NCBI GenBank assembly: GCA_052327205.1
Contig: CM126223.1
Coordinates: 37,076,001-37,140,000 of the forward strand
DNA length: 64,000 nucleotides
From: Somniosus microcephalus
Lineage: Eukaryota
Direction of reading: 5' to 3'
Below the pieces are notes generated by a model. It was given only the letters and a program-made list of their open reading frames with translations, made no database searches and had not been told where the DNA came from. This document shows positions 1 to 64,000 of this stretch, in pieces. Numbering within the stretch: position 1 is the stretch's first letter; every line of letters begins with the position of its first letter. A program made the translations under genes and the position numbers.

Positions 1-174
1 ACAAGGCCCAGGTCCCACGCCAGCACGACCAGGCGGGGCAAACGGACTTCAAACATGTTTTAAGCACTACTTTAAAATCGCCCCCCTTATTTCCTGAGGA
101 CATCCCAAGCCACTTCACAACTAATAGATTACTTTTAAAGTGCAGTTGCTGTTGTTAAGAGTAAAAAAGAGAAT

Positions 175-850
175 GAGAGGGAAGAAGTCTTATGCAATTA
201 TATAGGACCTTGGTGAGACTACATCTGGAGTACTGTGTACATTCTTGGTCTCCTTAACCAAGGAAGGATATACTTGCCTTAGAGGGAGTGCAATATTTTC
301 ACTCTAGGGGAATCAAGGGATATGGAGATCGGGCAAAAAGTGGAGTTGAGGTCAAAGATCATGGTCTTACTGAATGGCAGAGCAGGCTCGAAGGGCCGTA
401 TGGCCTACTCCTGCTCCTATTTCTTATGTTCTTAACGAAGGTTCACCAGATTGATTCCTGGGATGGGGGGGGGGGATTGTCCTATAAGGACAGATTGAGG
501 AGACTAGGCCTATATTCCCTAGAATTTAGAAGAATGAGAGATGATCTCATTCAAACATATGAAGTTCTTACAGGGCTTGACAGGGTAGATGCTGGGAGTA
601 TGATTCCCCTGACTGGGGAGTCTAGAACCAGGGGTCACAGTCTCAGAATAAGGGGTTGGCATTTAGGACTGAGATGAGGAGAAATTTCTTCACTCAGAGG
701 ATTGTGAAACTTTGGAATTCTCTACCCCAAAGGGCTGTGGAGGCTCAGTAATTGAGTATATTCAAGACAGAGATCGATAGATTTTTGGATATTAAGTAAT
801 CAAGGGATATGGGGATATTGCAGGAAAGTGGAGTTGAGATAGAAGATCAG
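175..850 (+). mobile_element. CR1-type LINE 3' fragment with a second CR1 3' end nested at about 295-432
   Basis: RLRRLGLYSLEFRRMRDDLIQTY...TRGHSLRI motif and the CR1 3'UTR gcctactcctgctcctatttcttatg. Confidence 0.85.
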
Positions 851-854
851 CCGT

Positions 855-1214
855 GTAAACTCGCACCAAGTACCGCTCACCCATTTCCCCTGTGCTTGTT
901 GACCTACATTGGCTCCCAGTTAAGCAACGCCTCAATTTTAAAATTCTCATCCTTGTTTTCAAATCCCTCCATGGCCTCGCCCCTCCCTATCTCTGTAATC
1001 TCCTCCAGGCCTATAATTCCCCTGGACCTCTGCGTTCCATCTATTCTGGACTTTTGAACATCCCCGATTTTAAATGCTCCACCATTGCCGGCTGTGCCTT
1101 CAGCTGCCTAGGACATATTGCCATATTATGAAAAGGATATAGCGACACTGGAGAGGGTGCAAAAAAGAGAGACTGGAGGAGAGAGAGAGAGAGAGAGAGA
1201 CTGGGGGGGGGGGG

Positions 1215-1246
<32 letters not shown>

Positions 1247-1470
1247 CTGGAATTCCCTCCCTAAACCTCCCCGCCTCTCTACTTCTCTTTCCTCCTTTAA
1301 GACGCTCCTTAAAACCTACCTCTGCGACCAAGCTTTTGGTCACCTGCCCTAACATCATCTTATATGGCTCGGCATCAAATTTTGTGTTTTTTGACAACAC
1401 TCCTGTGAAGCATCTTGGGACGTTTTATTACGTTAAAGGCGCTATATAAATTTAACCTGTTGTTGTTGAG
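855..1470 (+). mobile_element. L2-type LINE 3' fragment, interrupted by a CR1 scrap and (GA)n/poly-G at about 1110-1250
   Basis: LHWLPVKQRLNFKIL..VFKSLHGLAPPYL motif; ends ggcgctatataaat...(tgt)n. Confidence 0.85.
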
Positions 1471-2403
1471 ATGCCATTTATTCTTTGGGACTAACGTTGA
1501 AGATGCTAATTGTCAATTCACCAACCACCATACTATTCTGCTGTGCTGATGTTTCCTTTCTGTTTCCCATTTAAGTCCAGCTGCTTCAATTCCTTTCTGC
1601 ATGTTCCCTCCCCCCCTCATTTAACGCTCTCTCTTGGCTCCCTGTCCTTAGGGTTCAGCCATGTCATACATCTTCCCCAACTAAGAGGATGTACCAGGTA
1701 TCTCAGGCCCGAGAATGCCACTGCTGAGCCAACCTCGAGAAGGAGCACATGAGCTGTCGGAGGGGACTATCCCCATTCCACTTCCTTCTGTGCGGGAAAC
1801 GCCAAGCTTCTGCTTGGGGATCTCGCTTGTCCATTTAGCCAAAATCAAAAGAATGTCTTATAAGGAAATGTAGGCACAAATCCATGCTCTGCCACTGTAA
1901 AGTGCAGTGTGTTGGTAGCTCACTATATTGGGCTGTTGCACTAGGTTTTTCTGCATATCTCCAGTCTTCTGAAACAATTAGATTGCCAACAGATCAGATT
2001 ATTCAGCAATCTTACCCAATTATTAATCTAATTAGTACTCAACTCATTCACTCTTTTTCTGCTAACAGAGATTTGGTGCCAGTCCCCCATTTAAACAGGG
2101 TACTAGCACATCTATTGGAGTAAATTGGGCATTCTACTGTTCCACGCCCTGTAGCCTCTAAACAACTGCACAGGAACACAAGATAATTACTGATAAGGAA
2201 GGCCACTTAGCCCATCTTAATTTGTCCATCTGGCCGCTTCTTAAAGTCCCGGCTTCAACACAGTTCAAATCATTTTCAAATAAAAATTAGATTTACAGAC
2301 GAGCATTGTTTGCGACATCAACTAACAGCTCACCAATGTGCCCTCCTCACCAAAGCACTATTTAAATAACGCAAATTACATAAACCCGAAAATAAAAATG
2401 TCT

Positions 2404-2820
2404 AGCCTAGATTTACCAAACTTCCCACCTCTGATTCAACGAGCAAGTGGTCTGCACAGGTACAGTGCCCGTGCAGTGAGGCGAGAAAACGGTCTGTTAC
2501 TGAGGACTCGCATTAAACCGGGAAGGTCTAGAAATAGCCTTTAAGCAGCGCTGGAGAGGCCACACGTAGACCTGGCTGTCCTCAATGCAGCCGGCGCTCA
2601 GGGCAAGCCAATTTGCTGCAGGAGGTATAAAACAGACGTTAGGCCCCTTACTTGCACATGCAAAGGGACGAACACCTGCTTCAGGTGCGGGCCCCTAGGT
2701 GCCTCGTTTGATGCCTCTATTAATCTGCCGGGAGGCAGACTTCAGGCTCAGAACACGGGCGCACGCCGCCCACCATATTGGACGCTTTGGCGCCCATTTT
2801 ACGCCTCGAATTTCTAGGCT
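2404..2820. mobile_element. GC-rich non-autonomous DNA transposon (PIF/Harbinger-like MITE)
   Basis: Termini agcctagattt...aatttctaggct resemble the TIRs of the element at 62668-63351. Confidence 0.55.
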
Positions 2821-3249
2821 GATAAATCAGTTTACAGGATTTAGCAGGCCCCTGTTCTATTATATTTTGTTATATTTAGGCCAATGAAATTCCTTAAATG
2901 CATTTTGAAAGGCAATTTGAAAAACAGCTACAGAACCACAAAGGTGGCGTTGCTGAGGAGTGAGTTCTATAAGCTCAGTAGTGCCACCAGCAGGAACCTT
3001 AGTGGTATTGCAGTTAAAGAGAATGACTCATTCAAGGTGCTCTCACTATCTTTTTTAAAAGAGGAAAAGGATTAACTCACTTTAAATTTTTGAAAATATT
3101 AATTTTCTTGCTGCCATGGAGATGCTCAAGTGCAGTGTCCCCTCCTCCTAGGCCGGAACAGCTCCACTGTAAACTGTGGGAGATGTGACTTCAAACTGGC
3201 CTGAGAGTCACAGAGACTTTTAACCCTGCACATTTCTCAGCTCTGGTGG

Positions 3250-3502
3250 AGGGTTTCTGACCCTTCAGGATTGTCTTGGAGTCTCCAGGAATTGAAGATT
3301 AATCTCCAGGTCACTGCTGGGAGCAACCCAGGGAAAGAAGAAGTTGTAATGAATGGCAGTCAAGAATCAGCCATTCGGGTGACCAAGAGTCTGTTCGCTT
3401 TCCAATTGGCAGGGCTTGGCGTTGTGATTGGAGGAGCAACTGGCAGGAGGAGGTCATGTGATGAAATTTCCAGGATTACAGCCAGTAAGAGTTGGCAACC
3501 CC
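3250..3502. mobile_element. Degenerate MITE, possibly hAT-like
   Basis: Left end agggtttctgaccct and right end agttggcaaccc form imperfect AGGGTTGCCAAC-type inverted termini. Confidence 0.4.
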
Positions 3503-3653
3503 ACTCTGATGTGTTTTCTGACCTCGGTTTCAGAGCACTTGACTTGCTTGAAGTCGCACCCCATGCCAGTTGTAATGTCCCCACTCTGGGATGCAGGGGA
3601 CGCTCCCTGTAATTAGTGTCACTGGGGCAGCCCAGCCGGGAGTGAGAACCTAC

Positions 3654-3871
3654 GATAGCAAAATACTGCGGATGCTGGAAATCTGAAATAACAGAAAATG
3701 CTGGAAAAACTCAGCAGGCCAGGCAACATCCGTGGAGAGAGAAATAGTCAACGTTTCGGGTGGAAACCCTTTGTCTTGACGAAGGGTTTCGACCCGAAAC
3801 GTTGACTCTATTTTCTCTCCACGGATGTTGCCTGGCCTGCTGAGTTTTTCCAGCATTTTCTGTTGTTATAT
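3654..3871. mobile_element. Penelope-like terminal-repeat foldback with 13-bp target-site duplication
   Basis: Inverted arms of about 88 bp (3688-3776 and 3778-3865), flanked by agtgagaacctac at 3641-3653 and 3872-3884. Confidence 0.8.
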
Positions 3872-4662
3872 AGTGAGAACCTACTGTAGGCTTTCCATTC
3901 CAGCAATCATTTTGCTAAGAACGTCAGGTATTATTTTCTAATATAAAAAGAGGGAATACTGTGAGCCAAAAAGCACTCCCCCGGATGTTTCCTTCCCTTC
4001 TAAATGTTTTTTTGAAATGTTTGTCTGAACAGTTGAAGCACCAGCGACCACCAGCTGGTGACACTGCTGAGTTTGTACAACCTAACGATCTCAACACTGC
4101 CACCATCTGACACTTCATGGCACTGCAGCCTATAATCCAAATCACGGAATTCTTAATCCCATTTATTTCACCTCCCCGCTTTTCAATGAAAATATGGGCA
4201 CACCAAATTGATGGAATCACTGGCATCCTGCATTCTGTGACAGTATAATCAATTTTATACAATCATTTATACATCGATCAGGCGTGTGAACTTGTAAACG
4301 AGCTCTGATGTACGCTGCAACACGAAAAAAAGAATTTTTAAATGCCATTTTATATTTGTAATGGCATCACAGTGTAACGCAGCTTAACTAGCCCAGTGGT
4401 TGATGTGTCCACTGATGAGCAATTCAAGAATTAACGTATTTAAATGAGAGCAAAGATTTACACTGAACTGTGCCATTAAATGCTAAATTATTATGCAATC
4501 AAGAGGTCCCATATAACCAACTGCACCAAATTTGGACCTTTGTTTTCATGTGTACACTTAGGTGGAGTAGACTGTGCTTCATTTGCTAACTTGCTGGCAA
4601 TTGCTTCAGTCAGTGAATTGGTTACCCAACTGTTCCCCGCAGACTGGCCAGACCGTGATTAC

Positions 4663-4740
4663 CTAAATGAGCAGCTGGACCCAGGAAGCTGTTGTGATGA
4701 GGCGGAGGTCCGAAGGGATTTCCAGTTGGATGCGTGGTGC
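4663..4740 (-). CDS. AUTS2: AUTS2 coding exon (exon 16 equivalent)
   Basis: tttgtttttag|gcacc...cattta g|gtaatc; 78 nt, phase 1/1; (G)[25 protein letters not shown]. Confidence 0.95.
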
Positions 4741-5104
4741 CTAAAAACAAATAGTGAAGTTAATTTTCCTTGAAGGTACGAGGGAAGCATTCGCACTAAA
4801 TCTTTCAAACTGATCTGCACAATTCTGCATTTGGTTGGCAAAACGGCTTTGTGAGGTAAAGCACGTTTTAATTAGTTACCTCTTGAAGGTGTCATGGGGA
4901 CTTGGCACAAGCTAGCACAGTTAACTCCAGGCTAGCTGGGTTTTCATTTTCAAGACTTTTGATTCCAATCATCGATGCAGGTTAGTGGAGAATGCTACCT
5001 TCCGTAAGGAAATATTTCCAGAAGTCATCTGGCTGTGTGTCTAATCTATTAAAAATAATTTAACTTAAAAAAAGCCTTTGCTCATTCAAGAGAGCGACAA
5101 ACTG

Positions 5105-5520
5105 GCTATAAGAGGCAGACGGAGAAATAGAGGGCGTGAAACACAAATAAAATGGAGGGAGCAAAAAAGACAGATAAATAGAAAGAGAGGCAGAAACAGA
5201 GATACCAAAAGAGGGAGAGGAAACAGACAGAGACAAAGAAATAAAGTAAGAAAATGGGAGAGATAAACAGAGAAGAAAGTGAGACAGAGAAAGAGGTAGA
5301 AAGAGACAGATAGAAAAATAGGTGAAGGAGAGGCAGAGAGAAACTAGGAGAACGAGAAACTAACAGAAATGGAGGGAGGGAGTTGGAGAAACAGGAAGAG
5401 AGACGATCAGAAAAAGGACAGATAAAGAAAGGGAAGAGAAAGACAAAGAGACAGAGAAGGAGAATAAAGGGAGACAGAAATAGAGGAAGAGTGAAGAAAG
5501 ACACAGTGAAATAGGGAAGA
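5105..5520 (+). repeat. Purine-rich (GA/GAGA) low-complexity tract
   Basis: Almost entirely A/G on the + strand. Confidence 0.85.
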
Positions 5521-5529
5521 CTTATTCTG

Positions 5530-5810
5530 TCCTCTTGTATTGAATTGTTGAAATAATCTAGTCACTATTTACTCTATCATAACCTTTCATAATCGTCAAT
5601 TCCTCGATCACGTCACTCCTTAACCCTCTGTTGTAAAACAAAATCCCCAACTTCTCATCTCTTTTCATAACTGTAATTCCCATCCCTGGTAACATCCTAG
5701 CTCCATCTTTTCCATTATGTTTTTCTATTCTTCGTATAATGGAGTCCCCAAACCTGTGCACAATATTCCAACTGTGGCTTCATTAAGGTCTTGTACAAGT
5801 TCAAGATTAA
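5530..5810 (-). mobile_element. Old CR1 fragment
   Basis: Degenerate translation RMLPGM...EKLG...LRSDVIEELTIMKGYDRV on the minus strand. Confidence 0.6.
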
Positions 5811-5939
5811 TCCTTGGGGGACTCCTGAGGTGACAATGCTGGGGTAGGTAGAGATGCTCTTGCAGCACCGAGAGTTTTATACATACACTGTGGCAATGCA
5901 CATCGGGAATCAAGACCGAGTGCAGTATTCAGGTCAAGC

Positions 5940-6165
5940 CGGGTTAGAGGGTGAGGGGATGATTGGACTTGGCAGGGGGGTGGGAGAGGGGGGTGGGAGG
6001 GAGGGGTGAGGGAGGGGGAGGGAGGAGGGGTGGGAGGGAGGGATGGGAGGGAGGAGGGGGGTGGAGGATACGAGGGGATGGGGTGGATACGATGAACAAG
6101 GGGAGGAGTTGTTGAGCAATGAGGGAAAGGGCGAGAACAGGCAGGGGAGGGATGGAAAACGAGAC
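5940..6165 (+). repeat. G-rich (GGGA/GGGT) low-complexity tract
   Basis: Many runs of three or more G. Confidence 0.8.
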
Positions 6166-7078
6166 ATGGGCCTAAATGTTACCAGGGCGGATAATTGGAA
6201 ATGCTAGTCTGTGGGATACCATTGAGAAAGGGAGCTCAATGTGGTGGGGGTTTGAAGGTGAAATGCCGCTCGGAGTAGGTGTGTTTGGGAATTGCTGTTC
6301 AGTGGGGTAAAGGGGAAATTATACTCAGACAGTATTGGGGGGGGGGGGGGGACTACTTTGATTATATCAGGCAAGCTGTTCTGTTGGCAAGCTGATTATA
6401 GTGTATGACTCAGGTGATGTTTCTGCAGTGAGATGAATCACGGGATGTACCACAAACTCTTACTGTGGTGGTGGGGGGGGGGCGCGACACGCAATGTTAG
6501 TGCAATGGGGGCGTATCATTTCTATGGGCTGGATTCAGTGGGAGACTTGAGCAGTTATTTGTCCAGTTTGTCATCAGGGATATTTCTGTATTTAGTCTAC
6601 ATTCGGATCCAGAGTCATCCTGAAGGATGAATGTGGTGCAATCCAAATGCTCCCCATTGCCAGTGGGAATTCATGCTGCATTAAAGAGCTTGGGAAAGGT
6701 GTCCCCTCTTTCTGCTTCTTTATTGGAGAACTGCGGAGATTGGCATTTTCATCATGGTGACAAGCACATGAACTTATTTTCCGAAGTTCAAGGAAGGGAG
6801 AATACAGGGTCAGTATAGTGGAGTCGTCGCAGTAATGTTAGCTGAGCGTCGGGTCCTTTAACAAATCGCATAATGTGACCCTCACAGTGCCACTCAGATA
6901 TATTACCATTAGAATGTCGTGGCCTTTTTTTTAATATATACTTATGTACACACATATATATCTATATATATAGTTCTATCGTTCTATACATACACTGGCT
7001 ATATGTAATATATATCTCCTGTGGTGTTGTGCAGAGAGAGACAGAAAGAGAGACAGAAAGAAAGAAAAAGAGACAGAA

Positions 7079-7496
7079 AGATGTCTCAAAGCACTTTACA
7101 GCCAATGAAGTACTTTTTGAAGTGCAGTCACTGTTGTAATGTAGGAAACGCGGCAGCCAATTTGCGCACAGCAAGCTCCCACAAACAGCAATGTGATAAT
7201 GACCAGATAATCTGTTTTTGTTATATTGGTTGAGGGATAAATATTGGCCAGGACACCGGGGATACCTCCCCTGCTCTTCTTCGAAATAGTGCCGTGGGAT
7301 ATTTTATGTCCACCTGAGAGAGCAGACGGAGCTTCGGTTTAACATCTCACCCGAAAGACGGCACCTCCGACAGTGCAGCACTCCCTCAGCACTCCACTGC
7401 ACTAGATTTTTGTGCTCAAGTCTCTGGAGTGGGACTTGAACCCACAACCTTCTGACTCAGAGGCGAGGGTGCTACCAACTGAGCCACAGCTGACAC
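7079..7496 (-). mobile_element. tRNA-derived DeuSINE (SacSINE1/AmnSINE-like)
   Basis: Minus-strand head tggctcagttggtagc (A box) ... gggttcaagtccc (B box), followed by a Deu-domain-like core gtgctgcactgtcggaggtgccgtctttcgg. Confidence 0.8.
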
Positions 7497-8739
7497 CGCA
7501 CTGGAGTGAGGAAGTACAGTAGTAGAGTGTGGGGTATAATTAAATCAGGGCATGCAGGATGTGATAATGTCCCCATTTTGGTCATGCATTCTGTCATTAT
7601 TACCTATGTTTCTATTAGAAATTCCTCTGTCTACAGTTATAATAAACACTGCCTATAATGGACACTGCCTGGATAAACACGTCTTACCGAAGTTACATCC
7701 TCCCACCAAGGTGGGGCCGCAGAGTTTCCGCTGTGGGGAGGGTGTAATTACAGTGTGACAAGTTTCCATTATAAAGGCAGACATAGAAATTGATAATTGG
7801 AAAAATGATGAGCAGATATTTAATAAATGAAGCAGGGATATTGGAAGGGAACTGTGGCCACACACAAGGACTGGGATTGTGTTTGGTTCTGTACAGTCAC
7901 AGATGCACTTGTCCCGAGTGACGCTGTCATGAGGACGTGCGTACAAAGCATGACAGTAACATCAGATTGCTTGAGCTGCATGATTCTGCTCCAACAAAAC
8001 CGGGGACTATTGGATTCCTTTCCTGCATGATTTACCAAAAGATTAACCATTTCTTTCTTCCATACTGTGGTGCATTTAGTCTTCCATGTGTGCACAGAAA
8101 AGCCGTGGAGGTACCAGAAAATTCCAGGGGAGAAAAGTCATGATTAAAAGTGTTGACTGGAATCTATTCCTTTTTAATAGAAGAAAGAACTTGCATTTAT
8201 ATAGCGCCTTTCACGATCTCAGGACAGCCCAACGTGCTTTAAAACTAATGAAGTATTTTGAAGTGTAGTCACTGTTGTAACGTAATAAAGATTTCTCCTG
8301 ACGAACGACTGTTATACGAACTCAATTCCTAGCCCAATTTATAATTCAAGTATACATTCTGGCCATTCAAATCTATTAACATGGACTATGCTGGAAGTGA
8401 ATAGTTTTTAAACATAACAATTTATTTTTTTTAAATATGGCATGCTTGTGCATGGTCTCTTCTTACCTGCAAGAACTGGCTAAATCTGGCTTGTTGCTTT
8501 TCTCTGCACAGAAGCAGATTGTGTTCCAGGTAAATGTTGTTGGAACACAAGGCAATGTATTCAATGCTGAATGTGAACACTGCCATCTAGTGGATACTGC
8601 TATTTGTATAGATCACAACAGAAAATGTTGGCGTCCCGGGGACACTTCATGTGTTTGACTGGCTGGGCACAGAGATGGAGTAGATGCTGGCATTCTATGA
8701 CTCCCGAGGGAAACCTCACCATTAAATGCTATTCCTTAC

Positions 8740-8881
8740 CAGCGGTAGAGAAGAGGGTTGCTGGGCGAGCCAGCTCATGGGGGTGGTGGATGGCTCCAAA
8801 CATGCTGGGGCCTGGTGGCCTGCTCAGGAACTCCGGTTTCAGGCCAAAGTCCAGCTTGTGTGGATCGGACTGCATCTGTTG
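8740..8881 (-). CDS. AUTS2: AUTS2 coding exon (exon 15 equivalent)
   Basis: cctcttgcag|caacagatg...gctg|gtaagg; 142 nt, phase 0 to phase 1; [47 protein letters not shown]. Confidence 0.97.
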
Positions 8882-9154
8882 CTGCAAGAGGCACAAACAA
8901 AAACAGCCGTTAAATTTATGTTTCACTCCATCTCATTCCGTTTCCCTTTTAAAAGCCTTCCCATCTTCAGTCATCGTTGCTGGGAAGAGCGGCAGGTGCA
9001 ATTTGACTGAATCCTGGTTTACACATCAACACACACAATTGAAAGAATGCCGACTTACTTGACAAACAAATAACACAATTCAAATGAGTGCTGACTCAAG
9101 CATTCAGTCTACTCTTAATTCAAAGTGGCTTAATTCCTACGATCCAGTAATTCA

Positions 9155-9654
9155 NNNNNNNNNNNNNNNNNNNNNNNNNNNNNNNNNNNNNNNNNNNNNN
9201 NNNNNNNNNNNNNNNNNNNNNNNNNNNNNNNNNNNNNNNNNNNNNNNNNNNNNNNNNNNNNNNNNNNNNNNNNNNNNNNNNNNNNNNNNNNNNNNNNNNN
9301 NNNNNNNNNNNNNNNNNNNNNNNNNNNNNNNNNNNNNNNNNNNNNNNNNNNNNNNNNNNNNNNNNNNNNNNNNNNNNNNNNNNNNNNNNNNNNNNNNNNN
9401 NNNNNNNNNNNNNNNNNNNNNNNNNNNNNNNNNNNNNNNNNNNNNNNNNNNNNNNNNNNNNNNNNNNNNNNNNNNNNNNNNNNNNNNNNNNNNNNNNNNN
9501 NNNNNNNNNNNNNNNNNNNNNNNNNNNNNNNNNNNNNNNNNNNNNNNNNNNNNNNNNNNNNNNNNNNNNNNNNNNNNNNNNNNNNNNNNNNNNNNNNNNN
9601 NNNNNNNNNNNNNNNNNNNNNNNNNNNNNNNNNNNNNNNNNNNNNNNNNNNNNN
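9155..9654. other. Assembly gap (500 N)
   Basis: Run of N. Confidence 1.
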
Positions 9655-10762
9655 CTCTCTCTGCGGGGGTCTCTCTCTCTCTCTCTGCCTGCGGGGGTCT
9701 CTCTCTCTGCGGGGGTCTCTCTCTCTCTCTGCCTGCGGGGGTCTCTCTCTCTCTCCTCTGCGGGGGTCTCCTCTCTGCGGGGGTCTCTCTCTCTCTCTGC
9801 CTGCGGGGGTCTCTCTCTCTCTCTCTGCGGGGGTCTCTCTCTCTGCGGGGGGGGCTCTCTCTCTCTCTCTCTCTCTGCGGGGGTCTCTCTCTCTGCGGGG
9901 GTCTCTCTCTCTCTGCAGGGGGTCTCTCTCTCTCTCTGCGGGGGGGGCTCTCTGCGGGGGGGGCTCTCTCTCTCTCTCTCTGCGGGGGGGGCTCTCTCTG
10001 CGGGGGGGGCTCTCTCTCTCTCTGCAGGGGGGCTCTCTCTCTGCGGGGGGGGCTCTCTCTCTCTCTGCGGGGGGGGCTCTCTCTCTCTCTGCGGGGGGCT
10101 CTCTCTCTCTCTCTCTCTCTGCAGGGGGGCGCTCTCTCTCTCTGCGGGGGGGGGCTCTCTCTCTCTCTCTCTGCGGGGGGGTCTCTCTCTCTGCGGGGGG
10201 GTCTCTCTCTCTCTCTCTGCGGGTGGTCTCTCTCTCTCTCTCTGCGGGGGGGCTCTCTCTCTCTCTCTCTGCGGGGGGGCTCTCTCTCTACGGGGGGCTC
10301 TCTCTCTCTCTCTGCGGGGGGTCTCTCTCTCTCTCTGCGGGGCATCTCTCTCTCTGCGGGGTGTCTCTCTCTCTCTCTCTCTCTCTCTGCGGGGGTCTCC
10401 CTCGCTCTCTCTCGCCGCTCTCTCTCTCTCTCTGCGGGGGTCTCTCTCTCTCTCTCTCTGCGGGGGGGGCTCTCTCTCTCTCTCTGCGGGGGGTCTCTCT
10501 CTCTCTCTCTCTGCGGGGGGGGGGGGCTCTCTCTCTCTCTCTGCGGGGGGGGCTCTCTCTCTCTCTCTCTCGGGGGGGGCTCTCTCTCTCTCTCTGCGGG
10601 GGTCTCTCTCTCTCTCTGCGGGGGATCTCTCTCTCTGCGGGGTCTCTCTCTCTCTCTCTCTGCGGGGGTCTCCCTCGCTCTCTCTCCGCGCTCTCTCTCT
10701 CTCTCTGCGGGGGTCTCCCTCGCTCTCTCTCGCGCTCTCTCTCTCTCTCTCTCTCTGCGGGG
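9655..10762. repeat. Compound (CT)n-GC-(G)n minisatellite
   Basis: Dozens of variable units of the form ctctctctctgcgggggg, abutting the gap. Confidence 0.95.
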
Positions 10763-11560
10763 AAGTGATACGAAAACATTAGAAAAATGGCGCAAACTGC
10801 ATTCATACCATTTCTCCATGGTTTCCGCGGCTCGTCGGCCAAAGTTACAATGGGCAGGCTGGAGACCCCCTGTGGGAATTCGTCCCCCCTGCACATCAAA
10901 CCTCTGCAATTTGCTGAGAGTCTGAATCATTTTCCAACCTTTGGCACCTTCAGTGCTGATAATATCGTGCATGCAACTGGACTGTCTCCAACAAAATCTT
11001 TGCTGACAGACCAGTAACCAGTAAACCAGGCCCTTCAGCCTAAGGACTTAGCCTGGTGTGTGTTCTAATGATAGTCAACTAGGAAACCTTGTGTAACATC
11101 CAGGGCACAATCCCAGGTGGTGCTTGGTCCTTTTAAATTGCTGCATCCCATTAGAACTAACTGAAGACAGATGAGTGTTGAGGAGAACCAGCCCTGGGGG
11201 TTCATGAACCTTTGGATGTCTGCAGTCAGACCCTGTTACAGCCAACAAGGTCCTCGGTCCCAGCCGAATCTCCACTGCAACTGTTGAGGCCTCTGGAAAT
11301 TCATTATTAGTTTCTCATTGCAGCAAAGTCCTGGCAAACCATTTACAAAGAAATATTCCACATCAAGATTACAAGTGGACTGAGATTTCTAGAAAATGAC
11401 AATAGAGGTTAACTGACCTTGCACTTTTTTTTTAAAACCATTTCTTTTGTTTGGACCTATGGTTCCCAAAGCTCGCCACCACTGGGGTTTTTCTTGTATC
11501 ATGTCTGGGTCTGTTGTAGACTAATTGAGAGAGATTGAGTAGAGAGAAATTGATAGAGAG

Positions 11561-12970
11561 GAAACGGGGAATTATAGACCGGTTAGCCTGACATCGGTGG
11601 TGGGGAAAATGCTAGAGTCCATTATAAAAGATGTAATAGCAGAGCACTTGGAAAACAGTGACAGGATCGGACAAAGTCAACATGGATTTACAAAAGGTAA
11701 ATCGTGCTTGACTAATCTACTGGAATTTTTTGAGGATGTAACTGGTAGAATAGATAAGGGAGAACCAGTGGATGGGGTGTATTTGGACTTTCAGAAGGCT
11801 TTTGATAAGGTCCCACATAAGACATTGGCGTGCAAAGTTAAAGCACATGGGATTGGGGGCAAGGTACTGACTTGGATAAAGAACTGGTTGGCAGACAGGA
11901 AGCAAAGAGTTGGAATAAACGGGTCTTTTTCCGAGTGGCAGGCAGTGACTAGTGGGGTACCGCAGGGATCGGTGCTAGGACCCCAGCATATACATATCAA
12001 TATATATTAATGATGATGATCTAGACGAGGGAATTAGATGTAATATCTCCAAGTTTGCAGATGACACAAAGCTGGGTGGGAGTCTGTGTTGAGAGGAGGA
12101 TGCAGAGAAACTCCAGGATGATTTGGACAGGTTGGGTGATTGGGCAGATGCAGTATAATGTGGATAAATGCGAGGTTATCCACTTTTGTAGCAAAAACAG
12201 GAAGACAGATTATTATCTGAACAGCAATAGATTGGGAAAAGGGGATGTGCAATGAGACCTGGGTGTCCTTGTGCACCAGTCGCTGAAGGTAAGCATGCAG
12301 GTGCAGCAGGCGGTGAAGAAGGCAAATGGTATGCTGGCCTTCATAGCGAGAGGATTCGAGTACAGGAGCAAGGATGTCTTGCTGCAGTTGTACAGGGTCT
12401 TGGTGAGACCACACCTTGAGTATTGTGTGCAGTTTGGTCGCCTTAGCTGAGGAAGGATGTTCTTGCCATGGAGGGAGTGCAGCGAAGATTCACCAGACTG
12501 ATACCTGGGATGGCAGGAATGACATATGAGGAGAGATTGGGTCAATTGGGCTTATATTCGCTAGAGTTTAGAAGAATGAGGGGGGATCTCATTGAAACTT
12601 ATAAAATTCTGACAGGACTGGACAGACTAGATGCAGGAAGGATGTTCCCAATGGCAGGGAGTCCAGAACCAGGGGTCACAGTCTAAGGATAAGAGGTAAG
12701 CCATTTAGGACAGAGATGAGGAGGAATTTCTTCACCCAGAGTGGTGAACCTGTGGAATTCTCTACCACAGAAGGCAGTTGAGGCCAATTCATTAAATATA
12801 TTCAAGAAGGAGTTAGATATATTTCTTAAGGCTAAAGGGATCAAGGGATATGGGGAGAAAGCAGGGACAGGGTACTGAATTTGGATGATCAGCCATGATC
12901 TCATTAAATGGTGGAACAGGCTCGAGGGGCCGAATGGCCTACTCCTGCTCCTATCTTCTATGTTTCTATG
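11561..12970 (+). mobile_element. CR1 LINE, 5'-truncated (RT domain plus 3'UTR), with frameshifts and stops
   Basis: QHGFTKGKSCLTNL, YLDFQKAFDKVPH, SGVPQGSVLGP and FADDTK motifs; tail ctatgtttctatg. Confidence 0.95.
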
Positions 12971-13139
12971 CTATGATTAGTTACCAACTCCATTATCATT
13001 GCATCATGTGACTGCCAGGATGGTAGAAGGTGAACTAGGTGGACCATGGGCGTCTTTCATCCAGCAATCTCTATGTCCCTGTGTACCAGCATCAGTGGTG
13101 TGGAATAGAATGTTTCCCATTTTAGGCACCATCAAACAT

Positions 13140-13365
13140 GCCAAAGCATGGTAAAATGCAGAATAAAGTTCCCTCTACTCTATCCTACAATGCGCCTGAA
13201 CCTAGGAAGAGGACACCTTAATCCAACAGTGTGATTTCCCACATTAATAATTCTAGAACCTCTCGAGTGAGAAATCAGTTTAGTGTCAATATGGGCCAGT
13301 TCCTGCTGTAAGCTCATGGCCACTACGGACTGGATCGAGATTGCCCAAACTCATTTCACTATGGT
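13140..13365 (-). mobile_element. Ancient SINE remnant, LF-SINE-like
   Basis: Minus strand gtgaaatgagtttgggcaatctcgatccagtccgtagtgg resembles my recollection of the LF-SINE core; related pieces at about 21820-22000, 23090-23120 and 54990-55110. Confidence 0.4.
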
Positions 13366-13998
13366 CCCCTGCAGTCAGCAGGCAAAAGAGACTCTCAAGT
13401 CCATCAGTCTGGGCTGGGTTTGATCCCCGAGATGTTCCGCTGCAGAATGTGGGAGTGAAATGATGAAGAATTTGATGGAATAATTTGAGTGCGTGACAAA
13501 ATGTTCAGGGAGCTGTGTGAAAACAAAATCAAAAGCCGATAATGTGTCAAGTCTCACACAGTGTGTTTGGAACCTCCCTATAATATGCTACAAATTATAA
13601 CCTGGAACACTGTCCCCACTGAATGCCATTCACCACTGGAACGAGGCTTTGAAACACTCTGGGGAAAGTGGCAAACCCTGCAAAGAACTGCTGAACATTA
13701 TAACAAGGAAATTTAATACAGATTCGAAATGACATAAACCAAGGTACCAGGCAGTGAAACAACTGTAAGAAACTCAGTTCAGTTGGTTTTGTAAGTTGCT
13801 TGACTTGCATGGTTTATATCATCTAAACCTCTCGATTAGGCTGGTCTTTGTAAGGCCCTCGCCAATGCGTCACTTGTATGGTTTATGCCATCACCTCTTG
13901 ATTAGGTCGGCCCTTATAACTCTCTCCCCAACAGCAATTGTGGTGAACAGATGAACACTTAATGCAGCACTCATTCGGGAGTGCGAATACAACGTTCA

Positions 13999-14157
<159 letters not shown>

Positions 14158-15772
14158 TCATAACCAGCGCAAATTTTGGCTCAGGCTTCCATAGTGAGGC
14201 CTGTACTACAAGACACCTTCGGTAATCCTCTCTAAGTCATCCCGTTGTTCAAAATCCCATTTTAAAGGCACACTGGCACCTCTTCTGCTGTTACCTAAAA
14301 CACTCCACCCACTGAACATTTGTATGTAAACATGCGACATTTTCCAGCATGGGTTACAAAATTCTGCAGCTTTGCGGCCCATGAACTATTTAATTACAGA
14401 GCGGACAACTGATCTGAATTCATCAAAAACCAGCCCGCCCACATTCTAACTCTGCATCTCCACTTTACCTCCCATTTGTAACCTGCTGGCAGTCCCGATC
14501 CTCAGACTCCCCCAATTTGCTCACCAGTGCGAGTTGTGGTGATCCAGGTTTCAGTTCCTTTTCCTCCCCCCTCCAAAAGCACTGACAGCGGCACCGTCAT
14601 CTTTTGAAAGTATTTGACAAATCTTTTTTCAGGTTTGTTTTAACGTAAGTCACCACAATAAGATGTATTGTTACTCTGCAATGAGGCCATGATACTGAGC
14701 TTGTCCCTCCCAAACCAAGTATGGCGATCATTATTTTTTAGGGAGATGGTGTCCCTTTAATTAAACTCTCTTGCACTGAGTCACCACCATTTTCATAAAA
14801 TAGTCAAACACAAAATACTAATAGAAACATAAAAATCGTTAACTCGAATAGTTTAACGGTTCAATTTTTTTTTTAAAAGGCCATGACAGTGAGACTCTGT
14901 CAGGATCTAAAAATATTGTGCCCTGTGACATAAGAAAACTACTAGGCACTTGGTCTAAGCGTTAAACAAAGCTTTAATCAACTGTTTTTCAACATGGAGA
15001 TCTAGTTGTGTCCTTCACTAGTTCCTGTAAAAGAATGTCCTGAGCAAGCTGGGCCCATGCCCGAGTATTTATACTCTCCCTGGACAGCACCACCAGCAGG
15101 CTGCCCAGTATTATTTCATAAGTCATTTCCACATGAATGACAAGATTCATGTCACCCTGTTCAACTATAACTTTCAAAACTAATTCTTTTGCCCTCTCCA
15201 ATTTCCACCTAATTCTTCCGACGCTGCTTACATGTTATTTACTCGCCGACATTTCATCCAAGTGCCACTACCCCATGTGTGAGCCTCGACAGTGAGTGCC
15301 ACAGGCTACTTAGCAGTGTCTATGGGGTATTCTTGCAAGTGGGGGGGGCGGTTGGAATCACAGCCAAGCGGAACTCTGTATTCGCCAGATTGCTACATGT
15401 GCGCTCTCCAACGCGAGCTCAGTATCAGGGTCGCCAGCTGATATTAGCCTTCCTTAGAGACCAAATGCAGTGGCCCCAATGCCACCCTGGCTGTGAGCAG
15501 CTAACCCAGTGGAGCTCAGTCTCATGTTGGATGTTTCCTTTAATCGGCTGAGCTGTTAGCAGAGCCGGCTAATTCCCTTCCCCCCAAATCCGCGGGCGCT
15601 TTACAACAAAGACACAGAACGAAGTTACGCAGCCCGTCTGAATGTTTGAAAATGGTCTTGCTTGAGAGGACTTTGATGCTTTAATAAGATATAATTTCTT
15701 AATCATTCACTTATCTTTCCATGCCAGAGGGAGCAGACAGACAGATTATAATTCAAGAGGAAGAATTCTTAC

Positions 15773-15802
15773 CCTCAGCATCGGCCTGAATGGATCTGTC
15801 AA
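15773..15802 (-). CDS. AUTS2: AUTS2 30-nt microexon (exon 13 equivalent)
   Basis: ttatttgcag|...ctgagg|gtaaga; phase 0/0; LTDPFRPMLR. Confidence 0.96.
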
Positions 15803-17249
15803 CTGCAAATAAAGAGTGACAGCTCGGTTACGCGCCTGTCAGTCAAAGCATTACAATAATTGCAATTTTTATTGCCTCGTTAGTCGTTAATTTAAAATGT
15901 TAACATTTTACTTTCAGATGAAACATTATTAGAAAAAATAATCAGCAAGCTTTTATACAATTGCCTGACCTTCTGTTCTTTGTTAATAATCTGAGGAACA
16001 GAGAACGCTTCAGGCGCATTACCATAGAAGCAGCTTCCTTTTCAATGCAGAAAACAATTCTAAAAGTGTGACCCCTTTTCTACTAATTCCTTTGCGCAAT
16101 AGGATCTGATTGAACAGGACAACTGAGCTCTTTTAACCCATTCTGTTTTACCCCAGTACAGTTAGGAGTAATGCCACCTTCTGGTGAGCACACCACTGAC
16201 AAATGATGTGGCGTTTTAAAATGATAACTGCATGCGCACAGATCCAGTATTTTATTGCCTTGCTAGCTGATCAACATACATTTCAGTTTCCGCCTTGATA
16301 AATATCAGATTTGAGAGATTAATCGAGTGCAGGCTGAGCCCAGCATCAGAGCCTGAGTTATGAGGAAAGGCTGGCGAAACTTGGGCGACTCGTCACTTGA
16401 AGGGGTTCCCACCGAGGTGTGCAGAACAGTGAACAGAATGGATGGGGTGAATCCAGAACATTACTGCACAGTAAGTAGGGACAGTAGGAAAGGAGGTGCA
16501 AAGGTTCAAACAAAAGTCAACTTCAGAACTGATATCAGGAAACTCGTCTACACACAGCGTGGGATAGACGTCCAAATAGGGTATTGGAAACAAAAGGCTG
16601 CAATCATTTTTTTTAAGTTTTAAGACCAATTTTATTTTTATTTTATTTTTTTTAAGTCTGACACTTTCACTATTTTGCACCAGCAAGTACATGCAAAATC
16701 TTCTGCTCTCCCAGTTTTATCCCCTCATTCCTCCCAGGGCTTGGGAAATCTGGCAGCTGAAGGGAGGCGAGAATGGCCAGATCTCGCGGATAAGTGCCTT
16801 TCCAGCACTGCTTGCACTCATTGGGGGATATAAAACCTGTTCAAATTGAAAATTCATTTTCACTAACTCATGATTTTTAAATTAGCAATAAAAACTGACT
16901 TTAACGGTCGTTGTTTGTCTTCGTCATGACCCCCCGCCCCCCCCCCCCACCAAGCTTGCTGATGCCAATTTACTAGATCACAAGATGAGGAAGGCAGTTC
17001 GGCCTGCCCTAGCTCAAACAATAAGATGGCCCTATCGCAGCCTGCAATTGTTTTTTTATATGATTCCAGTAGTTCTCTCCACTGTTCCCCTCTCAGGAAG
17101 TCCATTTCAAGCATTGATCAAATTTCTGAAGAACAACTTTCTGACCTCAGTCCTAAATTTGCCTTTCTCCAGACTGAACATGTCCAAAAAAAAAAAAAAA
17201 AAATTTCAAACCAGCATTATTTCTTCACAAAGCTAATGGGGGGGGGGGG

Positions 17250-17826
17250 AAGGGAATTTTAACCCCCCAGGACGTGTGGGAGAGGGGCGGGGAGGAGGTT
17301 AGAATTTTAAAAATCAGAAATCAGACCCCAATCGCCCTCCAACGTGCCTGCTTCCAGTTTTAACGGAGGTGGGTTGGGAAGGGTGGGCGACTAACCTGCT
17401 CTTTAGAGGTGGCTCTGTAATTTAAATATTTTAATGAGGCTGCGTGCCTCAAATTTTGCCACAGTTTTAAATTTAAGTGCTGCGGGCTGGGTTTCCCAGG
17501 GCTTGGGAAACCTGGCAGCTGAAGGGAGGCGAGAACAGCCAGATCCCGCAGGTGAGTGCCTTTCCAGCACTGCTTGTGGTTTAGGATCTCCCCCCGGCCT
17601 TTCCGATCTCCCCATGAGCTTTCCGATCTCTCCCTCTCTCCTTCCCTCCTCTCTGCTCCCCGGCTGCAGCCTACCAGCGCAGGCCTTCCCACACGGCAGC
17701 CGCCAACCTCTCAATCTGGCTGGCTGCCATTCGGGAAATGGGGAAAAACCATTTTAAATGAGGTCCTCATTTTCGGGTTTGCTGGCCATTACAACCCCCC
17801 ACCCTGTCATCCTGTGAATATCAGGG
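17250..17826. mobile_element. GC-rich MITE-like element
   Basis: Starts gggaattttaacccc and has a GC-rich interior; an ~85-bp internal piece recurs at about 16732-16815. Confidence 0.5.
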
Positions 17827-17995
17827 CTAATGTTTCTGGGCTAATGGGGAGATATTCAATCTTGCACTTTAACCATGGCTGCTGTCTGATGCACTTATTG
17901 TTTCTGTGTCCCAATTCCAAATATTGCAATAAAATCAAATTGTTGGAAAGTTTTCATATTCTATGCAGACCTATTGACCTAATGATCTATCATTA

Positions 17996-18196
17996 ATAGA
18001 AACATAGAAAAATAGGAGCAGGAGTAGGCCATTTGGCCTTTCGAGCCTGCTCCGCCATTTCAATAGGATCATGGCTGATCCTCTCTCCCCATACCCCTTG
18101 ATGCCTTTTGTATCTAGAAATCTATCTGTCTCCTTCTTAAATATATTCAGTGACTTGGTCTCCACAGCCTTCTGTGGTAGAGAATTCCACAGGTTT
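17996..18196 (-). mobile_element. CR1 3' end
   Basis: Reverse complement of the CR1 3'UTR and tail: tagaaacatagaaaaataggagcaggagtaggcc. Confidence 0.85.
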
Positions 18197-18706
18197 AATT
18201 AAATTAAACTAACTTTGTAAAAAAGAACTGAACTACTAGGATATTTGGTAAAAATTAACCTCCTTTATAGATTGTGGGCTGGATAAACACGCTTAACAAA
18301 TTGAAACATTGGCTTGAACCTCTAAGTTGTTTTATTTATTAAATCAGCAAGATGAATGAACAGCACTCAGTTTGACACCGTGAGCAATATTCCTCCCAAC
18401 ACGCCTCGACATATAAAACAACAAGCGCAACGTGCTTTCTCCCTAAACATGGACCCTAGGCTAACTCTTCCTGGCTATGCTGGCTCAGGCTTCAAAACAC
18501 AGATTGTTGCCTGCAAAATTTACACACACTCTGACTGCTCTCTCTGCAGAATTAGAAGCTAGGAATATAAATCTGCAAGATAATCTCTGTCTACTGATCT
18601 GTCAATCTTAGCGGGCTTCAACCAATCAATGTTCTTTCCAAAGAACACAAATCCATTATCATCAGCTTAGTGGTCTATCATATGATCTGTAACCAGGGAG
18701 TTTGCA

Positions 18707-19192
18707 AACAACAACAACTTGGATTTATATAGCTCCTTTAACATAGTAAAATGTCTCAAGGCGCTTCACAGGAGCGTTATCAAACAAAATTTGACACCAA
18801 GCCACAAAGAGATATTAGGACAGATGGTCAAAGAGGTAGGTTTTAAGGAGCATCTTAAAAGAGGGGTAGAGAGGTGCAGAGGGTTAGGGATGGAATTCCA
18901 GAGCTTAGCACCTCAGCAGCTGAAGGCACGGCTGCCAATGGTGCAGCGATTAAAATCGGGGGTGCACAGGAGGCCAGAATTGGAGGAGTGCAAAGATCTC
19001 GGAGGGTTGTAGGGCTGGAGGAGCTTAAAGAGATAGGGAGAGGCGAGGGATTTGAAAACAAGGATGAGAATTTTAAAATTGAGGCGTTGCTGAACCGGGA
19101 GCCAATGTAGATCAACGAGCACAGGGGTGATGGGCGAACGGTGCAAGTTAGGATACGGGCAGCAGAATTTTGGATAAGGTCAAGTTTATGTA
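18707..19192 (-). mobile_element. L2 LINE 3' fragment
   Basis: PITPVLVDLHWLPVQQRLNFKIL on the minus strand; (aac)n tail. Confidence 0.85.
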
Positions 19193-19363
19193 TGGGGGGG
19201 AAGATGAGAGAGCATTGGAAGAAAGGCAGAATATGATACACCGCTCGTGATTTGCTTAAATGAAATAGTCATTCGTCAATACTGAATGAAGGCAAACTCT
19301 ATTAATGGCCTTTCAATGCTGCTCATCATTGAGTGCAATTTAATTGTCACCTGGAGCCAGCTA

Positions 19364-19685
19364 CAGGAAACTTTGGTTTATCCGGAGGTTAACAGTCCGG
19401 AATGCTCGAGCCACCGGCAAAATTCAGGAGTCGGTTCAGTAAGTTTTTTTTCTTTTCGTTGCTTTTTTTTCACTAGTCAGGCTGGCTCTGCAAGGTCTAG
19501 CTAAAGCTGTTGCTTAGCTACAGAGACGCTTGCAAGCTATGGCCGACTGTTTAGAAGCGGTTTGTTGCTAGATATGGAGCTCAAAAGCTTCCGGATGTTT
19601 TAACATTAGCGCTGGTTTGTCCGGCAGTTTCGATGGGACGGCAACAGCTCGGTCCCGTCGGTGCCGGATATCACAAAGTTTCCTG
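19364..19685. mobile_element. Tc1/mariner (pogo/Tigger-like) MITE, copy 1
   Basis: TA|caggaaacttt...aaagtttcctg|TA: inverted termini with TA duplication. Confidence 0.8.
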
Positions 19686-20634
19686 TACTGTCCTCATTTT
19701 GAACAGTTTGTGTATATGAAGAATGCTGCAGCCAGTATGTTTGGAGCTGAACTACCTGGGGTGATACTGGTTTAACCCTTAACGTGCTGATTTTCAGAGT
19801 ACAGGAATACAAATGAACAATTTAACAGGCAAAAATCCACTTTGTCACAATGCCAACATTGAACAGCAACTTCCAAAAAACACAGCATTGGCACCAGTGG
19901 GCAGGTAGTGGCACTACAGCTACTGAAGTGTAAACAGATTGAAATACATTCACAATCATGACATTTCACAACCTCAGATTCACAAAATATGAAATGAAAC
20001 AACTGCAAAAAATCTTTTATCCTTTGCCAGCATCAAGCACTGGCTTTGTCAGCTGTAACATGGCTGTTATTTTCGAGTGGCCCGTTCCCCACCAATAGTG
20101 TGATTCAAGTCTCAGAGGACCAGCTTCTCCTCTAATAGTGTGTCACTGTCAAATCCCACGGCGTGTGTCCTTCTGCACTTTTTGTGGAAGATTCTATAAT
20201 TAGTCCTAATTAGGGCAGGATATTAAACAGTGCAGTGAACTGCTGTCAACTGGGAAAAGAACCAATACCTTATTTAGTTGCCGAAAAGGACATCAGATTC
20301 CTATGTAGGGTCGGATAAATCCAACACTTGTTTCATAAATCAACCCCCAAACTCTAAACTGTCCCTTTGACCCTGTCCCTAGCAAGTCTCAAATGGAAAA
20401 AAGAGTTATGTGTATGCAGAATAATAATGATGAAGTCAGTGCCCAAGATGTAATATTGATTGCATTCTGGAGACTGTTATAAAGCGATCTGTTATGATGT
20501 GTACACCCCCATTCTTGATCAGCAAAATGGGGGTTCTGTTGTGGATTGCGGACATCTGACCTGATAGTGATGCTGCTAGTAGACCTCCCCACGTCATGCA
20601 TATTTGTACCATTTCTTATATCTCTATAAAAAGA

Positions 20635-20965
20635 GAAGTTACAGCACAGAAGAAAGCCATTTGGCCCATCGTCTCTATGCCACTGCTAGCTCTTCAACGG
20701 GAGCTGTCGATTCTAATCCCATTTCTGTGCCCTTTGCTCATACCCATTTACATTCTTGCCTTTCCAATACTTATAGAATCATTCAACTTTACAGCACAGG
20801 AGGCCATTCGGCCCATCGTGCCCGTGCCGGCTCTTTGACAGCTATCCAATTAGTCCCACTCCCCCTGCACTTTCCCCAAAGCCCTGCAATCCTCTGCCCC
20901 TCAAGTATTTATCCAATTCCTTTTTGAAAGTTACTATTGAATCTGCTTCCACCGCCCTTTCAGAT
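20635..20965 (-). mobile_element. Two tandem CR1/HE1-type 3' end fragments
   Basis: acagcacaga(a/g)...ggccattcggcccatcg occurs twice. Confidence 0.65.
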
Positions 20966-21341
20966 CATAATAAATAAATTGTTATTTAATTGTTCAGCTT
21001 CCTTTAGAATAATGTTGGCGTCTTTGCCAGGGACCTTAAATTCCCTAATATTTGCCCCAGTTCTAAAATCAGCACCCATCTATCATGTGGGCAGACGTTG
21101 GGTGGTAGCTACTGGCATGTCTCGCCACCGGGTTAGAAAACAACAATTAACACTTAGCGTAAATATTTCCATCCCCAGCGCTGATAGTTTGCTGGTTTAA
21201 TTGTTCATTTAAAACCTATTTAAACAAGCAGCATGACAATATGGCAGATATTAAACAACTAGCAGATTACCGAAAGTTATTGCACTAATAAAAAATGGAT
21301 TACAAAGAGAGAGCTTTTTATAGAAATCAGCCAACATTTAC

Positions 21342-21413
21342 CCTGGGGTCTTTCTGCAGCAGGGTATGGGGGACAGCTCCAGGCCTCCCTGCCACATCAA
21401 TGGGATTGGAGGT
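21342..21413 (-). CDS. AUTS2: AUTS2 coding exon (exon 12 equivalent)
   Basis: ttcctccacag|...cccagg|gtaaat; 72 nt, phase 0/0; [24 protein letters not shown]. Confidence 0.97.
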
Positions 21414-22155
21414 CTGTGGAGGAAGATAGAAAAGCCAGTTAATGTGGAAAGATAAACCATTTCTGACAGTTCTGTTGAGCAGGTGAAATGTTTAATTTAG
21501 GCCAGTAACTGTAGGAGAACAAAGCAGCTATCTTCAGAATAGGAAACAGCAGCTGGTGATTTTTCTTACACATTTCTAGCCCCTTCTTTTGTTCGCTGTT
21601 TATAACTCTGCAACTGTTCTGAGAAACAACAGCATTCTACTCCTATTTTGGTTGATGTGTACCATTTTACACCAAACATACATCTTCAAACTGTTGTTAT
21701 GCCAGCAAGTAGATTGTTGCTTCAGCAAACTTTGGGAGGAAAAAAATTGAAGGAGAGAGATATTAACACTGGGAAAAGTAACATTTCCCATTTCAATAAA
21801 GTCATCCACCGCACACCTAGGTGCAGAATAAAGCTCCGTCTACACAGCCCCAACAGTGTGTCTTGATCCCAATCTCAGAAGAGCTTCTCCAACTGCCTGC
21901 ATTCCTCTAACATTTTCCAGTTCCGACACCAGCTACCCTGTGGTCTCCCTGGCTGAGATTGTCTCATTAGTGCCAAATTATATGGACACAATTAGCGTTC
22001 TGCTTTTACTTTATCCCGACATGGATACATTTCAGATTCTGAGCAGTTCTTGCAAATGTCATACTGACTTCACTTTCTTTCATGCTTAGGCAAAATGTGA
22101 AGCAACTCTTTCTTTGGCTTCAAATCTTTCTGCACCAGTAAATCGTAGAGCAAGT

Positions 22156-23055
22156 TATTATCTTCATGGCAAGAAACTGGAAAGTACTGAAGTACAAAGG
22201 GATCTGGGGGTCCTGGTGCACGAAACTCAAAAGGTTAGTATGCAGGTGCAGCAAGTGATTAAGAAGGCCAATGGAATGTTGGCTTTCATTGCTAGGGGGA
22301 TAGAATATAAAAATAGGGAGGTATTGCTTCAGTTGTACAAGGTATTGGTGAGACCGCACCTGGAATACTGCGTACAGTTTTGGTGTCCATACTTAAGAAA
22401 GGACATACTTGCTCTCGAGTCAGTACAAAGAAGGTTCACTCAGTTAATCCCGGGGATGAGGGGATGGACATATGAGGAGAGGTTGAGTAGATTGGGACTC
22501 TACTCATTGGAGTTCAGAAGAATGAGAGGCGATCTTATTGAAACATATAAGATTGTGAAGGGGTTGGATCGGGTGGATACGGGGAAGATGTTCCCGATGA
22601 TGGGTGAAACTAGAACTAGGGGGCATAGTCTTAGAATAAGGGGCTGCTCTTTCAAAACTGAGATGAGGAGGAACTACTTCACTCAGAGGGTGGTAGGTCC
22701 ATGGAATATGCTGCCCCAAAAAGCTGTAGAAGCTACATCATTACATAAATTTAAAACAGAAATAGACAGTTTCCTAGAAGTAAAGGGAATTAAGGGTTAC
22801 GGGGAGCGGGCAGGAATTTGGACATGAGTCTAGGTTCGGATCGGTCATGGCCCTGCGGGTAGCGGAGCGGGCCCAGGGGCCGTGTAGCCTGATCCTGCTC
22901 CTATTTCATGTGTCTAATTCTGTTAGATTCAGGAGCTGGTTCTGTGATAGTGGATTGGCGGTTAGGATCAGATTAGCCATGATCTTATTGAATGGCGGAG
23001 CAGGCTCGAGGGGCCGATTGGCCTACTCCTGCTCCTATTTCTTATATTCTTATGT
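22156..23055 (+). mobile_element. Young CR1 3' fragment with a doubled 3'UTR
   Basis: Uninterrupted ORF 22114-22827 (ERDLGV-like, VRPHLEYCVQFW, RGHSLRI); two cctgctcctattt 3' modules. Confidence 0.95.
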
Positions 23056-23451
23056 AACTAGCACTACCCTTGCTATGGGCTCACAGCCAATAGGAACTGC
23101 CCAAACTCATTTCACAGAGGACTTTAACAAACCATCTGTGCTATATTTAAACCCAGCTCCCATCATCAGAAAGTCTGTGTGGTAACCCACTGACAAACCT
23201 TGTCCATTCCACACTCCATTCAGTTGTCCCTGTGACACTTCCCACAGCCCGTTATAATGAGGCCACAAGAGAATCCAAGTGACATCATACGTGGGGAGTT
23301 CAATGCGGTGGCTTTAAAAGGGTAGACGAGGAATCCTACTTTGTGGCTTTCAGCACTGTTCATGTAACATATCTGACCTCACTGAGTTTAAAGTTAGAAC
23401 ATAATCGCTGTCATAAATTGCTAGAATTCAATTACTGTCGAGCTGAAGCTA

Positions 23452-24105
23452 CAGGAAACTCTCTTTTTACCAGCACCCAAATATCCAGAAATCTCTCTTA
23501 ACTGGCAAAATTCAGGAGTAGGCTCAGGTAAGTTTTACTATATATTAGTGGCCGTGTAACCGGGGTTCCTGGATCTGTGGCTGTGTAACTGGGGTTCCTG
23601 GATCTGTGGCCGTGTAACCGGGGTTCCTGGATCTGTGGCTGTGTAACCGGGGTTCCTGGATCTGTGGCTGTGTAACCGGGGTTCCTGGATGTGTGGCCGT
23701 GTAACCGGGACTCCTGCACAAGTGCCGGGTAACCGGGGTTCCTGGATCTGTGGCCGTGTAACCGGGGTTCCTGGGTCTGTGGCTGTGTAACCGGGGTTCC
23801 TGGATCTATGGCCGTGTAACCGGGGTTCCTGGATCTGTGGCCGTGTAACCGGGGTTCCTGGATCTGTGGCCGTGTAACCGGGGTTCCTGCACCTGTGGCC
23901 GTGCAACAGGGGCTCCTGGATCTGTGGCCGTGTAACCGGGACTCCTGCACAAGTGCCGGGTAACCGGGGCTCCTGCACCTGTGGCTGTGTACGGGGCTCT
24001 CGTACCTTGGTAAGTATACCTTTTATACCTCTCTGTAATCCGGACTTTTTGATCAACCGGCACCACGCCGATCCCGTCGGTGCCGGATAAAAAGAGAGTT
24101 TCCTG
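23452..24105. mobile_element. Tc1/pogo-like MITE, copy 2, with an internal 29-bp minisatellite
   Basis: TA|caggaaactctc...gagagtttcctg|TA. Confidence 0.85.
23547..23995. repeat. 29-bp tandem repeat, about 15 units
   Basis: Unit ggttcctggatctgtggccgtgtaaccgg, with variants. Confidence 0.95.
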
Positions 24106-24782
24106 TACTTGTAAGAAGCTGATCGGCTGTGACTAGTTTGCTGGTCTGTGCAACACCTTAAAATCCCCTTCATAAAAGCAACTTTGGAAGTGAGTAATGG
24201 ACTTGAAGGAAAATCCAGTGGACTATTTTAACTGGACGGTTCTAAAATAGAATTGCTGCTAATACTGTTTACCATTTTGATTTCGGAGGCCTTGGTAATG
24301 TTTTCATAGCATTGGGCAGTACTGGATGGGATCAAATAATGAGCTCCTCAACTGACCAGCCTCTTCTCAGTTTCACAAAAACGTAGTTACGTAGTCCAGT
24401 ACTGCTCGGGGCTGTTCAATTGTTCTCGGTTTGCAGTAGCTCTGGGAAAAGTTGAAGCCAGGGCTAGCAATCAGGTGTCAATCTCGTATTAGAATCAACC
24501 AATCAGAGATAAGTTTTTTTAAATGGGCAGATTAGAATAAATTTGGGAATAATTATAATAAATCTGATTATGATTAAAAATTACTCGGAAGAGTGACTGA
24601 AAACAGCCACAGAAGTGTTACACTTGTAGGAAGTATGTACAGGTAAGAGTTTTAATATATATCATAGATATTTCTGCCTTAGTTTCCCTGCTATCCCAAG
24701 TTAGCACCATCTTTCCTCATTTAGCTAGGACAGTTGAACAGTTTGGGTTGCCCACCTCTCCATGGTTACTGGCAGCACTGGT

Positions 24783-25117
24783 CATAAGAACATAAGAAAT
24801 AGGAGCAGGAGTAGGCCAATTGGCCCCTCGAGCCTGCTCCGCCATTCAATAAGATCATGGCTGATCTGATCCTAACCGCCAATCCACTATCACAGAACCA
24901 TCTCCTGAATCTAACAGAATTAGACACGAAATAGGAGCAGGATCAGGCTACACGGCCCCTGGGCCCGCTCCACCACCCACAGGGCCATGACCGATCCGAA
25001 CCTAGACTCATGTCCAAATTCCTGCCCGCTCCCCGTAACCCTTAATTCCCTTTACTTCTAGGAAACTGTCTATTTCTGTTTTAAATTTATGTAATGTAGC
25101 TTCTACAGCTTTTTGGG
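24783..25117 (-). mobile_element. CR1 3' end, inverted near-identical copy of about 22715-23054
   Basis: Reverse-complement match that includes the doubled 3'UTR. Confidence 0.9.
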
Positions 25118-25160
25118 TCCATGATCAGCCACCAGCAGATGCATTTTTGTGGGCCAATAT

Positions 25161-25471
25161 TAGAACATAAGAAATAGGAGCAGGAATAGGCCACTTGGTC
25201 CCTCGAGCCAGCTCCGCCATTCAATGCTAAGCATCATGGCTGATCTTGGGCTCAAAGCCATCTCCCTGCCCGCTCCCCATAACCCTTCACTCCCTTATCT
25301 TGCAAAAATCTGTCTATCTCCACCTTAAATGTATTTAATGACCCAGCCTCCACGGCTCTCTAGGGCAGAGAATTCCACAGACTTACAACCCTCTGAGAGA
25401 AGAAATTCCTCCTCATCGCAGTTCTAAAAGGGCGACCCTTTATTCCAAAACTATGCCCCCTAGTTCTAGAT
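25161..25471 (-). mobile_element. CR1 3' fragment
   Basis: agaacataagaaataggagcagg...agaattccacagacttacaaccctctg. Confidence 0.85.
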
Positions 25472-26206
25472 ATAAGACTATATTGGCCTAATGTTTCTCA
25501 TTCTGAGCTGATGCATTTTATCAACAAAGGATACTTCAATGTGCACCCCAACTGACTTGGTGAAACATTGTGGAATTCCAAGGTGCGGATAAAATAAAGC
25601 AGTTTCATCACATTCTTTGTATAAATGAGGTCTATAAGATGTGCAGCGAAAATAAAAATGGCATTCTGTTTCTTTGTAGATAGGTCACATTGAAACAAAT
25701 CATCATGTTAACTGGATGTGACTGTTACAATTTGGGCTTTTCCACAACACACTTTACTCAGCAAAAAGGTCATTTCCATAAGCAGGCCTGTGTCTCCGAC
25801 CAAGTGAGATCTGTAACCTTTTTCATGATGTGAATGGAACATGACACAGGACTAACAATTACTCTTTCACCATGGTATGATGCATTGGAAATTACATGGG
25901 CTATCCACCACATCCCCATCTGCTTCAATAGATGGAAAAGATCAGAGTCTGACTAAAACTAATAGTCACATTTATTTGCAAGCAGTTTAATTACGTAAAA
26001 GCAGATACACCGAGCAAGAAGCTAGCAGTATAATACTTGATTCATTACTTAAAACTGTTTCAAAACAATAAAGGGTTTTAAATCTTTAGAAGTCCATTCC
26101 AATAAATTTTGAACTTAGCCTCTGATGAAATGCGTGTAACACCCTTTCCCTGCTTTATCGTGGAAACAAGCAGTCAAAACAGGGAAAGAGCTGGCGCAGA
26201 CTCGAT

Positions 26207-27652
26207 TCAATTTTCAATTCAATTTTAAATTTTATTTTATTTGTCATATATGCAGCAGACGTGTGTACTGCACAATGAAATGTTGATTTTTACGAGTCCT
26301 CCCAACATTGGAATAAATATGGCATAACAATGATAAAAATACTAATAGAAATACTAATAGAAAGACAGTAATAATAAATAAAACAACAGTAATAAATAAT
26401 AATAAATTAATCGTTCATGAGTCTTATGGCCTGGGGGTAGAAGCTGTTTCGAAACCTGTTGGTACGAGACCGTATGCTTCGGTATCTCTTACCGGACGGG
26501 AGCAGGGCGAAGAGGTTGTGGCTGGGGTGACTCGCGTCTTTAATGATTCTCAGGGCCTTCTCCCGGCACCTCTCGGGGTAGATATCCTGCACAGCAGGTA
26601 GTTTAATTCCTATAGTGTGTTGTGCAGCTTTCACTACCATCTGTAGAGCCTTGCGGTCTGTGGCGGTGCAGTTGCCATACCAGGTAGTGATGTAGCCGGA
26701 CAGGATACTCTCGATGGTGCACCGGTAGAAGTTGGTGAGAATCTGGGGGGCCATTCCAAATTTCTTCAGTCTCCTGAGGAAGAACAGGCGTTGGCATGCC
26801 TTCTTGGTTACAACGTCGATGTGATGGGACCACGTTAAGTCCTCCGTAATGAATACACCCAGGAATTTGAAGCTGCTGACCCTCTCCACCTCAGCCCCTT
26901 CGATGTAGATTGGGGTGTGTCCCTCCCCCTGCCGCTTCCTGTAATCCACGATCATCTCCTTTGTTTTGCTGATGTTGAGGGAGAGGTTGTTGTACTTGTA
27001 CCATTCTGCTAGAGCTCTTACCTCCTCCCTGTAGCCTGTCTCGTCGCCATCTGTGATCAGGCCTACGACGGTAGTGTCATCAGCAAACTTGATGATGGAG
27101 TTGAAGTTGTGCATGGCCACGCAGTCGTGAGTAAACAGGGAGTACAGAAGGGGGCTGAGCACACAACCCTGGGGAGCTCCCGTGTTCAGGATCAGTGTGG
27201 AGGAGGTGTTTCTGTCTATTTTCACCACCTGGGGTCTTCCCGTCAGGAAGTCCAGGATCCAGTTGCATAGGGAGGTGTTAAGTCCTAGCTCACTGAGCTT
27301 GTTGACAAGCTTGGAGGGGTTAATGGTATTGAATGCTGAACTATAATCAATGAACAACATTCTCACATAGGTGTTCCTCTTATCCAGGTGTGATAAGGCA
27401 GTGTGCAGTACAGTGGCGGGTGGGGACTACAGACTGGTACAGTGAACGGTTGAATATATCCGTAAACACGGCAGCAAGCTGGTCAGCGCATGCTCTAAGG
27501 ACACGCCCAGGGATTCCATCTGGACCGGGTGCTTTGTGGGTGTTCACTCTCTTAAAGGTCTTGCTCACGTCAGCCACGGAGATTGAGGAGACCCGGTCGT
27601 CCTGAGCCGCGGGCGCCCTTGTAACAGGCCAGTTGTTGTTGGCCTCAAACCT
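26207..27652 (-). mobile_element. Rex1/Rex-Babar-type non-LTR retrotransposon, 5'-truncated with an internal deletion
   Basis: 319-aa ORF with [28 protein letters not shown] and [12 protein letters not shown]; (ttgaa)n tail; 8-bp TSD gactcgat at 26199-26206 and 27653-27660, inside a CR1 3'UTR. Confidence 0.88.
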
Positions 27653-28381
27653 GACTCGATGGGCCAATTGGCCTCCTTCTGTGTTGTATGATTCTATGAT
27701 TCTATGAATCAGGGATATGCCCCCCAACTCCTTATAGAATTTTTTTTTTAGGATTCCAATGGTAGATTTCTCCTGATGATCAAATGGATTCCTCACAATG
27801 GCCATACAATCACAACTGCTACAACTGTTAAATTTGAGATAGCAACAGCTTCTATTTTTGTGTCTTTGAGGCAAACGCACACATATCAATATTTCAAAGA
27901 CATGAGGTAAGTTTTGATACAATTAACGTGCGAATACGAGCAGCAATGTCATTAAGGGGACCCGACTGGGAATTATCTACATCTCTAAATAGGTTTGCCG
28001 ATTTGTCTTGGCACTGGGATGGAAAACCAAAGAACTCTTTCTCAACCACAGCTAATTTAAGTTAATTTTAAACTCACATTATTGCGTCAAAGCTAATATC
28101 AAAAATGATACACTACATAAACCTAATTGTTTGAGGCATGAGGAGCTCTATGTCCATCACAGTGACATCAACGTGACAAAAATTGCACACCTTTTCTCTT
28201 TTCCCCAAACCAATAGGAGAGTTTGATGATTTGAAGAATTACTTTGGAGCATGGATCTGATTCACAGTCAGCTCAAACAGGTGATGAGATCTCCTTCCCT
28301 TAGTTACTGTTTATGGTGTCAAGGTGACCTCAGTTCAGAATCTAACTGACAAAAGTTGCTAACACAGACCTTCGATCATTA

Positions 28382-28570
<189 letters not shown>

Positions 28571-31500
28571 TTACAAATGATAAAGTGCACAACAAAAACA
28601 AGCAAAGCATTTCGCACCTCTTCCATTATATACTGCGTACTTTATTTAAAATTAGGTTAGAACGGTAGCTTTGGAACAGGATTTGGTTTCACCAGCATCT
28701 TAAAACCAAACAGATTTAATTCTTTGCTCATAAGAATGTTGAAACAAGAAATGGGCGCCCACACACCCTGAAGGCTCAAGTTCTAATTCAACACCTCCAA
28801 AGATCACTGTGAGAAAGCCAATTTCTTTCAAGCAAGTCTGCTCCAAACTGGTCTATTTATCTGCATGCTACTATAACATGGGCGAACACTTAATGATCTT
28901 TCACCACATTTCCCTCTTGTTGCTAATGGCAGTGTGTGCTGACATGAGCAAACACAAGAAAATATCGCAATCTTGAAAAAGGCTCTGTATTTGTCTAAGC
29001 TCGCCACACACCCTCCCTGCCAATGAAGCTATTCACATGGAAACCTTGGCACATTTTCTTTTTGTGGGAATTAATATATTTTTATGGGAACACAGTTCCA
29101 TTTGAATGATGTTCCATGCATACACACTTAAGCCAAATCTAAATGCAATCTTCAAAAACTCAAATGGCTCTGTCCAACTGGGTCCTCCCTCTAATTTGAA
29201 TGAGCTTCAATTTTGGGATGGAGTTCATCTGTATTCAATGCCCTATATGATCGTTCAGCTGGAACAGCATCATCACTTTGGTCATAAATTTCTCCAGGCT
29301 CATCAAAACTAAGCTATGGCAACGCTAACTTTCTCAAGCCTGTACCTGCACAAGCTAATGGGGCAAGTCTGTAGTCTGCAGCCATATTGTGGAGACACAC
29401 CACTGTGAACGCACTCTAATCCTTTTAGAGGACGACGCATTGCAAAATTGAGTGAACATTAATCCCTTGCTCATCTGTTGTGATTTCAAGTTTGTTTCCC
29501 ATAAATTTATAATTTCCGTAAAAGAGGAAATCTTTCACTTACCACAGTGCTAATATTTTACCAATAATCAATTATAAGCTATAAAAAACAAATATCATTG
29601 TAGATCAGGTACCTCTCTTGTACTAATTGAGGAGAGAGAGGAAGGTGGCCAACCCACACACCATCTTGCTTCACCAACTATGGTGGATCAAATAACACAG
29701 CCATTAAAACTCCTTTACAGCTCCCGATATATTATGATGTCCAAAGATTATCAAGCCTTCCCATTAAGTTTGCTCTTCAGAGTTGGTTTTGGGTTCTCAT
29801 GGTAAAGATACGGTAAAACAGGCTTAAGGGATCTGTAGCCTGGTATGTGTAGTTTACAGAATACTGGTGAAATCACTTCCTGCTATAAGCAAAAACGCAA
29901 TGTGTAAGCATTATCGGAAACCAATAGCTGTAATGAGGAGTGAGAGAACCTGCGATTTATGGTGCCTTGATTTTACAATGCAGACCACACCTAACAAACC
30001 ACTTATACACATAGGGGCATGGACATTATGGCTCAGAGTTGGGACTGTATAATAGCGACTGAGTTTCAGACTTAATTAACTACACGTGGAGTGTATACAA
30101 GAGGGCAGTGAGAGGAACTGCTCCAAGAACTCTGCTAATACCACTTTTGTGCAGGACACCGAGAGGTATACAAAAGTAGATGGATGACAGCATCTCCCTG
30201 AGATTTACCTACTTCCTCTTTGGGGATACACCAGCCTCCACGCAGTGCTTTCCCACAGAAGGACGATAGAGTTCAGCCACTTGGAAAACATGTCTTGGGT
30301 ATAAGAAATACTATCACAGATAAAATGCACAGGATTCATCCAGAACCATCATGTCACTTACTGTTCAAAATGGATCACTTTCTCATAAATACACTGTTCA
30401 AAAACCTCCATATCCTCTTGGATTTTTAGGGCAGAAATCCCCAAAAAAATTTCATCATCAGTGAGGCTACCTACCAATCAGGTCTGATAGTTTAGCAATG
30501 AATCTGAGCCACATGAACAGAAGCAAGTTCTGCCAGCACTTTGGCGATAGATCTTAGTCCACATGGTTCACATGGCAAACTGTACATTTCGACTATTTGG
30601 AATCTTCCCTCAGATAATCGACGCGCTGGACTTTATATTTAATTTAGGGGCCCAACAAATATCGCAGTGCAAGACGACTAGGAATTTTGAACCCTGATCA
30701 TGTCAGGTGTGCTTTCAGCTTGGAGGCATTTACTCTGGTTCAATGAACACCATTGGTTTTAAATCATTAATCCCAGGCCCAACCGCCTTCCAGAACAAGG
30801 CCCAGTTTGTGGAGGTTATGTATGCTGCAGATAAATCCAGCGCAATGGAAAGCAGCAATAGCAGCAAAGAAAATGTATGGCTGTTACTGAATATTGGCAT
30901 GGAGCATTAAGCTTAGAAGTAGTAACTGAAATAAGTCAAATATTTTGACTGCACTAAAATAAAAAAACTTCTTGACTACAGCCAGTGAGGGAATCTTACA
31001 CTACCTTACATAGAGTTTGCTGAGGGATAGAGCCACTTAAAGTGTGGAATACATAGCTTCTATTGACCAACATCTAAAGTTATGCTAAATGACACTAACT
31101 GAGCACTATATATTGGATAAGTAACTTTTGAATTGGCTTTACTGAAAATAACCCTCAGTAAAACTGAACTGGATATTCTCTTAACTTTTAACAGGTGTCA
31201 TTTCAAGAAGATGGGGTTCAATAAAACCCAACTCAATATTGTTTTCCCGCTGAATGGTTTTGTTCTGACCAGATACAGTATTCCCTTTTGATCCTATTTC
31301 TGAATGCAAAACGCAAGCCTTCAGCTGATTAAAGCACCATGACCTCACAAATCACCTTTGGCATTTTGTGATTGCGACAGTTTGTTTTTACTCCTTCAAT
31401 GAATTTCATTTCTTTTGTCAAAATAACTTTCAGAAAACTAAAAATCAATTAAGGCCACTACCGTTTTTTTTTAAAAATGCCTCAAGCCATGCTAAGGAAT

Positions 31501-34061
31501 CCATACTGATCTGCGACTGCTAAGTGTTGGTCAGTGTTTGCAGATGAATGTCACATTCTACACTGTGAATCTTCCCATCTTAAGAAGGGATACTTCAAGG
31601 ATTCACTTGACTACAGGCAAAAGGTAAACTTCTGTAACTATTGCTTTGATATTTCTGACTGTCCCAGTAGACATAGGTGTTTAGCACTTCAAAAATTGGA
31701 ATTTTGTTAAAGAAAAAGCACTAGATATAAAAATAAATCGTAAATATTCATGTATTTGGAGAATTTCCAATGGATAATAGGCCTGTACAGAAAATTCCAG
31801 CAAGGTGATCTCTGCTCACCTGGAGACTTGGAAATGTGCATGCCTGTGGGGGAAGGACATCTCACCTCTCCAGAGTTCCATTTCAGGAGTTAAAAATGCG
31901 TGCATTCCACAGAGTTAAGATACCTAAGGTTAGGGGAGTCACCTGTACAGTGAAAAATATTTTAAGTGGTTGAATGCACAAAGGCAGAAAGGTTCTAGAT
32001 TCTGTCAAGTGTTGCTATCTATTTTGTTCTATGAGTGGAACAGTCACCGACAGAAGTGGAAGTGGGGTCTCCGTTTGAAAGCACTGGCTTGTAAACTTTC
32101 TGCACAGCCATTCATCCTCACGCACTGATAACATGCTTTATTTTGTTACTACTTTTAAGCTCTGCAGCAGACAGCAACTTATCGGAGTGTGTGCGTTGCA
32201 TGGAAGCACACCAATGACCAAGCAAAGCTTTAGATGCAAGAGATTTGAAAATGAAGTGGGAAAGCAGCTCTGCTGTGTGAATATCAATGATCGCAGCACA
32301 GTCAAAGAGCAGCTCACAGCGATGATTAAAAACCCTTGAAGCACTGTTGGTTAAGTGTGATCTCAGGCTGACTGGATCCCCATTTGTGTAAATAGGTTTG
32401 CTATCATGTCTATACTGAATGAAAGAGACCATACTCCCCCATACCCCTTTTGATAGCTGAGGTAGGCTACAATTCAAAGTGCCACTTTCATTTTTGTTCA
32501 ACAGCTGTCATGTCATTATCAGCAACTTATGGACATAATAATCCTCCCTGCATGCTCACTATGTTCAAATCGAGCCTCACCACACTATCCTCCTACCCTG
32601 ACCTATTCATTCCCATTCTCTTGGATAGACATCAACTTTTAAAACCCAACCTTGATGTCCCCTAACCACTGTTTACATCTAAAATTAAGTTCTGATGACA
32701 CATACACGCCCAAAACATTAACCTGCTTTTCCTCTTTACAGATAGCCACTGACCTACTATGTATTTACAGCAATTTCTGTTCTTATTTGCATCTTTTCGT
32801 CTACTCCTTGAACTGTGGTTTACCTCGGCTTCTCAATCCAAAAAGAAAACGCCCAGTCTTGCTACAAGCAGCAGAATAAAGAGCACTAGTTCTGTCAAAA
32901 CTTTAAGTGGGCCTCCAAAATACTGCACTTCAGCATTCAAATTAAATATAGCATCAAATCCAAGTGTGTTAATAAGGAATACCTGTTGCTTTACAGAAGC
33001 TCCACAGGCCTCATTCAAAGCTATCAGACATCAGTTGTGCTCAACAAAACATTTAAAATACTTCAACGATCACAAAGTTTAATTGTGTTTCTTTAAAAAG
33101 TTCATACTCGGTGCCAGAAGCTGTGTAGGAATGCAAGTAAAAATGGTAGTTTGATTGCATTCAGTCCCTAAAACTATATTTAATAGATTGTAGCCTTTAC
33201 ATTTCTGACTGTTGTGATTAGTTCAAGGGAATTTTCGTGCGCCTTTGATATCCAGGCTGTTTAAATCATCAGAAAGGATACGGTTTCTTAAGGCAAGACT
33301 CTGGTGTGAATTAAAATGCACAATGCTCTGAGTGATGAGCAGCAGGTGGTGCACTGAAGTCGAATTGGAAACCATCTCCTCCTGTGCCTGCTCTCAACTT
33401 GAATTGGCTCTGGTGCAAATGGACAATCCAAAGTCAAGCTGGTTTTATTATTCCATTGTTCCGTCCTTTAGCTGCCAATGAATTCACCATTTCTTTTTGA
33501 CAGGAGAGTAATTATCTTGATATATTAATTATCATGATGTCCCATTATGTTTATTCCTGAAAGTATGCATTCCTTGCAGTGAAGTCCGTGCTGTTAGCAG
33601 ATAATCACAAGCCGTTGTTTATACTTTTTGCTGCAAGGGAGGCAAGGCATGAACCTCACCTACTTGAGAACTTATTCATTCCAGATCCATTTTATTTGCA
33701 ATGATTTAAGCATTCTTTGCGACTTCACTCAGGACAGCAAAATAGTGCTTGAAAATATGTTGCAACAGTGGGCCTGACAAATGAGAATGGTCTTGGCAAA
33801 AATAAATTTTAAATGTTAACTATTGACCTTTAACCTGTGCAGGATGAAGGACACACCTGGCATCTATTCTGGATCACACCTTCTGGTCTCTTGATCCTTT
33901 TTGCCCAGTTCATGTTTGTTCACTTTCAGGAATGATGGTCAGCATCCTTTGAGGGCTTTTAAGGGTAACAAGCCACCCAGATTAATAGGCTTTAGCAGCT
34001 CTGGCCAAAATCCAATCACCAGAAATAACTATTTAATAATATACGTGCATACGTGTCAGAT

Positions 34062-35193
34062 CATACTGCACAAGGTAAGAGCGCACGGGGTTGGGGGTAA
34101 TATATTGGCATGGATAGGGGATTAGCTAACTAACAGAAAACAGAGAGTCGGGATAAATGGGTCATTTTCCGGTTGGCAACCAGTAACTAGTGGGGTGCCA
34201 CGGGGATCAGTGCTGGGGCCTCAACTATTTACAATCTATATTAATGACTTGGATGAAGGGACCGAGTGTACTGTAGCCAAATTTGCTAATGATACCAAGA
34301 TAGGTGGGTTAGCATGTTGTGAGGAGGACACAAAAGAATCTGCAAAGGGATATAGATAGGTTAAGTGAGTGGGCAAACATTTGGCAGATGGAGTATAATG
34401 TGGGAAAATGTGAGGTTATCCACTTTGGAAGGAAGAATGAAAAAGCAAATTATTATTTAAATGGAGTGAGACTACAAAATGCTGCGGTACAGAGGGATCT
34501 GGGGGTCCGAGTACATGAAACACAAAAAGTTAGCATGCAGGTACAGCAAGTAATTAGGAAGGTTAATGGAATGTTGGCCTTTATTGCAAGGGGTATGGAG
34601 TATAAAAGTAGGGAAGTTTTGATGCAACTTTACAGGGCGCTGGTGAGACCGCACCTGGAGTACTGCGTACAGTTGTGGTCTCCGTATTTAAGGAAGGATA
34701 TACTTGCATTGGAGACAGTGCAGAGAAGGTTCACTAGGTTGATTCCTGGGATGAAGGGGTTGATGTATGATGAAAGGTTGAGCAGGTTGGGCCTATATTC
34801 ATTGGAGTTTAGAAGAATGAGAGGGGATCTTATTGAAACATATAAGATTCTGAGGGGGATTGACAGGGTGGATACTGAGAGGATGTTTCCCCTTGTGGGG
34901 GAATCTAGAACTAGGGGGCATAGTTTCAGAATAAGGGGTCTCCCATTTAAGACGGAGATGAGAAGGAATTTCTTCTCTCAGAAGGTCGTGAATCTTTGGA
35001 ATTCTCTACCCCAGAGAGCTGTGGAGGTAGAGTCACTGAATATATTCGAGGAGGAGACTGACAGACATTTGAACTACAAGGGAGTCAAGGGGTATGGGGA
35101 GAGGGCGGGAAAGTGGTGTTGAGGACAAGATTGGATCAGCCACGATCTTATTGAATGGCGCAGCAGGCTCGAGGCTCCTGTTTCTTATGTTCT
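34062..35193 (+). mobile_element. CR1 LINE 3' fragment
   Basis: ORF 34319-35122 with WQMEYNVGKCEVIHFG and VRPHLEYCVQ; CR1 3'UTR. Confidence 0.95.
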
Positions 35194-35982
35194 TATCATG
35201 TGTGCTTTTCGTCCCCAATGCCTTCTCTGCCTCTTCTGAAGCCATTGCCAGGTGCCAAGGCCCAGTTCCACAGGTGTTATCAGCCTTCCAGTCCTTCACT
35301 CAACTGGCTATTCCTCTTGTATGAGCCTCGAGTGAGTGTTGGCAGGTAATTCAACCCTGGAAGTCAATGCAGTGGAGCCCAATCTTTTTCTCTAATAACA
35401 GCCACATACATATTATTTCCAGCAGAATCCATTGAACAGCAACCAGCAGCAAGAAGCTTACCTGATTTTCCTCCTCTTAGCCCAATGACTAGATCTTAGA
35501 GATCCAACTGCCAATTCACCAGGGACTGAGGATGAAACCTGGGATCTTCCTGGCCTGTGTGGCTCAGCACTACATCAGGTGGTGCATTTATCCACTAAGG
35601 CACAAGGGAACCTCAGCCTTTTGGTAGCATCAAAGTTTGGTTTCCTCCAAATCAAACATGCACTTACTGAGATCAATGTGCATAGAAAATGTTGGCCTTA
35701 TTTGCCGGTCCAATTACTGTCATCCTGAAAGACTACAGAATTCAAATGTGGCAACTTTTAATTGGGCCATTAAGTGGCTTCCAATAGTGTTTTGTTGGTT
35801 TTCTTTCCCTTTCAGTTTTTTGGTCACTTACTGATCTTCAAAAATGAATTGCAAACATTTTGGGCAAACCATATATTTTTCCCTTCCATTCTGTATCCAG
35901 TGCTCCATTAGAAAAGATACTTTCTGTTGACCCTGACCTAAAACAGCTCCAGCTTGACTCTGCTTTTCTCATTTCACTATTA

Positions 35983-36284
35983 CAGGAAACTCTCGATTTA
36001 CCGGCACCTAAATAACCGGAAATCTCTGTTAACCGGCAAAATTCAGGAGTAGGTTCAGGTAAGTTTTACTTCATATTAGTGGCAGTTCCTGGATCTGTGG
36101 CTGTGTAACTGGGGTTCCTGCACGACGCTTGGTCTGTGGCCGGAGTTCCTGCACATGTTGCTAAGCAACAGGGAAGCCTGGATTTGTTGCTGTGTACGGA
36201 GCTCTTGTACCTTTTAACTATACCTCTCTGTAATCCGGACTTTTTGATAAACCGGCACCACGCCGGATAATAAAGAGTTTCCTG
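35983..36284. mobile_element. Tc1/pogo-like MITE, copy 3 (unexpanded)
   Basis: TA|caggaaactctc...agagtttcctg|TA; the interior is homologous to 23452-24105. Confidence 0.85.
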
Positions 36285-37530
36285 TAATTAAGTTCAGGCA
36301 GTGTCTGGGGCTGATAACATGGCCCTGGCATTGAAGGAGCAGAAGCGTTGCTGTTTAGATGCTGCAGACGCCTGTAGCTCTAGACGAGGTCAGCTGCTTT
36401 GGTGCACATCTTCGGTCGCCAGCAGCTTTTAAAGAGTTGCTGGTGCCTTAAAGCCGTCATGATACTCAAGGGCAGAAAGCAAGACCAAGGTGACAGACTG
36501 CAACCATCAAGGATGCAGCGTTGCAGGAGGTGCTGGAGAGAATGGTGGTCCGTTTTGAGGAAGCTGAGGCTGATGCTGTAATCAACCGACGTCAAGGCAT
36601 ATGAATTTCCAGCAGAGGCTGTTGGCTGGAGGTCGGAGCAGGAACCTTCCCTAATCCAGGACTACTGAGGCCAACTGCAGTGCATCTACAGCCACTCTGC
36701 TGAGATTAGGTAACTTAGCACAGGCCAGGGGGCAAACCTGGGACCTTCCTGCTCTGTGCAGCTGAGAGGCAAAATAGAAGCAGAGTTTCTAAACATTTCT
36801 TTACTGAAAATCTTTTAAGCATTTATATTAGTGAAAGAAGACTAATATCGGTGATATCTAATAGCATTGCTGCAGTATATGGGTTTGTTTCACTGTGCGT
36901 AGGCTGAATTCTTGAACCGGTTGATCGGAGGAGCACAGAATCCCTGGATTAGCTGGTATTACAAGGGTTAAACATAAATAGTATATAAAGAATCCTGGAG
37001 TCTACCTCAAGTGTTTATTTGACTTTTGGCAAGTTAAATTTGTCTGAGTCACTTGAGACCCGAGAAAGACATAAAAGGAAACTTCGGTGACAGAGGAAAT
37101 AAAAGCCAGACTGCGGAGTCTGTGGCTTTACACAATATAATGATTCACCATTCAGTGACAACATTGGAAATCAGAGGGGAAAGTGATCGCCAGTTTCTGC
37201 AAGGGGTTGCATCTCTGAAAGCCTTGATTAACACAAGTCTGATGGTTTTATTGGCGAAAGAGGTCTGAAAAGTGGCTATAAATAGAAATGGTTTAAAAAC
37301 AGGATTGAAAGGCGTCCTACATTCTGCACACAATGAGTTCTGGGTCTTAGCTCGGTCAGATCTGAGTGAGACGCTTTTCTATAAAAAGGGAGGGGAAAAA
37401 GCAAAACTAAATTTAACCAGACAACAATCCCCTCTCATCCACGCCTCCCCTGCCCCACGCCCGCCGCAGCAGCCACTCTCTCTCTCCCGCCTCCTCTTGG
37501 CCTAGTACAGAGAGAGACACTGTCAGGTAC

Positions 37531-37587
37531 CTGGGAGCAAGTCTCCTCGCCACGGTCTCAGACAGGCTATGCCGTGTGACATTAGGC
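37531..37587 (-). other. AUTS2: Candidate 57-nt stop-containing (poison) cassette exon of AUTS2
   Basis: cttaactctatttttaactctcag|GCC TAA ... gctcccag|gtacct. The second codon is a stop in the phase-0 frame set by exon 10. It lies in a stretch where I recognise no transposon. Confidence 0.6.
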
Positions 37588-38097
37588 CTGAGAGTTAAAA
37601 ATAGAGTTAAGCAGTAATTTCTGCACAGGTTTCTCCAAGCACACTGAAACTGAATGTTCTGTATAAAGTTTTTCCCTTAACAGCCTGTCAATTCAACTCC
37701 AAATGCAATAAATGCTAAAAGGCCAAAAAGACTTTAGGGACAAGAACAGTATAACAAGTATTTTGCCTCACCAGAAAGAAGTGTTTTGTTAACCAGGCTA
37801 GTCTCAGTGTCCGTGGCTGGCATGACTTCATTCTGCAGCTTAAATGGGAATAGTGCGTTTATGCCAAATTCAATCTAACTTTGACACATTTGCGCTACAC
37901 TGGAAGTATTGCATGCACGAGGGCCGCCAATACAAAACAACAGCCTGCTAACAACCCGATTTTCTTTTATATGTTGGGGTGTTGAGGCACGAACCATGAA
38001 GCTCAAGTTATCACACTAAAGCTTGAACTAACACAGTGCTTCAAGGGTTGTCTATGGCTGGAGCTATGAAGTTTGGTGTAATGGTGAGTTCACTCAC

Positions 38098-38142
38098 ACT
38101 GTGTCGGTAGAAGGGATCAACTTTTGTTGGGTATTTGTCAAA
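38098..38142 (-). CDS. AUTS2: AUTS2 coding exon (exon 10 equivalent)
   Basis: ctttgcag|...|gtgagt; 45 nt, phase 0/0; FDKYPTKVDPFYRHS. Confidence 0.97.
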
Positions 38143-39737
38143 CTGCAAAGGAATCAAAGCACGTAAAACAGGTTATGGTCTGTTAACACAGATTCATTCT
38201 TGTTGCCATGGCAACGCAAGTTCTGCTGTTCAAAAACAATCTGTCACACCGAACTGGAGCCACAAGTGTCAGATATTACAATCCACGCGTGATAAAATAA
38301 ATCAAGCTCCTAGACAACATTCGGTCTTGTCTTATATATTTTAACACAGATCCATAGTCTGTGCTGTGCAAATGTTTTGTATTTCATGAGCTCTTAGATC
38401 GACATTCTGTTAAAAATATAAAAGACAAAATACATTCACGGGTATCACTGATATGTAGGCCGGGTTCTCTGCTTCTGTGCTCGCCAGTGTACAACTTTTT
38501 GTCTATTCACTTTAATGGGCAGAAAATCGCAGGCTGCCCAGTGCAAAAGTAGAAATTCAAGGCCATAGAATTTATTTTTTGGGGAGAAAGGGAGGCTTTT
38601 TTTCCTATTTCACTTCATGGTCTCCTCATCACAATCTGACCAAGTAGGTAAACTTCTTCCACGCCTCCACCAGTCCCACTCCTGGTCTGGCTTCCAGAGG
38701 TTTTTTTCTTTAAGATGATGTGCCCGCGTCATTTTCTCTCCCTTAAGGACGGTGCCAGGCCTCCTGTCACCGCCTCTCTCCTCCTCAACAGCAAGCCAGA
38801 GAAGAAGCAACAGCTCACTGCATGGAAAATCATGGGGTGCAAACCCAGGTCCTACTCCATGGGCAGTATGAAGCTTCACTATTCCATGCACAGTTTGTTT
38901 TTAACAGAATATTGCTCTTGTACGTGACAGAAATACATTCAAGAGTTGGATGATGCTCAGAACCCCACCCCATGAATTTGTAGATTATAAAATGATGGTG
39001 TAAAAATTCAGTAACAACATTCAGACCAACTTATTTTCATCTTCAAAGCATCATGAGGAAGAGCAGCCTGGCTCTTTCAAAGCCAAGGGGAGTGTCCTGT
39101 AATCCAAGGGGTTAACACGGTAATGCGACGTAAAGATATCAGACCAGACAGGAATTTGACTTCCACATAAATGTATAGCATTTCAAAACTGAAACGGTTT
39201 TCTTAAAAAGAGACTGCATTCCTTTTCTTCCTCTGTCTCAATTTAACTGTTGCTTATCTTTTCAATGAGTTCTGTGTAGGTTGTTTTAAAAAATGGGTTT
39301 AAAACAGTGATGCACAATTTGTTACAGTGCTACAAATAACTAGTGTCCAATATAACCTGCACATTTTAGTGGATTATCTGTTTACATTTCTTCAGCCTCA
39401 CAATAAATAGGTCAAGTTTCAGACTCTCAGCTTTTGCCCTTTTAGACCAATAGAAAGAGTCTTTAAAACTGTAATAAATACAAATGTTCTAAACCATGGA
39501 GGAAAAGATGAACAAAGTATATAATGGCAAGTAAACTATTTGGACGAAGTCTCTGCAAGAGGCACCCATATTGCTATTCTTGTATTTGTAAAACCACCAA
39601 TAACTAGCAGCTATAAGCATAATTAAAAACAGGCTAAATAAATGTTTTTAATTAATTGGACATGACCCTATTTACAGTGACGTCTCTAAACCAAATACAT
39701 TACTGAAATGTTGCATAGATCTTATTTTTATTTTAGG

Positions 39738-40152
39738 AACGAACGCATTTGCATTTATATAGCATCTTATCACATCTGCAGGATGTCTCAAAGCGCCTCA
39801 TACCCAATTAATTACTACTGATGTGCAGTCACTGCTGTTTTTTGGCACAAAGCAAGGTCTGGCAAACAGCAATGAGGTAAAGTGGCCAGTGAATCTGTTA
39901 TAGATGGTGTTGGCTGACAGCAGAATGCTGGCCAGGACACCGGGAGAACTCTCTTCCACAGGATCTTTTACATCTACCTGAATCAGCAGATGAAGCCTCA
40001 GGTTAATTCACTATTCGAAAGATGGCACCTCCAACAATGCAGCATTCCCTCTATACTGCAGCTTAAGTTATGTGCTCAATCCTGGAGTGCGGCTTGAAAC
40101 CACAACTTTCTGACTCCGGAGTGAAAGTGCTATCAAGTGAGCCAAGCTGACA
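39738..40152 (-). mobile_element. DeuSINE (SacSINE1-like), older copy
   Basis: Homologous to 7079-7496, with an L2-like tail gcatttatatagc. Confidence 0.75.
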
Positions 40153-41562
40153 GTGTCCAAATGAAGAAATTATGGGCTGATCTTTCCTTCACTGTATATC
40201 CTGAGTTTAGGTGGCATAGAGGCGAAAAATGAAGAGAAATGGGACAGGGAGACCTACCGTTGCAGTGTAATTATTTTAACCCCATTTTATCCCTCTTCCA
40301 CGCCTTTCCACCTCAAAAGTAGTCTGGACACCTATGGTTTCCATCTCTATATTCATAAATCAGCTGCCTTTCTGGTACCCCTCATGATTTTCCTCACCTC
40401 CCGAGTTGAGTCACTCCACCAAGCAGTCTGGCCTCGCTGAGAAATGGCCTTACTCAGTCACAGAGAAGAGCCAAATGCAAACAGAAGTTAAAGCTGGGAT
40501 TCAAATCACAGCTTCTCTGAATGACACTGGAGCTCTACCAATAACTACACGCTGATTTCAGTGGTGAAATATAACCCAAGTATCAGATTGTCACAAAAAG
40601 AGTGACTCACTTTTGCATATTCTTCATTTTGAATTTACTCAACCCCACCCCCCCACCTCCTTTCTTCTGTAAGTGCCTCTAACTTTTCAGTCCCATTCAG
40701 TTAGGAGGGTAAGACCACCAACAGCACAAATCTCTTCATGATCACTGCCAACGCTGTCTTTGTGAGACAGCCGTGTCGGTCTTGTGGAACTTCCCCCCGC
40801 CCATCACAGGAGGCAGACATGAACTGACAGAATTCACATCCACCACAGAAGGCAAACCTGAGTGTCACGATATGCGAAATCAAACCCATAACTGGCTCCT
40901 TGAGAAGCCCGAGCTGCAGCCATCCCACTCCTCTGCCACTCTCATCTCTTCAAGTCCAGAGCCAAGATACTTTGCAATTCTTCCAATGCAGAGAATTTAT
41001 GGCATTTTACATACAAAAGCTCTGTGCTGTCTTGCAGAGAAACTCAAGATGCAAACAGTGGTAACAATTTATGGCAGCAAAGAGCTGCTACTATGGCAAC
41101 GATGCCACCTCAACGCACAAAAGATCTTTTACGATACTGGGGTTGCGTTATTGCAGAAAATATGATTGGACGTCTATCATCCAATCGGGTGCCTTGTTTG
41201 TGCGCATAAATTGTTTCTTGTTTGCAACCCAGAAATTTGTGAGGACATCTGACGGGTAATTTTCTGACTTTCCGTTTCTGTTGGGAGTCCCATCTGCCAG
41301 AACCGCAGATTGGAAATTTGGGTACCTGATTTTCCTAACATTTAAAACCAATGCTCGGAAAATTGTGGACAAGGCACGTCCAACTTTCCAATATGCACAG
41401 TCAGACAATTGCTCCTGTGGTCTTAAATTCACAACAGCACCAATATTTGAAGAAAGCTGGGAATGAAACTATTATAAATTGCTCTAACTAGCACAAAGTA
41501 TTTATGGCTCAATTATCAAGATTGGCTCGTAATTGCACACAAAATGGTTGGTACAAACATTA

Positions 41563-41952
<390 letters not shown>

Positions 41953-43139
41953 CTACATAGAATGGATGTAAGTTTCCTGTAGTCTATTATCGACTGCTTT
42001 TCAATAAATGCTTCATGCACTGCAATTCAGTGAAGGTCATGCAGTAATGAGATTTAGCAATACGTTTGTACAGGAAACATCGGAACTGTCACAAAGATGG
42101 TATAAATACAACTCAAAATTGTACAAACATATTGCATACATCATCAAATACCAAAAAGCGAAGATGTCTATTACGAATCTTGCATATGGCTTGCACATCC
42201 TGTCTACGAACATTACTTCCTGCAATACTTTTTGTGGCAACATTTCTAATGGAACTTCCAATCTAAACATTTATAACAGGATGCTGTATGTAAACATTTT
42301 AGAATAGGAAAATCTTATGCAAACATTTTGCCATCACAGTTGGAGCATAAAAGTGGGTCGGGTGTACAGCAGGGGGGGTGGGGGGAGGTTGAACAACGGG
42401 TGTCCAACTGATCCCACCCTGTTCTCGCTGGCCGGGTTAGCTTAAAATTGGGGCTAAAGTTTCACTTCCAGGAACCAGATCACAAAACACATGTTTTCAG
42501 AGAAAATTAAAGACTAATGCTGGCCCTCCCCACTCCTCCCCAAAGTGCTATCAGGTCTGTTCTCTCCCCCTACCCTGCTGACAGACACCAGGAATCTACC
42601 AGTGAGCCAAACCCAACATTGTACCACCGGATCTGCCAAACCTCAGGTTGCCCCTCTACAGCAAAGCTAGAACAAAGGATCCTGCCCCATTATACCATAT
42701 CCATAATTCACGAAAGACAGCTGCATTATGGGGTAGACATTTGCAAGATATATTCGACATGTTGCCTAGAAATTACGCAGACTGCGATAAGGCTCAGAAA
42801 GATCTAACTGATCATTTCCCTCCTAAGAAAAATATGACACATGAATGAATCACATTTTAAAGGCCTCAACAGCACAAGAATGATTTTTTTTCCCCACACA
42901 CTTATGTCAGCAAGCAGCAAAATATTATTTAATGGATGAGACTGGGAAATTAAAACAAAGATCATCCAGCATTTTGCAGTGTTGAGCCCTGGAAAAGGAG
43001 TAGTCTGCAGATGGACCTTTAGAACCAGATAGAGCACTTGATCTAGCTAACCATTGTGCAAACTAAGCAACGAGTCTCTTTCAATCCAATAAACGTCAAG
43101 TACAAACTGCACCACAACATGACAAAACAAGTATAGCCA

Positions 43140-45130
43140 GGTCAACTGAAACGGTGTGTGTTATCGCTGCAGTGAGAATTACCCCCATACTGGCGATTGT
43201 CTAGAAGGAAATTGTCCATGTAGGAAATAAAATCATTCTCCAAGTGCTGTCAGTCATCCTAATGTAGATCTCTACAAAAACATCTGATGAAACACGGTGG
43301 CCCAGTAATATAATCACTAAATTGCGGCCAGTTAAAACAGCAAGATGTGCTGCAGGCCGTCGTCTAACCAGCTCTGAACATGATGCACATTAATCGCCAT
43401 ATCAGAACAGAACGTCAACAATCCCATAATAAGCGAAGAGTAGACAGCGACAGTGTGTCAACTCAAGTCATTGTGGATTCCGGTTGTCCAAGGAATATTA
43501 TGGATAAATCCTGTTACCAATCTACTGTTGTTGGTTCGGAGCTTTGAGTGAAGCTCCACCACACGCAGAGGCAGTTAATTCCAACTGGTACAAAGACACC
43601 TCTTCTAGTGCTTGGTAAATTCTTCACTCACATCGAGTCTGGCATGCAAGCAGTCTCACCTGGTACATTTGTTGTGAAAGAAGAGCCTAGTTATCTACAT
43701 TAGGGCAGTACAACTCACTAGCCGACCTTCAGCAGTATGTAGCATATATATTAACATCAGAGCATTTTATTTGCTGTGAATTCTCTCCAATATTTCTCAG
43801 TTTAGGTACAGCGAAAGACATACAGTTCAAACTGCAGATGGCCAAGTCTGTTGCTCAGCATCAGCACAAGATACCATTTCCTCTATGGATGAAAATAAAG
43901 CTGAAAGAGTTGGAGGATAATGGAATAACTGAAAATGCAGATGGTCCTACAGCTTGGATTTCACTTCCAGTAATTATCACCAAGCTAAAGAATCCCAAAA
44001 CGTTGTGTTGATATACAAGGAGCACACAATGCTATTATGCATAAATGACATGATGCTTCAATTCTGGATGAAGCTGTTGCAGAGGTAAACAGTGTTTCCT
44101 CAAAGCTAGACCTGAAATCTGGATATCACCAACTGGAGCTCGACAAAAAGAGGCATGATATTACATATGCATCACACTGAAGTGATACAAAAGGTTAACT
44201 TTCACCATATCTTCAACAGGAAATATATTTTGACATGCCACCTGACAAGTTATTGACAGAATCCACTTATACAATTACAGCTAACAATTTAAGGCATTAA
44301 AAGATCACAAGCCTTTGTTTCCTGTATTCTCCAAGGCACAGTCTAAACCTTCTTCTAGTATCAGCTGAAGGTCTAGGCTTATTGTATGATCATTAATTAT
44401 TGGCTTGTGTGCAGACTGGTGCATATGCGATGCAGAACTAGTTTAGACTACCATCACCAGATTTGGTTGGGTCACATCAAGTGCTATCGGACGTCACCCT
44501 CCTCTACCAAAACAGTCCACTACTTCAGGATCATCTTGGAGAGCAAAGATAATCCCTGGCTTCTCTTCTCCACTACTAACTGTCTCCTTAAACTCCTCTC
44601 CCCTGCCCCTTTCACCCTCACCTCCAACAACATATGCGTGGGGCTCACTGACTTCTTACTCACTAGCATAGAGACCATCTGCTCAGCTGGTTCGCCCCTT
44701 CTCCTTGCCCAAATATAGTATTGTTGAAAGTTATGGCCGATGTAGGTGTCCATGTAGATGTGGACCCTTTACAAAATAAGACACTCTCTTATTAGAGGTC
44801 AAGAATTTCTCCCAATTTCTACAAGCTGAAATAAACAAATCCACATCGCCTAGAGCCACTATTCTGCGTCTAAACAAGATTTTTGTTGTGTTTTTACACA
44901 GGATTCCAGAGGCGTTAAAGTCAGACAATGGATCGCCATTTCAGCATTGAAATTTCAAGCAGTTTACAGAACACCTTGGATTTTGCCAGGATCGAATCCC
45001 CCCTGCAAACAGAAGGAAAGATTCAAGCAAACAATCAGCGAGTGTCTCCAGGCTGCTTAATCTGGGCAGCAACAAAATACCTGCTACTGGGCTGCCTTTA
45101 TCCACTAGCTTTAAAACATACTGCATAGTA
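43140..45130 (+). mobile_element. Highly degenerate Ty3/Gypsy LTR retrotransposon internal region, interrupted by an L2 piece at about 44350-44710
   Basis: In Gypsy order: Gag-like Cys knuckle CYRC...H...C (~43160), protease VIVDSG (~43465), RT GI.E..DGPTAWIS and SKLDLKSGYHQLEL (~43920-44145), integrase GIPEALKSDNGSPF (~44900-44940). Confidence 0.8.
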
Positions 45131-45744
45131 ACTGCGACAACTAGAAGCAAGGTTGATGCGCAGATATCATCAATCTTCATAAAATTTAGGATTATGTACC
45201 AATTGAGTATAGTTTTTCCTTTAGGAGACACTGTAAACACTGAGCCCATTTAAGATTGTCTAAAAGGGTGATGGACATCTACATCTGTTATAACTTTCAC
45301 AAGTATTATGTTTTGGAAACATTTCAAAGATACATTCTTACACTTTCAATTACGTGCAAGCTTTCCGACTGATCAATACAACCTAACATCCAATTTACTT
45401 GGACTAACTGCAGAACAAAATAGAACAACCAGTCATGGAAAAGTAATGAGAGCCATAAAAGTTATCACTGGATCAGGTAGACACACAACACAACTTATAC
45501 TCTTGAAGATATGGCAAAATTGTATAGTAAGGATATGACTGCACTATAGCTACTCCTGGACTGCCCATAGGATTTAAAGTGTTGATAATCCAGTGGATTT
45601 CTACTTTTGTTCCTTTGTTTGGAAGTTCATGAATGGTAATGCCAGGAATGGTATGGATTGGAAAAAGAGAAATACGGAATAGCATTCCTGTTTTTAATAC
45701 ATTAACAGAGTTGAAATGGGTTTGCTGGGAAGTATGTGACTTAC

Positions 45745-45998
45745 CTGAATACCCGGCCCCAGCAGGGTGTCCTGGAACCTGAAGTGCACTTGACGTCAGT
45801 GGAGGTGGTGGTGGTAGAGCTGAATGGGGGGCAAACATAGTGGGATGATGCGAATGATTTGCAGGCTGTAGACTAGGTGTAAAAGTATGTGAAGTATTGT
45901 GGGCTGCGAGGGCCAAAGAGAAGCTTGGAGTGGAAGGATGATGGGAAATTTGTGCTGGAGGAACTTGAGGTTTGACTGGAGTGCTGCTTCGGCTGCTG
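45745..45998 (-). CDS. AUTS2: AUTS2 coding exon (exon 8 equivalent)
   Basis: (CT)n tract then ctcag|cagcagccga and donor tcag|gtaagt; 254 nt, phase 2 to phase 1. Reads [22 protein letters not shown]...[37 protein letters not shown]. Confidence 0.95.
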
Positions 45999-47133
45999 CT
46001 GAGAAGAGAGAGAGAGAAACAAAAAGCACAATGAGATTCATAAACAAACTTCGTGAACAATTTTCACTTAATACTGGCACGTACAGCATTGCCAACACTC
46101 GCAATCTCATTTATGATTTATTGATCCTGCACTTTTATTAATCTGTGACTCATGGAGATAATAGGAGAGGGATGATTCTTCTCTCTCCCCTCCCAAACAC
46201 TGTGAAAGAAAAAGACTTGCATTTATATAGCGCCTTTCATGACCTCAGGACGTCCCAAAGCGCTTTACAGCCAATGAAGTACCTTTGAAGTATAGTCACT
46301 GCTGTAATATAATTTAACTGTCAATCATGTATGTAAAAATAATTGTGCAACATCTTTGAATCAGTAATGAAATCACAGGTACAATGTTGCATTTCAAGGG
46401 GAGTTGTTGCCACGATTGAAGTGTCTTGTAAGTCATGTTTCCATGTCTACATAGACTGAAAGGCATGATAACCAATTGGAGATTTAGGAGGATCTGAAGT
46501 TCAAATTAACAGTGTCTGTCAATTTAGCCATCTCAGCCAGATTTCCCACTCCTGATTGCTATCCAGTGTTACCTCTGGAACGTGTGTGGATGTTCGGATC
46601 AGGCTCGGTTGTAATGTCTTCCACTGATGACTGTCAGCAGGCAGCCTATAAGCAACATATGTAGACTGGCCTCTTGAAGCCATACCCCATTAGGCAGGAG
46701 AAGAGCAGGCAAAATTGGGGGAGTAAAGTTGCTCACATATCATTTGATGTGTCACCTATCAAGCTTACAGTTTCATTAAACTGGAAGGCCCAAATTTGAA
46801 TTTTTGACTTTGGATAACAAAGCGTCATCAATAACTAAATTTGTTTCGATCAAGTTATCATCTAAACTTTATTTCAATTTGAAATGACATTCATTTTTCC
46901 TCACATTCATATCAGAAACTATCACCTCTGGGTGTAATGGACTGCAAGTCAATTCAGACAGCCCCTACTGTTGTAATTCATGCATTCAATTACAATTAAC
47001 CCGCATATAAAGTGAGTTAAAGTTAGAAAGTGGTGGTACATATGTTTGCTTAAGTAAATGTTCTCACTGCTCACAGGTAATTTAGTATCTTCCAAGCACA
47101 TATGAAGCGTTATAAACAATTTCAATTACTCAC

Positions 47134-47731
47134 CTTATGCTGTTTAGACTTAGGCTGCTGCTGTACACAGACAGAGATTGCGGGAGGCTCCGAGATGTTG
47201 GTCGAGATGGAAGCTGACTTTGCAGAACTGGCTGTGCAGGAGAAGGTGGCTGAGGCTGAAGCTGAGGGTGAGGGTGAGGTTGGTGCTGAGGAGTTTGAGC
47301 CTGGGCTTGAGGCTGAGATATGGGTGGAGGCTGAGGTTGGGGTAGAGGTACAGGTTGGGGTTGGGATGGAAGTAGGGGTTGGGATGGAAGTAGGGGTTGG
47401 GATTGGGGTTGGGCTTGACCCTGGGATTGTGGTAGAGCCTTTGGCTGTGGCTGGGGGAGTAGCTGTGTAAGCTGGGTCTGCACAGGAAGTGGAGAGCAGA
47501 GTTTGGCCTGGGACTGGGACTGGGATTGGGGTTGGGGTTGTGGTTGGGGCTGGGGTGGGGTCTGAGCCTGAGGAACAGGCTCCTTAGCCACAGCAAGCAC
47601 AAGCAGCTGGTCTTTGGAACCCTCCTGGCTTTGCTCCTGACTTCGTTCTAACCCTGATATTTTGGGGACATTTGGTCCTCTTGCTTCTCGGGTGTCATTT
47701 GTTGTTAGTGCGCTGACACTAAAGTCAGTAA
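47134..47731 (-). CDS. AUTS2: AUTS2 coding exon (equivalent to human exon 7), PQ-rich region
   Basis: Acceptor ttttctctatag| and donor ataag|gtgagt; 598 nt, phase 1 to phase 2. Reads TDFSVSALTTNDTREARGPNVPKISGLERSQEQSQ...(PQ-rich)...SLSVYSSSLSLNSI; VPKISGLERSQE is an AUTS2-family motif. Confidence 0.93.
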
Positions 47732-48213
47732 CTATAGAGAAAACAGAAAGAACAAATTAAGATGCATCTTTTCAATTACATATAAGGTCATTACAGTACA
47801 GTCTGATTAATAAAAGTGTATATACTCTGCAACAACCTAACCTGTTAGGGTTTGCACCCTACTATTCAGCTTACATCGTTTGACAGTCAGATATTCACTA
47901 AAATAATACAAACTAAAAAGCTAACTAATGGATTGGGTGAATCTACAAAGGAGCCATTTCGCTGTCAAGGCAACTGTGATGAAAATGAGTTATTTTTGTC
48001 TGATTCTTTCTCACTGGTCACAGCATACCCAGAGTTACTGATCACTGTTTCTGGAGGCTGAAATAGATACAGACCCCAGACAAGGAGGTCACAAGGATAT
48101 ATTCTGGTCATCTGGAGTACAGTGACAAGGGTTCTCTGTTCAACTCAACATTCTCACTTCATTTGTTTTGATATTCGGTAGACAAAGGTATAATCTGGCT
48201 CATAGGGGACTTG

Positions 48214-49054
48214 GGGGTAGATTTTGCCAAACTTGTCGGGAAGAAGGCGGGGCTTCCCCTTTTGGGTTTCTGACCCGCCTACTTCGATGTCAGGCCAATC
48301 CACGCGATTTTCCCTTGATTGACCTTGTTGAGCCCGCCCAGCAGGCTCAGCAGGCCAATTAAGGGCCACCCGGCAACAGGTGACGTTACAGACTGCAATT
48401 TCATCTGTCAAGAGATCTTGACAGATGAAATATCAGTGTCTCACAGCTGTTTGAAGCTGTGAAACACTGACACACTGAGTTCTGACATGAGTCATTCTGC
48501 ACAGACTCAATTAGAACTGTCACCGGCACTCAAAGCTGAAGGCTGTCACTTTTGACAGATCGCAGCCATTCAGCTTTAAGTTCCGGGTGAGTGATGCAGC
48601 TCCCGACGCCTGCAGGAAGAAAGGCTGTTAAGGTAAGTACAGGTAAGTTAAAGTTCTTTACACACTTTAGACACACCAAACACACTTACCTTTACACTCA
48701 TGCGCCCATCACTCACCTGAGCGCCGACATCGCAACCCCTCCAACTCCTTCAACCTGACGGCCCGCCTGCTCTACCTGGCGTGGTTTGGAGCCATCGGGA
48801 AACCCACACGAAACCCCTCAAAATAGGGATTAGGCTAAAAACTGCCTGTTAACAGGCAGTTAATTGGCACTAATCCCTTCCCGCCTGGTTTCGACGGGTC
48901 CCAGTGCGGGGTGGGTACCCGCCGCCCCTGAAACTTACGTGGGGCGGGGTTTTGGGCGGGATGGTGGCGGGACCCCCAAATTCGGGATTTCCCCGCACCC
49001 CCCCCCCCCCACACGCCTGAAACGCCGCCTGACGGCTCCCAGAAAATCTAGCCC
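48214..49054. mobile_element. PIF/Harbinger-like MITE, family A copy 1
   Basis: TTG|ggggtagatttt...aaaatctagccc|TTG: 3-bp TSD, internal palindromes. Confidence 0.8.
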
Positions 49055-49289
49055 TTGGAGTCTGCCTCCAGGAGTGGCCAGTGGCTCTGGCCCCCAAGAC
49101 ATTTTCTAGCATAAAAGCCCAGAAACGACAGCAACAAAAGAATTTAATTTTTTTTATTTTACTTGTACATTATTTCAAATTTTTTCTCCCTACTTCCTCT
49201 GTAGGTCATCCTTTCCCCGATTGAGAGATCAGATGGATAACTTGCTTCAACGCCTCTGCTAATGTTTGAACCAACTAGGAGATCCTTTT

Positions 49290-49606
49290 CTGCCAGTGCC
49301 ATTTACACTTCATCTAGAGCCATCTTTTGCTTCTTAACTTGTCCCATTACCATCTCCTTTGGCCTTGCACCATCATCCCTTTTGTCTCTTAATCTCTCCT
49401 GCCTTCCATCCTATCACAGACCTTCCCTTTTGTTCTTTCCTCCCCTCCCCCCTCTCCCGGCCCCTACACTTGCTTAAAAACCTGTTCCATCTCCAGCTTT
49501 TCCCAGTTCTGACGAAGGGTCATCCACCTGAAACATTAACTCTGTTTCTCTCGCCACAGATGCTGCCTGACCTGCTGAGTATTTCCAGCATTTTCTGTTT
49601 TTATTA
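49290..49606 (+). mobile_element. Penelope-like 3'/pLTR fragment with a degenerate hammerhead-like motif
   Basis: agttctgacgaagggtcatccacctgaaacattaact at about 49505-49541; flanked by taggagatc(c/t)ttt direct repeats at about 49276 and 49607. Confidence 0.7.
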
Positions 49607-51095
49607 TAGGAGATCTTTTAATCAGGACAATCCAAGAACCCTCACTTCTCAGTGTTCCCAGAAGATGTATCACTGTGAAATATTGACTGATAAGTAATTC
49701 TGCTGCACAGTATTTTTAATGTTCATCTACCTGCTATTACTCATCTCAGTAAACAAACTGATGACTGTGTGTCTGAGTGTGTCTGTGCGTGTGTGTGTGT
49801 CTGAGTATATATGCGCGTGCATGTGTGTCCCAGAGTGTGTGTCTGTTCTTGGTTAAAAAAATGTCTGAAACATATAAACTGCTTATAGTTATAGTTACTG
49901 ATATTAAGATGTTTCCTTTTATCTAGATTTCTTTGTTCCCACAGATCTCCAGTGGTGTAATAAATCAGAAATAATAATTAAAAAATAAAGGAACCTACAT
50001 GCATCTGTTCCAAAGCCAAACGCTGTTCAAGTAACATTAATACAATCACGCGTTCTAGGGATCTCAGGAAAGTCCTATTTTCACATGAATTAACTTTGGA
50101 TACCAGGAATATTAATATAATGATGAACAGTATTAATATCATGATAATAGAAAGCTTTATATAAGGAATTTCTAGTTTGCAAGCCAACAATGCGTATCCG
50201 GTAAGTTTCCCCTCTGCCATCTGATTTGTAAATCTGAGGTATATGCTAGATTTAAAATATTAATACAACCTGCTTTGTGGTTTTTGAAACAAATGTTCAT
50301 TATTTTAGGAGAAGGCTTGAAAAATATTAAATGGGGCTCCCTCGAATGGCTCAGTGGGTTTAAGCAGTGAGTAGTTAAGCTGTACAGACCAGGTTTGATT
50401 CCCGCCCGGTCTGTATTTACGATCTGTGGAATCATATCCAGCAAGGGGCAGGTGCCTTTAGCAGAGGAGGGAGGGGATAAAAGTGGAAAAAGGAGGGGAA
50501 ATATAAACAGAGGGGAAACAAAAGCAAGAAGTAATAAAGCTATGCCTACAGACACCAAAAGATAGGAAACATTCATCCGGGCTTGCTATATTTGTAAACA
50601 TATTTCACCACTTTCTGAAGATTGCCATTCCAAGATACAAATGAGAAAATGGCAGATCTTTGCCATTTTCTGAGACCTTTAAAGATTTCAGTGGGGTCTG
50701 ACACATGCAAACCTCCCACAGGAGTAATGTATTTACTTTACACACCCTCAAATTCCAGGAAATCTCGTGAGCTGGTCTCAGCTCTGCATCCGATTAATGG
50801 AACTTATTAACAGAGGACATAGTCATATAGTTACCATGTGGAATGAATACAGATCTCAGTAAGATTCTCTCAGGTGCTCTCTTTTTCCAAAAATATAATG
50901 ACATTTCTTATTAGCCCTAAATATTCCTCAACTGCACAAAACAAAACCTCAGTTGACCAAACCTCCAAGAGCTGGACAATCAGAGCTTGAGTTCTGATGT
51001 TTGGTCTCCAGATTCTAAAGAAGATCTTTCTAACTTTAACAATTAATTCTGAAATCACTGCATTCAGAAAAATGAGCTTCTGTTTTAAATATTTG

Positions 51096-51781
51096 GAGGG
51101 ACAAATTGGGTTGCTTTGCACCTCCCGGGTCGCAAAGCAACCATCGCCCGGACGCGGCACCGCCCACACCTCCTGCAAAATTCAGCGGGAGGTTAACGGC
51201 GGTGCCAACCGGTAGCGCGTGGCGCTGCACCACCGGCAATGGCATCATCGCTGTGCGCAGCGCCCTGGCCGCGATCTTCGGGAGCACCCCCTGACTTACC
51301 GCCGGACGCTATGTCCGACGGGGTCAGGGGGGCCTACCTGCGGCCGGGAGGGCGCTATTTAAAGGTGAGGTGCGGGGTGGCCATTTTTGTTGCTGGCCTT
51401 CTGCCAGCACCTGCCTGCGCTCCCGCCCCCGGCCTCCTGAACCACCCCTCCCCCTCCCGCGGTGTGCCGGCTGCGCTCCAAGAGCACGGCACTTCTCTTT
51501 TGCCAGCACTCCCAATCCCCGGGGGCCCAGCTGGGCCCCGGGTTGCGCTGCGCAAGGCCCCTCCACTTTAAGAAGGGGAGGAAGGCCTGCAATACCGTGG
51601 TGCTGCGGCACGTAATGCCCCGATATTCACCCGCAGCGCCCCAAGATGGATGCGGTGCGCTTCCAGTAGCGCCCCGCTTCCCTCTTGGGGCTCAACCACT
51701 CAATTTCCATCGTGGGGGCGCTAATTTTTCCGGGGCGCTAAAAGTAGCACCCCAAATGGGGCGCTACTCAATTTTTAGCCC
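51096..51781. mobile_element. CpG-rich MITE-like element
   Basis: Abrupt GC/CpG-rich block with imperfect inverted termini (13/19 match). Confidence 0.6.
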
Positions 51782-52592
51782 ATGGTGTTAAGTTCACACT
51801 CTTAGAATTCATGCACAAATTTCTTTGTTCAAAAATGTAGACTGCCAGCCCAAAGCTGGACATTAGGGAGGATCCTAATTGCTCCAGGATTGCAGAGCGC
51901 ATTCTCCAGAAAAGAAAGAATCAGTATGTTCTTCAACTGTATAAGATTGTTGACAGCTGATTTTCCCTAAGCCTGTGCCATGTATGAGCAGTGTCAGTGC
52001 TAAGTAGTGCCAGCTTTGCACTTGGCACTGTCTGGTAATGTTCCAATTACACTTGTTTTCTCAACTGACGAAAGACAAGTCGGAAGGCGATTGATAGTGA
52101 CAGACCTGTTAAATACAATACTAAAGCTATCTTATTTGCCATTTATGCCACCCGCAAGCTAGAGTGACAAATTTTTAAAACCAGTTATTCTACAATTATG
52201 AAGTAATGCACTGCATGCTCCCTTTAATTAGGCCTCAAGGGTTTCAAAACGACATGTAATGCGTATTTAGTATCCCAAAAGAGTTCATCTGAATACATAT
52301 AATGCACATTTAATATCCCCATAGAATCAATTTGTCAGCTTTCTGACTCTGAAGACAAAATATGCAAATTACCCTTATGTTACAAAGGCCTTTACTTTCG
52401 CTCTCAATAAAGTGCCCCTTTGGTTGGTTAATGGCATATCACGCAGCAGTGCAAATCACAGTTAGCAGCTGCCTAAACAGCTTGGGCTACAGGGAAAGCA
52501 ACAATATGGAATAGATAATTTGGCAGATTAGAAGAATTAGTATCATCCATTTTTACTTTGTAAGTGATGTGCTACTTCCACTCCAGCAGGAA

Positions 52593-52885
52593 GGAGTAAT
52601 CCCTCCTACTGGCCCCCCATTTAACACTAGGAGTAATCCCTCCTACTGGCCCCCCATTTAACACTAGGAGTAATCCCTCCTACTGGCCCCCCATTTAACA
52701 CTAGGAGTAATCCCTCCTACTGGCCCCCCATTTAACACTAGGAGTAATCCCTCCTACTGGCCCCCCATTTAACACTAGGAGTAATCCCTCCTACTGGCCC
52801 CCCATTTAGCACTAGGAGTAATCCCTCCTACTGGCCCCCCATTTAGCACTAGGAGTAATCCCTCCTACTGGCCCATCATTTAGCA
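52593..52885. repeat. 37-bp tandem repeat, 8 copies
   Basis: Unit ggagtaatccctcctactggccccccatttaacacta starting at 52593, 52630, 52667, 52704, 52741, 52778, 52815 and 52852. Confidence 0.97.
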
Positions 52886-53229
52886 GGGCAATGTGGGAGG
52901 AGAGAATATGGATTTACATCATCTCCAATCCCTCAATAAAAAAAAGAGGGAATCAGTGTGTGATACGTCAACTGCTTTAATGAAATATTTCGAAATAGGT
53001 CTCTGCACTTCAAAAAAAAAAAATCATTGCGTGAAGCAGTTTTGAGATTTTTCATGTGAAAAATATTTTTGACTGATGAACCCAATTTAGATAAGGTAAC
53101 TCTTTCTGCAAGGGACTCTGTCACCTTGCAAGATACCTGCCACCGATATATGCAGCGATATCAGCCTCTCACAATTGTGCTTGTTATTTTATATTTGATT
53201 GAGTAATGAATTGGCTAATATGAGTAGTT

Positions 53230-53925
53230 TACTACTGAAAAAGATCGGAGGAGAGTTGGGCTGCTCACTTTTGTTCTTGGTACATATAGATGATTTGGAC
53301 TTCGGCAGAGCGAGCACAATCGCGAAATTTGGTGATTTCAAGACAAAAGGGGGGTTGACAACCAACGGAAACTATAAAAGACTTGAGAAAGACTTAAGAC
53401 AGTTTAGTGGAATGGATAGATAAATGCCAGATGCAATTTAATGTGGATATGTGTAAGGTAATACATTTTGGGAGTAAAAACAGGAATGCGAGCATACACT
53501 CAATGGATAAGCAACAAGACTAAGGGACTCAATTACATGATACTCTAAAAGTGCGACTGCAGTTAGCAAAAGAGATGAAAAGAAAGCCAATAGCAATAAG
53601 AAAAAAATAGGGGCACAGAGAGAAAAGACGTCATGATAAATTTGCACAAAACTTGGGAAATGTTGCGGTTATAGTACACTGTGTAGTTCTGGTGCAATCA
53701 ATTATAAAAAAGGACATTAGAGCCATGAAGATCTCACAGTGTTGATTCACCAGGATTATGCCGGGGATAGGAAACTGTAGTTATTAAGATATACTTAAGA
53801 AGGCTCAGAGGAGATTTAATAGAGGTTTTTAAATTATGAAGTGCTTTGACAGGGTGACGAGTGAAAGCCTATTTCTTCTGGTTGGCGATTTAGCAACGAG
53901 GTGGTCATCAATTTAAAATTATCGT
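53230..53925 (+). mobile_element. Old CR1 fragment
   Basis: Degenerate ...cagatgcaatttaatgtggatatgtgtaaggtaatacattttgg and ...gaggagatttaatagaggtttttaaattatg. Confidence 0.7.
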
Positions 53926-56900
53926 TCAGACTCGTATGTGAATAATGGTGATTTGGTTGCTGCCACTCAGGGAACTATACTTCAGCAAGGAGTTAACCAT
54001 CTTGGGGGAGGAGAAGGGATGAGATTGGCAGAGAAAATTAATGAAAGAAAAAAAACCTCCAAAATATCCTACATGGCGCTCCTCAATTCAGTACTCAGTC
54101 AAACTGAAATGCTAACACATTCAGGGTGCTAGCTCAATCAATGTGCGTGATTTTTATGATCATACCACAAGTATTTGAGAGCCAGTCTGTCAACATAAAA
54201 AATGATAAACATACTTTCCTTCACAGGCTCTTCAGTAATAAAAGTGCAAATACCTCACATACTTCAGGCCACAAAGGTCAGATCTCAGCTTCAGCCAACA
54301 AAAACTAACAAGTCTGTCCCATCTTGCTGCTCAATGAAAGCCCTACATTGATGACTAGATTAATAATTCACTTTTACCAATTACTATGTTAAAACAAGCA
54401 AGACTAGAATTTTGTTCCAGCTCCAAATTCTCATGCGCCCTGTTTTCCCATGCCCAGTTCTATCAAACTGGTTAAGTGTGTCTCGCCAGCCAACTAATGT
54501 GATTGCAGTCAGAGCAGAGATAAACTTGGCCACTGTCCGAATGAGAGATTTTCCATGTGCTTTGTTGATGTGCCATAGCCAAAACAACTCGGCTCGGAAA
54601 ACCATATTTGCAGAATGCCAAGGCCATTTCTTGGCGGGGAAGGGAAATCAACAGGAAAGGATTTTGTTCCCACTAAACTGTCACTCTTCACCCAGTAATC
54701 TAGCGTGGTCAACTCCAACAACAAACACTAATCTACATAGTCAATAGACTTGGTTGCACGTCTCACTTTCTATGGCCGAAGAAGAGTATGTATACTCCCA
54801 GTGATGGGCCAACGTTAGTGATTCTAGGATACCCAGCTTCTGTATGACATTATTATATTATCATTGCTATTTTGGAAGAACGTTTCACTATAGTTCCATG
54901 CCCAAAATAACATAGGAGACTGGTAGATAGCATTCATATCCAGTCCTTATTGATGGGCTGAAAGTCTCCTCACATTAAAGGCACAAGAGTCCTGTGTGAA
55001 ATTAGTTTGGATAGTCTCAACCCAGTTTCCTAGTGGTCCACATTACAAGACTGCCCACAATGGACCACAAATTGACAAACTCACTCAGAGACCATAAGGA
55101 CGATTAGTGCTGGAAATGACAAGATTCTTATTGGCTGCAGTGCTGGAAGGGTGGCGATCTGGCTCATACCTCATAGGAAAAGTGCAACTCCGTTAATTGG
55201 TATGGGAGCTGACTTTTTAACCTGGCTGAAGAGTGGCCTGGACTTGTGCAAGCTGGGCGAAGCCCATACCTGCAGCAGGCACTAGCTTCTCCTGCTTCCA
55301 GATCAGTCTCCAGTCTTGTCCAAAGTAACGGCTCCAAAACAAGGTCAATGAAGCCACCCAAGACTGGACGAGTTACACTGTATACATCAGTGCAGTCGCT
55401 CTGGAAGCTGGTGGAGACTTGAATTGGTGGGTCGCTGCGACAGGCAAAATACACCAATCTCCCAAGAGTTGGGCGATATCTTCAAACTATCTCAATAATA
55501 CAGATGTGGACCATTCTGTAGAGAAAGTAACCTCACCCCGCCATGAGCATCTCCTTCCTTGTTAAGGAGGCAGCAGAAGAGGGGAGAAGACATTGTGAAA
55601 ATCACATCAAAATAGCTATGAAACTTCTCAAGCAATAGCGAGCAAGCTTGCTCTACACTGCACAGCTTATAAAGCGAAACTGGGATCAGCAGATAATTAA
55701 AAGCACGTTAAAGCTCCTTTTGTTTTTCTAGTTGGAAGCAGCACGATGTGTACATTGCATTGAGATGGAATGAAATTTTTTTGCCGTTTAACTGCAGGAA
55801 GAAAAATAAACTGGTCAGACTGCTACTTTTTCAATGTTGGGTAAACAATGGGGGAAAAATGTTTAGATTCCTGGCCCGGCTTTAGATCAAATACAAGGAT
55901 CTGACATTAAATCTTCAATTGACCGCACCAACGGGGTGTGCCATTTCATAACAAGAATCTAAGGAATGAAAAGTCTGTTCCGCTGTGGTGTGAAATACCT
56001 CCGGTGTTTAAATACTGCGCTGCAGGATGCGGCTGCAAACCAGGCTCCGTATCAAATAAGTACTTCAGTGGGTTGTTGGCAACGTCTCAACTTTGATTTC
56101 TGCAAATATTAGCACTCTACAGCAGACAGCGTTCTGTAACTTCTCATTTCAGCGCCAATACTCACCCTTACTACAGTCACACGTATCTTTGTTTTAAAAG
56201 GCCTACATACAAGTGCAGGTTTGTTCCCCGCCATATCCTCTGGAGGCATCATTACCGATTGTTAGTCAAAAAAAAAATGCCTTATTTGTGTGAATATAAA
56301 GTGCTGCTTGTACTGTATTACATAATAGTTGTGATATCACTTTCTCCACACTCAGGTACTGGGGTCACATAACCAAGTTGTACTTCACTGCAGGATGGAT
56401 CTCTTCACTGACTAAGCTACATATAAGTGGCCCAAATTAGAATTTCTGTGCCAGGCTGTCTGAATACAACATGATGCAAATTGCCCATTTTAAAACGCTA
56501 AAAAGCAACTCAAAAAGCTGATGACATGGCTGTTTCCAAATCACACCACCGTACATACTATTTGGAACTACAGAATACTGCTATAAACAGGAGCTAGAAG
56601 TAAAGTATTCATGCCAGTATCTGTATTAGGCAGGTTTACACTAAAAGTTTCATACCAGAATGACCTCACTATTGCTTTCCAACAGTTAATGGTTTTATGA
56701 GGTTTAGGATTCTTGCTTACTGAAGGGAGCATTGTACAAGCGATATTGGAATCTCTATAAACATTTATTTTGAAATATACACAGATATACACTGAAATAT
56801 TATGACTGCAAATTTGAGAAGCATGGTGGTGTACTACTTTGTTACATGTGCACACCATGTCACAGACTAAGAGGATGTGGATTTATGCCCATCAGCCTCT

Positions 56901-57376
56901 TCTTGACAAGTTCTTGAATCTTCCTATCTCAAATGGTGGGAGTGAGGAATAATTAAGCCATTCTTAGGCACCGCCTGGTTGGCACTTGATGATGATTATT
57001 AATATGTTGAGTGCTGCATAGCGCATGAGTAAGTCTTTAAATCAGACACAACATAAATAGAGAGGAAACAAACTGGGTGATCAGCATAATAATGACCGGC
57101 CTTAATCTTATTGCGGTCTTCGCCTGATTTTGCTCCTTTTTCGTACCTGAAAAAACGAAGGCCCTGAAATTCCATGCTTATTTGCGCCAATGAGCCTGAA
57201 GTTGCAAGCCCCGGTGGTCTACTGAGCTGAATCCTCCAGAATTTCACGGGTCAGTACTTTTACATATCCACTGGAGGATTTCCAGTGCTATTCCTGTGTA
57301 AAACAGGAGTAATGTGCTGGGTGCTTGGACCCATCACTACTGTGGCCACTCTGGTTCCATTAAGTCCCACTCAAAT

Positions 57377-57745
57377 CTAGGCTGGCATTGCAATGCAGTA
57401 CTGAAGGAGTGCTGCATTGTTGAAAGTGCCATCTTTCAGATGAGATGTTAAACTGAGGCTCCATTTGGTATGTGCAGGAGAACATAAAAGATCTGATGGC
57501 ACTTTTTCAAAAGAAGAGTAGGGACTTCTCCTGATGTCCTGGCCAGCATTCTTCCCCCAACCAAATGCACCCAAATAGATTAATGGGTCATTCGTCTTAT
57601 CGCTATTTGTCGGACCTTGCAGTGTGCCAACTGGCTGCTGTGTTTGCTAAAACCACAGCGAAAACACTTCAAAAGTAATTCATTGGCTCTGAAGAATGGG
57701 ATGTCCTGAGAAAGTAAAACATGCTATATAAATGCAAGTTCTTTA
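57377..57745 (+). mobile_element. DeuSINE body and tail (head missing)
   Basis: gcagtactgaaggagtgctgcattgttgaaagtgccatctttcagatgag...atgctatataaatgcaagtt. Confidence 0.75.
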
Positions 57746-57756
57746 TTTTTCTGTAG

Positions 57757-59503
57757 TACAATTTCTAAATTTGCAGATGACACAAAACTTGAAAGTGTAG
57801 TAAACAGTGAGGAAAATACTAATAGACTTCAAGAGGGCATAGACAGGCTGGTGGAATGGGCAGTCACATGGCAGATGAAATTCAACGCCGAAAAGTGGGA
57901 GGTGATACATTTTGATAGGAAGAATGAGGAGATACAATACAAACTAAATGGTACAATTTTATAGGGGGTGTAAGAACAGAGAGACCTGCGGTCTCTCTTT
58001 GAAGGTGACAGGGAAGGTTAACAAAGCAGTTAATAAAGCATATGGGGTTTATAAATAGAGTCAAAGGGCTGGATTTTGATACTGGAGGCGTGTAAGAGGC
58101 GGGACTACAACTTTTGGGGTTGTAGTCCCGCCTCCATCGAGTTGTGGCCAAACCACGCGATTTTCACTTGATTGACCTTGTTGAGCCCGCCCAGCAGGCC
58201 AATTAAGGGCCACCCAACAACAGGTGACGTCACAGATTGACATTTCACCTGTCAAGAGCTTTTGACAGATGAAATATCAGCGTTTGACAGCTGTTTGAAG
58301 CTGTCAAACACTGACAATCTGTACTCTAAGTTAATTCCTTCCTCTCAGGCTGATTTAGAGATCTCTCCAGAACAGAAAGCAGAGGCTGCAGCTTTTGACA
58401 GCTCGTGGCCATTCTGCTTTCTGTGCTGGTGAGATGAGGGACTCCCGAGACCTGAAGGAAGGAAGGCTGTAAAGCTAAGTAAAACTTATTTAAACACTTT
58501 ACAGACACCAAACACACTTACCGCTGCACTCATGCACCCATCACTCACCTGAACAATGGACATCTGGAACCCTCCAAGCCCTTCAGCCCGACGGTCCGCC
58601 TCGCTAACTTGGCGTGGTTTGGAGCCATCGGGAATCCCACACGTCCGGGATAAAAATAAGGATTAGGCTAAAAACTGCCTGTTAACTACCTGTTAACAGG
58701 CAGTTAATTGGCACTAATCCCCTTCTCGCCTCGGGGAGGCGGCTCCCAGCACAGGTCAGGTATCCGCCTCCTTTGAAACTGGCATGGAGGCGGGTTGGGG
58801 CGGGATGGGTTCGTGCCCCCCCGATTTCGCAATTTTAACCCCCCACACGCCTCCAATCCCGCCTCCACGGCCCAATGAAAATCCTGCCCATATAGTACAA
58901 AAGTTAGGAAGTTATGCTAAACCAATATAAAAAACACTAGTTCGGCCCCAGCTGGCATACTGTGTCCAATTCTGGGCACCACACTTTAGGAAGGACATGA
59001 AGGCTTTGGAGAGGGTACAGAAGAGATTTACTAGAATGGTTCCAGGGATAAGGGATTACAGTTATGTGGATAGACTGGAGAAGCTGGGGTTGTTCTCCTT
59101 AGGAGCAGAGAAGGTGAAGAGGAGATTAGATAGAGGTATTTTAAATCATGAAGGATTTGATAGAGTAAATAAAGAGGAACTGTTTCCAATGGCTGAAGGT
59201 TCGATAACCAGAGGACACAGATTTAAGGTGATTGACAAAAGAATGAGAAGTGACACGAGGTAAACCCTTTTTACGCAGCGAGTGGTTAGGATTTGGAATT
59301 CACTGCCTGATAGGGTGGTGGATATAGATTCAATTGTAGCCTTCAAAAGGTGAATTGGTCAATACTTGAAGGAGAAAAAATTGCAGGGACATGGAGAAAT
59401 AACGGGGGAGTGGGACTATCTGCATTTCTCTTCGAAAGAGCCGGCATGGACTCGTTGGGCCGCATGGCCTCCTTCTGTGCTGTACTACTGTATTCAATGA
59501 TTC
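57757..59503 (+). mobile_element. CR1 LINE fragment interrupted by a MITE at 58066-58889
   Basis: FADDTKL...; ORF KALERVQKRFTRMVPG; 3'UTR ggcctccttctgtgctgta. Confidence 0.9.
58066..58889. mobile_element. PIF/Harbinger-like MITE, family A copy 2
   Basis: gggctggatttt...aaaatcctgccc; the interior is homologous to 48214-49054; it splits a CR1. Confidence 0.8.
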
Positions 59504-62349
59504 AATTTATCAAAAAACAAACCATTATTTTCTTCCCATACGGTGGTGCATTTAGTCTTTCATGTGGGCACAGAAAAGCCGTGAAAGAATCAGAAATTTC
59601 CAGGCGAGGGGAAAGCCTAGTCAACAGGAAAAGAATATTCGTGATTAAAAGTGCTGACTGGATTTTATTTCTTTTTAATCGAAGAAAGAACTTGCATTTA
59701 TATAGCGCCTTTCACGATCTCAGGACATCCCAAAGTGCTTTACAGCCAATTTTGAAGTGTAGTCACTGTTGTAATTTAATAGAAAGATTTCTCCTGGCGA
59801 ACCTACTGTTACACTAAACTCCATTCCTAGCCCAATTTATAATTCAAGTATACATTCTATGATTCTATACTGCCCACCGCTTATTTCCACAAGTCATTCA
59901 TGACAACTACTGTCTGTTGTGTTACCGGAGGCTGGGTGTCTTCCCTCAAATGAGCTTGGGGGAGTGAGGAAGAGAAGGAAAGAGAAGAGGGACTTCATTT
60001 TTTTCCATCAATTTCTAGTAGCAAAGGTCCCAGCAGTAACAAGGGATATTTGTTGCACTATGTGGAATACTTTCATGATTCTGCAATGGAAAAGTGAACC
60101 AAGTGGAGTCTTTTAAAAAATTAAACGAGAATGGAGATGGCAAACTGATTGCAAAGGCAGTAGTAGAGTGCCTTGATGGTATTTTGCACAATGTAATCTT
60201 GTCCCTTCACCAAGCCCTTGGCGCCTTAATAAAAAATGGCTGCCGGTTTGAGTCATAGTCACCACAGAGCGTTCCCCATCCTTCTGGGAGCAAGTTCTCT
60301 GTTGGTGTGGGAGGGCAAGGATAACACTGACTTAACTAATCCACTGCAAGTGTGCCCACTGTTAGCCAATCATGTGGTGGCATTGGTACAGACATGGCAT
60401 AATACACCGCCCACATGAACCATCCCCCCAACTAAAGGAAGCACTGTAGTGCGGAATGACTCATGTCAGAGGGTATAAAGAGACAAGTGTAGGGAAACTT
60501 TTTTTTTTAACAAAAAGGTAGCCCCAAGTGTTTGCTTTCAGGATACAAAGATTTGAGCTTCTGAGAGGAGAGTAGTAAATCAATGCACTCTACAACTAAC
60601 CTCATACATAAGAACATTCATTAAGACAATCCCTAGAGAGCTGAAACTGCGTTTGCTGCTAGGATTTTGTTTTCTCTGGCTACTGATGCTTAGGGTGCTG
60701 CCAGCTACAATCAGAATGAAATAGAGATGTGATAAATGTTGGAAACAGTGTGGGATTTTAAGTTACAACTAAACTGTGATAAATCAATGAGCGACAATTT
60801 CTCCAACGTTGATTAATTTTGACTCCACCTCTGGTGTTTTGTGGAAAGTACTTTAGTCAAGGCTCCAGGAAAAACATTCTATCACAGCCAATGTGTCATT
60901 TTGAAAGGCAAGTACCAAATAAATCAGCCTCTGAATAGGTGGGTAAACTGGATTCCTGAATATTCACAGTGAACCTGAGCTTCAAAGCAGCCACATCAGT
61001 TACTGGAGCAGGGTAGAAAGGTAAAGTGTTACACAAGGCCTTGTGTATAAACAGTCAGTGCAGTGATGATTTAATCAGTGATCACACCTTCATGACTGCT
61101 GATCTTGCACAGCACAATAAGTTTTTTATTAAAAAGCTCTCGCTGCTCATGGGGAGACTAAATGTAGATTGGATGATCACTTTGCTGAACACTGTTCTGT
61201 ACCTGTGGCTCACCCTTTCACTCCCCCTCCCATTCCCATTCCAACCTCTCCATCTTTGGCCTCCTGCACGCTTCGAAGCCAACTCAATGCAAGCTTCACA
61301 AAGAGTATGCCATCTTTCCCCTAGGCACTCTGCAGCCCTATGGTCCTAGCTTATGGATGTAGCTTCAGACCTTAGCTACATCCCCCATTTTCTTTACAGC
61401 AGGGGTTGTTGAGGATGTGGGATGTGTTGTCCATATTTGGGGGAAAGGGAAGAAGGGTTGAAGTTTCAAATGTAACCTTTAATCAGAATGGAGTTCTGAG
61501 TGTGGAGGTGAGAGCAAGGTTTGCGCTAAGGACATAGGCCAGGTTCCCCCCCCCCCCCCCTTTTCAGGACTGGCAGACTTGCTATGTATTTCCAACATTT
61601 TATATTTTGATTTCAGACATTATGCACCTTCAGGGTTTCCACCCCTTGACTTCCCCCCCTTTTCTTGCCTTTTTGTTGTTGTTTTAATATCTTTTCAATA
61701 CCACACTGAGATAATCTTTTTTATCATCCACCAGTGTCCTACTTTTCTATTAAACAGTTTGCAGATCATTCAACCCATTAACTTCCTCTCTTTGATTGGG
61801 ATATCTTCCTCCTCTTCCCCCCACCCCCACCCCCCCAACCAATCCCTAAAAGGCTCGCTTATCTTTAGGATTCAGTTCCAACAGAGGGTTACACCTGCTA
61901 ATGTTAAACTCTCTTTTACAGATGTTGTTGGGAAGTTCCAAGATCGTCTGCTTGCGGTTCTTGTTCTTGTTTATTAAGCTTACGTCGGAGGTTGGCCATT
62001 GTAGGTATGCAACTAAATATTACATTTCCTATAGGGGAATTATTTTCTTGGTTTCAAAGGTTCTTCCTTGGCGATGAGGTAAAATACAACTTCAAAGGAG
62101 TTGTTTCTTACACCCTGGTTGTACTGGACTCTGAGAACCAGAGTGGCCCCATATCAGTCAAAATCAGTTTATTTATCAATCTACTTTATTTTTTTTTGTA
62201 AACGTCTGCCCTGTAATCCCAGTGCTCTGTGGGAAGGATGTGGTTTTAGTCAGATGGTTAGCAGGGATCAATCAGATGAGAGCCTGAACAAAGTAGCCAT
62301 GTTTGATCCCAAACCAGCCTCTCCATTGCTGGCCTTACTCTGTCGTGAG

Positions 62350-64000
62350 ATTGGAAAATAGGAACAGGAGTAGGCCCATTTAGCCCCTCGAGCCTGTTCC
62401 GCCATTCAATGAGATCATGTGACCTAACTCCACATACCCGTCATTGCCCCATATCCCTTAATACAGTTGGTTAACAAAAATCTATCAATCTCAGATTTAA
62501 AATTAATAATTGACCTAGCATCAACTGCCAATTGCAGAAGAAAGTTCCAAACTTCTACCACCCTTTGCGTGTAGTAGTGTTTTTTTAGCTTCACTCCTGA
62601 AAGGACTGGCTCTAATTTTTAGGCTATGTCCCATAGACCAAGGCTCCCGAACTAGCTAAAATAGTTTGGCCTAGAAATTCAGTGGGGTTAGCGCCCAATT
62701 AGAGGCGTTAGAGGGCCTTGCGCCGGAATTATAGCCGCGATCGAAATTGCGTTGGGCCCTACCATCGGCGTTAGCCGGTAGCGCTGCGCTGGCACCGATG
62801 ACGTCATCGGTGTGCGCAGCGTCCTGGTTGCCGTGGTAACGCGGCCGGACGCCCAAATTCAGTTGCGGCCGCCTCGCCCGTGGCAGCCGCAACCAACGAT
62901 TGTTCAACGGGATGTTGCAGCACGTAGCGCCGGCGCATTAAGGTGGAGCGGCGGCCGGCCGCTTTCCCGGCGGCCGCCTGCCCGCACCTCCCTCCCCGGA
63001 CCCCTCCAACCCCCCCCCCGCGGCACTGATGTGTGTGGCCCGCGAGCCCGGCACTTCTCCGAGGTGCCGGGCTCATTTGTCGGGCGAATCGACCGGTCAG
63101 CGGTCGGCTGCAGGCAGCTCCTCCTTAACAGAAGGAGGAGGCCTGCAGTACCCCAGCCTGCCGCACCGCATCGGGTGCCGCAGCGGGGGATTAGCGCCGC
63201 AAACCTGCATTCAGCGCCCATAGCGAGGCGCTGAAACCCTCCATTAGCGCCCGCAGCCGTCTGGGCGCGGGGCAGCTGAATTTTTGGCGGGTGCAGCGGC
63301 AATTATCGCGGGCGCAAAAGCCCTGGCGGAGGCAAACCTAATTTCTAGGCCTTTCTCTCTATCTACCCTATCAGTTCCCCTTAATATCTTGAAATCTTCT
63401 ATCAAATCATTCCTTAACTGCTTAAATTCCAGAGAAACAACCCTAGATTGTGTAATCTCTCCTCGTAATTTAACCCTTGGAGTCCAAGTCTCATTCTGGT
63501 AAATCGACACTGCACTCACTCCAAGGCCAATATATCCTTCCTAAGCTGTGGTGCCTAGAACTGAATACTCCAGGTGTGGTCTAACCAGGGCTTTGTACAG
63601 CTGTAACATAACTTCTACCCCCTAACCCTCTAGATATAAAGGTCAGCATTCCATTAGCCTTTTTGATTATTTTCTGTACCTGTCCATCACATTTTAATGA
63701 TCGATGTACATGGACTCCCAAGTCTCTTTGGACCGCCACGGTTTCTAGCTTTTCACCATTTAGAAAGTACTCTGATCTATTCTTTTTAGGCCCAAAGTGG
63801 ATGACCTCACACTTGCCTACATAGAAATCCATTTGCCACAGTTTTACCCATTCACTTAATCTATTAACATCTCTTTGTAATTTTATGCTTCCATCTACAC
63901 TGCTTACAATGCCGCCTCTCTTTGTGTCATTGGTAAACTTGGATATGTAGCTCTCTATCCCATCATCATTAATAAATACAGTGAATAGTTGAGGCTCCAA
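62350..64000 (-). mobile_element. CR1 LINE fragment interrupted by a MITE at 62668-63351
   Basis: ORF 63581-64000 (KCEVIHFG, QRDLGV); 3'UTR at about 62355-62420. Confidence 0.9.
62668..63351. mobile_element. CpG-rich PIF/Harbinger-like MITE
   Basis: TTT|ggcctagaaatt...aatttctaggcc|TTT: perfect 12-bp TIR and 3-bp TSD; the CR1 sequence is continuous once it is removed. Confidence 0.88.

Follow-up and report, generated by a model that had tools for sequence, protein, structure and literature searches.

The window analysed here is a 64-kb stretch of the 6.45-Gb Somniosus microcephalus genome, and mapping of a database AUTS2 protein places AUTS2 exons 8-16 on its minus strand, near 46.0, 41.9, 38.1, 28.5, 21.4, 15.8, 14.1, 8.9 and 4.7 kb. 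Exon 10 (38098..38142, minus strand) is 45 nt long and in phase 0 at both ends, and all 15 of its residues are identical in platypus AUTS2 (P0002). Exon 11 (28436..28531, minus strand) starts at 28531, and intron 10 between the two is 9566 nt long and includes a LINE. Two AUTS2 paralogues are found in the same genome, on C19 and C35. The exon 10-11 peptides of the C19 copy equal the sawfish proteins P0005-P0010 and resemble FBRSL1, while the C35 copy is probably FBRS-like. The identity of exon 10 with platypus AUTS2, together with the FBRSL1-like peptides of the C19 paralogue, suggests that the gene in the window is AUTS2 proper.

Other features of the gene are also visible in the window. LINE reverse-transcriptase fragments, which from their translations we take to be CR1/L2-like, lie in AUTS2 introns at 26410-27426 (minus strand), 33900-35170, 22090-22820 and 11540-12930. 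Just upstream of exon 15 (minus strand), at about 9150-10780, a 500-base N gap precedes some 1.1 kb of CT-rich simple repeat. In exon 9 (about 41.9-41.7 kb, minus strand) two donors are separated by 21 nt, an arrangement that is common to the C35 paralogue and that the available parts of earlier reports describe in zebrafish auts2a and human AUTS2 (PMC5555464, PMC9008325). According to the accessible portion of the latter, AUTS2 has 19 exons and produces a C-terminal isoform with its start in exon 9 (PMC9008325).

A candidate cassette exon in intron 10

The segment under study is a 57-nt candidate cassette exon (37531..37587, minus strand) separated from exon 10 by 510 nt of intron (38097-37588). 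It begins GCC TAA and ends CAG|GTACCT on the minus strand, so that, entered from exon 10 in phase 0, it would add one Ala and then stop at an in-frame TAA (37582..37584, minus strand) 51 nt before its own 3' end. The length, the distance, the sequence at both ends and the phase of exon 10 had been given in an earlier sequence-only reading of the window and hold up on re-measurement.

The acceptor region (37588..37611, minus strand) consists of a branch-point-like cttaac with its A at -20, a pyrimidine tract and CAG; the acceptor ranks seventh among the 651 AGs of intron 10, and the closest AG upstream of it ends 33 nt away. The sequence-only reading had counted two branch-point-like motifs, of which the second, tttaac, has its A at -8, too close to serve. 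The donor GTACCT (37522..37530, minus strand), which ranks 28th among the 526 GTs of the intron, overlaps a branch-point-like CTGAC motif (A at 37523). A scoring matrix built on approximate vertebrate frequencies gives the acceptor 9.0 bits and the donor 6.4 bits, both inside the range of the real AUTS2 sites and of usable strength. The donor had been called weak, a description that does not fit its position between the donors of exon 10 (6.0 bits) and exon 11 (7.3 bits); it matches 7 of 11 U1-consensus positions, as do the donors of exons 11, 12 and 14.

A stop codon well upstream of a later exon junction generally leads to nonsense-mediated decay (the exon-junction rule). For the TAA at 37584-37582, the distance to a later junction exceeds 50-55 nt, and six or more exons (11-16) still follow within the window, as the sequence-only reading had anticipated. 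From the position of the stop and the presence of these downstream exons, a transcript that includes the cassette is therefore a predicted decay target under this rule. By the same rule, a stable N-terminal isoform, which had also been suggested, is an unlikely product of two-sided cassette inclusion and would need a terminal-exon route. The candidate thus has two features of poison exons, usable splice sites and a premature stop, and is to be read as a candidate member of that class only.

Several motifs flank the segment. Five G-runs downstream of the donor (37429..37488, minus strand), each of at least three G and all within 130 nt, may act as an hnRNP H/F-type enhancer; five or more G-runs are found in 20 of 492 such 130-nt tiles along the minus strand of the window. 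Enhancers of this type are reportedly weak or absent in teleost introns. A TGCATG (37912..37917, minus strand), matching an Rbfox-type motif and lying within a few nucleotides of the position given for it earlier (about 37910), sits 180 nt past exon 10 and some 325 nt short of the cassette. It is one of four copies in intron 10, and the motif is not enriched (the window has 21 copies on its minus strand and 17 on its plus strand).

A detail that adds to the earlier picture is found on the other side of the donor, where a CU-rich tract leads into a second acceptor-like site, TAG|GCC (37501..37520, minus strand; 7.4 bits), 22 nt after the branch-like A noted above. The second acceptor lies 30 nt beyond the cassette donor, and the donor overlaps the putative branch point that would serve it; U1 at the donor and U2 at this branch point would presumably be unable to bind together. 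If the second acceptor (37501) were used, translation would continue for 40 residues and then stop, so this product would also be unproductive. The CU tract may be a PTBP1-type site, judging from motifs of the kind given in the available part of PMC11188260. Two further splice-like sites nearby have no obvious strong partner: a donor-like site at 37772 (minus strand, 9.3 bits), 326 nt into intron 10, and an acceptor-like site at 37378 (minus strand, 9.7 bits), about 150 nt after the candidate. The density of splice-like sites fits a regulated or decoy region, and chance as well.

The candidate lies in unique DNA. The sequence-only reading had recognised no transposon between 36.8 and 38.6 kb, and this is borne out by a longer repeat-free stretch (36291..39717) that surrounds exon 10 and the cassette and is unmatched in a 384-kb library from the same genome; at 3.4 kb it is the fourth longest such stretch in the window, as measured against this small library. 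In a genome search that skips very common words, the single match of 37400-38200 is itself. Neither this search nor the 384-kb library, both of which give copy counts as lower bounds, revealed similarity to a repeated element from which the exon could derive. The longest stretch of the window unmatched in the library, 5.5 kb at 28508-34063, lies upstream of exon 11 and may hold conserved elements. The CpG ratio around the cassette (0.41) is ordinary, with 19 of 56 unique tiles as high. No folding beyond that of shuffled sequences was detected (z = -0.75) and Rfam returned one match, at chance level (E 0.89); the segment does not qualify as a structured non-coding RNA or a structure-gated splice switch.

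Comparison with the equivalent FBRSL1/FBRS intron, which the sequence-only reading had put forward as a check, yielded no counterpart in either paralogue. The 1028-nt intron 10 of the FBRSL1-like copy on C19 contains no sequence similar to the cassette, and no cassette of its own even when the thresholds are lowered to 7 and 5 bits. In the C35 copy (about 44,752,500-44,755,500), exons 9 and 11 are seen with no recognisable exon 10 between them. Loss of similarity is expected between paralogues of this age, and the missing counterpart says little. A shared cassette would have dated the exon before the gene duplications, and such sharing is not required for membership among poison exons.

Chance background and competing readings

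To what extent splice-like signals of this strength occur by chance is indicated by the surrounding DNA. Within intron 10, three distinct acceptors have a comparably strong donor partner 30-200 nt away, the candidate being one of them, and across the window the sense and antisense strands have 19 such partnered acceptors each. Decay-causing pseudo-cassettes in which both sites are at least as strong as those of the candidate are present in 22 of the 123 remaining 1-kb window tiles and, on either strand, in 65 of 357 flanking 1-kb tiles (about 18%), the latter drawn from 200 kb with N-containing tiles and the ends of each stretch left out. Adding a branch motif reduces these counts to 13/123 and 28/357, respectively. 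When a tile must combine the two sites with a branch point between -45 and -15 and at least five G-runs, a combination and G-run filter defined after the candidate had been seen, one window tile (1/123) and two flanking tiles (2/357) remain. A pseudo-cassette with a branch point and a stop within its first two codons is found in three of the 357 flanking tiles.

The splice signals alone are ordinary and do not exceed chance. The full combination, present in 3 of 480 tiles, corresponds to about 0.4 occurrences expected by chance on the sense strand of the 64-kb window. The whole arrangement falls in the top 1% of tiles by this post hoc measure, which raises the odds moderately, and the location of the candidate within 0.6 kb of a real exon raises them further. 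Two other cassette-like segments of intron 10 are decay-causing and score at least as high as the candidate, one at 34745-34655 (minus strand), antisense inside a LINE, and one at 31942-31866/31820 (minus strand), in unique DNA.

Our preferred reading, at about even odds (probability roughly 0.5), is that the 57-nt segment is a real AUTS2 poison cassette exon, which would couple splicing to decay and trim the dose of the gene product. Nearly as likely is a pseudo-exon, in which splice-like motifs have arisen by chance in ordinary unique intron DNA and are used never or only noisily. The background counts speak for such an origin, with equally strong decay-causing pseudo-cassettes in 65/357 and 22/123 tiles, as do two sites within 1.4 kb of exon 10, an acceptor (37378) and a donor (37772), that outscore those of the candidate and have no known use. 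The lack of a counterpart in the paralogues and of any CpG or structure signal points the same way. Against a pseudo-exon stand the full set of signals, which few tiles share by the post hoc measure above, and the nearness of exon 10. That the segment is instead a DNA-level element such as an enhancer, its splice-like motifs being incidental, is highly improbable. Intronic enhancers are known in number at the AUTS2 locus and the surrounding DNA is unique and repeat-free, but no positive evidence favours an enhancer here, and the motifs are strand-specific and ordered like those of an exon.

The same sites could also serve something other than a cassette, either as a decoy that favours keeping the first part of intron 10 in the transcript or as an alternative last exon, a reading that we regard as unlikely. 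A decoy role is consistent with the cluster of acceptors (37587, 37501 and 37378) and donors (37772 and 37531) and with the overlap of the cassette donor with a second branch point and acceptor; it is also in line with the observation, in the available part of a study of cryptic exons, that flanking retention is the most frequent event at such exons (PMC11632617). As a last exon, the segment would be opened by its acceptor and end at AATAAA near 37252, giving a decay-resistant N-terminal product. AATAAA-type motifs do occur at 37252 and 37019, but three AATAAA/ATTAAA motifs in 2.6 kb is the chance rate. Zebrafish RNA-seq models provide a further point of comparison, where Table S2 of PMC5555464 gives intron 10 as the site of an alternative 3' end for 3 of 20 auts2a transcript groups. 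Two of these ends, placed by means of estimated exon lengths, lie roughly 455 and 630 nt inside the intron, close to where the candidate begins relative to exon 10. By arithmetic from the same table, groups R10 and R13 extend 20 residues past exon 10, as read-through would give, and the window's own read-through from exon 10 amounts to 18 residues. However, zebrafish auts2a models also end in introns 4, 7, 9, 11 and 15-18 (PMC5555464 Table S2), so intron 10 is not special in this respect, and the models may be pre-mRNA fragments. Given similar ends in these eight other introns, the zebrafish ends in intron 10 are at most a hint toward retention.

The poison-exon reading predicts a product that ends one residue after exon 10, and none of the 20 groups of the zebrafish table (PMC5555464 Table S2) consists of exon 10 plus one residue. 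The 196-residue group R12 was considered as exon 10 plus Ala and rejected; it represents read-through of exon 9 into intron 9, with 8 extra residues from intron 9 as in R6 (PMC5555464). Among the 120 listed of 541 matches in a protein search, which included almost no vertebrate AUTS2 orthologues, no isoform ends one residue after exon 10. A second search, also with few AUTS2 orthologues, gave no such isoform in 4 matches from 7 candidates, three of them genomic read-throughs.

Full-text literature searches turned up no account of an AUTS2 exon lying between exons 10 and 11; such an exon could still be listed in poison-exon catalogues, and the candidate may already be annotated in GENCODE or VastDB. 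In the available parts of the decay-splicing supplements of PMC8091538, PMC11188260, PMC7347940 and PMC11632617, whose tables may use other identifiers, no AUTS2 rows were seen, and the main text of PMC10123112 contains no AUTS2. Two published mentions of the gene were set aside. The Auts2 event in PMC11836289 spans 6 kb and lies, by what we take to be the mouse coordinates, near the gene's 3' end, so it is not in intron 10. The Auts2 passages in the accessible text of PMC12221596 are unrelated to an intron 10 exon.

Proposed regulation and relation to known systems

Under the poison-exon reading, the cassette would be spliced between exons 10 and 11, adding Ala and a stop, and the resulting transcript would be sent to nonsense-mediated decay, lowering AUTS2 output. 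Binders of the G-runs (hnRNP H/F type) may help the cassette donor, and the CU tract (PTBP1 type) together with the upstream UGCAUG (Rbfox type) could tune inclusion by cell type, the simplest form being skipping in neurons. U1 at the donor would compete with U2 bound to the second acceptor's branch point, which the donor overlaps. The cassette lies downstream of exon 9, and by this location inclusion would affect both the full-length and the C-terminal transcripts known in mammals.

AUTS2 is described, in the available part of PMC9008325, as a chromatin and RNA regulator. The same source reports that human AUTS2 mutations are heterozygous and that behaviour is altered in mice with roughly half the protein. 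AUTS2 also binds its own transcript in human neural progenitors, according to the accessible part of a recent preprint (bioRxiv 10.1101/2025.10.07.681056). If the candidate is real, a decay exon after exon 10 would place dose control on both major isoforms and offer a target for splice-switching drugs, and its presence in a cartilaginous fish would date this control to early jawed vertebrates. The broader proposal is that both AUTS2 isoforms have their dose set by a poison exon that jawed vertebrates have conserved, with U1 and U2 competing at one site; it is speculative and, in our view, rather doubtful. Were it true and the exon kept in humans, an antisense oligonucleotide that blocks the exon would, in AUTS2 syndrome, increase the AUTS2 made from the intact allele.

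The region of the gene in which the candidate lies is already known for transcript variation. The available parts of PMC5555464 and PMC9008325 describe alternative exon 9 donors, a start in exon 9 and ends in intron 10; the candidate differs from all of these in being a stop-carrying cassette between exons 10 and 11, of which these parts contain no description. The cluster of unused-looking sites in an intron of a regulator gene recalls the decoy exons of SF3B1 intron 4, which promote retention according to the available part of PMC6097662. At 9.6 kb and with a LINE inside it, AUTS2 intron 10 is unlike a compact retained intron.

Unannotated conserved poison exons do exist in human introns, most often in brain, testis and muscle, but the accessible part of the study that describes them attributes to them only about 0.1% of conserved intronic sequence (PMC11632617). 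The candidate resembles these cryptic exons in being an unannotated cassette candidate in a protein-coding intron with predicted decay; they differ in having been defined by split reads, coverage and conservation, whereas the AUTS2 candidate is defined by its sequence.

The closest likeness is to the PTBP1-regulated poison exons of Fmnl3, Iqgap1 and Ripk1 (PMC11188260) and to SCN1A 20N (bioRxiv 10.1101/2023.01.12.523654), as these known systems are presented in the available parts of the two reports. Each is a short intronic cassette whose own stop lies far upstream of exon junctions, and the likeness extends to a dosage-sensitive gene and adjoining pyrimidine-rich motifs. Unlike the AUTS2 candidate, which is known from sequence alone, the four exons have been shown in these accounts to be included, decay-sensitive and conserved. 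The accounts further indicate that PTBP1 represses them and that neurons include them; for the AUTS2 candidate, the direction of control is a guess. The poison-exon mechanism itself is well known, and the value of the candidate lies in the gene, which is dosage-sensitive and neurodevelopmental, rather than in a new kind of system.
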